Part shown: positions 1 to 64,000 of the stretch, one piece after another
Layout: each line of letters starts with the position of its first letter
How positions within the stretch are numbered: the stretch's first letter is position 1
Assembly (NCBI GenBank): GCA_977017645.1
Contig: OZ360222.1
Coordinates: 103,788,001-103,852,000, forward strand
DNA: 64,000 nucleotides
Direction: 5' to 3'
Origin: Torpedo marmorata
Lineage: Eukaryota
The notes under the pieces: generated by a model
Database searches by the model: none
What the model saw: the letters and a program-made list of their open reading frames with translations, nothing else
Told to the model about the DNA's origin: nothing
Translations under genes and position numbers: made by a program

Positions 1-241
1 TTTCAACCAAAAATCATAAACTTTTGGACAAAACCATGTAGAATGTACAAAGGAACCTTCCTCTTTATTACATCTAAAACAAAAACCTGATAATGTCGGA
101 TTAAATTTCTTTAATTTTTTAGGTGTTAAATATAATTGATGAAAAAAATTATATTGTACTAGTCTATATCTAACATTAATAATCTTCGTCATACTTAATT
201 TACATAATTCTTTCCAGTGATTTTCATCTATTCTATCATTT
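1..241 (-). mobile_element. L1 ORF2 C-terminal fragment
   Basis: Near-identical to the reverse complement of about 6670-6905 of the local L1 family. Confidence 0.85.
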
Positions 242-1578
242 GAATTTGTTGACCCCATTCTCTTCACTCTGCCATCTCAGTCCTTGACCACGATTCCAAT
301 AAACAAGAAACAGTGTACAGCTGAGAACGTTGAGGCAAAGAGAGAAGTTAAAGCAGCCAATTTCATTGGGTAAGTGCAAGATAGGGAGCTAGAAAGGTCT
401 GATAAACTATTTTTATGCAAGAAGCCTGACAGGTAATTCTCTAAATTGTCCACATAACAAATGTTACTTCAAAAGAGTGGCAGAAGACAACCTGAAGGAC
501 AATAGGATTTTAAATCTTTTCAGTCAGTTTGCTTTTCAACTGTGTGTGAGGATAACAAAGAAGACTGGATTAGCTTTCTGAATAAACTCAATAGTGTGCC
601 ATTTGTTAGGTATTATTAGAAAAAAAGATAATGAAACAATTAAGAACATACTAGGAAAGAGGAGTACTGATGAAAAGAAGTCAAGCTAAATAGAAATGTT
701 CCAGTTGGAGGTGTGCAGATATATCTGAAGTTAACAGCAATAACAAAATAATCAAGTGTTTGATTCAGAATAAAACTTTCCAGATAGAAATAAGTTTCAC
801 TTGACTGGTGCATCTTTTAAAAATGATCAAGTTATTTTCACTTTCCCAACAAATAGTCACAACTGCCAATCATATATTGCAGTGGAACTAAGAATTTACA
901 TTTATATTCAAATTAAATATATCAGTTCATTCGCCTGACACAACAGTTAAAAATCCTAATTAGTTATTACTGAATAATAGAATTAATAATTATTGAGACA
1001 GCTGAAAATTGACGATTCTATCATTCGTACCTCGCTAGCAATGAAAAATGAATGTTCAAATATCTGTTAACTTATTTGATATGAAGGATACTCAATGATG
1101 TTGACTTTTCTCCCCTCTTAATTTCCTTTTGTGAACAAGTCACCTGATTTGTCACCCACATGAGCATTAGACATCAATGAGCATCAGCAAATGATTATGC
1201 TACTTGACTACGTGGCCACATCATAACCAAATTCAATATTCTTTTTTTTTACCTAAAGTCCAATCAGGATGTATATATTTGCATGGGGATCAGCAGTAGG
1301 AACTCTGGCCAACATACTTCTTCAAGCTCTTAGATAAGAGTAGGAACCTATCTCATCTTTACAATGCAACCAAGTATTAGATAACTCAATAAATCACAGG
1401 GGAGTCACTAAACAAATGAATTTGATGTTTTCATAAGAATGCATCTTGTTTTAAACAAGTTCATCTCAAAAGGAGATTCAGTTACAGCAAAGACAGTTTT
1501 ATCAAGGGATACATTTATTGTACTACAAGGAAATGGCAAATTAACAACAGTAAAGTAATTGAAGAATTTGACCAGTAC

Positions 1579-1647
1579 CTCATGAGTCCATGAAAGCATA
1601 AATGGAACAGGAAAATCTGTGGCACAATCAGGTGGTTCAGCTGGATA
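1579..1647 (-). CDS. FANCL: FANCL coding exon 7 (YPAEPPDCATDFPVPFMLSWTHE); the gene continues beyond the window start
   Basis: 69 bp, ttttcag acceptor and gtactg donor; YPxxxP RWD motif followed by DFPVPF..SWT. Confidence 0.95.
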
Positions 1648-1786
1648 CTGAAAATGGATATAAAAGATTAAATAAAGACTAGTTTGCTAACATCTGATTT
1701 CATTGTGTCACAAAAATGAAAAACTCCAATCTATCGATTTGTTTACAGACCTTTACCACATGAATTCCTGGGAACAAGTTTATTTA

Positions 1787-2826
1787 TTTATTTTTTTTAA
1801 AATATTTTATTTAAAATTTTAAATCACAAAATACATAAGGTAAAATATAAAATTATCAAAATACTTGTGATTATTTTCACCCCCCCTCCCTAACCCTCCC
1901 ATCCCTACTAATCTAATAAAATAAAAATAAAATAAAAAGAAAGAAAAAGATAGAGTAAGGAGAATGTCAATCTAAAAAATAAATCTATAAACTGATTCTA
2001 TTATGGAGGTTAGGTTCGCCAGTAGATCCGATGTCCAGAGATCTTCAAATCCTTAAACCGACAGCTTTCATATATGGGCTCCAAATTTTTAAAAAGAAAT
2101 AATACTTATTACGTAAATTATAAGTAATTTTTTCAAGTGGTATAGCTGAACGAAGTTCTGCATGCCATCTTTCTAACCCTAAATCTACATCAGATTTCCA
2201 TGTAATAGCAATGCATTTTTTAGAAACAGCTAAAGCGATTCGTAAAAATTCTATTTGATACATATTTAATTTCATCTTAATACTAACTTTTTTGATATCT
2301 CCAAACAAAAATATCATAGGATCCATTGGAAATGTAATTTTTAATACTTTATCTAAAAATTTTTTAACTTTCAACCAAAAATCATAAACTTTTGGACAAA
2401 ACCATGTAGAATGTACGAAAGAACCTTCTTCTTTATTACATCTGAAACATAAACCTGATAATGTCGGATTGAATTTCTTTAATTTTTTAGGTGTTAAATA
2501 TAATTGATGAAAAAATTGTATTGTACTAATCTATATCTAACATTAATAATCTTTGTCATACTTAATTTACATAATTCTTTCCAATGATTTTCATCTATTG
2601 TTACATTCAAATCTAATTCCCACTTTAATCTTGATTTATGAATTGCTACTTTAGGAATTTTTCTCTGAAACAATCTATACATTTGAGAAATAAATTTATT
2701 TATATCTCCTTTAGTAACTAATAATTCTAATTCATTCTGTTTTGGTAAAATCAAACTATAACCTAATTTCCCAACCAAAAATGCTCTAATTTGATAATAA
2801 GCAAAAAGTGTATTATCCAATATATA
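1787..2826 (-). mobile_element. 5'-truncated L1 (ORF2 end, 3' UTR and poly-A)
   Basis: ORF2 C-terminus ending KIWSPYMKAVGLRI; T-tract at left; TSD aacaagtttattta at 1773-1786 and 2827-2840. Confidence 0.92.
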
Positions 2827-2859
2827 AACAAGTTTATTTAAGGAAACCTTTTCTTAAAA

Positions 2860-5800
2860 TAGCATTGCAGGAGAGGCTTAGGTAGAATACTTAGAAGAGA
2901 TTTTCACCAGACGGTGGGTGAGCATATTGTCTGAGGAGATGGCAGAAGTCTGTACTCTTACCAGACTGAAGAAATAACAAAATAAGGGCTTGAATTATTG
3001 TGGCATCGAAAACTATTGGCTGAGTGCTGTAAAACAGGATTTGAAAACACAGGAACCTGACGATTCGCATGAACATGCTGTGCTGGAGGGCCTGTTTTTC
3101 TGATGAGTAACTCGCTGGAGCTCGACAAATTTGTCTCAATATGTTAGGGGCAAAATAATCCTAAACTTATCACGAAGCTTTGGCTCAACAGGCTTCGGCG
3201 AGAACAGGTAAGAGGCGAGGGATAGTAGGAGTTGAAGTAAGAAAAGGACACCCTATTCGAGGAAGAAAAAAGATTCAGCAGGTAGGTACAGGTAAGAGGT
3301 TTTAGATATTTTTTTCCTCCAGTCATAAACAGAGGGAATGGCAGCCAAGGCAGGGGAATGCTCCTCTTGCAGAATGTGGGTCATCAGGGAAGCCAGCAGT
3401 ATCCCTGACGACTTCATCTGCGAGAAGTGCATCCAGCTGCAGCTCCTGACAAGCCAATTTAAGGAATTGGAGCTGGAGTTGGATGAACTCCGGTTCACTC
3501 GGTAACAGAGGGGGTGATAGACAGGAGTTACAGGGACACTATCACATCTAGGAGGCAGGAGGAGGGTAAATGGGTGACAGTCTGGAGGGGGAAAGGGAAC
3601 AGGCAGGCAGAGTGCAGGGTACCACTGTAGCCGTTCCCCTCAATAACAAGTATGCCAGTTGGATACTGTTGGGGGGGGGGAAACGACCTACCATGAACAA
3701 GCCATGGCGATCAGGTCTCTGGCACGGAGTCTGGTCCTGTGGCTAAGAAGGGAAGGGAGGAGAAGAGGCGAGCTGTAGTAATAGGGGATTCCATAGTTAG
3801 GGGGTCAGATAAGAGGTTCTCTGGAAGAGAACGAGTATCCCGGATGATATGTTGCCTCCCTGGGGTCAGGGTTCGAGATATCTCAGTTCGAGTTCACAGC
3901 ATTCTCATGAGGGAGGGTGAGCAGCCAGATGTCACGGTACATGTAGGGACCAATGACGTGGTTAGGAAGGGTGAGGAGGTCCTGCAAGGAGAGTTCAGGG
4001 AATTAGGCTCTAGGTTGAAGAACAGGACCTCCAGGGTTGTGATCTCAGGATTGCTACCTGTGCCACGTGCTAGTGAGGTTAGAAATAGGAGGATAATGCA
4101 TCTTAACACGTGGCTAAAGACATAGTGAAGGAGGAAGGGCTTCAGGTTTCTGGATCATTGGGTTCTCTTCTAGGTAAGATGGGACCTATTCCGACGGGAT
4201 GGTTTGCATCTGAACTGGAGGGGGACTAATATCCTTGCAGGAAGGTTTGCTAGTGCTGCTCCGGTGGGTTTAAACTAGATTTGCAGGGAGATGGGAATCA
4301 GAGTGTCAGAGCAGATAGTGGAGGAGAGAAAAAAATTATGTGAAAATTGCACGTAACGTTAGAAGTCAACGGGTTGTATGTGGTGGAAATGTTCTCAGGT
4401 GCATCTATTTCAATGCAAGGAGTATTGTAAGAAAGGCAGACGAGCTTAGAGCGTGGATTGGCACGTGGAATTATGACATTGTGGCCATTAGTGAAACTTG
4501 GTTGCAGGAGGAGCAGGTCTGGCAGCTTAATTTTCTGGACTTCCGATGCTTTAGATGCGATAGAACCGGCAGGGGGGAGGGTGAAAGGGGGAGGAGTGGC
4601 ATTGCTCGTCAGGGAAAATATCACAGCTGTGCTCAGGCAGGACAGACCAGAGGGCTCGTCTACAGAGGCTATATGGGTGGAGCTGAGGAACGGTGTGACC
4701 ACAATCATGGGGTTGTATTATAGACTGCCCAATAGTCAGCGAGAATTGGAGGAGCAAATCTGTAGAGAGATAGCAGACAGCTACAGGAAACATAAGGTTG
4801 TGATAGTAGGAGATTTTAATTTTCCACATATTGACTGGGACTCCCATACTGTAAAAGGGCTGGATGGATTGGAGTTTGTCAAATGTGTTCAGGAAAGTTT
4901 TCTAAATCAATAAAAAGAGGTACCAACTAGAGAGAATGCAATACTGGATCTCCTATTAGGGAACAAGACAGGACAGGTGACAGAGGTATGTGTAGGGGAA
5001 CATTTTGGGTCCAGTGATCATAATGCCATTAGTTTCAAGTTAATTATGGAGAAGGATAGGTAATGCAATAATTACAGTCATACCAAAAAAAGATAGAGAT
5101 GTATTGAAAACTGAATCATATAGAACTATTTCATTGTTAAATGTAGTTTATAAGATAATGGCAAAAATTCTAGCAAATAGAATGGCTAATTATTTACCAG
5201 ATTTAATTCATGTAGATCAAGCTGGTTTTATTAAAATTAGATATTCAAAAGACAATATAGCTAGATTAATTAGTTTAATTAATCTACATAAAAAGAAGGA
5301 AGATTTACCATTAGTTTTAACCTTAGATGCTGAAAAGGCTTTTGATAGATTAGAATAGAATTTTTTATTTAAGGTATTGGAGAAATTTGGTTTTGGAACC
5401 ATTTTTATTAATTGGATTAAAACTATATATAAAGAACCATCCGCTAAAGTAATTACAAATGGACAAATTTCTTCAAGATTTCCCCTGACTAGATCTACTA
5501 GACAAGGATGTCCTTTGTCACCAGCGTTATTTATTTTGGCGATAGAACCTTTGGCAGAATTAGTTTATTTGCAGATGATGTATTGATATATATGACAAAA
5601 TCTATTACATCTTTAGTACAACTGTCTGCGTTATTGAGAGAATATGGGGAAATATCGGGATATAAAATTAACTGATAAAAGTGAAATTATGGCATTATCA
5701 CAAGGGGATTATAGTAAGTGTAAAGAAATTAAATATTTGGGAATAAAGATTGATACAAAATTGGATAATTTATATAAATTAAATTATTTACCATTATTTG

Positions 5801-8800
5801 TGAAAATAAAAAAAGATCTAGAAAATTGGAAAGATTTACCTATAACTTTAATGGGAAGGGTAAATTGTATTAAAATGAATGTTTTTCCAAGAATTCAATA
5901 TCTTTTCCAATCAATTCCTTATGAAGTTCCTCAAAATTTTTAGAGACTTAAATTCAATTATTAGAAAATTTTTATGGAAAGGAAAGTTAGCAAGAGTAGA
6001 TATAGAAAAATTATCTTGGAATTTTGAAATGGGTGGTTTACAACTTCCTAATTTCCAAAATTATTATAAAGCAGCTCAATTAAAATTTGTTAATGAACTT
6101 TTTGATCCAATTAAATCTTCTGCTTGGATTAAAATAGAATTAAATAATATAGAAGAAGATCCAAAGAAGAAGTTATTTATAAATGGGATTCTAAATTAAT
6201 ATCAACAAGAAAGAAAAATTCTCCTATTTTTAAACATTTGTTAGAAATATGGAATAAGACGGATAAGGAAATTGGGGGAAGAACAATGATTTCTCCAAGG
6301 ATGCCTTTATATCAAAATGGACTTATTCCATTTACTATTAATAATCAATTATTTAAAATTTGGTTTCAAAAAGGAATTAAGAAGATTAATGATTGTTTTG
6401 AAGCTGGGAAATTTATTACTTTTCAAAGAATGAAAGATAAATTTAATATATTAGATAATACACTTTTTGCTTATTATCAAATTAGAACTTTTCTGATTGA
6501 GAAATTAGGTTATGCTTTGATTTTACCAAGACAAAATGAATTAGAATTATTAGTTACTAATGGAGATGTTAATAAATTTATTTCTCAAATGTATAAATTG
6601 TTTCAGAGGAAAATGCCTAAAGTAGGATTGCATAAATCAAGATTAAAATGGGAACTAGATTTGAATGTAAGAATAGATGAAAATCAGTGGAAAGAATTAT
6701 GTAAATTAAGTATGACAAAGATTATTAATGTTAGATATAGATTAGTACAATACAATTTTTTTCATCAATTATATTTAACACCTAAAAAATTAAATAAATT
6801 TAATCCGACACTATCAAGTTTATGTTTTAGATGTAATAAAGAGGAAGGGTCTTTTGTACATTCTACATGGTTTTGTCCAAAAGTTTATGATTTTTGGTTG
6901 AAAGTTAAAAAATTTTTAGATAAAGTATTTAAGATTACATTTCCAATGGATCCTATGATATTTTTGTTTGGAGATATTAGAAAACTTAGTATTAAAATGA
7001 AATTAAATATGTATCAAATAGAATTTTTGCGAATTGCTTTAGCTGTTTCAAAGAAATGCATTGTTATTATTTGGAAATCTGATTTAGATTTAGGATTAGA
7101 AAGATGGCATGCAGAACTTCGTTCGTGTATACCACTTGAAAAAAATACTTATAATTTACGCAATAAATATCATTTCTTCTTAAAAATTTGGAGCCCATAT
7201 ATGAAAGCTGTTGGTTTAAGGATTTGAAGATCTCTGGATATCGGATCTACTGGCATACTTGACCTCCATAATAGAATTAGTTTATAGATTGGCATTCCCC
7301 TTACTCTATCTTTTTCTTTCTTTTTCTTCTTCTTTTTCTATTTTTATTTTATATTTTTATTTTTTATTAGATTAGTGGGGTTGGGGAGGGGAGGGGGGGT
7401 GAAAATGTATCACAAATAATTTGATAATTTTATATTTTATTTTATGTATTTTGTGATTTAAAAATTTTAAATAAAATATTTTTAAAAAAAGAAAGAAAAA
7501 TTCTCCTATTTTTAAACATTTGTTAGAAATATGGAATAAGACGGATAAGGAAATAGGGGGAAGAACAATGATTTCTCCAAGGATGCCTTTATATCAAAAT
7601 GGACTTATTCCATTTACTATTAATAATCAATTATTTAAAATTTTTAACTTTCAACCAAAAATCAAACTTTTGAACAAAACCATGTAGAATATACAAAGGA
7701 ACCTTCCTCTTTATTACATCTAAAACATAAACCTAATAATGTCGGATTAAATTTCTTTAATTTTTTAGGTGTTAAATATAATTGATGAAAAAAATTATAT
7801 TGTACTAGTCTATAATCTAACATTAATAATCTTCGTCATACTTAATTTACATAATTCTTTCCACTGATTTTCATCTATTCTTACATTCAAATCTAGTTCC
7901 CATTTTAATCTTGATTTATGCAAACCTACTTTAGGCATTTTCCTCTGAAACAATTTATACATTTGAGAAATAAATTTATTAACATCTCCATTAGTAACTA
8001 ATAATTCTAATTCATTCTGTCTTGGTAAAATCAAAGCATAACCTAATTTCTCAATCAAAAAAGCTCTAATTTGATAATAAGCAAAAAGTGTATTATCTAA
8101 TATATTAAATTTATCTTTCATTCTTTGAAACGTAATAAATTTCCCAGCTTCAAAACAATCATTAATCTTCTTAATTCCTTTTTGAAACCAAATTTTACAT
8201 AATTGATTATTAATAGTAAATGGAATAAGTCCATTTTGATATAAAGGCATCTTTGAAGAAATCAATCCTTTTCCTCCTATTTCCTTGTCTGTCTTATTCC
8301 ATATTTCTAACAGATGTTTAAAAATAGGCGAATTTTTCTTTTTTGTTGATATTAATTTAGAATCCCATTTATAAATAATTTCTTCTTTGGAATCATCACC
8401 TATATTATTTAATTCTATTTTAATCCAAGCAGGAAATTTAGTTGAATCAAAAAATTATAAATATCATTTTTTCTTAAAAATTTGGAGCCCATATATGAAA
8501 GTTGTTGGTTTAAGGATTTGAAGATCTCTGGGTATCGGATCTACTGGCATACCTGACCTCCACAATAGAATTAGTTTATAGATGTATGTTTTTTAGATTG
8601 GCATTCTCCTTACTCTATCTTTTTCTTTCTCTATTTTTATTTTTATTAGATTAGTGGGGTTGGGAGGGTTGGGGAGGGGAGGGTGGGAGGGGGGGTGAAA
8701 ATGTATCACAAATATTTTGATAATTTCATATTTTATGTATTCTGTGATTTAAAATTTTAAATAAAATATTTTAAAAAAAGAGAAGGCTAGGTCTGGGCCT

Positions 8801-9300
8801 CGAATTGAGATTATAAATTGGAGAAATGCCAATTTTGAGGAAATGAGAAAGGATCTAGAATTCGTGGATGGGGATGTTGTTTTCGAGCAAGGATGTGCAA
8901 GGTAAGTGGAGGACCTTCAAAGGTGAAATTTTGAGAGTACAGAGTTTGTATGTTCCTGTCACGATTAAAGGCAAGGTTAGCAGGCATAGGGAACCTTGGT
9001 TTTTGAGGGATATTGGGGATTTGGTCGGACGAAGAGAGAGAGATATAACAGGTATAGGCAACATGGAACAAATGAGGTACTTGGAGTATAGAAAATTCAG
9101 GAAAAACCTCGAAAGAAATCAGAAAGGTAAAAAGACATGAGGTTGCTTTGGCAGACAATGTGAAGGAAAATCCTAAGGGTTTCTACAGGTATATTAAGAG
9201 CAAAAGGATAGTTAGGGACAAAATTGGTACCCTTGAAGATCAGAGTGGTCGGCTTTGTATGAAGCCAAAAGAGATGGGGGAAGATCTTAAATGTTTTTTT
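2860..9300 (+). mobile_element. CR1 LINE 5' half (ORF1 Zn-finger/leucine zipper plus SGNH esterase; ORF2 APE endonuclease), interrupted by L1 at 5061-8778
   Basis: ORF1 CSSC..CEKC followed by a zipper at about 3340; GDSIVRG / HVGTND esterase motifs; APE motifs YFNARSI, ISETW, GDFNFP; sequence resumes at 8779 colinear with the CR1 copy at 53220. Confidence 0.9.
5061..8778 (+). mobile_element. Compound L1 insertion (RT to poly-A, restart, internal inversion, second 3' end)
   Basis: RT motifs LDAEKAFD and TRQGCPLSP; two 3' UTR/poly-A ends (about 7490 and 8778); inverted block about 7640-8455; flanking TSD gagaagg(a/c)taggt. Confidence 0.88.
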
Positions 9301-9696
9301 TTCTTCATCACTATTCACTCAGTACACTGAATGCTGGCATTAAGAGTGATTTGAACATAGCTTTTTCAGACGAAGATTGGCATTCTACTCTGTGCCTGTT
9401 TCCTGAGTGCATATATGTTAAACTCAATAAAAATATTTTAAAAAGGACGTCGTATTGAACGTTGGAGAGACAAATGACTGATGTTGCGTTGCAGTAAGCT
9501 TACGAATCCTTTTTCAGGCTTCCTCAGATGACTTCCCTTGGTTCTCAAAGTGTGGTTTTTAACCCTTCCTCACTTTTAATTATCTTTACCAAAGGTATTT
9601 CCCAGACCAGACTGGAATTCCATCAATCACCAAGCTCCAGCTTGATTCAGACTCAGCCGATTGATCACTAATCAATCGACCTCCCAATTTGTTTGT

Positions 9697-9717
9697 ATCC
9701 CGGACGAAGAGCCCCCA
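9697..9717 (-). promoter_or_regulatory. tRNA-Pro-like primer binding site
   Basis: TGGGGGCTC(TTC)GTCCGGGAT, 3 nt after the LTR end; the canonical PBS-Pro is TGGGGGCTCGTCCGGGAT. Confidence 0.8.
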
Positions 9718-9877
9718 CTTTGTTACATCTCAAACCAGCAGCAACAGAAGATGCAATTCAAAAGGGTTAAATTTTAACTATATTTATTAATGACTATTAA
9801 CAATATAATGTATTAACACAATTAACCCCACTATAAGTATCTATAGCAAATATACGGATATCATATATTTATAAATA

Positions 9878-10752
9878 CAGGTAGTCCTCGAATTACGACC
9901 GTAATTGGGACCGAAGGAGTGGTCGTAAGTCGGATTCATCCTGCCGCGCATATCTGCTACCACCCCCACTACCACCACCATCAACATTATTTTCAGTTTA
10001 AAGCCTTGTTTCAGCTCTAGTTGTTGTATTTACTTGGATTCTGGTCCTAGCTAATTCAAGGGAAACCCATCCTTGTGGTGGAACAGCTCACCCATCCGAG
10101 TTCCTGACGCCCCGACCGCCTGCCCATCCTTGCCTGGGCCGCCCGTCCATCCGAGCTCCCGACGCCCCCCGACTGCGGATCCTTGCCTTGGCCGCCCGCC
10201 CACCGGAGTTCCCGACGCCCCGACCGCGGATCCTTGCCTGGGCTGCCCACCCACCGGAGCTCTCGACGCCCCGACCGTGGATCCTTGTCTGGGCCGCCCG
10301 TCCATCCGAGCTTCCCGACGCCCCGACCACGGATCCTTGTCTGGGCCGCCCGTCCATCCGAGCTTCCCGATGCCCCGAACATGTCTTCGTTACCCATAAT
10401 CCCCCACGCAGCTGGAACCGCTCTGCGTTTCCCTGGCGCTGGCAGAGCGGTTCCAGCTGCGTGGGGGATTATGGGTAACGAAGACAGCCATTGATCCCGC
10501 ATTGAGCTACGGCTCCTGCCTGACGCTCGAGTCCAATGACTACTTCTAACGAGTTTAAACATGCTGCTGAGCAGCGTTAAGCTGTGAGCGTTCAGCGTCG
10601 TCGCACACTTTATTATGCGATTTTTATGAACTTCAAGTAAATACTGTAATAAAGAATCTCAACATATATACAGTGCTTTTAATACAAAAAAAATTTTGGT
10701 CATATGTGCGGGTGGACGTAACTCGCGTAGGTCGTAAGTTGAGGACTACCTG
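9878..10752. mobile_element. Non-autonomous Tigger/pogo-like DNA transposon with a GC minisatellite and an internal hairpin
   Basis: TIRs caggtagtcctcgaattacgacc / ggtcgtaagttgaggactacctg; TA on both sides. Confidence 0.88.
10090..10380. repeat. GC-rich minisatellite, unit about 52-53 bp, about 5 copies
   Basis: Repeats of ccgagcttcccgacgccccgaccgcggatccttgtctgggccgcccgtccat. Confidence 0.85.
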
Positions 10753-12667
10753 TAGTGTGTATGTGAAAAACCCAGACCATTTCAGTGTGTGCCCAATATT
10801 CAAAAAGGAAAAATCCCCAAAACCCCAGGTCAGTCAGTCAGGTAAGTCAGTCCAAAAAACAGTCCACAAAATTCAATCTCAAAGTTCAATGTCCAAGTTC
10901 AGTTCTTTAACTGATAACAAAGACGTCGTATTGAAAGTTGGAGAGAGAAATGACTGATGTTGTGTTGCAGTAAGCTTACGAATCCTTTTTCATGCTTCCT
11001 CAGATGACTTCCCTTGGTTCTCAAAGTGTGGTTTTTAACCCTTCCTCACTCATGAGGCATGTGCATTTCACACAGCTCTCCAACTGCCCTCTACCGCTCC
11101 AACTGCCGTTCTGCCGTTCTACCGCTCCAACTGCCATTCCATTGTCTCTCTGTCTGCACAGCTCGACCTTGGCGAGTCAGCACTCAGCTGTACAAGTCAC
11201 ACAGCAGAATTCCATCCTTTATAATGACAGTCCACAGTCCAAAAGGTCAGTCCATGGACAATAACACATCATAGTACTCCAATCAACCAAAGCAGCGATT
11301 TAATAATGAAATGTTGCAGAAATGCAGGGAAATAACCAGTCCTTAAGTAAAAACATGGTGCCTCTGACTTGCACTCACTTCAAGGGCCATTAACCAAGAC
11401 CCAGTTCAAGACACTTAATGCAAGAAAATCTGCAGTGCCATTCAATGAATGGCACTGGAGAATATTGTACCATGAGAGTTGCTAATAAAATGCTAGCCTC
11501 CACAAGAGTGAGATTTTTCTTTCAAATGTTTTTCTAAAGAAATTAAGTAACTGTTAAAAGCTGACACAATTGTGGGGTTACATCATTAAATTTAGGCCCT
11601 GAAGATTAACATACCTTTTGGAAGCAACTCAAAATTTTCACTCCTGTCCTTCTCAAGTTACTAATTCTTCCAAGGAACATTTATAAGGACATTTTTTGTA
11701 GCAATGAGACCAGTTATTACTTGCAAGCTATTTCACTGTTTGACAAGATTATCATAAAGTCTATAGTGGGTACAGAAGTGTAATGGTCAATTTGCTGGTT
11801 CATTGATCCAAAGGCAAATTCATAGACAAATTTCTAATCAAATATTTTTATTTAAATTAAAAAATGTAATTTCATGGTGTTCTCGGTCATTATAACTACA
11901 AACATACTGGATTATTGCATAATCCCAAATGGCTCACTGATGAACTTTCAGGAAAGGAAAACAGCCAATATGCGATTCCAGACCCACGATGGTAACTCTT
12001 AAATGGTACTTTAGGAGCAATTAGTGATGAAGAATAAATGCTGGGATCGGCAATGAACATCACACCCCATGAATAAATAAATAAATAGAGATATAAATAA
12101 ATAAATAAATGGATAAATAGAGGCACATTTTCTGCTTTGGACACCCAATTGCATTTACAAACTCATGCCGAGTGTAAATTTGTGCCCATACTAGTTCCTG
12201 GCTCAGCCTAGAGAAACTCAACCCACAGAGGGAACAAATCTAGGATGTTGCTTTATATGGTATCGTCTCCCACTACATGATCTTGTTGGGTCACGAGGAG
12301 AACATTTGACGTGTCCTAATAAAATGACTGAATAACATTGAACGATTTTCTATGCAGCTTGTGAGGCCAAATATGCTTCTGTAAAAGCAAGCATCAAATA
12401 ATCAAGATCGACTCCAAGCAGTTACACTGTTTCCCAATGGAGTGAAAAAAACATGAATGCAACTTTGAAAGAGTCATGTTTTTCCCACAAGTCTAGAACC
12501 TCCAACCTCAAGTTGGATGCACATGCAAGATCAAATAATATCCAGTTCTTTCTTCGCCATGGTTAATAAATACATCTTCCCATATCCAATACCAGTTCCT
12601 TTTAAAAAAATTACTAAATTGCTGAAACCCCAACACTATATCTTTAAATCCATTACCGGTTCCTCAC

Positions 12668-12764
12668 CTTTGATTTTAATTTAACTGTGATCATATGCTC
12701 TCGACCTGCAGAATCCTCAGCCTTCAGCTTAATGGTCCTGAACTCTGTATCCATATAAGCTAAC
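12668..12764 (-). CDS. FANCL: FANCL coding exon 6 (LAYMDTEFRTIKLKAEDSAGREHMITVKLKSK)
   Basis: 97 bp, ttctctcag acceptor and gtgagg donor; TIKLKAED..GREH.IT.KLK motif of the DRWD region. Confidence 0.96.
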
Positions 12765-13864
12765 CTGAGAGAAAAATATGAAAGGTTTATGAAATCAAAG
12801 TCTACTAGCAATTTGATGTGTTTGCTTTACTCCTATTAATCTGAAACTAATATCAAAAAGACAAGGTCTTGAGTGCCAAGCATTTCTCCTGTCACAGATT
12901 TACTGCTGTTAATACACCAGGCTGCTGCTTAATGTGATCATATATCAGAAAATTATTTACGATCCGTGTCAAGGCTCACGCTGTGGTCAGTGAGCACCAT
13001 GTTTCAGTTTTCCATCATAGGTACCTTTGGCACACACAGCAGGTTCCTGCCAGCCTTTACTTATGCACACATAAAACATCCTGTCAGTCCTTTGATCAAT
13101 TTTTGCAGTTTTGTGCTGCATTAGGCCAGGCAGGATTTTTTGTTTCAGATCATAAAATTATTCATTTTTAATCTGCTCCTTCTCATTAAAGGTTTTGACC
13201 TGCAAACTATGAACATTTTCGTCAAAACTGATCATTGGTTCACACAGCCTCCCCAAATTCCTGCTATTGCAGCATTATCACTGTGTACAATTCTTAAATA
13301 GGGAATTCATCAATGTGGGTCATTTAATGGGAGAGCCACACAAAATCTATAAACATACTCTGGCAGGAGACACTCTACTGTTTATATTGATATTTGTTCA
13401 TCAATTACTAAACTTTCCTCACAGAAGGTGGTAAAATAATTACAGTTTAAGAAATTTGCACTCCCACATAACGTAGTAACAAGTCAAATTGGCCAGCAAG
13501 ATCCCCAGTTAAACTTATTTCAGTTCTGAGTTAGCCAATATTAGTCAGTGCAGCACAAGGGGGAAAATAGTAAGAATTTGCCAAAAACTTTTGATCGTTG
13601 GTCACAGAGTTCTGATGATCATAAGATTAGAGCCAGGCTTTCCAGGAGTGAAGTTAGCAAAAAATTCTACATAAAGAGGGTCTCAGAACTCTTCTGCAAA
13701 TAGTAATTGCCACAAGGTCAATTGTTAGAATTTAAATCTGAGTTAATAAAAGCAACAAAAAAAAAAGAAATTTAGAAAATAATAGGCCTAATACAGACAA
13801 TTTTTCAGGACCAGATGGTTTTTAACCTAGGTAGAAAGAAACAATGAGAACATTCTACATACCT

Positions 13865-16443
13865 CCAACCCCCTCCCCCCAACACCCTCCACAACACCGA
13901 TCCCTACTCTAACCCCTGCTTGGTTTTTACTATCCTCTCCGAACTTCCCCTCTCTGAGACGGAGTGCTCGGTCCTCAGTAGAGGCCTCACCTTCGTCCCC
14001 CTCCGCCAACACCTCAACGAGTTCTGCGCACGCCGTGATGCCAAACTCTTCTTCCGTCGCCTCCGCCTCCGGGCTCACATCCATGACCGTCTCTCCACCC
14101 CCCCACCCAAGACCCTTTCTGCCGCTTCAAGCCTTCTTCCTCTTCCTGGACACCTCGTCCTGGCCAGCTGCCCGCTCTGGACCTTTTTATTTCCAACTGC
14201 CGCCAAGATATCAACCGTCTCAACTTCACCACCCCCCTCTCGTATTCCAACCTCACCTCCTCAGAACGCTCTGCCCTCCACTCTCTCCGCAACAATCCCA
14301 ACCTCACCATCAAACCCGCAGACAAGGGCGGTGCAGTTGTGGTTTGGCGCACTGACCTCTACCTTGCCGAGGCCAGTCGACAGCTCTCAGACACCTCCTC
14401 CTACCGACCCCTCTCACAGGGCCCCACCACTGCACATCAAGCCACTGTCTCCAACAACATCTCCGACCTCATCACCTGCGGTCACCTCCCCTCCACGGCC
14501 ACCAACCTCATTCTCCCCCACCCCCGCACTGCCCGATTCTACCTTCTACCCAAGATACACAAACCCAACCATCCGGGCAGACCCATTATTTCTGCCTGCT
14601 CCTGCCCCACCGAACTAGTTTCATCTTACATTGACTCCATCTTTTCTCCCCGGACCAATCCCTACCCACCTACATCCGCGACACCTCACATGCCCTCCAT
14701 CTCCTCAATGACTTCAGATTCCCTGAACCGGACCGCATCATCTTCAACATGGATGTCCAATCCCTTTATACCTCTATCCCCCACACAAAAGGTCTGAAAG
14801 CACTTCGCTTCTTCCTGGACCAAAGACCCAACCAGTCACCCTCTACCACCACCCTCCTCCGCCTGGCAGAACTTGTCCTCACTCTCAATAACTTCTCCTT
14901 CAACTCATCCTACTTCCTCCAAATCAAAGGAGTAGCCATGGGTACCCGCATGGGTCCCAGCTACGCCTGCCTGTTTGTGGGCTTTGTGGAGCAATCCTTG
15001 CTGCAAGCCTACACAGGCAAGACCCCTCATCTCTTCCTCCGTTATATCGACGACTACATCAGGGCTGCCTCATGCACCCGCGATGAGTTTGTCAACTTCA
15101 TCCACTTCGCATCCAACTTCCACCACGATCTCAAACACACCTGGTCCATCTCCGATAACACTCTCCCCTTCCTGGATCTCTCTGTCTCCATCTCAGGAGA
15201 CAAGCTTTCCACCGACATTTACTACAAACCCTCCAACTCCCACAACTATCTGGACTACACTTCCTCACACCCTGTCCCCTGCAAGGATTCCATCCCCTTC
15301 TCTCAATTTCTCCGACTCCGCCGCATCTGTTCCCAAGATGAGGTGTTCCAGTCCAGATCTTCTGAAATGTCTGCCTTTTTCCACAAACGTGGCTTCCCCT
15401 CCACCACCATCAACTCAGCCCTCACCCGCATCTCCTCCATTTCTCGCTCATCTGCCCTGGCCCCCTCTGCCCCCAGACGCAACAAACAGAATCCCCCTCA
15501 TCCTCACCTACCACCCCACCAGCCTCCGCATCCAACACATTATCCGCCGGAATTTCCGGCATTTACTACAGGATACCACCAACAGATACATTTTTCCTTC
15601 TCCTCCCCTCTCGGCCTTCCGTAGGGATTGCTCCCTCCGCGATTCCCTCGTGCACTCATCCCTCCCCACCCATCGCACCCCCGGTACCTTCCCCTGTGCC
15701 TGCAGGAGGTGCAACACCTGCGCCCACACCTCCCCCCTCACCACGGTCCGGGGCCCCAAACAGGCCTTCCAAGTGAAACTACACTTCACTTGTACATCCA
15801 GAGAACTTATTTACTGCATCCAGTGCTCCCTTTGTGGTTTTCTCTACATCGGAGAGACCGGTTGTAGATTGGGAGATCGCTTTTCTGAGCACCTCCTCTC
15901 CGTCCGCAACAACAGCGACCTCAACAACAGCGACCTCCCAGTAGCCAACCATTTCAATTCCGGTTTACACTCCCACACTCACATGTCTGTCCATGGCCTT
16001 ATGTACTATCCCACCCAGACTACCCGCAAATTGGAAGAACAACCTCATTTTACGTCTAGGCACTCTCCAGCCAGATGGCATTAACATTGACTTTTCTGCT
16101 TTCCACTAAACCTGCTTTTCGTTTCCTTCCCCTCCCCCCTCACCTGTCCTTCCTGTTTTTTCCACCCACGCAGCCATCCCTCCTCCCCCTCTTTGCTGCT
16201 GTCCCCTCCCTCCTTTCTCCACCTATCACCTCCTGCCTTTGCCACCTCCCCCCCCTTCCCCCCTCAGTCTTTTGTTCGGATGCCTGCCGGCATTTTCTCA
16301 TACTTTGATGAAGGGCTCAAGCCCGAAACGTCGGTTATGTATTTCTACCTTTGCTACATAAAAGACACTGTTTGACCTGCTGAGTTTCTCCAGCATTTGT
16401 GTTTTTTACTTCAACCACGGTGTCTACAGATTTTCGTGTTTTA
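13865..16443 (+). mobile_element. Penelope-like retroelement (RT plus GIY-YIG), frameshifted
   Basis: MDVQSLYTSIP, GVAMGTRMGPSYA, RYIDD; LIYCIQC...YIGETG..LGDRFSEH; 13-bp TSD attctacatacct at 13852-13864 and 16444-16456. Confidence 0.93.
16299..16339 (+). ncRNA. Minimal hammerhead ribozyme motif in the Penelope 3' end
   Basis: TTGATGA-a-GGGC tcaa GCCC-GAAAC-GTC: core boxes, stem II and a palindromic ACGT stem III; C3 is replaced by U. Confidence 0.75.
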
Positions 16444-18246
16444 ATTCTACATACCTTAGTCAGTACAGGTATTACAAAGCTTTCTTGAGTCAGATACTAA
16501 AATTTAGTGACAAAATTATAAATGTTACTGCTTTAGTTTAAAAAAAAATGACAAGCCTGGCTTTTTAAATGTTGTAGTTATGAAAATTATCATTGGAAGC
16601 TAAATGTAATATAATTTTGCTGAGAATGAGCTGACAAGAACCCGGTCTCAACATTTTATAAAGGCAAAAGGAACTGTGTAGATAGATAGAAACAGGAAAT
16701 TGCAGAGATACAAAAAAAATGTGTAGTGAAATCTGGAGTCAGATAGCATTCAACATGGATAAATTTTAAGTCGCCAATTTTGAATGCAAGACAGATAGAA
16801 AGCAACTGTGGAGGACCAAAACAATGTGGGTGCCCATCATATCAGTGAAAGCTAAGGAAGTACAAAAAGTTAAAATACCAATTCAATATTTACAATCCCC
16901 TTTCACCCTTGAAAAGGGATTGGAAAATGGAGCGCAGGAAATGGTGATTCAGTTGTTCCAGCCTTAGGTCTAGAGCATGACATTTTGATTTGCCAATATG
17001 GCCACATATGAACCATACTGGGCTTAATGGATTTAATTAGGAAAATAGTTGCAAAAGGTTGGCCTATATAACTTTGCGTATAGAAAGTTAAGAGGCAATG
17101 TAGCCGGTCTTTGAAAAGGAAGAGGTGTTTCAAGAGGATTGTTAAATTATTTTCACATAGTCAAATCTGCCAAAAGACTACATGCTTAAAACCAGAGCAA
17201 GATCTGAGTGAGAAAATCAGTAACCTCCTTTAAATAGGATAGTGAAAATTTAGAACTCATCGCAAAAGGTGAGACAATCAATAATTTCAGCATTAAGATC
17301 AATAGATTTAGTGTTAATTTAAATCCAGAGACAGCAGAATGAAAGTAGAGATCATAACTTCATTGGTCCAAGAGGTCATGTCGTCATCTCCTATTCTGAT
17401 ATTCCTACATTGGTCTCACATTAATGGATTTTCAAAAAATACAGCTTTTTAGAAAATGTCAAAATACAATGGTTAAAATACTAGAAACTCTGGAAGTGGT
17501 CACATTCATCTCTTGGGCAAACCTCACGCAAGTAACTTTCCTGGTTTTTAAATACTGAAGTGTGACATTTATTTCATATCGGATACTTTTGGTTGTCCAT
17601 GCAAATGTCAAGACCAAGACCAATTGTCAGGGACTGTTAAAATACTGTTTTACTTCACGTTATGGATGGCAGCAACAAAATGTGCAATTTCATTTATGAA
17701 ACAGCAAAGGGAAATGCATCTTGCATCAGTTCTGCTGAAAAATAATGCAGAGCTACCATCAAACTAGAAGCTATTTCGGTCCAGAGTTAATCGTGTTTTG
17801 AAGAAATTTCAAAGCAACTATTAAGGGAATTAGAAATTTTCAGTTGAATTGATTGATGTACTATTTCTTATAGAAGAGAACGTTTACCTGGAACAGAAAG
17901 TATCAATGCTTTTAATATGCCGTTTATTTTCTGTTTTGTTTACTGGGACGGTGTAAACAAGACATAACACCACCACCACTTTGATTCAACACTTTATCTT
18001 CAGCATAAAGACCTAGTCTAGCCAGCAGATACAAAATTTTAACTGTGAACTCTGGTACACATCAGTATTTATCAGCCAGCATCATCTCTCCTCTGCCAGT
18101 CCTTTATTGATAATTAATTCAAATAAATTAAAGGAAAAACCTTGGAAGCTTGGTCAGTTTTTAAATTTCATTTGCAGGAGAATAGAAATTAAGAAGTCAT
18201 TACTTAGCACCCCAACGATAATCACATTCTGTTGCTTCTCATTTAA

Positions 18247-20415
18247 ATGGACGTAGCATTGTTAATCAGGGAGAGTGTCACAACTGCACTCAAACAGGAC
18301 ATAATGGTGGGCTCAAATGTTGTGGCAGTGTGGGTAGAGGTCAGAAATAAGAAAGGTACAATCTCTCTGATAGAACTATACTATAGGCCTCCAAATAGCC
18401 ACCAGGAGGTGGAGGATCAGATAAGTGGACAGATTATGGAAAGTTGCAAAAGCAAGAGGGTTGTCATAGGGGGAAACTTTAATTGACGGGGACATCCTCA
18501 GTGCCAGAGCTTTCTTAACTTATCATGTTATCATGGATAAAGATAAGCTTGGGCCTTGTAGAAAAGTACTAAATTGGGGGAGCGCAAATTATACTATGAT
18601 TAGACAGGAGCTAGGGGGAGTAAACTGGGATCAGCGGTTATGCAGCAAGTCCACAACTGACATGTGACAGTTGTTTAAGGACCAACTAGAATCCAGACCG
18701 CTATGTTCCAGTGTGAAGGAAGGACAAGTATGAAGAGAGGTCATGAACTTAGACAAGAAGAAAAAGAAGGTATATTTAAGGTTTTGGAAGCTACAATCAG
18801 ACAGGGCACTAGAGGGATAAAAAGAGATTGGAGGAAAGAGCTCAAGCAGGGCATTAGGAAGGAAAAAATGAGCCATGAGATGTCCTTGGCAAGCAGGATT
18901 AAAGAAAATCCCAAGGCATTTTATACTTACATTAAAGACAAGATGATGACTATGGAGAAGATATACCACTCAAAAATAAAGGAAGGAATTTCTGCTGAGT
19001 CAGAAGAAGCAGGTGAGGTACTCAATGAGTACATTGCATCATTAATTACCAAGGAGGAGGACATGAACAGTGATAGGGAGCATAATGTGGAGAATGCTCA
19101 GGTGTTAGAGGATTAGAACAAGAAAAAAGTGGTGTTGGGTCTTTTGAGGAGCATTAAGTTGGACATCACCTGGGCCTGATGGGATACATCCGTGGTTATT
19201 GAAAGAAGCAAGCAAAGCGATTGCTGGGCCTGGAAAAGAGATCTTTACATCCTCACGTGTGACAGGTTGGGTCCCAAAGGACTGGAGAGTGGCTAATGTA
19301 CTTTTGTTCAAGAAAAGAAAAAAAGAGGATAATCCCAGAAATTATAGGACAGTAAGCTTCATATCAAAGGCAGGGAAACTATTAGAAAGGATACTAGGGA
19401 TAGGATTTATGCACATCTGGAAATTCATGGTCAGATTAGGCACAGTCAACCTGACGTTTTGAGGGGCAGGTCATGTCTTATCAAATTGAGTTTTGTAAGG
19501 AGGGACGTGGGTGGTTAATGAGGGTAGCGCAGTGGATATTGGATACATGGACTTTAGTAAGGGACTTGACAAGGTCCCCATGGTAGGTTAATCCAGAAGG
19601 TACAGATGCATGGGATCCATGGTGAATTGATTGTTTGGATACATCAGTAGTTGGCCCATAAAAGACAGAGTTGTGGAGGAAGGCTGTTTTTGGCTGGAGG
19701 CCTGTGACCAGTGGTGTTCCTCAGGGATTAGTGTTGGGACCCATAAGATCATGACCATGAGTAGAAATAGGCTATTCAGCCAATTGAGTCTCCCCACCAT
19801 TTAATCATGGCTTCAGTAGGCAGGGAAATTAATATAAAGTTAGGAGGTCATGTTGCAGCTATATAAAACTTTGTTTAGGCTCCACTTGGAATACTCTGGA
19901 TGCCCCATTACAGGAAGGATTTGGAGGCTTTGGAAAAGATACAGAAGACGATTATGAGGATGTTGCCTGGTTTAGAGAGTATGAGTTATGGGGAGAGATC
20001 AGACAAACTTGGGTTGTTTTCTCTGGAGTATAGGAGTCAGAGAGGAGACCAGATAGACGTGTATCAAATCATGAAAGGTATTGATCGGGTGGACAGTCAG
20101 AATCTTTTCCCTAGAGTAAAAGTGTCACACACTAGTGGACGTGTGTTTAAGGTGAGGGGGAGGAAGCTTAAGGGAGATGTGTGGAGCAAATATTTTACAC
20201 AGAGAGCAGGAGCCTGGAACAGGCTGCCAGGAGTAGTGGTGGAAACAGATACAACTGTCGCATTTAAGAGGCTTCTAGATAGACACACGAATATAAAGGG
20301 AATGGAGGGATATCTATCAGGAGCAAGCAGCAGATGTTTAGTTTGATTTGGGCATCATGTTTTAGTGCAGACACAAGGGCTGAATGGCCTGTTATTGTGC
20401 TATACTGTTCTATGT
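18247..20415 (+). mobile_element. Degenerate CR1 LINE ORF2 and 3' tail
   Basis: YYRPPNS, DWRVANV, LGLFSLE motifs; tail gggctgaatggcctg...gttctatg. Confidence 0.85.
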
Positions 20416-21150
20416 AAATCACTACTTCACCCACCAGCGTTCAAATGTGTTTATAAAGAGATTTGGTCTTCATTAATAACAGGTAAGTTGCAGCCTGCAT
20501 TAAATCTCTCAGATAGATATCCCTTCAGCACATTCACAGCAGAAAACACATCTCCCTGTGCGCACATGACTAGAATTTAGCATTCAACATACACAGTTTG
20601 TGTTAACAATACTTTCGCTGCTTGATTGTAGCACTTTAAACTATGTAACCAATTTAACAAATAAACAAGATACAAGCTTTCAACCAAGAGGCAGACAAAA
20701 GGTTAACATAAAATATTTGATTGGATAAAGTACATGGCCAATAGCAATAATTGACGGAGTTCCAGAAATAGTACTGCTGACTGCAGAGCAAGTTATAGAG
20801 AAATCTATGTACACTTTTCAAATCAAGATCAACACTGATTTTTCAAAGAATCAAATGGTCTGGTACTAACAAGTGCTGAAAATCAGGCTCAGCATGACTG
20901 CATCAATGAGCACTTTGCAATCAGTGCTATAAAGATTACAGGGTCACTCAAGTTGCTACAAATGAATATAAACAAGAAAGTGAATTGCTCCAAAGTACAA
21001 ATCCCTGGCATTCCTGCTACAAGCATTCTTGGGTTATTGATCAAAAAGGGATTCATGTTATCATCACACCAGTTTTCAGAATAAACAGGGAAATGAAAGT
21101 ATTAAAAATGCCAAAGAAAAAGATTTGAAAACTTACTGGAGATGTAACTA

Positions 21151-22761
21151 AGTGGTATGCAAACGTTTGGGCAACCCTGGTCAAAATTTCTGTTACTGTG
21201 AATAGTTAAGTGAGTAGAAGATGAACTGATCTCCAAAAGTCATAAAGTTAAAGATGACACATTCTTTTCAACATTTTAAGCAAGATGAGTGTATTATTTT
21301 TGTTTTGTACAATTTTAGAGTGAAAAAAAGGAAAGGAACACCATGCAAAGGTTTGGGCACCCCCAAGAGATTTGAGTTCTCAGATAACTTTTACCAAGGT
21401 CTCAGACCTTAATTAGCTTGTTAGGGCTTGTTCACAGTCATCGTTAGGAAAGGCCAGGTGATGCAAATTTCAAAGCTTTATAAATACCCTGACTCCTCAA
21501 ACCTTGTCCCAACAATCAGCAGCCATGGGCTCCTCAAAGCAGCTGCCTAGCACTCTGAAAATTAAACTAAATAATGCCCACAAAGCAGGATAAGGCTATA
21601 AGAAGATAACAAAGCATTTTCAGGTGGCCGTTTCCTCAGTTTGTAATGAAGAAATGGCAGTTAACAGGAACGGTGGAAGTCAAGTTGAGGCCTGGAAGAC
21701 CAAGAAAACTTTCCGAGAGAACTGCTCGTAGGATTGCTAGAAAGGCAAATCAAAACCCCTGTTTGACTGCAAAAGACCTTCTGGAAAATTTAGCAGACTC
21801 TGGAATGGTGGTGCACTGTTCTACTGTGAAGCGACACCTGCACAAATATGACCTTCATGGAAGAGTCATCAGAAGAAAACCTTTCCTGTGTCTTCACCAC
21901 AAAATTCAGCGTCAGAAGTATGCAAAGGAACATCTAAACAAGCCTGATGCATTTTGGAAACAAGTCCTGTGGACTGATGAAGTTAAAATAGAACTTTTTG
22001 GCAGCAATGAACAAAGGTATGTTTGGAGAAAAAAGGGTGCAGAATTTCATGAAAAGAACACCTCTCCAACTGTTAAGCACGGGGGTGGATCGATCATGCT
22101 TTGGGCTTGTGTTGCAGCCAGTGGCACGGGGAACATTTCACTGGTAGAGGGAAGAATGAATTCAATTAAATACCAGCAAATTCTGGAAGCAAACATCACA
22201 CTGTCTGTACAAAAGCTGAAGATGAAAAGAGGATGGCTTCTACAACAGGATAATGATCCGAAGCACACCTCAAAATCCACAATGGACTACCTCAAGAGGC
22301 ACAAGCTGAAGGTTTTGCCATGGCCCTCACAGACTCCCGACCTAAACATCATCGAAAATCTGTGGATAGACCTCATACGAGCAGTGCAAGCAAGACGGCC
22401 CAAGAATCAAATAGAACTAGAAGCCTTTTGAAAGAAAAATGGGTGAAAATTCCCCAAACAAGAATTGAAAGACTCTTAGCTGGTTACAGAAAGCGTTTAC
22501 AAGCTGTGATATTTGCCAAAGGAGGTGTTACTAAGCACTGACCATGCAGGGTGCCCAAACGTTTGCTTTGAACCCTTTTCCTTTTTTGTTATTTTGAAAC
22601 TGTAAAAGATGGAAATAAAAAAGTAATCTTGCTTAAAATATTAAGGAAATGTGTCATCTTTAACTTTATGCCTTTTGGAAATCAGGTCATCTTTTACTCG
22701 CTTAGCTATTCACAGTAACAGAAATTTTGACCAGGGGTGCCCAAACTTTTGCATACCACTG
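21151..22761 (+). mobile_element. Tc1 (DD34E) transposon with long IR/DR ends; transposase is a pseudogene
   Basis: About 200-bp inverted repeats (agtggtatgcaaa.. / ..gcataccactg); GRPRK, WTDE, QDND...34 aa...E; stop codon and frameshifts at both ends of the ORF. Confidence 0.93.
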
Positions 22762-22867
22762 TACATGTAATTAGATGTTTGAGTTGATTTTATTTGATGC
22801 AACACCATTCATATTTTTGTTGAATGACCAAATACACAAAATATGCACTGATTGAAAGATCTAAATT

Positions 22868-25800
22868 GGGGGGCATGGTTTGATGGCGTAGGTGGGAGAC
22901 GTGGAAATACACCTCTCCCCACAGATTTAATCAAAAACTGTTTATAAGATACTTTATTTAGTTTTAAAATAAGTTAAGAGTGTTTACTAAAGGCTTAACA
23001 ATGGCTACAAGAAAAACGAAAGAACAAAAGGCAAGGAAAGTAATGCTTCAACAAAGTTTATTTCAAGAAGAAGATTGGCCTACCTGCTTGATGGAGCCTC
23101 AGGTTCAAGTTTCTCTCCCTCCCAGAAGTACTCGGAGGAGGGCGCCTAGAGCGACTGAAGCGCTGGCGCTGCCATCCCGGGGAGCTGGGGAAGATGGGGC
23201 CAGTGCTCGAAGGAAGACTACAAAACTACAAATTTTAACTGAGCAACCGCGCATGCGCGAAGCGGTGCGCATGCGCGATAGACAACGGGAGCTGTCAGCT
23301 AAGGCTGATGGCAAAGGAGTCGTCCCACAATCATTACAATATGATGTCGGACTAAACTCATCAGATTCAGAAGATAAAAGAAGTAAGGGAGGAGGAAATG
23401 GGAGAAATGGAGGGAGAGGCTGAAGAATCAAGTGGAGAAGAGATTGAAGTATCGGTAGATCAACAAATACTTAAGGCTATTGATAGCTTAAAGAAGATGT
23501 CAAAGATGGAACATCGTTTGGAACTTAGATTTAATGGAATTGAGGAAGAAATGAAAGTTTATAAGCAAGATATGAGAAGACAGACAAATACTGTGAATAT
23601 AGTAAAAGCGCAAGTTCAAGAAATTGAAAAGGATGTTAAAGAGCATTATGAAGAAATGGTGGATTATAAAGATAGAGTCGATAAGGTAGAAGATTCATTT
23701 ACAGGTTGGGAGCAGCAAAGAAATGAACTTTTACAAAAGTTGGATGTATTGGACAATCAGAGTCGGAGGAATAATATTAAAATTGTGGGTTACCTGAAAA
23801 TTTTGAACGACATGATACAACTGAATTCTTTCAAGAATGGATTCCAAAGGTTTTGGGTATTGACAATTTTAAGTATGGACTGGAGTTAGAGAGAGCACAT
23901 AGAGTTGGTAGGGGGAGACCGTTTGGTCAAAGGCCACGTTCAATTTTAGTTAAATGTCTTCGATATCCGGATAAAGAGAGGGTATTGAAATTAGCTGTTC
24001 AAAATACTAAGTTGCAGAATGGTCCATTGATGATTCAGAATAATAGTTTTCTTTTATCCTGATTTGAGTACAGATATAGTTAAAAAACAAAAGGAATTTA
24101 ATCCAGCAAAAGAGATTTTTTTGGAATAAGGGATATAAGTTTTCATTTAGATATCCTGCGGTTTTGAAGGTTCAGTCTACAGGGAATCAATCTTGTTTTT
24201 TTGTGGATTGTCAACAAGCTTTTCAACATGTAAATTCTCTTCCGTAACTTGACAAACTAAATGAAGATATGATAATGAATGTTGTGTAAAATCTGTTTGG
24301 GGGGGGTGGATTTGTTTTTTCTTTTTTACTTTCCTTTTCTTTTTTTCTTTTAAGGAGATGTCAAATAGATTACGAATGTGGAGGAGGGTGCTGGTGGATC
24401 TGATGGAGAGAGAGCTATTAAGAATTAGTAATGATGGATAGTAAATCAATAAATGTGATAAGTATTAATATAAATGGGCTAAACAATCCGATTAAAAGGA
24501 AAAAAAACTTTAGCATATATTAAAAAGTTAAATGTAGACATAGCTTTTTTTACAAGAGACATATTTGACAGATTTGGAACATCAGAAGTTGAAGAGAGAA
24601 TGGGTTGGTCAAGTGGTTGCATCTTCATTTAATTCTAAAGCAAGAGGAGTTGCTATTTTAGTTAATAAAAAGTTACCTTTTAAAATACAATCTGTGGTTA
24701 TAGATGTGGTAGGTAGATATGTTTTAATACATTGTCAGATATATTCAGAAATGTGGACACTTATGAATATATATGTACCAAACATGGAAGATGAACAATT
24801 TATTCAAGATTCGATTATGCATTTATCAGAAGCTAATGATAATATTTTAATTGGTGGGGATTTTAATTGTTGTTTAGATCCAATAATGGATAAAACATTA
24901 AAATCAGTTGTTAAAACTAAAATTGCTAAAAGAATTCTTATTTTGATGAAAGATTTAAATTTAATAGATATTTGGAGAAAGTTGAATCCAAGAGAAAAAG
25001 ATTACTCTTTTTATCCTTTTAGGCAGGATTCATATTCTAGGATAGATATGTTTTTATTGTCCTCACAAGTACAAGATAGGGTAACTCAAGCACATTATAA
25101 AGCAAGAATAATTTCTGATCATTCGCCATTATTAATGTCTTGTATAATTCCAGAAAAAGAAAAAACTATATATAGGTGGAGATTTAATTCTTCTTTATTA
25201 AAAAGAATGGAATTCTGTAATGATATAAGAGAAATTCAAGAATTTTTACAGATTAATTCTAATTCGATTGATAATAAATTTATTATTTGGGAAGCTTAAG
25301 GCTTATTTAAGAGGTCAAATAATAAGCTATTCAGCAAAAGTTAAGAAGGAATACTTTCGCGAGGTGGATAATTTGGAGAGGGAGATTGAAGTCCTGGAGA
25401 AGGACTTGCAAAAAAAGATCAGAAGAAAAGAGGAAAAATTTAATTGGAAAAAAATTGTATTATAATACGTCACAAACATATAAAATGGAAAAATTAATTG
25501 AAAGAACTAAGCAAAGACATTATGAATTGGGAGAAAGAGCGCATAAAGTGTTGGCGTGGCAATTAAAGAAAGAACAAACCTCGAACTATAAATGCTATAA
25601 AAAAATTCCAAAAAAATAACATAAACCTCGAGAAATAAATGATTTTTTTTAAGGAATTTTATTTGAATTTATATAAATCTCAAATTGATAAAGATGACTC
25701 TTAAAATTAATGAATTCTTATCTAAAATTAAGTTACCTAGATTAAATACTCAAAGTAAAGAATTTTTGGATTTGCCTTTTTTGATGAAGGAAGTTAACGA

Positions 25801-28532
25801 TGTTCTTAGCTCTTTAGCGAGTGGAAAATCTCCAGGAGAAGATGGTTTCCCATCAGAATTTTATAAAGAGTTTAAAGATTTATTGATACCTCCATATATG
25901 GAGGTGTTGAAACAAATAACGGAAACTCATTTGTTACCAGAAACATTTTCGAATGCAATACTTACAGTTATACCTAAAAAAGATAGAGATGTGTTGAAAA
26001 CAGAATCATAAAGACCAATTTCATTGTTAAATGTGGATTATAAGATAATGGCAAAAATTTTAGCAAATAGAGTGGCTAATTATTTACCAGATTTAATTCA
26101 TGAAGATCAAGCTGGTTTTATTAAAGATATTCAAAAGATAATATAGCTAGATTAATTAGTTTAATTAATGTGGAAAAAAAAGAGATGATTTACCATTAGT
26201 ATTAACATTAGATGCTGAAAAGGCTTTTGATAGATGAGAGTGAAATTATTTATTTAAGGTATTGGGGAAATTTGGTTTTGGAACTACATTTATTAATTGG
26301 ATCAAAACTGTATATAAAGAACCATCTGCTAAAGTGGTGACAAATGGACAAATTTCTTCAAAATTTTCTTTGACTAGGTCAACTCGACAGGGATGTCCCT
26401 TGTCACCAGCATTGTTTATTTTAGCAATAGAACCTTTGTCAGAATTAATTAGACAAGATATTAAGATTGCAGGTATTAAAGTTGGAAGAGAAGAACATAA
26501 AATTAGTTTATTTGCAGATGATGTATTGATTTATATGACAAACCCTATTACTTCTTTATTATAATTGAATGTTTTATTGAAAGAATATGGGGAAATATCT
26601 GGTTATAAGATTAATTCTGATAAAAGTGAAATTATGGCATTGACACAAGGGGATTATAGTAAATGTACAGAAATTACACAATTTAAATGGTCAAAGGAAG
26701 GAATTAAATATCTGGGAATAAAGATTGATACCAAATTAGTTAATTTATATAAATTAAATTATTTACCATTATTTACGAAAATTAAAAAAGATTTAGAAAG
26801 TTGGAAGGATTTACCTATAACTTTAATAGGAAGGGTAAACTGTATTAAAATGAATGTCTTTCTAAGAGTTCAATATCTTTTCCAATCAATTCCTTTGAAA
26901 TTCTTTAAGGATTTAAATGTAATTATTAGGAAATGTTTGTGGAAAGGAAAGTTGGCTAGAGTAAGTATGGAGAAATTAACTTGGAATTATGAAATGGGTG
27001 GTTTACAACTTCCTAATTTTCAAAATTACTATAAAGCAGCTCAATTAAAATTTGTTAATGAAATGTTTGATTTAGGAAAATCTTCTGCTTGGATTAGAAT
27101 AGAATTAAATAATATAGGAGAAGATTTGAAAGAAGTTATTTATAAATGGAATTCTAAATTATTATTAACAAGAGGGAAGAATTCTCCTATTTTTAAACAT
27201 TTGTTAGAAATATGGAATAGAGTGGATCAGGAGATAGGAGGGAAAGGGTCGATTTCTCAAAAAAATGCCTTTATATCAAAATAAACTTAATCCATTTACG
27301 TTGATAATAAATTATTTAAAATTTGGTTCTTAAAGGGAATTAAGAAAATTATGATTGTTTTGAAGCTAATAAATTTATTACTTTTCAAAGAATGAAAGAT
27401 AAGTTTAATGTATTGAATAATACACTTTTTGCTTATTATCAAATTAGAGCATTTATAGTTGGGAAGTTGGGTTATAGTTTGACTCTACCAAGACAGAGTG
27501 AACTAGAATTATTATTTACTAATGGAGGTGTAAATAAATTTATTTCTCAAATGTATAGATTGTTTCAGAAAAAAATCCCTAAAGTAGGAATTCATAAATC
27601 AAGATTAAAATGGGAATCAGATTTGAATGTAACAATAGATGAAGAACATTGGAAAGAATTATGTAAATTAAGTATGACGAAGATTATTAACGTTAGATAT
27701 AGATTAGTTCAATATAATTTTTTTCATCAATTATATTTAACGCCTAAAAAAATTAAAGAAATTTAATTCGACATTATCAGGTTTATGTTTTAGATGTAAT
27801 AGAGAGGAAGGTTCTTTTGTACATTCTACATGGTTTTGTCCAAAGATTATGATTTTTGGTTGAAAGTTAAAAACTTTTTAGATAAAGTATTGAGTATTAC
27901 ACTTCCATTGGACCCTATGATATTTTTGTTTGGAGATACTAAAAGAATTAGTATTAAGATGAAATTAAATATGTATCAAATAGAATTTTTGCTAATTGCT
28001 ATAGCTGTTTCTAAGAAATGCATTGCTATTACTTGGAAATCTGACGTAGATTTAGGGTTAGAAAGATGGCATGCAGAACTTCGTTCATGTATACCACTTG
28101 AAAAAATTACTTATAATTTACGTAATAAATATCATTTATTTTTGAAAATATGGAGCCCATATATAAAAACTGTTGGTTTAAGGATTTGAAGATCTCTGGA
28201 CATCGGATCTGACTGGCGAACCTATCCTCCACAATAAAATCAGTTTATAGATGTTCTTTTTAGATTGACATTCTCCTTACTATCTTTTTATTTTTTTTAT
28301 TTTAGTAGATTAGTATGGGCTCCCCGTGCTTTCGGCGTGGTTGTCGACGGGGCCGTACAGTGTACTGTGCGACTCAACCGCACCTCATCGGTGAGCCGGT
28401 GTGAGTCAGGGGGGCTGGGAGGGTTAGGGAAGGAGGGGGGGTGAAAATGTATCACATGTATTTTGATAATTTTATATTTTATTTTATGTACTTTGTGATT
28501 TAAAATTTTAAATAAAATATTTTAAAAAAAAA
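22868..28532 (+). mobile_element. Full-length L1 (ORF1 about 23001-24247, ORF2 about 24434-28189), decayed
   Basis: ORF1 SRRNNIKIVG and ERAHR; APE GGDFN and SDHSP; RT FADD; poly-A tail; TSD gaaagatctaaatt on both sides. Confidence 0.95.
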
Positions 28533-28608
28533 GAAAGATCTAAATTCCATTTGAATTGTCTTCAGCTCTGTAATGGATTGCTTTAAAAATAGGTAAATCA
28601 CAAAAATA

Positions 28609-29460
28609 GAATCCCCCGCATCCAACACATTATCTGCTGAAATTTCCGGCACTTACAACTGGATCCCACCACCAGACACATTTTTCCTTCTCCTCCCCTC
28701 TCGGCCTTCTGCAGGGACCGCTCCCTCCATGATTCCCTCGTGCACTCATCCCTCCCCACCTATCCTCCTCCTCACCCCCACCCACCCCCCGGCTCCTTCC
28801 CGTGGCCGCAGGAGGTGGAACACTTACGCCCACACCTCCTTCCTCACCACGGTCCGGGGCCCCAACCAGACCTTTCAAGTGAAGCAACACTTCACTTGTA
28901 TATCCGCAGGACTCATTTACTGCATCTAGTGCTCCCTTTGTGGTGTTCCCTACATCGGAGAGACCGGTCGCAGATTGGGAGATCACTTCGACGAGCACCT
29001 CCTCTCCGTCCACAACCACAGCGACCTCCCACAGTCACACTCCTGGACTCATGTCTGTCCATGGCCTTATGCACTATCCTACCCTGACCACCCGCAGATT
29101 GGCGGAACAACACTTTATCTTCCGTCTGGGCACTCTCCAGCCAAATGGCATTAACATTGATTTCTCTGCCTTCTACGAAACTTGCTCGCCTTTTCTTTCC
29201 CCTCCCACTTTCCTGTCTTTCCAGTTTTCCCCTCCCTTCCCCTTACACACCCAGCCATCCCCTCCCTCCCCTCATCCACCTATCATCTCCTGCCTTTGCC
29301 AACCCTCCCCCCCACCCCCACCCTTTTGTTCGGACGCCTGCCGGCATTCTCTCATACCTTGATGAAGGCTCAGGCCCGAAATGTTGGTTATGTATTTCTA
29401 CCTTTGCTACATAAAGGACATTATTTGACCTGCTGAGCTTCTCCAGAATTTTGTGTTTTA
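28609..29460 (+). mobile_element. 5'-truncated Penelope (GIY-YIG plus 3' end with a decayed hammerhead at about 29353-29392)
   Basis: Colinear with 15488-16410; ttgatgaaggctcaggcccgaaatgtt. Confidence 0.9.
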
Positions 29461-31409
29461 TTTATATCATAAGCACAACTGGCATATCAGGTGGATGACA
29501 TTTCCAGCTACAATGAAAGAGATACTCTGCTGCAAACAGGTGAATTATGGCAATTTTCAGTTGGAGCATAGCTTTGCCTTGCCTTGACAGTGCCTGTACT
29601 GGAACCGTCTTCATTATTAACAGGTAAGTTGCAGGCTGCATTAAATTGTTTATATTCATTTGTAGCAACTTGAGTGCCCCTGTAATCTTTATAGCACTGA
29701 CTGCAGAGTGTTCATTGCTGTAGTTCCAGAAGTCCTAATTCCAGGATGAGCTTGAGGCTACGCCAGCAATGGTATCTTCCACCCAACCACTCCAGCTAGA
29801 GCTGTCCACTAGCAGACCAACAAGTCTCTCAGGCTGAAAGCCTGACAACCAGGTCTGTGTCAGGGTGCTGCTTCTCCTTCCTCGGCAGAACCTCAGCACA
29901 GTGATAGACTTAACCTCCAGTCCAGTTTTGTGGGTTCTGACAAAGCTGATGAGGCTAATTGTTGGAACTGCAAAGTCTCCCATGATTGGGCAGAAGGCAG
30001 CTGATGGGATGGACAGGTGGATGGTATGTGACGTGATACCCTCTTTGTTGCTTACATAGGGTTTCTTAAAATCAGTCTCAAGTTCTCAATGTCACTCTGA
30101 ATGTTCCTCTTCCATTTAAAGCTGTCATGGGCCAAAGATTCTCAGGAGTCAATGTGAATGTGGCATTTTTTCAAGGAAGCCTGGAATGCACTATTGAATC
30201 TTTTCTTCTGTCTACCTGATAGTATCTTCCCATGATAGAGCTTGGAACAGAATGCCTATTCAGATGTCTGGTTCTGGGCACATGAATGATAAGGCCTGCC
30301 CAATGGATCTGGCCAAGTGCAACAACAGGCTAAGTGCTGAGGATATTAGCTTGGGAGAGGGTACTAACATAGGTTTGCTTACACTTCTTGTGAATTTGGA
30401 GAATTTTTCGAAGAGCAGCTGCCTCTCAGCATCAGGAATCTTGATTCAACCCTGACCTTGTGTCGAGTTGCATGTTCTCTTTGTGACTAAGTGGCATTCC
30501 TGGGGAGGGTGAAGTTACCAGTAAAAGTAATGAGGGAATTGGATTGCTGTCAAGATGGCACATACTTGATAGGTTGAAATAGCCTCCTATTTTGCATGAA
30601 AATATGAAATATGAAACCTGCCACACACACAACAGTTCACATCTTCATTGTTTTGAATCTTGTTTTTTTTGTGTATGATTTTAATGTCTTAAATGTTAAG
30701 AAAAATAAACTATTATAAAAATGTTTGACAGTTTTTGGGCATTACTGGGTGCAAATCTCCAAGACGGTCACAAATATTCAATTGTAATGACAACAGTGAC
30801 TGATCACACAGCTGGGCTGGTGAGCCTAGGGGCAGATCCCTGTTGGTTGCCAAAGCGATTTTACAAGTGTGGTTGGCTGTTTGCAATGAGCCAACCCTGA
30901 TGCTGCACTCAGTCATGGTAAAGTGCTGGGAGCTGAGCTCCACAAAAAGACTGTACCAGGGTCCACACTAGAGAGAAATAAAAGCATAGCCTAGATGCAG
31001 ACAGCCAGGAACATCAGAGGCAAAGGATATGCCCCATTAACTTCAGCTTATTAAATAATGGCTCTAGGACAATTTCTAGTGCTTTCACTAAACAGTAAAG
31101 AACTATGATCATCCATTTTTTGTTTCCTGCAAGGAGCAGCAATTCCAGGAGGAATGAGCAATTATAACTACAACTGAACAAAAGGCAGAAGAGGAGTTTA
31201 TAGGATTTGTCATCCACTTGGATAATACATGTGCAGTACCCTGGTAGAAGGGTAACAAGTCACATATAGGATTTCCACCAGTCCTTGCATCCGCCAATGA
31301 CCTACACCCATTTAAAGTTCAATATAGATTTCATTGGTGAAAGAAAATGCATTGTTGAGGTGCCAGATCACTCAGTAAATATTTTGCAAACAACTTTCGT
31401 AATTAAGTA

Positions 31410-31650
31410 CGGCATGGTTGGCGTAGCGGTTAGCGCAACACTATTATAGCGCCAGTGATCAGGACCGGGGTTCGAATCCCACGTTGTCTGTAAGGAGTTT
31501 GTACGTTCTCCCTGTGTCTGCATGGGTTTTCCCCGGGGGCTCCGGTTTCCTCCCACCGTTCAAAATGTACAGGGGTTGTAGGTCAATTAGGGGTAATTGG
31601 GAGGCACGGGCATGTGGACCGAAAGGGCTTGTTACTGTGCTGTACATGTA
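31410..31650 (+). mobile_element. tRNA-derived SINE (HE1/V-SINE-like) with a CR1-type tail
   Basis: A box tggcgtagcgg, B box ggttcgaatcc, core gtttgtacgttctccc...ctccggtttcctcccac, tail ccgaaagggcttgttactgtgctgta. Confidence 0.85.
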
Positions 31651-32370
31651 AATTTTAAAAAAAATTTAAATTCAAATTCTGTAAACAAATCTGAACAATG
31701 ATCAGGCAGTGCAAAATCAGCTAATATACTGATCTTAGGAGGTGCCAGGAACTAGAGTACATCATTTATCCACCTATGTTCCATATCTTTCTTTAGCCTT
31801 ACTCACCAAGATGTCTAAATCATTAAAACTATAATTACTACAGGACCACAAATCATTTGTGGAGCAACTAATATTTACACATGCCCTGAGCATACATCTA
31901 TCCCTTTCTGCAAATGAAAATTACCTGCCCCTAGCTTTAATATTAGTCTTTATTCTGGATTCATTTATCAAGGATAAATCTTATCTGTATTTATCAAATG
32001 AGAACATTTTTATCATTAAATATCTTGATTAGGTCTTGCCTTGCCTGTAAATAGCATGAGAAAGACAGCAAAAGAAAATTAAAATTTAGCCTCTAGCAAT
32101 GCAGTTCCTGAACCACCAGGGGCCAGGCAAAGGCCAAAAAAATGCTTTCCGATAAGGCTAGAGAAGTACCATCTTGAAAGACAGATCAGCTGGCAATCAG
32201 CAGCATGCATGAGAAACTTAAGAATCCTGCTGCTGTGCCATTATCCTCAATAAATATTTAAAATAAATATTAAATAATGAATACAATTTTTAGAATAGCA
32301 ATACTGCACATTCTACACATATGCTTATGTGAATTATTTGATAGTAGAATTGAAAGGAATCACAACTTAC

Positions 32371-32468
32371 TTATCCCATCCCAAATTTTCAATCTCTTTA
32401 ATTAGCTGCGCATAATACTGTGGAGGAGGGGGACTTTGCAGATCATGTTTATTTCTTAATGCAATTTC
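32371..32468 (-). CDS. FANCL: FANCL coding exon 5 (EIALRNKHDLQSPPPPQYYAQLIKEIENLGWDK)
   Basis: 98 bp, tttttacag acceptor and gtaagt donor; PPPPQ.Y..LI.EI..LGWDK motif. Confidence 0.96.
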
Positions 32469-32699
32469 CTGTAAAAAGAGAATGTTAAACAATTATCAAC
32501 ACCTTTATCAGACAAACATTTCTGGAGAAGACAACTGTATAATGCACTTCAGTAGGATGCTGTAGGTTAAAGTTATTATTTTTGTTAACAGGCATTTTGG
32601 AAAATACAAGAGCAACTGGAAATTGTCAATCTTCATGCATTACAAAAGTCAGGTCAACATTACAAGACCAACTCTCAAAATAAAATGAGAGTTTCAATG

Positions 32700-33130
32700 A
32701 TTTCAATCATGTTCTCTTTGTGACGACGTGTTGTTCCTCTGGTTGCTCCAGTTTCCTTGCACAGCCCAAAGACGTAGAGGTTACCAAGTAAGTTTGAAGG
32801 ATTTTGCAGAGACAGGCTTTGTCTAGGATGACAAAGTGGTGCTGGTAGAGCAGCTGCCTTTCAGCATCAGGAACCCAGATTCAATCCTGACCTAGTGTCT
32901 AGTTTTGCATGTTCTCTTTGTGGCATTCCTCTGGTTGCTCCAGTTTCATTGCACAGCCCAAAGACGCACAGGTTACCAAGTAAACTGTCCATTGTAAACT
33001 GCTCCCAATGTGAAGGTGACTGGGAGAATCTGGGGGAAGGTGAAGTTACCAGTAAAAGTAACGAGGGAATTGGATTGTCAGCCAACACAAACTTGATAGG
33101 TTGAAACGGCCTCCTTCCACCTTGCATGAA
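32700..33130 (+). mobile_element. Degenerate V-SINE-like element with an internal duplication
   Basis: gcatgttctct...gctccagtttc...cccaaagacg core is present twice. Confidence 0.6.
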
Positions 33131-33962
33131 AATCTGAAACTTGGCACAAACACAAGAGTTTGCATATTCACTGTTTGGAATCTTCTTGTGATTTTAATGT
33201 CTTAAATGTTAATAAAAAATAAAATAGATTATTAAAAATGTTTAACAGCTCTTGTTATCTATCAGCAGGAAACATCTGTTGAACTAGATGGTATCTGGTT
33301 GCTGCTTTCCAAGAAAGATGAAGGTAAGCAGCTATGATGCAGGAATATTTAATGGAAACATAAATGTTGAAAGATTCTTCCTGTAACAGTATGCTAGAAC
33401 TCCAAAGTACTAGAAATCAAATTAGTCTTGGCTCTGGCATTGAAATTTGGCAACTTGAGTGTCTTCATTTCTTGATCTATCTGCTAGATGGTGTCCATGT
33501 AACAACTAAATAAAACTGCAGTGAACTTGGTGCCCAAGACAGCATAGCTGTCAACCTACAAAAACAGCTGACAGCCTTATAAAATTGATAATTTAAAACA
33601 AATTCACAACTGAAAATAGAGACACAACTGAAAACATGCAACTATATAGAGCAAAGTAAGATGTCCCAAGGCACTTGGTTTATTTTAACAAATACAACTC
33701 TTCTACTTGGAGGACAAGAAGGATGTGTTTTCAGTACAGTCCTGTGAGTTCTGAAGTGACAGATAATAACAATGTAGCTTCTGTAACAGTGGAGACAGAG
33801 CTCGACTAGTTTGGAACCTTCTGCTTATCACATTAGGCTTTTGGGTACACTAATGCATGGACTCAATGATAGGTCTGTTACTGTTAGCTCTCTGACTTTT
33901 TTTATATATAAATATATATATATATATAAAAATATATATATATATATAAAAATATATATATA

Positions 33963-36058
33963 CCGTATATTTCGGCGTATAAGTCGACCGGCGGATAAGT
34001 CGACCCCCCTTTTTCAGCCTCATTTTAATGGTTTTATGGTATATCCGGCGTATAAGTCGACCCCCAAAAAACGCGATGCCTGAGATGTTGCGCATTGACC
34101 GGCGTATAAGTCGACCCTAAAAAAACGCGATGATTGAGCTGCTGGGCGTTGACCGGCGTATAGGTCGACCCTAAAAAAACGCGATGATTGAGCTGCTGGC
34201 CGTTGAATGACGTATAGATCGACCCACACCGATCGAGATCATTGAGCTGCTGGGCGTTGACTGGCGTATAGATCGACCCATAACGATCGCGATCATTGAG
34301 CTGCTGGGCGTTGACCGGCGTATAGGTCAACCCATAACGATCGCGATCATTGAGCTGCTGGGCGTTGACCGGCGTATAGGTCGACCCATAACGATCGCGA
34401 TCATTGAGATGCTGGGCGTTGGCTGGAGGTGATTGTTATCATGGAGGCTCCATTGAAGGCTCAATTGAAACGACGAAAGTATGAGGCGAGTTTTAAATTG
34501 AAAGTAATAGAAATGGCCAAGAAAACCAACAACTGTGCTGCTGCAAGAAAATTTGGTATATATGAGAAGTTGGTAAGAGATTGGAGGAAGAAAGAAGAGA
34601 CTTTAAGAAAAATACCAAAAAGGCAATGTTCCATGAGAAGAGGAATCACTCGTTGGCCAGAGTTGGAAAATCATGTAGCAGCATGGGTACGTGAACAGAG
34701 GCAAGATTGCTACATAGTCACCCGAAATAAAATAAGAACATTTGCACTGAACTGGGCAAAGTCGCACCCAGAACTCAGTAATGATTTTGAAGCTTCAGTA
34801 GGCTGGTGCAACCGTTTTATGAACAGGAAAAATCTGGTATTACGACAAAAAACTAAAATTGCTCAGAAACTACCAAAAGATCTTGATCATAAAGTTGTAA
34901 GTTTTCACCAGTTTATTTTACGTAACCGGAAGAAACACAAGTTTGCATTGGCAAATATTGGAAACATGGACGAAACCCCCATGAATTTTGACATGATAGG
35001 CAATAGAACAGTGGAATGGAAAGGTGTGAAAACTGTACAAACCAGGAGTACAGGACATGAAAGGACCAGGTTTACTGCGGTGTTATCGTGCATGGCCGAC
35101 GGGACAAAGTTAAGACCCATGGTAATCTTCAAGCGCAAACTTAAACCTAAGATAAATTTCCCAGCAGGTATTTTTGTACATTTTCATGAAAAAGGATGGA
35201 TGGATGAAAATGGTGTAAAACTATGGATAGACAATGTGTGGAACAGGCGGCCAGGCGGTTTACGCAAGGAACGGAGTTTGCTGGTCTGGGATATGTTTCG
35301 TAGCCACTTAATTGAGAAGACTAAAAGTACATTAGCACAACATAATACTCACATGGCGGTTATCCCGGGTGGTTTGACGTCTATATTACAACCTCTCGAT
35401 GTCTGCTTGAACAAGCCATTCAAAGACCACGTGCGTGAAGAGTGGAATACATGGATGTCGAGTGCAGAAAAATCATTTACAAAAGGCGGGGCAATGCGTG
35501 CTGCATCGCTTGATGTGCTGTGTGACTTCGTGCTCAAGGCATGGGACAAAGTGAAAGTAGAGACTGTAATAAAATCGTTTAAAAAGTGCGGTATCTCTTG
35601 TGCAATTGATGGTACGGAAGATGATTTATTGTGGGACTCTGACGACGAAGCTGAAGCCGCCTCATCAGATACAGACTGGGACCCGTACGATGACTGTTTA
35701 AACAGTGAGACCCCGGATGTGCTTGCCGAGATCTTTGCCTCAGACGATGATAGCGAAAGTGATTTTGAAGGGTTCTAAATGTCTTGTTGTTTTCAATTAA
35801 AATGTCAATGAAAATTTGTTGCAGTCGGGTTTTTTTTTGGTTTTTCAGGGGTCGACTTATACGCCGAATCGTGTTTTCAGGGGTCGACTTATACGCCGAA
35901 TCGTGTTTTCAGGGGTCGACTTATACGCCGGATCGGCGTGAACTCGATTTTGAGCTGAATTTAAGGTCTCAAAAGTATATCCGGCGTATAAGTCGACCCC
36001 CGTTTTTTGAGACATTTTTGAGGGTTTCAAGGGTCGACTTATACGCCGAAATATACGG
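33963..36058 (+). mobile_element. Intact pogo-superfamily (Passer-type, DD35D) DNA transposon
   Basis: 27-bp perfect TIR ccgtatatttcggcgtataagtcgacc; TA flanks; uninterrupted transposase ORF; arrays of subterminal repeats. Confidence 0.93.
34441..35778 (+). CDS. pogo/POGK-like transposase (Brinker-type HTH, CENP-B HTH, DDE_1)
   Basis: RRKYEASFKLKVI, ASVGWCNRFM, NMDETP, VWDMFRSH, QPLDV; 35 residues between D2 and D3; acidic tail; no stop codons. Confidence 0.93.
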   Translation: MEAPLKAQLKRRKYEASFKLKVIEMAKKTNNCAAARKFGIYEKLVRDWRKKEETLRKIPKRQCSMRRGITRWPELENHVAAWVREQRQDCYIVTRNKIRTFALNWAKSHPELSNDFEASVGWCNRFMNRKNLVLRQKTKIAQKLPKDLDHKVVSFHQFILRNRKKHKFALANIGNMDETPMNFDMIGNRTVEWKGVKTVQTRSTGHERTRFTAVLSCMADGTKLRPMVIFKRKLKPKINFPAGIFVHFHEKGWMDENGVKLWIDNVWNRRPGGLRKERSLLVWDMFRSHLIEKTKSTLAQHNTHMAVIPGGLTSILQPLDVCLNKPFKDHVREEWNTWMSSAEKSFTKGGAMRAASLDVLCDFVLKAWDKVKVETVIKSFKKCGISCAIDGTEDDLLWDSDDEAEAASSDTDWDPYDDCLNSETPDVLAEIFASDDDSESDFEGF

Positions 36059-36128
36059 TATATATAAAAAAAAATATATATATATAAAAATATATAAAAA
36101 TATATATATATATAAAAAAATATATATA

Positions 36129-36976
36129 CCGTATATTTCGGCGTATAAGTCGACCCTTGAAACCCTCAAAAATGTCTCAAAAAACGGGGGTCGACTTATA
36201 CGCCGGATATACTTTTGAGACCTTAAAATCAGCTCAAAATCGAGTTCACGCCGATTCGGCGTATAAGTCGACCCCTGAAAACACGATTCGGCATATAGGT
36301 CGACCCTGGAAGTGCCTCCCCACTGCCGGCGCCGCCGCTCCCCGACACCTCCCCACCGCCGGGCGCCGCCATAAACCACCCAGACATTCTACAATTGTAG
36401 AGCCCGAGGTCCCCGCTCCTACCCGGGAGAACGAGCTCCCCGCTCCTGCCTGGGAGAACGAGCTCCCCGCTCCTGCTCGGGAGAACGAGCTCCCCGCTAC
36501 TGCCTTGGAGAACGAGCTCCCCGCTCCTGCCCGGGAGAACGAGCTCCCCGCTCCTGCCTTGGAGAACGAGCTCCCCGCTCCTGCTCGGGAGAACGAGCTC
36601 CCCGCTATTGCCTTGGAGAACGAGCTCCCCGCTACTGCTCGGGAGAACGAGCTCCCCGCTCCTGCTCGGGAGAAAGACGTCGCCGCACCTGCATCTTCCC
36701 GGCCAGAAGCAAAGGTTTTTTTTACTGTTTTTTTTACTTACCGGTACTTGCTTAATTTACAGCTTTGTTACTTGGCGATTGGGATGTTGTAACAAATTTT
36801 GGGTTGTTGCTGGGAGGCCCAGACAGCCTGAAAATTGGGGGTCGACTTATACGCCGGTCAATGCGCAACATCTCAGGCATCCCGATTTTTGGGGTCGACT
36901 TATACGCCGGATATACCATAAAACCATTAAAATGAGGCTGAAAAAGGGGGGTCGACTTATACGCCGGTCGACTTAT
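36129..36976 (-). mobile_element. Non-autonomous derivative of the Passer element, inverted, running into the gap
   Basis: Carries the same right end (36129-36310) and left end (36837-36976) as 33963-36058, with an unrelated GC-rich interior. Confidence 0.9.
36405..36675. repeat. 27-bp minisatellite, about 10 copies
   Basis: Unit gagaacgagctccccgctcctgc(t/c)cgg. Confidence 0.9.
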
Positions 36977-37636
36977 NNNNNNNNNNNNNNNNNNNNNNNN
37001 NNNNNNNNNNNNNNNNNNNNNNNNNNNNNNNNNNNNNNNNNNNNNNNNNNNNNNNNNNNNNNNNNNNNNNNNNNNNNNNNNNNNNNNNNNNNNNNNNNNN
37101 NNNNNNNNNNNNNNNNNNNNNNNNNNNNNNNNNNNNNNNNNNNNNNNNNNNNNNNNNNNNNNNNNNNNNNNNNNNNNNNNNNNNNNNNNNNNNNNNNNNN
37201 NNNNNNNNNNNNNNNNNNNNNNNNNNNNNNNNNNNNNNNNNNNNNNNNNNNNNNNNNNNNNNNNNNNNNNNNNNNNNNNNNNNNNNNNNNNNNNNNNNNN
37301 NNNNNNNNNNNNNNNNNNNNNNNNNNNNNNNNNNNNNNNNNNNNNNNNNNNNNNNNNNNNNNNNNNNNNNNNNNNNNNNNNNNNNNNNNNNNNNNNNNNN
37401 NNNNNNNNNNNNNNNNNNNNNNNNNNNNNNNNNNNNNNNNNNNNNNNNNNNNNNNNNNNNNNNNNNNNNNNNNNNNNNNNNNNNNNNNNNNNNNNNNNNN
37501 NNNNNNNNNNNNNNNNNNNNNNNNNNNNNNNNNNNNNNNNNNNNNNNNNNNNNNNNNNNNNNNNNNNNNNNNNNNNNNNNNNNNNNNNNNNNNNNNNNNN
37601 NNNNNNNNNNNNNNNNNNNNNNNNNNNNNNNNNNNN
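36977..37636. other. Assembly gap (N run)
   Basis: Run of n. Confidence 1.
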
Positions 37637-38640
37637 GCACCCAAATCTGCAAATGGATCCTTGACTTCCTGTCTAACAGACCATAATGAGTGAAAATGGT
37701 TAACAACATCTCCTTCATGATCACATTTAACACTGGGGCACCTCAAGGATGTGCCTTCTGTCCCCTACTATAAACCCTCTACACCCACAATGATACAGCT
37801 AAATACTATTCCAACTCCATCTTCAAACTCGTCAATGGCAACACAGAAGTGGGCTGGAAATCAAATAAAAACTAGACAGAGTGCAGGAAAGAGAGTGAAG
37901 ATCTAGTGGCATGGTGCCAAGATTATAGCCTTTCTCTCAACGTCAATAAGACAAAGGAGATGATCACTGACCAAGAGAAGGGGTAGAGTCCACACCCCTG
38001 TCCCTATTAATGGCATTGAATTCAGCAGAGTAGATTGTTTCAAGTTCTTAGAAATAAAGATCACCAATGATCTGATCTGGGACAAGCACATTGACACGAC
38101 AGTCAAGAGGGCGCAACAACACCCCTACTTTCTCAGAAGACTAAAGGTTCCCCCTTTTCTCTCAACAACTTCTACAAATTCACCATCAAAAGCATACATC
38201 ACAGCGTGGTTTGGGAGCTGCTCTGCTCAAGATCAGAAGCTACACAATGTAGCGAATGCAGGTCAGAACACAACACAAACATTCCTCCCCTCACTGGACT
38301 CCATCTACATCTTCCGTGCAAAGGAAATGTGAATGACCCATAACAGTGCAGCTACACTCTCTTCTCCCTCCTCCCATCGGGAAGAAGGCTTCAGAGTGTG
38401 ACGACATGCACCAACAGGCTGAAAGAGAGTTTCTTCCACGCGGCCATCAGGCTCCTGAATGAACCTTAACATTGCTATCATGCTGCCCTTGCTTGGTGCT
38501 AATTGATCTTTTTTTTTTGCAATCCTTTACTCTTACAATTGTGCTCTTTACATAGTTGTATGATAAGCTGTTAGTCTGCTCGCAGAAGAACCCTTCTCAA
38601 TGTACGAGGCATTTTGTGACAAATAAATAAACTTTAACTG
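37637..38640 (+). mobile_element. Degenerate Rex1/Babar LINE 3' part
   Basis: WILDFL, TGAPQGC, LNVNKTKEM, LPSGRR-like remnants. Confidence 0.8.
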
Positions 38641-38919
38641 AAATGGGTGATGTGAGGTACAGGAGGTCCTGCTCACCTCCTCTCCCACCTTCCTCAGCCA
38701 GCCATCTATATCATCCCATTTGACTCATCTTACCCTTGAACCTTCCCACCGCTTTCAACGTCTTACACTGTCACCCAACCACCTGCTACTTACTTCCTAG
38801 CACCAGGAATCCCTCACCTTCTTTCCCCTCCAGCTCTGCTCTTCCCTCTCAGCAACTTCATTCCAAACTCACTCCCCCAACATCACTCTACCTATCGAAA
38901 CAATATCCCCATCTGTATA

Positions 38920-39249
38920 CAGGGAGTCCCCGGGTTACGAACGTCCGACTTATGGACAACTCGTACTTACGAACAAATTGTGCCCCCAATTCGCGCATGT
39001 GCATAATGTTACCGCACGATGCAAGACATCGATGGAACCTGAGTAAGTGTTAACTTTTAATCATGATTTTTTTTCTATCTAAACTGTTTTAAGAACTGTT
39101 TCTTTAATGTTTTTTTGTTTTTTTTACAGTACTAAGACAAACATTTGACTGACGCTAAATAACCATATGTACCTGTTCCGACTTATCTACAAATTCGACT
39201 TAAAGACAGACGTAGGAACGGATCTCGTTCGTAACCTGGGGACTCCCTG
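38920..39249. mobile_element. Tigger-like MITE
   Basis: TIRs cagggagtccccgggttacgaac / gttcgtaacctggggactccctg; TA flanks. Confidence 0.88.
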
Positions 39250-40119
39250 TACTCAACTCCACCCTCACACTTATGTCCTCACCACACCCACCTTTGCTCT
39301 CCAGCCCTAAAAACAAAGTCCTTCCCCCTCCCTTCGGGGGAATGTTGTTGAGAAGCACTCCATCAGAACCAGGTTGGGCCAGGCTGATTGTGACAGCCTC
39401 ACTCGAGCACTCCTTACTACACACCTGCTCCCATCCCAAAAAGCATATCTGTGTTAATAAAATTAAGCAGAGCTAATAAAATTAATTTGACTGCATTGGA
39501 CTGGCGAGCCAAATCTTGGTCAAGGAGCATGTTTTGTGGAGAGTCTGAAACAAAAAGATGAGTGGTCTAGAAATGTAGAGCTAGTACTGTTGGATACTAT
39601 CCAATCTCGAAAATCTAGGATGCTGCTGATAGAATTGGAGGAATGCAGATATCACTCATCTAGATTAGGAGGAGAGACAGGGAGGCAAAAGATCACAGAG
39701 TAATTCACATGCTTGCAATTAAACGGAGTTTGATACGAATTACAAAGCACATAGGTAAGCTGAATAAGTGCAGTGGGTATAAGGCAAAAGGCTGGCCAGG
39801 ACACTTTTGTCTTGAATGTAAAGATACGAAAAGAATTGAAGCAGGAGCAAAATCAGGCACTGTTAACCAGGTGGAATCAGGCAATCTTGGTCTTGAAACG
39901 ACCAAGTGGTCAGATGCTCATCCCATGGTGAGGGTTTGACCTCAGACTGACAGGGTTAATATCAGGAGTAAGAATTTTTAGTGGAGACTGAAGACAACAA
40001 CTTTTGTTTTCAAAAAGCTGGATAAAAAATTCTGATCATCTGAAGCCTGACCATGGCCAAAACCACAAATCAACTAATCATTTAAATTTTATTGCATGGC
40101 CAGTTCTCGTTAAGATAAA

Positions 40120-41595
40120 ATCAGAAAATGCTGGAAGCACTCAGCAGATTAGGCAGCATTTATATAACAAGGAATAGTTAACATTTCAGGTCTAAGTTCC
40201 TTCATCAGAACTGTCAAAGAGAAAATTACACCTAGAGGGTGGGGACAGTTATTGGATAGGACATAGGGAATATCAGTGATAGAGTGACAGTAGGGTTGTC
40301 ATTGGCATAAATTCAAGACGTCATCTGGTCAACGCATTAACAGGGACAGTAAGAGAAAGAAAAATAAAAAACTGTAGGCAGTTATAGAAAAGAGAGAACA
40401 CAAACAAGAGCTGTGGAACATGCTCAGCAGGTCAGACTAGGCTGACAAAAAGAGAAAATCTGAGCCATTATCATAGATGGATGATCTACAGCAGAAATGA
40501 ACAGTCCTGATAGTCTGAGAAAGCGAGTTATCAGAGACTGTAGAATTCGATGGCAACAACAGATTTACTGTATAGCACCTGTAGATTTTTGATTATCAGT
40601 TCTGATGAAAGATCATCAATCCAAGATTTTACTATTGTTTCTCTCCTGTTATGGACCATGACTGACCATTTGGACTGCAGACGGTCAGCAGGAAGGATTA
40701 AGTCTTTTGGAGTATACACTGGGGCCAGGTACTGAAAGAGTTAACTTGCCCAGGACTTGGTGTACCCAGAGAGAGAGAGAGACCAGAGAGAGACAGGCTG
40801 TGGAAAAGATACTTTGTTGCACTTTTGCAAGGGCAGGTGCAGACCTCTGCAAAAAGCAGACAGTTGGGAGTTGCAAAGGCTAGAGAACACAGCCAAATCC
40901 AGGCTTGTGCATCCCAGAGAAAAGGCTGGAAGAATAGCACATGGCCTCCTGTCTCAGAGAAATCCTGAGTTAAAAGCAACTTCTGTGGAGAACAGGCGTG
41001 AGATCAGCGAGACCAGCTGTGAGATCCAAGCACACGCCTAAATCAGTGGTATACTGATCTGAATTCGCAATCCTTATGAAAACACAAGAAGGGAATGTCA
41101 TCAGAGAAGAAAAACAAGCCAAGTATTTGTAAGCATAAACAGTCATTGTCTCTCTCCAACGTTCATTCAGAAGTACTTCTACCAGCACACCGAGCTGAAT
41201 TTGAAACCTGAACTTAGAGAGTGGAATTTTGTGGACTGTATTATTCTTTTTTTGACTGACTTGCTTTTATGACTGACCTGGGGTTTTTTGGGGAAAGTTT
41301 TTCCATTTTTACATAAGGGTTGGGCACAGACTGTAATGGTCTGGGCTTTACACACACACCTTTTAGATAAGAATAGTGTTTATAGACATTTATAGTGGGG
41401 TTAATTATTGTGAAATTATATGTGTAATTGTCTTTAATATATATAAATTTCAATTTTACCCCTTTTGCATTGCGTCTTCTGTCGTTGCTGGTTTGATTTT
41501 GTAACACTCCACAGATGCTGCCTGTGCTTCTGAGTATTCTGAGTAACCTGTGTTTTTATTTCTGATTTATAGCATCAACAATTTTGTTTTGCTTT
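40120..41595. mobile_element. Old Penelope 3'-end remnants in both orientations, split by solo LTR 1
   Basis: aaatgctggaagcactcagcag... (minus strand); ttctgatgaaag... and acagatgctgcctg...ctgagt (plus strand). Confidence 0.55.
40647..41506 (+). mobile_element. Solo LTR copy 1
   Basis: TGTTA...TAACA termini, 4-bp TSD ctcc. Confidence 0.9.
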
Positions 41596-43239
41596 TAAAT
41601 ATTTAAGGTTTTATATTATCCAAGATTTTTGTGTGAGATGCTCTCATACAAGACGTGCAAAACAAAGTATTTGAAATGAGGATATAGTGAGGTGTGAACT
41701 GTCCATAAACTCAGCTCCAGCTACCATGATTGCATTTTAATGATAAAATCCAAAATAAAGGTGTTGGTTTTGCAACAATGGAATATGATATTTTTGCAGA
41801 AAACAACCTTTGATCATTTAAGACATAATCCTTATGGAATTAAGAACACACCATCCCATATTTAGTGTTCTGATACTTTTTGTTACATTGTCCAACAATT
41901 TAATGCACAATGTGATTTGGTATCAGGCCAAAAATTACACTTCATCCGTTTATATTTTAAGATTGTGCTTATCAACACAAGATTCTTAAAATTATTAAAC
42001 AGCATAATTTATATAAAACTTAATAACAAAATTTCTGAAACATAAAACATACTTATCATGGGAAAAAATAAAGTATACCTGAAGAAAATACACCCAAACC
42101 TCAAAACAACTGGTTATTTAAATTCTAATGTAAGGCTAGTACATTGAAATAAAGTCAGGAAATTATAGAAGCACTCAGCAGTTTTCATATTGGTTTCTGA
42201 ACTAATATTCTTTTTGAGAAAGGTGGACAAAGCAAATAGTTTAAGACTGTTGCCAGTGCAAGAACTGAAGCCAACTGATTTCTTCTGAATGTAGGTTTGT
42301 CCAAATAAAGCTTCATAATAATGGATACAGTTAATATACAAAGACAGGGGATAATAGTAGCTTCAAAGTTTGATCCACAATCGAAAGCATTCTTGCCTCA
42401 AGGAATGGATAAGATAAACTTTCCAGCTGGTCACCTTTTTAAAAAAAAATACTGATTGGATAAGCAAGGTACCAAGGAAAAGAAAGCCCATTTTATGTAT
42501 GATTTACTGATAAAGGACCATTCCAAAAGATGTTTGCATATTTCCAAAGCATTTCTGTGATCTGACCCTTCTGGATTGAGACATTACACATCAGAGGAAA
42601 AAGAGTGAATAAAAGATAATGCCTTGCAAATTATTGGACGCCTTGCCTTTGGCAAAAATTTCAAAAGTAGATCAACAGCTATTAATATTTTATTCTTATG
42701 CCATGTGGCAGAAATAGTTTTTTTTTCAAGAACTTAAATGGTTTGCTGATTTTATTGGTCATATTTCACAGGGAACTTTGCTACATGTTCCGCTAAGGCT
42801 GGAACTGTCAAATCTTATTCTTCAATTCCTCTCTCTCTCTCACATGTAGCTGTATACGTGAGCATTTCCTTCAGATCATATTTGGGAGACAGAGAAAGAG
42901 AACAAACTCTTTCAATCAATGGGCTTTTCGACAATGTGATCACAAAATAATTTTTCAGTGTCCTTTCACCAGTTCTTTCCTGCTCACTTGAGATGTTATA
43001 AAGACTAAATGTACTACATTTTAGAAGTTAGCAATTTACATTTTATGCTAGCCAAGGCACAAGAAAAAACATTTTACTAACTATAGGAAAAATGTAATGA
43101 CAAAAATGGTGGTTTAGATCTGTTGAATACAGACCTCTATTTATAAATAAAAATGGACAAGAATATTTATTTGTGTTGAAATTTGTTATTTCTTACCCCA
43201 CTCCTCATTAAAAGTTAAAACATGAAAATGACTTTATAT

Positions 43240-43263
43240 GTGTGTGTGTGTGTGTGTGTGTGT
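43240..43263. repeat. (GT)n microsatellite, target of solo LTR 2
   Basis: Read directly from the sequence. Confidence 0.9.
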
Positions 43264-44131
43264 TGTTATGGACCATGACTGACCATTTGGACTGTGGACA
43301 GTCAGCAGGAAGGATGAAGTCCTTTGGAGTACACACTGGGACCTGGTACTGAAAGAGTTAACTTGCCCAGGACTTCTTGTACTCACAGAGAGAGAGACAC
43401 CAGAGAGAGACAGACTGTGAAAAAGTTACTTTGTGGCACTTTTGCAAAAGCAGGTGCAAAACTCTGCAAAAAGCATTCAATTGTGTTTTTTTGGAGTTGC
43501 AAAGGCTGGAGAACACAGCAAAATCCAGGCTTGTGCATCCCAGGGGAAAAGGCTGGGAGAATAGCACATGGCCTCCTGTCTCAGCAAAATCCTGAGTTAA
43601 AACCACTTTTGTAAAGAACAGGCGTGAGATCAGCGAGACCTGCTGTGAGATCCAAGTACACGCCTCAATCAGTGGTATACTGATTTGGAGTCGCAATCCT
43701 TGTGAATCTACCAAAAGGGAAAGTCATCAGAAAAGAAAAGCAGGCCAAGTATTCGTAAGCTTAAAGAGTCATTGTCTCTCTCTCTCCAACGTTCATTAAG
43801 AAGTCCTTCTTGCCAGCACACAGAGCTGAATTTGGACCCTGAACATAGAGAGTGAATTTTTGTGGACTGTATTTTTGGGATTGTCTTATTTTTATGACTG
43901 ACCTGGGGGTTTTGGGGAAGGTTTTCCATTTTTACATGAGGGTTGGGCACAGACTGTAATGGTCTGGGCTTTACACACACACACTCCTTAGATAAGAATA
44001 GTGTTTATAGACGTTTACAGTTGGGTTGATTGTTGTGAAATTATATGTTTAATTGTCTTTAATAAATATAAATTTCAATTTTACCCCTTTTGCATTGCGT
44101 CTTCTGTCGTTGCTGGTTTGAATTTGTAACA
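43264..44131 (+). mobile_element. Solo LTR copy 2
   Basis: TGTTA...TAACA termini, TSD gtgt, AATAAA near the 3' end. Confidence 0.9.
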
Positions 44132-44839
44132 GTGTGTATATATACGGTATATACCGTATATAAATTTTTTTTTATTTTTTTTAAACTTTTCCCACTATTA
44201 CATGTGTGCATGCACCTGCAAAAGCTCCTTTACAGGAAGAATAAGATGGTTATGTTCGTCTGGAGTCTATGAAGACATGTCAAAATGAGGCGCAAGGTTT
44301 CTTGTAAAATAATGCAAAGTAGTAACTGATCTGCTGAATGTTTCCAGCACTTTATGCTTTTATTTCAAACTTCCAGCATCTGCAACTTCTTGCTTTTCCA
44401 AAATTTCCTCCAAATTATTCTTGAGCAATAATCTACTGCCACACTAACCTTTGGTTCAAGTTAAGATAAGTGTGTGCAGTCACAGTGGTTTTTTATATCC
44501 TGACTGTGTTTTAAAATCCAAACCTGGATAAGGTTTATTTAGGCTTGGATTTTAAAACTCAGTCAGGATACAACGAGCTAGTATGATTGCTCCTTTACAA
44601 TATTATCATCCTTTCTCGTTTACATTTTAACTTGTCAAAACTTCAGAATAAAAAATTATTCCACTTTGGAAAGTGAAACTTTAAAATATGTTGAATATGA
44701 CAGGCATTTATAAGCTGCACTTAAAAACTGGAATTATAAACTCGAGATATTTCTGTAGGACGTCTACATTTCATTGTAAATACAAATATATTGGTTTATG
44801 GAACTCAAGGCTTTAGGTTCTACCTGTAGTTTTACTTAC

Positions 44840-44896
44840 CAGAACAGTTTTAAACTCCAACAAAAAGCTGACCAGATCAGTGGATTGTTGCAGTCT
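44840..44896 (-). CDS. FANCL: FANCL coding exon 4 (RLQQSTDLVSFLLEFKTVL)
   Basis: 57 bp, polypyrimidine tract plus TAG acceptor, GTAAGT donor; matches R.Q.S.DL.SF..E.K..L. Confidence 0.95.
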
Positions 44897-45199
44897 CTAG
44901 TGGAGACAAAAAACAAAATTAGTCAAATGATTTCTCGTTAATTCCTAGTGTTGTTGCACATGAGGTTAAACCTTGAGTAGATTATGGGCTCAATTTTGGA
45001 ACAGAATCAATGCCCACACTTGGCGTTCTCTCAAATTTACCCAATCTACATCTGAAAGGCCAATCTGGCTGGCCCAAAACATCCTGGAATTATGAGACTA
45101 GGTTGTAAGCAGCAGCAGGTCCTCAACAGGCATAAAATGAACCAGAATAAGACCCACACTTTAATCTCCTCCGAAGACATTTGACAGCTAGTAAAAGCA

Positions 45200-45680
45200 G
45201 GTCGGGAGCACAGCCGACGTCGGCCTCCCGGCAGATCGGGAACATTACTGCGTCAGCCTCCCGGCAGATCAGGAGCTAGATCGGCTTTCCAAATCACAAC
45301 GGGGCCGGGGACGTCGGCCTCCCGGGTCGGCAGCAGCGGGGACGTCGGCCTCCCGGGTCGGCAGCAGCGGGGACGTCGGCCTCCCGGGTCGGCAGCAGCG
45401 GGGACGTCGGCCTCCCGGGTCGGCAGCAGCGGGGACGTCGGCCTCCCGGGTCGGCAGCAGCGGGGACGTCGGCCTCCCGGGTCGGCAGCAGCGGGGACGT
45501 CGGCCTCCCGGGTCGGCAGCAGCGGGGACGTCGGCCTCCCGGGTCGGCAGCAGCGGGGACGTCGGCCTCCCGGGTCGGCAGCAGCGGAAACGTCGGCCTC
45601 TATAATTCTATAATCCAAAATAATCCGAATTCCAAAAAGTGTCCGGTCCCAAGGTTTTCGGATAAAAGGTTAGGCACCTG
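45200..45680. mobile_element. Tigger4-like element end carrying a 31-bp minisatellite
   Basis: The end ccggtcccaagg..ttcggataa...cacctg-TA resembles a Tigger4-type terminus; the other end was not found. Confidence 0.6.
45311..45600. repeat. 31-bp CpG-rich minisatellite, about 9 near-perfect copies
   Basis: Unit acgtcggcctcccgggtcggcagcagcgggg. Confidence 0.95.
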
Positions 45681-46179
45681 TATTACGTGACAATAATGGA
45701 ACCTTTACCTTTAGAGAGGATAGATCATCCGAATCTTTTGCACATTACAGGAGTTTCAAAAACAAGAGGGCATGGGTTAAGGTGAGAGGAAGGAGTTAGG
45801 AAAGAGTTGTGAAGGGAATGTTAGGGGAAAGTTTTCGTATACAGAGAAGCGTTGATATCAGAAACTTGCTGCCAGAGATAGTGAAATCAGATACAATCAC
45901 TGCATTTAAAAGACATTTTTAAACAGACACGAACAGGCAAGGTATAGGATACGGATCTTATGCAAACAAATGGGATTAGCGTAAATGGGCAAAAATGCTG
46001 GCACAGAAGCAGTAGGCCGAAGGGCTCATTTCTGAATAATTCTATGGCTTGTTTTGTGCACTCTTGATTCTCTACACTAAACAGTCTCTAAATCTGATTT
46101 TTCCTCTGCAACAAGGTTGAAAGCATAACAACCAGAAGCCCATTGATGAAATTGTTACGAGCACTTTTAAATTAAATTT

Positions 46180-46420
46180 TTAAATTTAGACATACAGCAC
46201 GGTATGTCTAAAACGGTGCACAAACCCGTGCCGCACAATTATACCCAATTGAACTACAAACCCTGGTACGTTTTGAACGGTTGGAGGAAACCGGAGCACC
46301 CGGAGAAAAGCGACGGAGACATGGGGAGAACGTACAAACTCCTTACAGACAGTGCCGGATTCAAACCCTGGTCACTGGCGCTATTACAGCGTTGTGCTAA
46401 CAGCTCCGCTAACCGTGCCG
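46180..46420 (-). mobile_element. tRNA-derived SINE, same family as 31410
   Basis: Reverse complement of the 31410-31650 core and head. Confidence 0.82.
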
Positions 46421-46939
46421 CTTATAAAAATAACATGGTTGGAAGAGTTGGACAGGCACCAGTGGTGGATTGGTAAACCAGGGAGGGATAAACAATAATG
46501 GACACGTGAGGAGGTGGAGGCAGTTGATTTGGTAGGTGCTAGACAAATGGAGAGAGAGGAAAAAGGTTTTGGGCCTGACGAAGATGATAGACAAATAGAA
46601 ATTTCTACATTTTGTCAATATTTGTTGCTGTTACTACCTTAGAATCACAGACAAGTCAAGGAGGTGTTATTCCGACCTTTGAGGTCGTGCCAACTCTTTG
46701 CAAGAGAAGTCCAGAAGTCCCGCTCATACATCCTGTAGCAATAGCTCTTTATATTTTTCTTCCTTTCAAGGATTAATCCAACTTCTTTTTAAAAGCTGTG
46801 GTTGAACCTGTCAAGGGTCTAGCTCAGATGCTTAAAATCATGGCATATAAAAAATCCCCTTTTTAGGCTCTTTTGCAAGTCAACTTAAATCTGTTCCTCT
46901 GACACGCAACTCTTCCATCAATGGGATCAGTTTCTATAT

Positions 46940-47956
46940 GTTTGAGTCAGTGCATAATCGCAGGAAGGCTGAGTACAGGGTTAATGGTCGGTTATTTAGG
47001 AGTGTGGATGAACAGAGGGACCTTGGGGTCCAACTCCATACATCCTTCAAGGTCGCCACGCAGGTTGATAGGATAGTTAAGAAGGCCTATGGAATGTTGG
47101 GCTTCATTAATAGGGGAAGTAAAACACGAAAATCTGTGGACACCGTGGTTGAAGTAAAAAAACACAAATGCTGGAGAAACTCAGCAGGTCAAACAGTGTC
47201 TTTTATGTAGCAAAGGTAGAAATCCATAACCGACGTTTCGGGCTTGAAGGGCTCAAACGTCGGTTAATGGATTTCTACCTTTGCTACATAAAATACACTG
47301 TTTGACCTGCTGAGTTTCTCCAGCATTTGTGTTCATTAATAGGGGGATTGAGTTCAAGAGTCGAGAGGTCATGTTGCAACTCTATAAATCTCTGGTGAGA
47401 CCACACTTGGAGTATTGTGTTCAGTTCTGGTCACCTCATTATAGGAAGGATGTGGAAGCTATGGAGAGGGTATAGAGGAGATTTACCAGGATGTTGCCTG
47501 GATTGGAAATAAGTCTTATGAGGCAAGGTTAGCAGAGCTGGGACTTTTCTCTTTGGAGCATAGAAGGATGAGAGGAGACAGAGGTCTACAAGATTATGAG
47601 AGGCATAGATAGGGTGGACAGCCAGCTCCTATTTCCCTGGGCAGGACTAGCAAACACCAGAGAACATATGTACAAAGTGAAGGGAGGGAAGTTTAGGGGA
47701 GACATCAGGGGTAAGTTTTTTTTTTTTTTTTTTTTAAACAGAGAGTTGTGGGTGCCTGAAATGCCTTGCCAGGGATGGTGGTGGAGGCTGAAACATTAGG
47801 GGCATTTAAGAGACTCTTAAACAGGCACATGGATGGAAGAAAAATAGAGGGTTACGTTACAGTGTAGGGAGGGTTTAGTTTTTTTAAGGAATACATGGGT
47901 TGGCACAACATCGAGGGCTGAAGGGCCTGTACTGTGCTGTAGTGTTCTATGTTCTA
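46940..47956 (+). mobile_element. CR1 3' fragment containing a Penelope fold-back insert
   Basis: QRDLGV, LVRPHLEYCVQFWSP; tail gttctatgttcta. Confidence 0.88.
47117..47331. mobile_element. Palindromic Penelope 3'-end insertion
   Basis: About 77-bp inverted arms matching 16326-16402; 14-bp TSD ttcattaatagggg. Confidence 0.9.
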
Positions 47957-48210
47957 GGCACAATTAAATATGCAGGCACAGAAATATTCCAACTCACTCT
48001 GTCTTTGCTCAGTTAATGCTTATGTCCATTAAAATTTCTATTAAAGGCAATCTTCATAATATTAGTAAAGTGTTGACTTTTAGAAACAAATCTATTTTCT
48101 ATCTTGATTTAGTAAAGTAAATTAAAATTCAATAGATTTTTACTGTCTAGAGACAATTTATTTCAACCTCTAAATTTTTATTACACTGAAGCGATTATTT
48201 TGCACATTAC

Positions 48211-48271
48211 CTGTTTCACAATGTGCTGGTATCCATGCAAGAGTTGGTTTAACTGCCAGCTGCACTGAAGC
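48211..48271 (-). CDS. FANCL: FANCL coding exon 3 (LQCSWQLNQLLHGYQHIVKQ)
   Basis: 61 bp, phase 2 to 0, AG and GTAATG boundaries; CSWQL...GY..IV.Q motif. Confidence 0.95.
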
Positions 48272-49664
48272 CTTCAACAGATTAAAAACAAAAATAAAAC
48301 AATACACATTACGTAATATACAAGTCATAAATGGCATTGTTTGAAAGAAATACATCAGGTTGCAGGCTTCATCATTCAATAAAGAGTAATGATGGAGAAA
48401 ACCCAAGTACCATTGTGAACATGGCTCAGTCCATCACACCAACCCCACTCCCCTGTCTACTCCAACTACACTTCCCATCACCTTTGAAAACCAGCCAACG
48501 TATTAACAGACTCATCCCACCCCAGCCATATTCTCTTCAATCGCACCACCCTTCCATTCGAAAAGAAGATTCACCTGCGAGATCAAGATTATCCAGTTTC
48601 TTCTTACATCCCAAAGACGTGTGGGTCAGTTAGTTAATTGGCCACTGTAAATTTCCCCCAATGTATAGGAGAGAGGTAGAATTGTCGTGAGGGAGGGGGA
48701 GGGGAGGATTTCAGGGCAATGTGGGTGAATGAAAGGGTGGGTGATTGTGTAACTAGTTGCTTGGTCTGCAGCGGCTGAAAGGGCCAAAGGTCCTTTTCCA
48801 CGTGCGGGGACTGCATGATTATGGCGAAAATTTAATGAATTAAAATTTATCTTTTTAAGTGGGAATTTGGAGTGTTCTTTTCTATTATGTTACAATAAAC
48901 ACCAGAATTAACCATGTTTGAAAGTCCGACAAAGATTTAATGAAGCCTCTTTGGTAATCTTTGTAACCTAAATTAAAAACTACATAAATGTAACTTTACA
49001 GGCAATAAATTACCTTTATAGGTAATAAATTATGCCTATTGATGTTCCATTACGATAAGGTGACAGCTTTCTAATACAGTTTAGAATCTCCAAAATAACT
49101 AAAAACATTTTAAAGTAATGATTTAATCTGAATGACACTAAACATTTTAAGTTTTGTGAGACCTACATTCTCTATCATCTTTCTGACTTCTATCTTTTAG
49201 ATGTAGAAAGGCTTCAGCGTATCCTGAAGTGAGTTGCCTGATGCATTAGTTTATCTTTAAATGAGATTCTATTCAATTTGTCACAGCTGACACACACCCC
49301 ATGTTCACTCTAGTTCACCTAATCCACTGAAATTAGCATTTATCAAAAATTATAGAAAACTCCAGTCACTTTCCATACATGATGAGATTGTCACAATCAG
49401 AATCCAGAACAAACCCCAATGTTCAGTAGCAATAACTATATTTTAGGCATAATTCAAGTGATGTTCATTACCATCAAGGATACAAATTCATGGCCTACTG
49501 AACAGATTCGTACATAATATAAATCAACAGTTTACGGAATACTAATGAATTACATTTCTAGAGATACCTTTTAGATAGCAAACTAAATCAGCTTCTTATT
49601 CATGGTAATACTCAATAAAAGGTGAGGATCACCCTCCCTGACTTTCTGACCAATATTGTGCTTT

Positions 49665-49935
49665 TCAAGTCAAGTCAAGTTTATTGTCATCTGATTGTAT
49701 AAGTACAACCCGAAGAAACAGCATTCTCCGGTCCTCGGTGCAAAAACATGCAGACATACAACCAGACATAACACACATACAGACAAATAATACATATGCA
49801 GGACAAATATTATATCTATTGTTATGGACCATGACTGACCATTTGGACTGCAGACGGTCAGCAGGAAGGATGAAGTCTTTTGGAGTACACACTGGGACCA
49901 GGTACTGAAAGAGTTAACTTGCCCAGGATGGGGTG

Positions 49936-49977
<42 letters not shown>

Positions 49978-51730
49978 CAGGCTGTAGAAAGATACTTTGT
50001 TGTATTTTTGCAAAAAGCTTTCAGTCTGGAGTTGCAAGAGGCTGGCACAACATAGCCAAATCCAGGCTTGTGCATCCCACGGGAAAAGGCTGGGAGAATA
50101 GCACATGGCCTGTATCAGCAAAATCCTGATTTAAATCAACTTTCGTGGAGAACAGGTGTGAGATCAGCGAGACCGGCTGTGAGATCCACGTATACGCCTC
50201 AATCAAAACTGATTTGGAATCGCAATCCTCGTGTACCTACCAAAAGGGAAAGTCATCAGGGAAGAAAATCAGGCCAAGCATTCGTAAGCTTAAACAGTTA
50301 TTGTCTCTCTCTCCAATATTCATTAAGAAGTCCTTCGTGCCAGCACACAGAGCTGAATTTTGACCCTGAACATAGAGTGATTTTGTGGGTTGTATTTTTG
50401 GGACTGACTTATTTTTATGACTGACCTGGGGGTTTTGGGGAAGGTTTTTAATTTTTACATGAGGGTTGGGCACAGACTTGTAATGGTCTGGGCTTTACAC
50501 ACACACATACTTTAGATAAGAATAGTGTTTATAGACGTTGATAGTGGGGTTAATTGTTAAGAAATTATATGTTTAATTGTCTTTAATAAATATACATTTC
50601 AATTTTTTCCCTTTTGCATTGCGTCTTCTGTCGTTGCTGGTTTGAATTTGTAACACTATAAAAATAAATAAATATTGTTTTGTACATTGTCTCGGATGTT
50701 TAGTGTGAGCAGTTCCTTTGGCCATTCAGCATTCTCACTGCCCATGGGAAGAAGCTGTTCCTCAGGCTGGTGGTGCTGGCTCTGATACTCCTGTATCTCT
50801 TCCCCGACGGGAGTAGCTGAAAGATGCTGTGTGCAGGGTGGAAGGGGTCCTCAATGATTTTGCGCGCCCTCTTCAGACAACGATCCCGGTAGATCACGTC
50901 GATGGGGATGGGGGGGGGGGGAAGACTCCAGTGATCCTCTCTGCCACTCTTATGGTCCTGTAGATTGACCTCTGATCCATTTCTCTGCAGCAAACATACC
51001 ACACTGTGATACAGCTGGCCAGGATGCTCTCGATGGAGCTCCTATAGAAGGTTGACATAATGATGGCCGGTAGCTTTGCCGCTTCAGTCTTCTCAGGAAG
51101 TGCAGTCGTGCCTTCCTGACAAGTGAGGAGATATTGAGTGTCCACGATAGGTCACTAGTTAAGTGAACTCCAAGGAAGTTGGTGCTCTCCACTCTTTCTA
51201 CTACAGAGTTGTTGATGTGTAGTGGGGTGGACTTTCCTGGTCCTCCTGACGTCCACGATCATCTCCTTCGTCTTGTCCACGTTGAAACTCAGGTTGTTAC
51301 TCTCGCACCATTTCACGAGATTTTCCACCTCTTCTCTGCAGTGCAACTCATCTTTGTTGCTGATGAGGCCAACTACTGTTGTGTCATCTGCAAACTTGAT
51401 GACACTATTGGAGCTGGATCTGGCAATGCAATCGTGGTCAGTTGCGTGAACAGGAGTGGGCTGAGCACAAATACCTGAGGCGCGCCAGTGCTCAGCGTGA
51501 CAGTGCTCGATATTGTGCTTTGATGCGTTCCATCAACAGACGCTCGAAGCATTTCATAATGGTGGAAGTCAGTGCCACAGGGCGGTAGTCATTGAGGCCT
51601 GTTATTGTCCCCCTCTTGGATACATGATGGTGGCTGTCTTGAACCCTGCGGGAACGATGGACTGCTGCAGTGAGGTGTTGAAGATGTCCATGAAGACCTC
51701 CGTCAATTGGTCTGCGCAGTGACGTTTTGA
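49665..51730 (-). mobile_element. Rex1/Babar LINE fragment split by solo LTR 3
   Basis: [41 protein letters not shown]; (CTTGA)n tail. Confidence 0.88.
49820..50655 (+). mobile_element. Solo LTR copy 3
   Basis: TGTTA...TAACA termini, TSD ctat, expanded (GA)n inside. Confidence 0.9.
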
Positions 51731-52076
51731 CGTTAGTGTGAAAGATTTCTTTATTTGCTGGATCTTGTGAACAAATTGGCTGATGGAATTTTTCAGATAA
51801 CAATACTTCAAAATAGCAAGATCAATTGTAAACTACTTTGGAGCAGCCCACAGTTCTGAAAATGTCTAATTAAATGAAGGATTTTCTTTCAAAAAACACT
51901 ACTGTTAAAGGATGAAACTTAAGAATGGAGTACTTCCTCAATATTGCATCAAAACATCAATTTTGATTAAGAACTTAAAACCCATGGGATATCTTCAATT
52001 ACAGGTAACTAGATGACCCAAAGAACACACAGCTAAGTATTAGTACAAGAGCTACAATTACAAATAAAATCCATAC

Positions 52077-52135
52077 CTTGCACGTTTCAGATCTCGCTTT
52101 CCAGGTAACAATATCCTCACACGAAATTCTTTGTC
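52077..52135 (-). CDS. FANCL: FANCL coding exon 2 (DKEFRVRILLPGKRDLKRAR)
   Basis: 59 bp, ttttcctag acceptor and gtatgg donor; matches FANCL F.(L/V)RI.LP...L..AR. Confidence 0.93.
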
Positions 52136-52814
52136 CTAGGAAAACAGAAAGGTTAAATTTATTACACAACCCATGCCATTCCAGTTGCAATTTTGTGAAT
52201 AGCAATAATTATATGATGTTCATGATTTTTTTGTTTCAATCTAAAGTTGTTGGAATAACACAAAGCCTCTCAGAGAATAGACCAATTTTTCACTGAAAAA
52301 TGACAGTGGTGGATAACTGCGTCCCCAACAGCGCTTCCCACTGCTAGCAGCATCAATGAGGCTATCACAACTCCTCGCGGTACTAACCTATGGCTCCAGC
52401 TCCCACACCAATAAAAACTATTCAGTAACAGTCCTTCAAGGGCTAGATACAGAGATACAAGAATATTGTTAGATCATTGTGATGATATACAAACATATGC
52501 ACCTGGACTTTGGTTTTGAAGATGACTACAGAAATGAAGGATTCTTTCAATGACAGTCAAGGCAATCTGACAGATATGTGATATTATGAAGAGTATGATA
52601 ACAAATGAGAGAAAAATATTTCCAGTAACAGAGATGGAAGTTAAAGTGAGCGCTTATTCACTCAAAAAAACACCAAATCACCAACAGATCACCATCAGAT
52701 TTTAAAACAAAGCGAGAATGCTTTTCTATACCAATGAGTGGTCACTTCTGCTGGTACTGTATTTAGAACCTGATGCAGTGACATGGCCAGCTCCTTTGAA
52801 ATTATTGTTGCAAG

Positions 52815-55372
52815 CGTCTACTCGTCAACTGAGGCTACAGTATATGGGTGGAGTTGAGGAATGGAAAAGTTATGACCACACTCATGAGGTTGTATTATAA
52901 ACTGCCCAATAGTCAACGAGAATTTGAGGAGCAAATATGTAGAGAGATAGCAGGCAGCTGCAGGAAGCATAAGGTTGTGATAGTAGATTTTAATTTTCCA
53001 CATATTGGCTGGGACTCCCATACTGTAAAAGGGTTGGATGGCTTGGAGTTTGTCAAATGTGTTCAGGAAAGTTTTCTATATCAATATATAGAGGTACCAA
53101 CTAGACAGAATGCAATACTGGATCTCCTTTTAGGGAACGAGACAGGACAGGTGACAGAAGTATGTGTCGGGGAACATTTTGGGTCCAGTGATCATAATGC
53201 CATTAGTTTCAAGATAATTATGGAGAATGATAGGTCTGGGCCTCGGGTTGAGATTCTAAATTGGAGAAAGGCTAATTTTGAGGAAATGAGAAAGGATCTA
53301 TAATGCACGGATAAGTTGTTTTCAGGCAAGAATGTGCGAGGTAAGTGGAGGACCTTCAAAGGTGAAATTTTGAGAGTACAGAGACTGTATGTTCCTGTCA
53401 GGATTAAAGGCAAAGTTAGCAGGCATAGGGAACCTTGGTTTTTGAGGGATATTGGGGATCTGGTTCAGAAGAGAGAGGTGTATAGCAGGTATAGGCAACA
53501 TGGAGCAAATGAGATACTTGAGGCGTATAAAAAATGCAAGAAAAACCTCAAGAAATCAGGAAGGCTAAAAAAAGACATGAGGTTGCTTTGGCAGACAATG
53601 TGAAGGAAAATCCTAAGGGTTTCTACAGGTATATTAAGAGCAAAAGGATAGTAGGGACAAAATTGGTCCCCTTGAAGATCAGAGCGGTCGGCTTTGTATG
53701 GAGCCAAGAGATGGGGGAGATCTTAAATTTTTTTTTTTCATCAGTATTCACTCAGGAAACAGGCACAGTCGTGGGAAGTAAGGAAAACAAGCAGTGAGGT
53801 CATTGAACCTATACAAATTAAGGAAGAGAAAGTACTTGCTGTCTTAAAGCAAATAAGGGTGGATAAATTCCCAGGGCTTGACAAGACATTCCCACAGACC
53901 TTGAGGGAGGCTAGTGTAGAAATTGCAGGGGCTCTGGCAGAAATATTTAAAATGTCCTTAGGCACGGGTGTGGTGCCGGAGGATTGGAGGGTAGCTCAAA
54001 TTGTTCCGTTGTTTAAAAAAGGCTCCAAAGGTAACCCTGGAAATTATAGGCTGGTGAGCCTGACGTCAGTAGTTGGTAAATTATTGGAAGGTGTTCTAAG
54101 AGACCGGATATACAATTATTTGGATAGACAGAAAATGATTAGGGATAGTCAACATGGCTTTGTGCGTGGTAGGTCGTGTTTAACAAATCTTGTAGAGTTT
54201 TTCGAGGAGGTTACCAGGAATGTTGGCTGTGGATGTTGTCTACATGGACTTTAGTAAGGCCATTGACAAGGTCACACATCGGAGGTTAGTCAAGAAGGTT
54301 CAGACACTAGGTATTCATGGTGAAGTAGTGAATGATTGCTTCTCAGACTGGAGGCCTGTGACTAGTGGTGTGCCTCACGGATCAGTGCTGGGACTATTGT
54401 TGTTTGTCATCTATATCAATGATTTGAATGATAATGTGGTAAATTGGATCAGCAAGTTTGCAGATGACACTAAGATTAGAGGTGTTGTGGACAGCAAAGA
54501 AGGTTTTCAAAGCTTGCAGAGGGATCTGGACCAGCTGGAAAAATGGGCTGAAAAATGGCAGATGGAATTTAATGCAGACAAGTGTGAGGTGTTGCATTTT
54601 GGAAGGACAAACCAAGAAAGGACATACACGGTGAATGGTAGGGTACTGAGGAGTGCAGTGGAACAGAGGGACCTGGGAATACAGATACATAATTCCCTGA
54701 AAGTGGCGTCACAGGCGGATAGGGTTGTAAAGAAAGCTTTTGGCATATTGGCCTTCATAAATCAAAGTATTGAGTACAGGAGTTGGGATGTTATGGTAAA
54801 GTTGTATAAGACATTGGTGAGGCCAAATTTGGAGTATTGTGTGCAGTTTTGGTCACCAAACTACAGGAAAGATATCAATAAGATAGAAAGAGTGTAGAGA
54901 AGATTTACTAGGATGTTGCCTGGACATCAGGAACTGAGTTACAGGGAAAGGTTAAACAGGTTAGGACTTTATTCCCTGGAGCGTAGAAGAATGAGGGGAG
55001 ATTTGATAGAGGTATTTAAAATTATGAGGGGGATAGGCAGAGTAAATGTAGATAGGCTTTTTCCACTGAGGGTAGGTGAGATACAAACCAGAGGACATGG
55101 GTTAAGCGTGAAATGGGAAAAGTATAGGGGGAACATGAGTGGGAACTTCGTCACAGAGAATGGTGGGAGCGTGGAATGAGCTGCCAGCTGAGATGGTGAA
55201 TGCAGGCTCAATTTTAACATTTAAGAAGAATTTGGACAGGTACATAAATGGGAGAGGAATGGAGGGCTATGGACTGGGTGCAGGTCAGTGGGACTAGGCA
55301 AAACAAATGGTTCGGCACAGACTAGAAGGGCCGAAGGGGCCTGTTTCTGTACTGTGTTCTATGGTTCTATGG
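52815..55372 (+). mobile_element. 5'-truncated CR1 LINE (APE end, RT, 3' tail)
   Basis: NYRLVSLTSVVGK, YMDFSKA, GVPHGSVLG, KFADDTK; tail gttctatggttctatgg. Confidence 0.93.
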
Positions 55373-55539
55373 AAAACATGGCAACAGTTCAATATTTAAG
55401 ATTCCTTTATTATCATGTCATCGTACAGAACATGTAATATTACACTAAATTGCCTTCTGCCTGCCGTAAAGCAGTCACCATTAGTGTCACCCGGTGCCCC
55501 TTACAGTAAGAGAGAAAGAGAAGCAAAAGAGACTTAGAT

Positions 55540-56740
55540 TTTGATTCCGTCCTGTCCCACCTGGAGAACGCCTCATATGCCAGGCTGCTGTTCATTGATT
55601 TCAGCTCGGCATTTAATACGATCATTCCCAGAGCCTCGTGGAGAAGCTGTCCTCACTGAGACTCAACACCACTCTCTGTAACTAGATTCTGGACTTCCTA
55701 ATGGAAAGACCACAGTCTGTCCGGTTGGCAGCAGAACGTCGGGCACCATCACACTGAGCACTGGCGCACCTCAGGGCTGTGTGCTCAGCCTGCTCTTGTT
55801 CATGCTACTGACCCACAACTGCAACGCCAGATCCAGCTCCAAGAGACATCAAGTTTGCAGATGATACAGCAGTAGTTGGGCTCATCAGCAACAACGATGA
55901 GTCGAAGTATAAAGAAGAGGTGGAAAATCTCATGAAATAGTGCGAGAATAACAACCTGAATCTCAATGTGGACAAGACAAAGGAGATGACTGTAGACTTC
56001 AGGAGGACCAGGGACGACCACCCTCCACTACTAATAGCTCGGTAGTGGAGAGAGTAGAGAGCACAGAGTTCCTCGGAGTCCACTTAAGAAGTGACCAATC
56101 CTGGACACACAACACCTCCTCACTTGTCAGGAAGGTGCAATAGCGACTGCACTTCCTGAGAAGACTGAAGCAGGCTATCAGCCACCACCCTGTCAACTTT
56201 CTACAGGAGCTCTATCGAGAGCGTCCTGGCCGGCTGTGTTTTACAGTTGCTGCAGAGCATCAGATCGTAGGTCAATCCACAGGACCATAAGAGCGGTAGA
56301 GAGGATTACTGGGGTCTCCCTCCCTCCACCCATCCATCCATCCCCACCATCGACGTGATTTACCAGGATCATTGTCTAAAGAGAGCTCGCAAAAAATCAG
56401 TGAGGACCCCTACCACCCCACACACAGCATCTTCCAGATACTCCTGTCGAGAAAAAGATGCAGGAGTATCACAGCCAGAACCACCAGGCTAAGAAACAGC
56501 TTCTTCCCATGAGCAATGAGATTACTAAACGACTGATGAACTGCTCATACAAACTATTCGTGACTCTACTATTTATTTAACAATAATAATTATTTATTTT
56601 AATATTTGCATACACGTACTGTACATATGGATCATTTGTCTGTATGTATGTTATGCCTGTACGTGTGTTTAACACCGAGGACCTGTGAATGCCATTTCGG
56701 TGGGTTGTACTTGTACAATCAGATGATAAATAAATGAAAA
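55540..56740 (+). mobile_element. Rex1/Babar LINE 3' part
   Basis: FIDFSSAFNTI, STGAPQGCVLS, KFADDT; 3' UTR similar to that at 49665-49800. Confidence 0.87.
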
Positions 56741-57256
56741 TTTACTGCACTAGATTTCTAGATTGCAATATGTGATTAGGGAAACATTTAAAGACAAATC
56801 TGTTCAGTTCCCAGAAATATTATCCACCAAGGGTCCTTGAACCAAACCCTGAGGCACTAAACTGGTCAGTTCTCCAGTCTGAAAAAGTGACCTCAAAAAC
56901 CACTCACTGACTCCAATCACAGAGACAATTTTTTTAAATCTACTTGGCTATTGGCCTCCTAACCTCCATAGCAACCTATCATGTGAGATCTTATCAAACA
57001 CTTTACTAAAATCCACATCAATAACATCAAGTCCCTTGCCCTCATCTACCCTCTTTGTCACCTCTTCAAAAAAAAAATGTCATCAGGTTCGTAAGACACA
57101 ATTTCCCACACACAAATCCATGCTGGCTCTTAATTTTCCTCGGCTATCCAAATGCTCATAGAAATGTCAGAATCCTCGCCAGCAGTTTCCCTACCAATGA
57201 CATCAGACTCACAGGTCCATAGTTACCTGGATTTCTCAACAGTCTTTTTTTAAATA

Positions 57257-58079
57257 CCGTATTTTACGGCATATAGAACCCCCCATTTTTAGCGTGAGAT
57301 TTCAGGAAAAAATTGTTTTCGTGTATTTACCTTCACAGCAGCAACACATCCTCCTGCCCGCCACACACCGAGGCTCCGGCTGCTTCCCCCCCACCGTCCA
57401 AATGCTAATTGATTGACAGGAGTGCCGGGACCATGGGCACGCAAATGTGGGAGGGAGAGAAGCCAGGACAACGGGCAGGGCCCAGGCCCATCATCGCGGG
57501 GAGCAGACGATCGATCGCTTGCTTTGAGGGGAGCACTGGGCCTTGGTGATCAGTCTCCACGCTGAGCCTTTGTTCAACGTGCTCGGCTCCCCGAACAGAT
57601 TGAATGAGGCGCGGGTGGCAGTGAGCGAGCGGGCGGCCTGTTGAGCTGAGCTTGACAGGCCGCTCGCTTACTGCCACCCGCCACCGCGCCTGATTCAATT
57701 TGCTCGAGGGTCCGAGCTCGTCGAACAAAGGCTGATCATCGAGGCCCAGCGCTCCCCTCAAAGCACTGTTGGTGAGAGCGAGCGGGCGGGGAGAGAGCGA
57801 GCGGGGAGAGCGAATGGGAGAGAGTGGGCGCAAGCGAACGGGCAGGGAGAGAGCGGGCGGGCGGGAAGGAGGGAGAGAGAGAGCCTTCTTACCGGGGGAA
57901 GTGAGCGGTGGCAACTCCGGAAAGTACGGGCCACCCAACGGAAGGTGGTCCGCGAAGCTGCGGGACCGCTTCCTGGACTCCACTCAGTGCCCAAAATGGA
58001 GGCACCAAAATGGCCAGGGTGGTTTTTGAGGCGATTTTTGGGGGAAAAAAATGGGGGTCTTATATGCCGTCAAATAGGG
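57257..58079. mobile_element. Second-family Passer-like non-autonomous element
   Basis: TIRs ccgtattttacggcatatag.acccc / ggggtcttatatgccgtcaaataggg; TA flanks; GC-rich interior. Confidence 0.8.
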
Positions 58080-58262
58080 TAACAGCTTCACATTTGCTAT
58101 CCTCCAATCCTGCAGAACTTCTCCTGTCCTCAGCGACGAGTTAAAAATGTCTGTCAAAGTCCCAACAATATCCTTCCTACCATCCCACAACATTCTCGGA
58201 TGCACTTGGTCTGGACCCAGAGATTTATCCACTTTGATACAATCAAAGACTGCTAACATCTA

Positions 58263-60285
58263 CAGTGCCCTCCATAATGTTTTGGACAAAGACACTTTTT
58301 TTTCTTTATTTGCCCCTGTGCTCCACAGTTTTAAATTTGTAATCAAACAATTCATATGTAATTAAAGTGCATATTCCAGTTTATTCAAGGTTATTTGTAT
58401 ACATTTTGGTTTGACCATGTAGAAATTACAGCACTTTTTAGACATAATCCCCTCATTTCAGGACACCATAATGTTTGGGACATTTGGCTTCACAGCTGTT
58501 TGTGAGTACTCAGGTATGTTTAATTGCTTCATTGGTCCAGGTTTAAGAGAGTAAGGCTTGCTTCTAAGCTTTAAATCACCTTTGGGGTCTGTAGTTGCCA
58601 TTTTGTGCCAGTGAAAGTCAAAAAAGCCATTATGAGGCTGAAAAACAAGAATAAAACAGTAAGAGACATCGCCCAAACCTTAGGATTACCAAAATCAACT
58701 GTTTGGAACATCATGAAGAAGAAAGAGCATACTGGTGAGCTCAGTAATCGCAAAGGGCCTGGTATTCCAAAGAAGACGTCCACTGCAGGTGACAGAAGAA
58801 TTCTCATCATAATGAAGAAAAATCCCCAAACGTATGTCAGACAGATCAGAAACAATCTTCAGGAGGCAGGTGTGGATATGTCAATGACTACTGTCCGCAG
58901 AAGATTTCATGAACAGAAATACAGAGGCTACACGGCAAGATGTAATCTACGGCAAAGTTTGAATGCTTTGGATCTTGGGCAGTTCCTTTACGCCTCCACA
59001 CTTTGCTCTTGCCATCACTCTGATACAGGTTAATCTTGGTCTCATCTGTCCACAAGACCTTTTTCCAGAATTCTGCAGGCTCTTTTAAATACTTCTTGGC
59101 AAACTATAATGTGCCTATCCTTGCTGTGGCTAACTGGTGGTTTGCATCTTGCAGTGTAGCCTCTGTATTCAACAGTTTGGAACATCATTAGGAAGAAAGA
59201 GTGTACTGGTGAGCTCAGTAATCGCAAAGGGACTGGTATTCCAAGGAAGCCCTCCACTACTGATGACAGAAGAATTCTCATCATAATGAAGAAAAATCCC
59301 CAAATGTATGTCTGACAGATCAGAAACACTCTTCAGGAGGCAGGTGTGGATATGTCAATGACCACTGTCCACAGAAAACTTCATGAACAGAAATACAGAG
59401 GCTACACTGCAAGATGCAAACCACCAGTTAACCACAGCAAGGATTGGAAGATTATAGTTTTCCAAGAAGTATTTAAAAGAGCTTGCAGAATTCTGGAAAA
59501 AGGCCTTGTGGACAGATGAGACCAAGATTAACCTGTATCAGGGTGATGGCAAGAGCAAAGTGTGGAGGCGCAAAGGAACCGCCCAAATCCAAAGCATTCA
59601 ACCTTTGCTATGGTTTGCATCTTGCCGTGTAGCCTCTGTATGTCTGTTCATGAAATCTTCTGCGGACAGTAGTCATTGACATATCCACACCTGCCTCCTG
59701 AAGAGTGTTTCTGATCAGACATACGTTTGGGGAGTTTCACCTGCAGTGGAAGTCTTCTTTGGAATACCAGGCCCTTTGCGATTACTGAGTTCACCATTCC
59801 GTTCTTTCATCTTCATGATGTTCCAAAATGTTGATTTTGGTAATCCTAAGGTTTGGGTGATGTCTCTTACTGTTTTATTCTTGTTTTTCAGCCTCATAAT
59901 GGCTTCTTTGACTTTCATTGGCACAACTCTGGTCCTCATGTTGAAAAATGGCAACTCCAGACTTCAAAGGTGATCAAAAGCTTAGAAGCAAGCCTAGCTC
60001 TCTTATACTTGGACCAATGAAGCAAATAAACATACCTGAGTTCTCACAAACACCTGTGAAGCCAAATGTCCCAAACATTATGGTGTCTGAAATGAGGGAA
60101 CCATGTATAAAAAGTGCTGTAATTTCTACATGGTCAAACCAAAATGTATACAAATAACCTTGAATAAACTCTGGAATGTACACTTTAATTTCATGTGAAT
60201 TGTTTGATTACAAATTTAAAACTGTGGAGCACAGGGGCAAATAAAGAAAAAAAGTATCTTTGTCCCAAACATTATGGAGGCACTG
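58263..60285. mobile_element. Fold-back Tc1 built from two left halves
   Basis: TIR cagtgccctccataatgtt / aacattatggaggcactg; TA flanks; transposase N-terminus (RDIAQTLGLPKSTVW) on both strands. Confidence 0.9.
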
Positions 60286-61179
60286 TATCTCTTCATTGCA
60301 TAATTCTGGGCTTTCTTCTCCAAGAGCAGTGAATCTGCGGAATTCTCTGCGTAAGGAAACAGTGGAGGCTGCCTATTTAAATGTATCAACAACAGAATTG
60401 GGGAATTTGGTTACCTCCCTCAACTTCCACTCCTGCTTATCCTGCCTTTCCTTCCCTTGAAGCTACTGGGAACATGTTTATCCTGGACCCTTAAAAGCCT
60501 CTCATTTGGCAGTTGCGCTTTTACACTCTAACGTTTACATCCAGGCAACAATTGTTAGCTACTGCCTAATCAGGTCGAAATTGGCCTTGCCCCAATTTAA
60601 GATTCTATCTTGAAGAACAATTATCTTTTTTCATAACTAACTTAAGGCTAAATGAATCGTGGTCACTGGTCCCAAAGTGTTCTCCTACCAATACCTCAGT
60701 TACCTGACCAGCTTCATTCCGTAGTAACCCTATCCACATGTTGCCGCATGTTCTCCTGGACCCACTTAATAAAGTTCATCCCATTCAATCTCTGAACACT
60801 TGGGCATTCCCAGTCAATGTTGGGGAAGGTGATATGATCAAGAATAACAGCTTTGCTATTTTTACAGACCTCAGCAATCTCCTAACATATTTCATCCTCT
60901 AGCTCCCAGTGACTATTTGGTGGCCTTAAGCATATACCCAACAAAGTGACTACTTTCAGTTCCTGATTTTCTTTCACTCTGCCTCATACGATAGTTTCCC
61001 TGTGATATCCTTCATCCTAACTCCTACCATTTATGTTGCAGGACCTCATCGCATTACGTTAAATCGCATCCAATTGGCATTAAATATTTTTGTACATTTT
61101 TATAGAAGTGCAAATAAATTTTGAAACATAGTAAAATAAGCAGTCTCATTTTGAAAAGAGCAGAAGATCACAGGAAGAT

Positions 61180-62730
61180 AGATTGGTCAAAATGGCTTTC
61201 GGCACAATGGCCTTCTTCAGTTGGAGTATTGAATATAGAAGTTGGGAGGCTTTGTTGCAGTTGTACAAGACATTGGTGAGACCCCATTTGGAGGGTTGTG
61301 TTCAGTTTTGGTCACTGTACTATAGGAAAGATGTTTTCAACCTGGAGAGATTACAGGACTCGGGAGGGGGGTGGGGGGGTGCTAAGCTATAGGAAGAGGT
61401 TGTGCAAGATAGGGGTTCATCCTTGGACTGCAGGAGGATGAGGGGTGACCTCACAGAGGTAGACAAAATCATGAAAGGAATAGTGAACACAGAAGGTCTT
61501 TTGCTCAGAGTAAGGGAATCAGTAACCAGATTTCAGATTTATTGTCAGAGTACATACATGACGTCACATACAACCCTAAGATTCTTTTTCCTGCGGGCGT
61601 GGCAGAATTACCACTAATTGGTAGTGCAAAAAAGTAAACTGTACACAGCGTAAACATGTGAACAATCAAAAGAACTGCTAACAGGTAACGAATGAAACTG
61701 AAAATGAAAATGAAACTGACTGTGCAATACAGAGACAGCAAAGAAAAATCAATAAAATGCACGAGTAAGAGTCCTTAAATGAGTCTGATTTGACTTTGTC
61801 GTTGAGGATTCTGATGGTAGAGGGGTAGCAGCTGTTCCTAAACTTGGTGGTCCGAGTCTTGTGGCACCTATACCTCTTTCCTGATGGCAGCAGCGAGAAC
61901 AGAGCGTGTGCTGGGTGGTGTGGGTCTTTGATGATTGCTGCTGCCCTCCGACGGCAGCGTTCCCTGTAGATGTACTCAATAGTGGGGAGGGTTTTGCCAG
62001 TAATGTCCTGGGCTGTGTCCACTACCTTTTGGAAGGCTTTATGCTCAGGGGTATTGGTGTTCCCATACCAGACCGTGATGCAGCTGGTCAGCATACTTTC
62101 CACCACATATCTGTAGAAATTTGCCAGGGTTTCTGGTGTCACACCAAACCTCTGCAAACTCCTGAGGAATTAGAGGCGCTGACATGCTTTCTTCACGATG
62201 CCATTGGTGTGTTGGGTCCAGGAACGATCCTCCGAGATAGTGACTCCCAAGAACCTAAATTTGCTCACCCCTGATCCCTCGATGATCACTGGATTGTATA
62301 CCTCTGGCTTTCCTTTCCTGAAGTCAACAATCAGGTCCTTAGTTTTGGTGACATTGAGTGCAAGGTTGTTGTTGGTGCACCATTCAGCCAGGTTTTCAAT
62401 CTCCATCCTGTCTGAATGGCATAGGTTTAAGGTGATGGGGGTGGGAGGGGGAAGAGATTTAACAGGAATCTGAGGTGCATTTTTTTTTAAATTTTATTTT
62501 TTTACTACACACAGAGTGGCGTGTGTTTGCATTTGGCTGCTGGAGGAAGTGGTTGAGGCACATACTATTGCAGTGTTTAAGAAAATTTTGACGGCTACAT
62601 GGACAGGGATGGGTTTAGAGGGATATGAGCCAAACACAGGCAAGTGGGCCTGGTGTGGGTGAGACATTTTGGTCGGCGTGGGTGGGTTAGGCTGAAGGGC
62701 CTGTTTCCACGCCATATGACTATGACTTTA
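61180..62730 (+). mobile_element. CR1 3' fragment interrupted by Rex1
   Basis: LYKTLVRPHLE..VQFWS; CR1 tail gctgaagggcctgtttcc at about 62690. Confidence 0.75.
61528..62410 (-). mobile_element. Rex1/Babar LINE 3' part
   Basis: LNVTKTKDLIVDFRK, CITVWYG, LLPSGKRYR. Confidence 0.88.
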
Positions 62731-63431
62731 TCAGAAAGATTTAGGGTTTCACAATGACCACAGCTTTAGAAATAGAGCAGAATGATAAAGCTGCTATTTT
62801 TTTAAAATGCAATATTTTATAAATAAAAGCAAAATCATAAAGTAAAGAGATGGTGGCTAAACAACAGAAATCTTTACTCAAAACCTAAGTTGGAGAAGTC
62901 TATTCTATTCTGAGCACCTACTTGAAGAATATTGTTATATCATTAGATCATAGATAACCTGAGCTTTGGTTTTGAGGATTGACAAAAGATAAAAGGCTTC
63001 TTTCAATGAAAGCAAGGCAATCAAATATATGTATGAAAATATGAATCTAGTAACATATGGGGAAAGAAAACATTTCTCTTTACCAATAAGCAAACAAGGC
63101 ACATGAAATTTAAGAACATCACCAAAACCATGAAGGAAGAAGTCACAGTGATTTTTTTTTTGTTAAATGCAGAAAAATAGAAGCTCCAACACAATCAAGA
63201 AGAAAAAGAGGCAGTAACTATTAGAAAAAGAAACGTACAAGAGGGTATGAAGGGTAGGAAAATGAGAGAAAGATAGCTCTATCATGCACAGTGGGCTGAA
63301 AGCTTCCCTTTGCCACAAAATTCTACATGGCAAGACTCAAACACCATTTTTAATTATAGCATTTCTCCTGCAGGAACATGCAAACCATAATGCATTTTCG
63401 TTATTAATGTTATTTATAAATCACACTGTAC

Positions 63432-63524
63432 CTTAACCATAATAAAGCCATCAAACACCGTCTTTTTTCTATTCTGAGGCAACAGAAGGGGGCACTCGTT
63501 GATCAGGACATCATATCCAGCCAT
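63432..63524 (-). CDS. FANCL: FANCL first coding exon (MAGYDVLINECPLLLPQNRKKTVFDGFIMVK)
   Basis: Hand translation matches the vertebrate FANCL N-terminus (CPLLLPQN..KTV..GFI). ATG has an in-frame TAA just upstream. GT donor at 63431-63430. A ttgcag acceptor lies just upstream at 63547. Confidence 0.95.
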
Positions 63525-64000
63525 GATTTAACATTAAGGTAAAGATCTGCAAGATACAAATATGTTTAGCGACAGAAATTATTTTTATAATTATTCCCAA
63601 ATATATTTCAAAATTTCAACTAATGTCCAATTTTTCCAAATAAAAGAATTTGGTAAATTTTTTAAAAATTACATTGGCAACAGGGCAAGTGTCAAAGGAA
63701 ATCACACATATCTCTTCAAGCCCCAGACAACTAAAAAGCCCCATATTATTTATTGACAAAAGACACTACAGGTACTTCAAATAATTCTACAAATAAATAT
63801 TAAATTACAATTACGACTACCCACTCCCTATTTGTCTTTTTTTCATATCACACAATGAATCGGAATTTGATTTCCAGGCTAGCATTTACCAAAAACACAT
63901 CAAACATCATGTAAAAAGAAAAAGAATATCAGGGCTGTATGTGATGTTGTGTATGTACTCTGATAATAAATCTGAACTTTGAACTTTTTAAAATTCAAAA

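Follow-up and report, generated by a model that had tools for sequence, protein, structure and literature searches.

The element at positions 33963 to 36058 of the window (the whole 64,000-nucleotide stretch of Torpedo marmorata DNA analyzed here) is very probably an intact copy, inserted not long ago, of a very large Passer transposon family, one that is likely still mobile and that has likely supplied the enzyme for a family of MITEs. It is a true Passer element and a new one, notable for the scale and layered history of its family. No report of this family was found in the literature searched (mostly papers available without subscription). The features of the element and its immediate surroundings are as follows.

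33903..33962, no strand: interrupted TA microsatellite; its final TA (33961-33962) is the left target-site duplication
33963-36058: Passer element, 2,096 bp, with TIRs and TA on both sides read from the sequence
33963..33989, + strand: left TIR, 27 bp, beginning with CCGTA and containing core motif 1
33989..34116, + strand: motifs 2-4 of the outer subterminal region, two of them exact and one with a single mismatch
34046..34421, + strand: 54-bp tandem array of 7 units, the inner units with degenerate cores, reaching the start codon
34441..35778, + strand: transposase ORF, 445 aa
34445..34468, + strand: 12-bp in-frame duplication taking the protein from 441 to 445 aa; marker of the young subfamily
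35842..35937, - strand: 32-bp tandem array of 3 units, with exact cores oriented toward the right end
35982..35998, + strand: inverted core motif of the right arm
36032..36058, - strand: right TIR, 27 bp
36059..36128, no strand: interrupted TA microsatellite separating the element from the MITE; contains the right TA duplication and forms the loop of a hairpin with 180-bp arms
36129..36976, - strand: MITE, a nonautonomous derivative of the Passer family, tail to tail with the element and entering the N block of the window
36311..36830, no strand: interior of the MITE, which has 61% GC, shows no relation to the transposase, and includes a minisatellite of 27-bp units at 36405-36692

The two TIRs are exactly 27 bp long and free of mismatches, and each is abutted by a TA that lies within a TA microsatellite. 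The CpG observed/expected ratio was 1.17 within the element versus 0.40 in the remainder of the window. Among the 34 stop-to-stop frames of at least 150 aa in the 64-kb window, no second ATG-to-stop full-length TE protein was seen, and the six other long frames scanned by Pfam were RT, endonuclease, or Tc1 fragments. The original prediction of a 2.1-kb element with perfect TIRs, an unbroken 445-aa DD35D ORF, and preserved CpGs, surrounded by coding TEs that are all broken, was therefore borne out. Pfam also placed decayed Tc1-type transposase fragments at 21610-22431 and 58575-59033, and broken retrotransposon pieces are dense elsewhere in the window. A short element with inverted ends lies at 38920-39250; we take it to resemble a Tigger-type MITE.

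Pfam analysis of the stop-free, 445-aa product of 34441-35778 revealed BrkDBD (residues 11 to 56), HTH_Tnp_Tc5 (residues 72 to 135), and DDE_1 (residues 210 to 380) domains, each above its curated cut-off. The catalytic triad is D177/D284/D320, and the 35-residue spacing between the last two (DD35D) is identical in 79 of 90 aligned homologues. An AlphaFold model (pLDDT 83) gave the catalytic domains of the Mos1, SETMAR, and Sleeping Beauty transposases as its best structural matches, and a sequence search of the PDB returned the CENP-B DNA-binding domain as the sole match. When a nuclear localization signal was looked for, a basic cluster, KRRK, was found at residues 10 to 13 by pattern match only. 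The protein is 63 to 66% identical to proteins of Latimeria, Pelodiscus, and Pleurodeles (65 to 66% for Latimeria and Pleurodeles), and the Pleurodeles protein cluster includes one member named POGK-like.

The assignment to Passer (PS) of the pogo superfamily is supported by the features that the element shares with it: DD35D, Brinker plus Tc5 HTH domains, a CCGTA TIR of less than 30 bp, and TA duplication (PMC7386202, PMC9976928). Passer elements are described as 1.6 to 4.0 kb long with a single ORF of 400 to 500 aa, compared with 2,096 bp and 445 aa here. By eye, the TIR of Latimeria PasserC agrees with 25 of the 27 bases of the element TIR, and PasserC also has an inverted subterminal copy. 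The supplement of PMC9976928 holds two skate rows, and the ends are CCGTA in the rows examined; the first 15 bases of the element TIR had no match within that supplement (first 400 characters of long cells). Subterminal repeats of half the TIR are visible in other Passer ends among its rows.

In order to determine the size of the family, the 6.2-Gb host genome was searched with a 24-mer from the ORF. This gave 8,750 exact matches, or 11,244 when as many as 2 mismatches were allowed (controls, 0), and exact TA-plus-TIR ends numbered 17,063 genome-wide. Fifteen of 70 position-sampled copies were intact (95% interval, 12.5 to 33%), which corresponds to about 1,900 intact copies (1,100 to 2,900), an estimate that favors younger copies since it was sampled from exact-match hits in the first 40 Mb of contig C1. 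Table 1 of PMC9976928, which covers species with at least 5 intact Passer copies, reaches maxima of 294 total and 83 intact copies; the present family, by comparison, has about 11,000 copies, of which an estimated 1,900 are intact.

The copies fall into layers of different age. The 70 first hits along contig C1 were 0.4 to 6% diverged from the young type, and 51 of them, 5 intact, were of an older 441-aa type. The 445-aa young subfamily, identified by the 12-bp duplication, had 2,515 exact genome hits, and 19 of 30 sampled copies were intact. Within the youngest clade (519 marker hits; about 0.2% diverged), 21 of 30 sampled copies were intact, a count that includes one old-type outlier (L242, with 39 differences). 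Copies of this clade had a median of 3 differences per 1,338 bp, one of them common to 23 of 30, and TA was present on both sides in 30 of 30; at the column of the clade marker, V213A, 75 of 90 homologues have V. The youngest clade also includes the window copy, which has three changes of its own (T291I, at a position variable across homologues; T400S; and one silent change); none of the 30 position-sampled youngest copies was identical to it. Seven of the best 30 hits were mutually identical; best-hit samples are biased toward near-identity, and age distributions were taken from position-sampled copies instead. Three copies (L222, L231, and L241) combine an old-type 5' end lacking the 12-bp duplication with a youngest-type ORF and 8 to 9 left motifs, and likely represent a recombinant sublineage that spread. 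The youth and multicopy status originally proposed are upheld by the near-exact hits and by the youngest clade, and divergence above 10% was not seen in the sampled copies. Homogenization by the assembly is not a good explanation, given that array lengths and private changes vary from copy to copy and that the same polymorphisms occur in organism A.

TA adjoined 230 of 235 ends, and position -5 was A in 88% (an ANNTA bias); of 55 sampled copies in which both ends were located, 52 had TA on each side. Four copies (L008, L017, L042, and L047) have one or two additional C residues between TA and TIR, which are either variant ends or homopolymer errors. Near-identical flanks were noted for independent insertions in the sets L006/L016/L021, L008/L024, and L007/L040, which suggests preferred TA sites inside other repeat families. 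Because the window locus has microsatellite flanks, it was set aside in the search for an empty site, and the evidence comes from a sister locus, L212. Here a contig that is single-copy in organism A aligns to the flank over 637 bases with 9 differences, the match ending exactly at the TA; past the TA, this contig continues for 162 letters distinct from the TIR and the element, a length that matches the right flank as far as the next repeat. From this one locus, we infer an orthologous empty site in organism A. The L212 insertion would then be younger than the 1.4% split, since it is absent from organism A, whose flank is 1.4% diverged; at that divergence, organism A is likely another species or a distant population. 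With an estimated two thousand intact copies, the family is likely still mobile and is a plausible gene-delivery tool.

Across the window there are 20 matches to the 17-bp core motif (up to 3 mismatches) versus 0.03 expected, and none of 100 shuffles reached 20; 13 of the matches are in the element and 7, further to those first reported, in the adjoining MITE (36139-36966). The left end has nine motifs, located in the TIR, at +16, at +57, and thereafter with a 54-bp period (TRF, 7.0 units). Only 3 of the 9 are exact, and the exact cores are limited to the outer four positions; the added 54-bp units have 1 to 4 core mismatches, with 4 in the ninth copy. The outer motifs 2-4 are retained in old copies, young copies, and the MITE. 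At the right end, all five motifs are exact: three at a 32-bp period, one inverted, and one in the TIR. The numbers, periods, and inverted copy agree with the arrays as originally described, except that the core is 17 rather than 18 bp.

The MITE, which the original prediction had missed, retains 155 bp of left-end and 178 bp of right-end sequence of the element, 97 to 98% identical and with 4 + 4 motifs. A 28-mer from its interior had 4,341 genome hits. The 19 best sister hits, without exception, corresponded to an 864-bp MITE with one shared difference, and 30 position-sampled copies measured 756 to 1,348 bp where both ends were located; the family includes a near-identical young wave. It is thus short, noncoding, high in copy number, and homogeneous, with the ends of an autonomous partner and TA duplication, as expected of a MITE. 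A chance ORF within it had zero Pfam matches. No candidate source of the interior was found by genome search (very common words skipped); it is GC-rich foreign sequence, possibly captured host DNA (Pack-TIR-like). The length of the 27-bp-unit minisatellite varies widely across copies L141-L170. At 35887-36300, the right ends of element and MITE form a hairpin around the TA microsatellite, with 180-bp arms 98% complementary; an Rfam search gave 11 matches, all far under the gathering score, which reflect this hairpin. Read-through across it could yield double-stranded RNA, and the outer left ends of element and MITE, which face each other, could mobilize the 3-kb pair as a unit. Another young element (L216; G000:C1:42881837 and 42884595) lies about 0.5 kb from a MITE, also tail to tail; local hopping might account for such clustering of element and MITE.

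The left array expanded with the young subfamily. Left motifs rose from a median of 5 in old copies (n = 47) to 8 in young copies (n = 19; p 2e-10), and the mode of left arm length was 262 bp in old copies versus 424 to 478 bp in young copies. The number of right-array units varied between copies with no age trend (p 0.18). Such an expansion, which is not predicted under a purely neutral reading, might be a selected gain, in which additional sites for transposase binding, or else a more powerful CpG-rich promoter, favored the young subfamily. The restriction of growth to the left array and its termination 20 bp upstream of the ATG are consistent with this, as is the cooperative binding of a pogo-family protein to subterminal repeats of half the TIR (PMC1636448). 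Against it, the cores of the added units are degenerate; MITEs with 3 to 4 left motifs spread alongside, including the near-identical young wave; the one subfamily with the expansion also has the 12-bp duplication and several amino acid changes, which confounds the comparison; and the stickleback Passer functions with TIRs from annealed oligonucleotides alone (PMC9976928). We consider a selected gain rather unlikely. The original proposal of arrays as amplified binding sites is weakened as regards mobility, because the MITE and old copies spread with 4 to 5 left motifs and the added units are degenerate. Since the MITE keeps four motifs per end and yet spread, an element can be moved without the long array. 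The position of the array next to the ATG leaves an influence on expression as its one other functional role, and, given its growth in the young subfamily, the array may act on expression or efficiency. The functional ends are likely the outer 155 bp on the left and 178 bp on the right, with four motifs each, and the additional units of 54 bp probably arose by slippage and rode along with the winning subfamily, unneeded for jumping and possibly acting on its promoter.

To assess selection among copies, non-CpG changes were counted in 64 near-full copies (6 incomplete copies of the 70 were dropped). Private changes numbered 302 N to 101 S (dN/dS 0.81), and changes present in 2 to 4 copies numbered 61 N to 19 S (dN/dS 0.87). 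Changes in at least 5 copies numbered 21 N to 26 S, a dN/dS of 0.22 (p 5e-5) that was robust to thresholds of 3 to 10, to the use of transversions alone, and to strict CpG exclusion. Conserved columns were hit by 1 of 21 shared replacements versus 72 of 280. In the four-gamete test, 457 of 1,031 site pairs were incompatible. Haplotypes appear mosaic across copies; the decay with distance is weak (p 0.07 to 0.09), so recurrent mutation may contribute and a tree of the copies is unreliable. Together, the low dN/dS of shared changes and the mosaics hint at long vertical persistence under selection. The pattern fits either vertical persistence, with functional copies seeding successive waves, or a reshuffling of old founder diversity. 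According to the latter, diverged founder variants entered the lineage and recombined, and evolution has been neutral since. Consistent with such a relic, the signal was significant in old copies (shared, 14 N to 18 S, versus 265 to 86; p 3e-4) and not within the young subfamily alone (13 N to 8 S versus 55 to 21; p 0.42), and alleles new to the young class numbered 7 N to 6 S. Moreover, some frameshift deletions are common to 2 to 3 copies, which, like the MITE, shows that defective copies spread in trans, and DNA transposons are reported to evolve neutrally within genomes, vertical persistence under selection not being the rule in vertebrates (PMC7070016). On the other hand, the young type differs from the old majority by a dS of about 4.8% and a dN of about 1.0%, roughly half the flank divergence of organism B, which fits constrained vertical descent, and two or three clean founder haplotype blocks are not evident. 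We regard the founder explanation as having slightly less than an even chance of being correct. More tentatively, the family might be a vertebrate cut-and-paste transposon that behaves like LINE-1, inherited vertically via several host speciations as successive recombining subfamilies, with purifying selection on the transposase within the host, and still active, with hundreds of near-identical source copies and a latest wave that prevailed by extending an array of its own binding motif on the promoter side.

The original prediction also entertained a recent horizontal acquisition. Sequencing runs labeled with 8 organisms contain 0.34 to 0.84 of the ORF words, and one run of organism D (X4) yielded a 1,194-nt contig with 19 differences from the element, lacking unique host flank. 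In addition, a sister Passer family (65% identity to the element) forms a 90% cluster (P0003) that spans a salamander (Pleurodeles), a rattlesnake (Crotalus), a turtle (Chrysemys), and a frog (Rhinoderma), from which it follows that the Passer clade moves between hosts. (This cluster contains several 450-aa salamander copies, yet PMC9976928 places Caudata among the groups without Passer.) A recent arrival is nevertheless improbable. Older layers, 2 to 6% diverged, reside in the same genome. When organisms A, B, D, and G were compared at a 9-kb locus, A, B, and G also carried host repeats, and unique flank pieces of B differed by about 6 to 9%; these organisms are therefore relatives, B and G having host repeats besides the family. 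Same-sample runs of similar assembly size were erratic, with word shares of 0.51/0/0 for organism C (element words in 1 of 3 runs of its sample) and 0.48/0.45/0 for organism D, whose runs of one sample showed either no trace or TIR pieces at depths of 17 and 376. The X4 contig has three alleles that are frequent in organism A and almost missing from B and G, as expected for trace host DNA, and the closest outside proteins show 75% and 70% identity. Trace contamination is the best explanation for the element in organisms C and D. Because older strata are resident, relatives carry the family, and the runs of nonrelatives resemble contamination, there is no support for a recent horizontal arrival. 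Instead of being a new import, the family most likely already resided in the lineage when related species split off; it may plausibly have come by horizontal transfer long ago, given that the sister family spans four tetrapod groups at 90%. Copy number rules out a domesticated, single-copy gene such as POGK, with whose transposase part the protein shares its domain order (PMC7386202): thousands of dispersed copies have TIRs and TA duplication, private mutations are neutral, and a close relative has an empty site.

It is also possible, although we think it unlikely, that the latest wave was a very recent burst of a family that is now silenced or dead, its intact copies being too young to have decayed. 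Most of the youngest copies carry 1 to 6 private changes, CpG transitions were seen among sampled copies, Passer exhibits overproduction inhibition (PMC9976928), and hundreds of source copies may invite host silencing. However, 5 of 30 youngest copies were identical to the commonest type, about 360 copies of the clade are estimated to be intact, and earlier layers were succeeded by new ones.

If the family is mobile, the Brinker and Tc5 HTH domains would bind the 17-bp core in the TIR and outer subterminal motifs, after which the ends would be paired. As in Tc1/mariner and pogo biochemistry, the RNase-H-like DD35D core would then excise the element and join it to TA, and copies would multiply when a sister, homologous, or ectopic copy serves as template for closing the gap left at the donor site. 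Repair of this kind would also account for the mosaic haplotypes, for arrays that slip in length, and for the foreign sequence inside the MITE. The binding step is proposed by analogy with Lemi1 of Arabidopsis, a pogo-family protein that binds subterminal repeats of the inner half of the TIR and that likewise has a MITE partner, Emigrant (PMC1636448). For Lemi1/Emigrant, binding was demonstrated by EMSA and footprinting at two extra motifs per end, whereas here the arrays are longer and binding is inferred.

Among other known systems, the Passer of Gasterosteus aculeatus, an active tool, is alike in architecture, and its left end has, by eye, dispersed repeats of the TIR core; its core differs, it has 16 copies, and its target is AAGTACTT versus ANNTA here (PMC9976928). 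Relative to published Passer elements, the regular, variable-length 54- and 32-bp tandem arrays and the large partner MITE set the present family apart. Pokey of Daphnia is a DNA transposon that persists vertically with MITE or other nonautonomous partners and whose 5' repeats also vary, but it is a low-copy piggyBac sheltered in rDNA (PMC4912750). The Helibat Helitrons of bats also persist vertically with nonautonomous partners, but by rolling-circle replication, and such persistence has been described as a contrast to animal cut-and-paste elements (PMC4224331).

Gene-transfer tools are built from naturally active vertebrate DNA transposons, of which there are few. The present family offers hundreds of natural intact variants and, in the MITE, a natural minimal-end vector, and it comes from a lineage in which Passer has hardly been sampled. 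The size and layered history of the family also make the vertical persistence of cut-and-paste elements under selection testable within a single genome.
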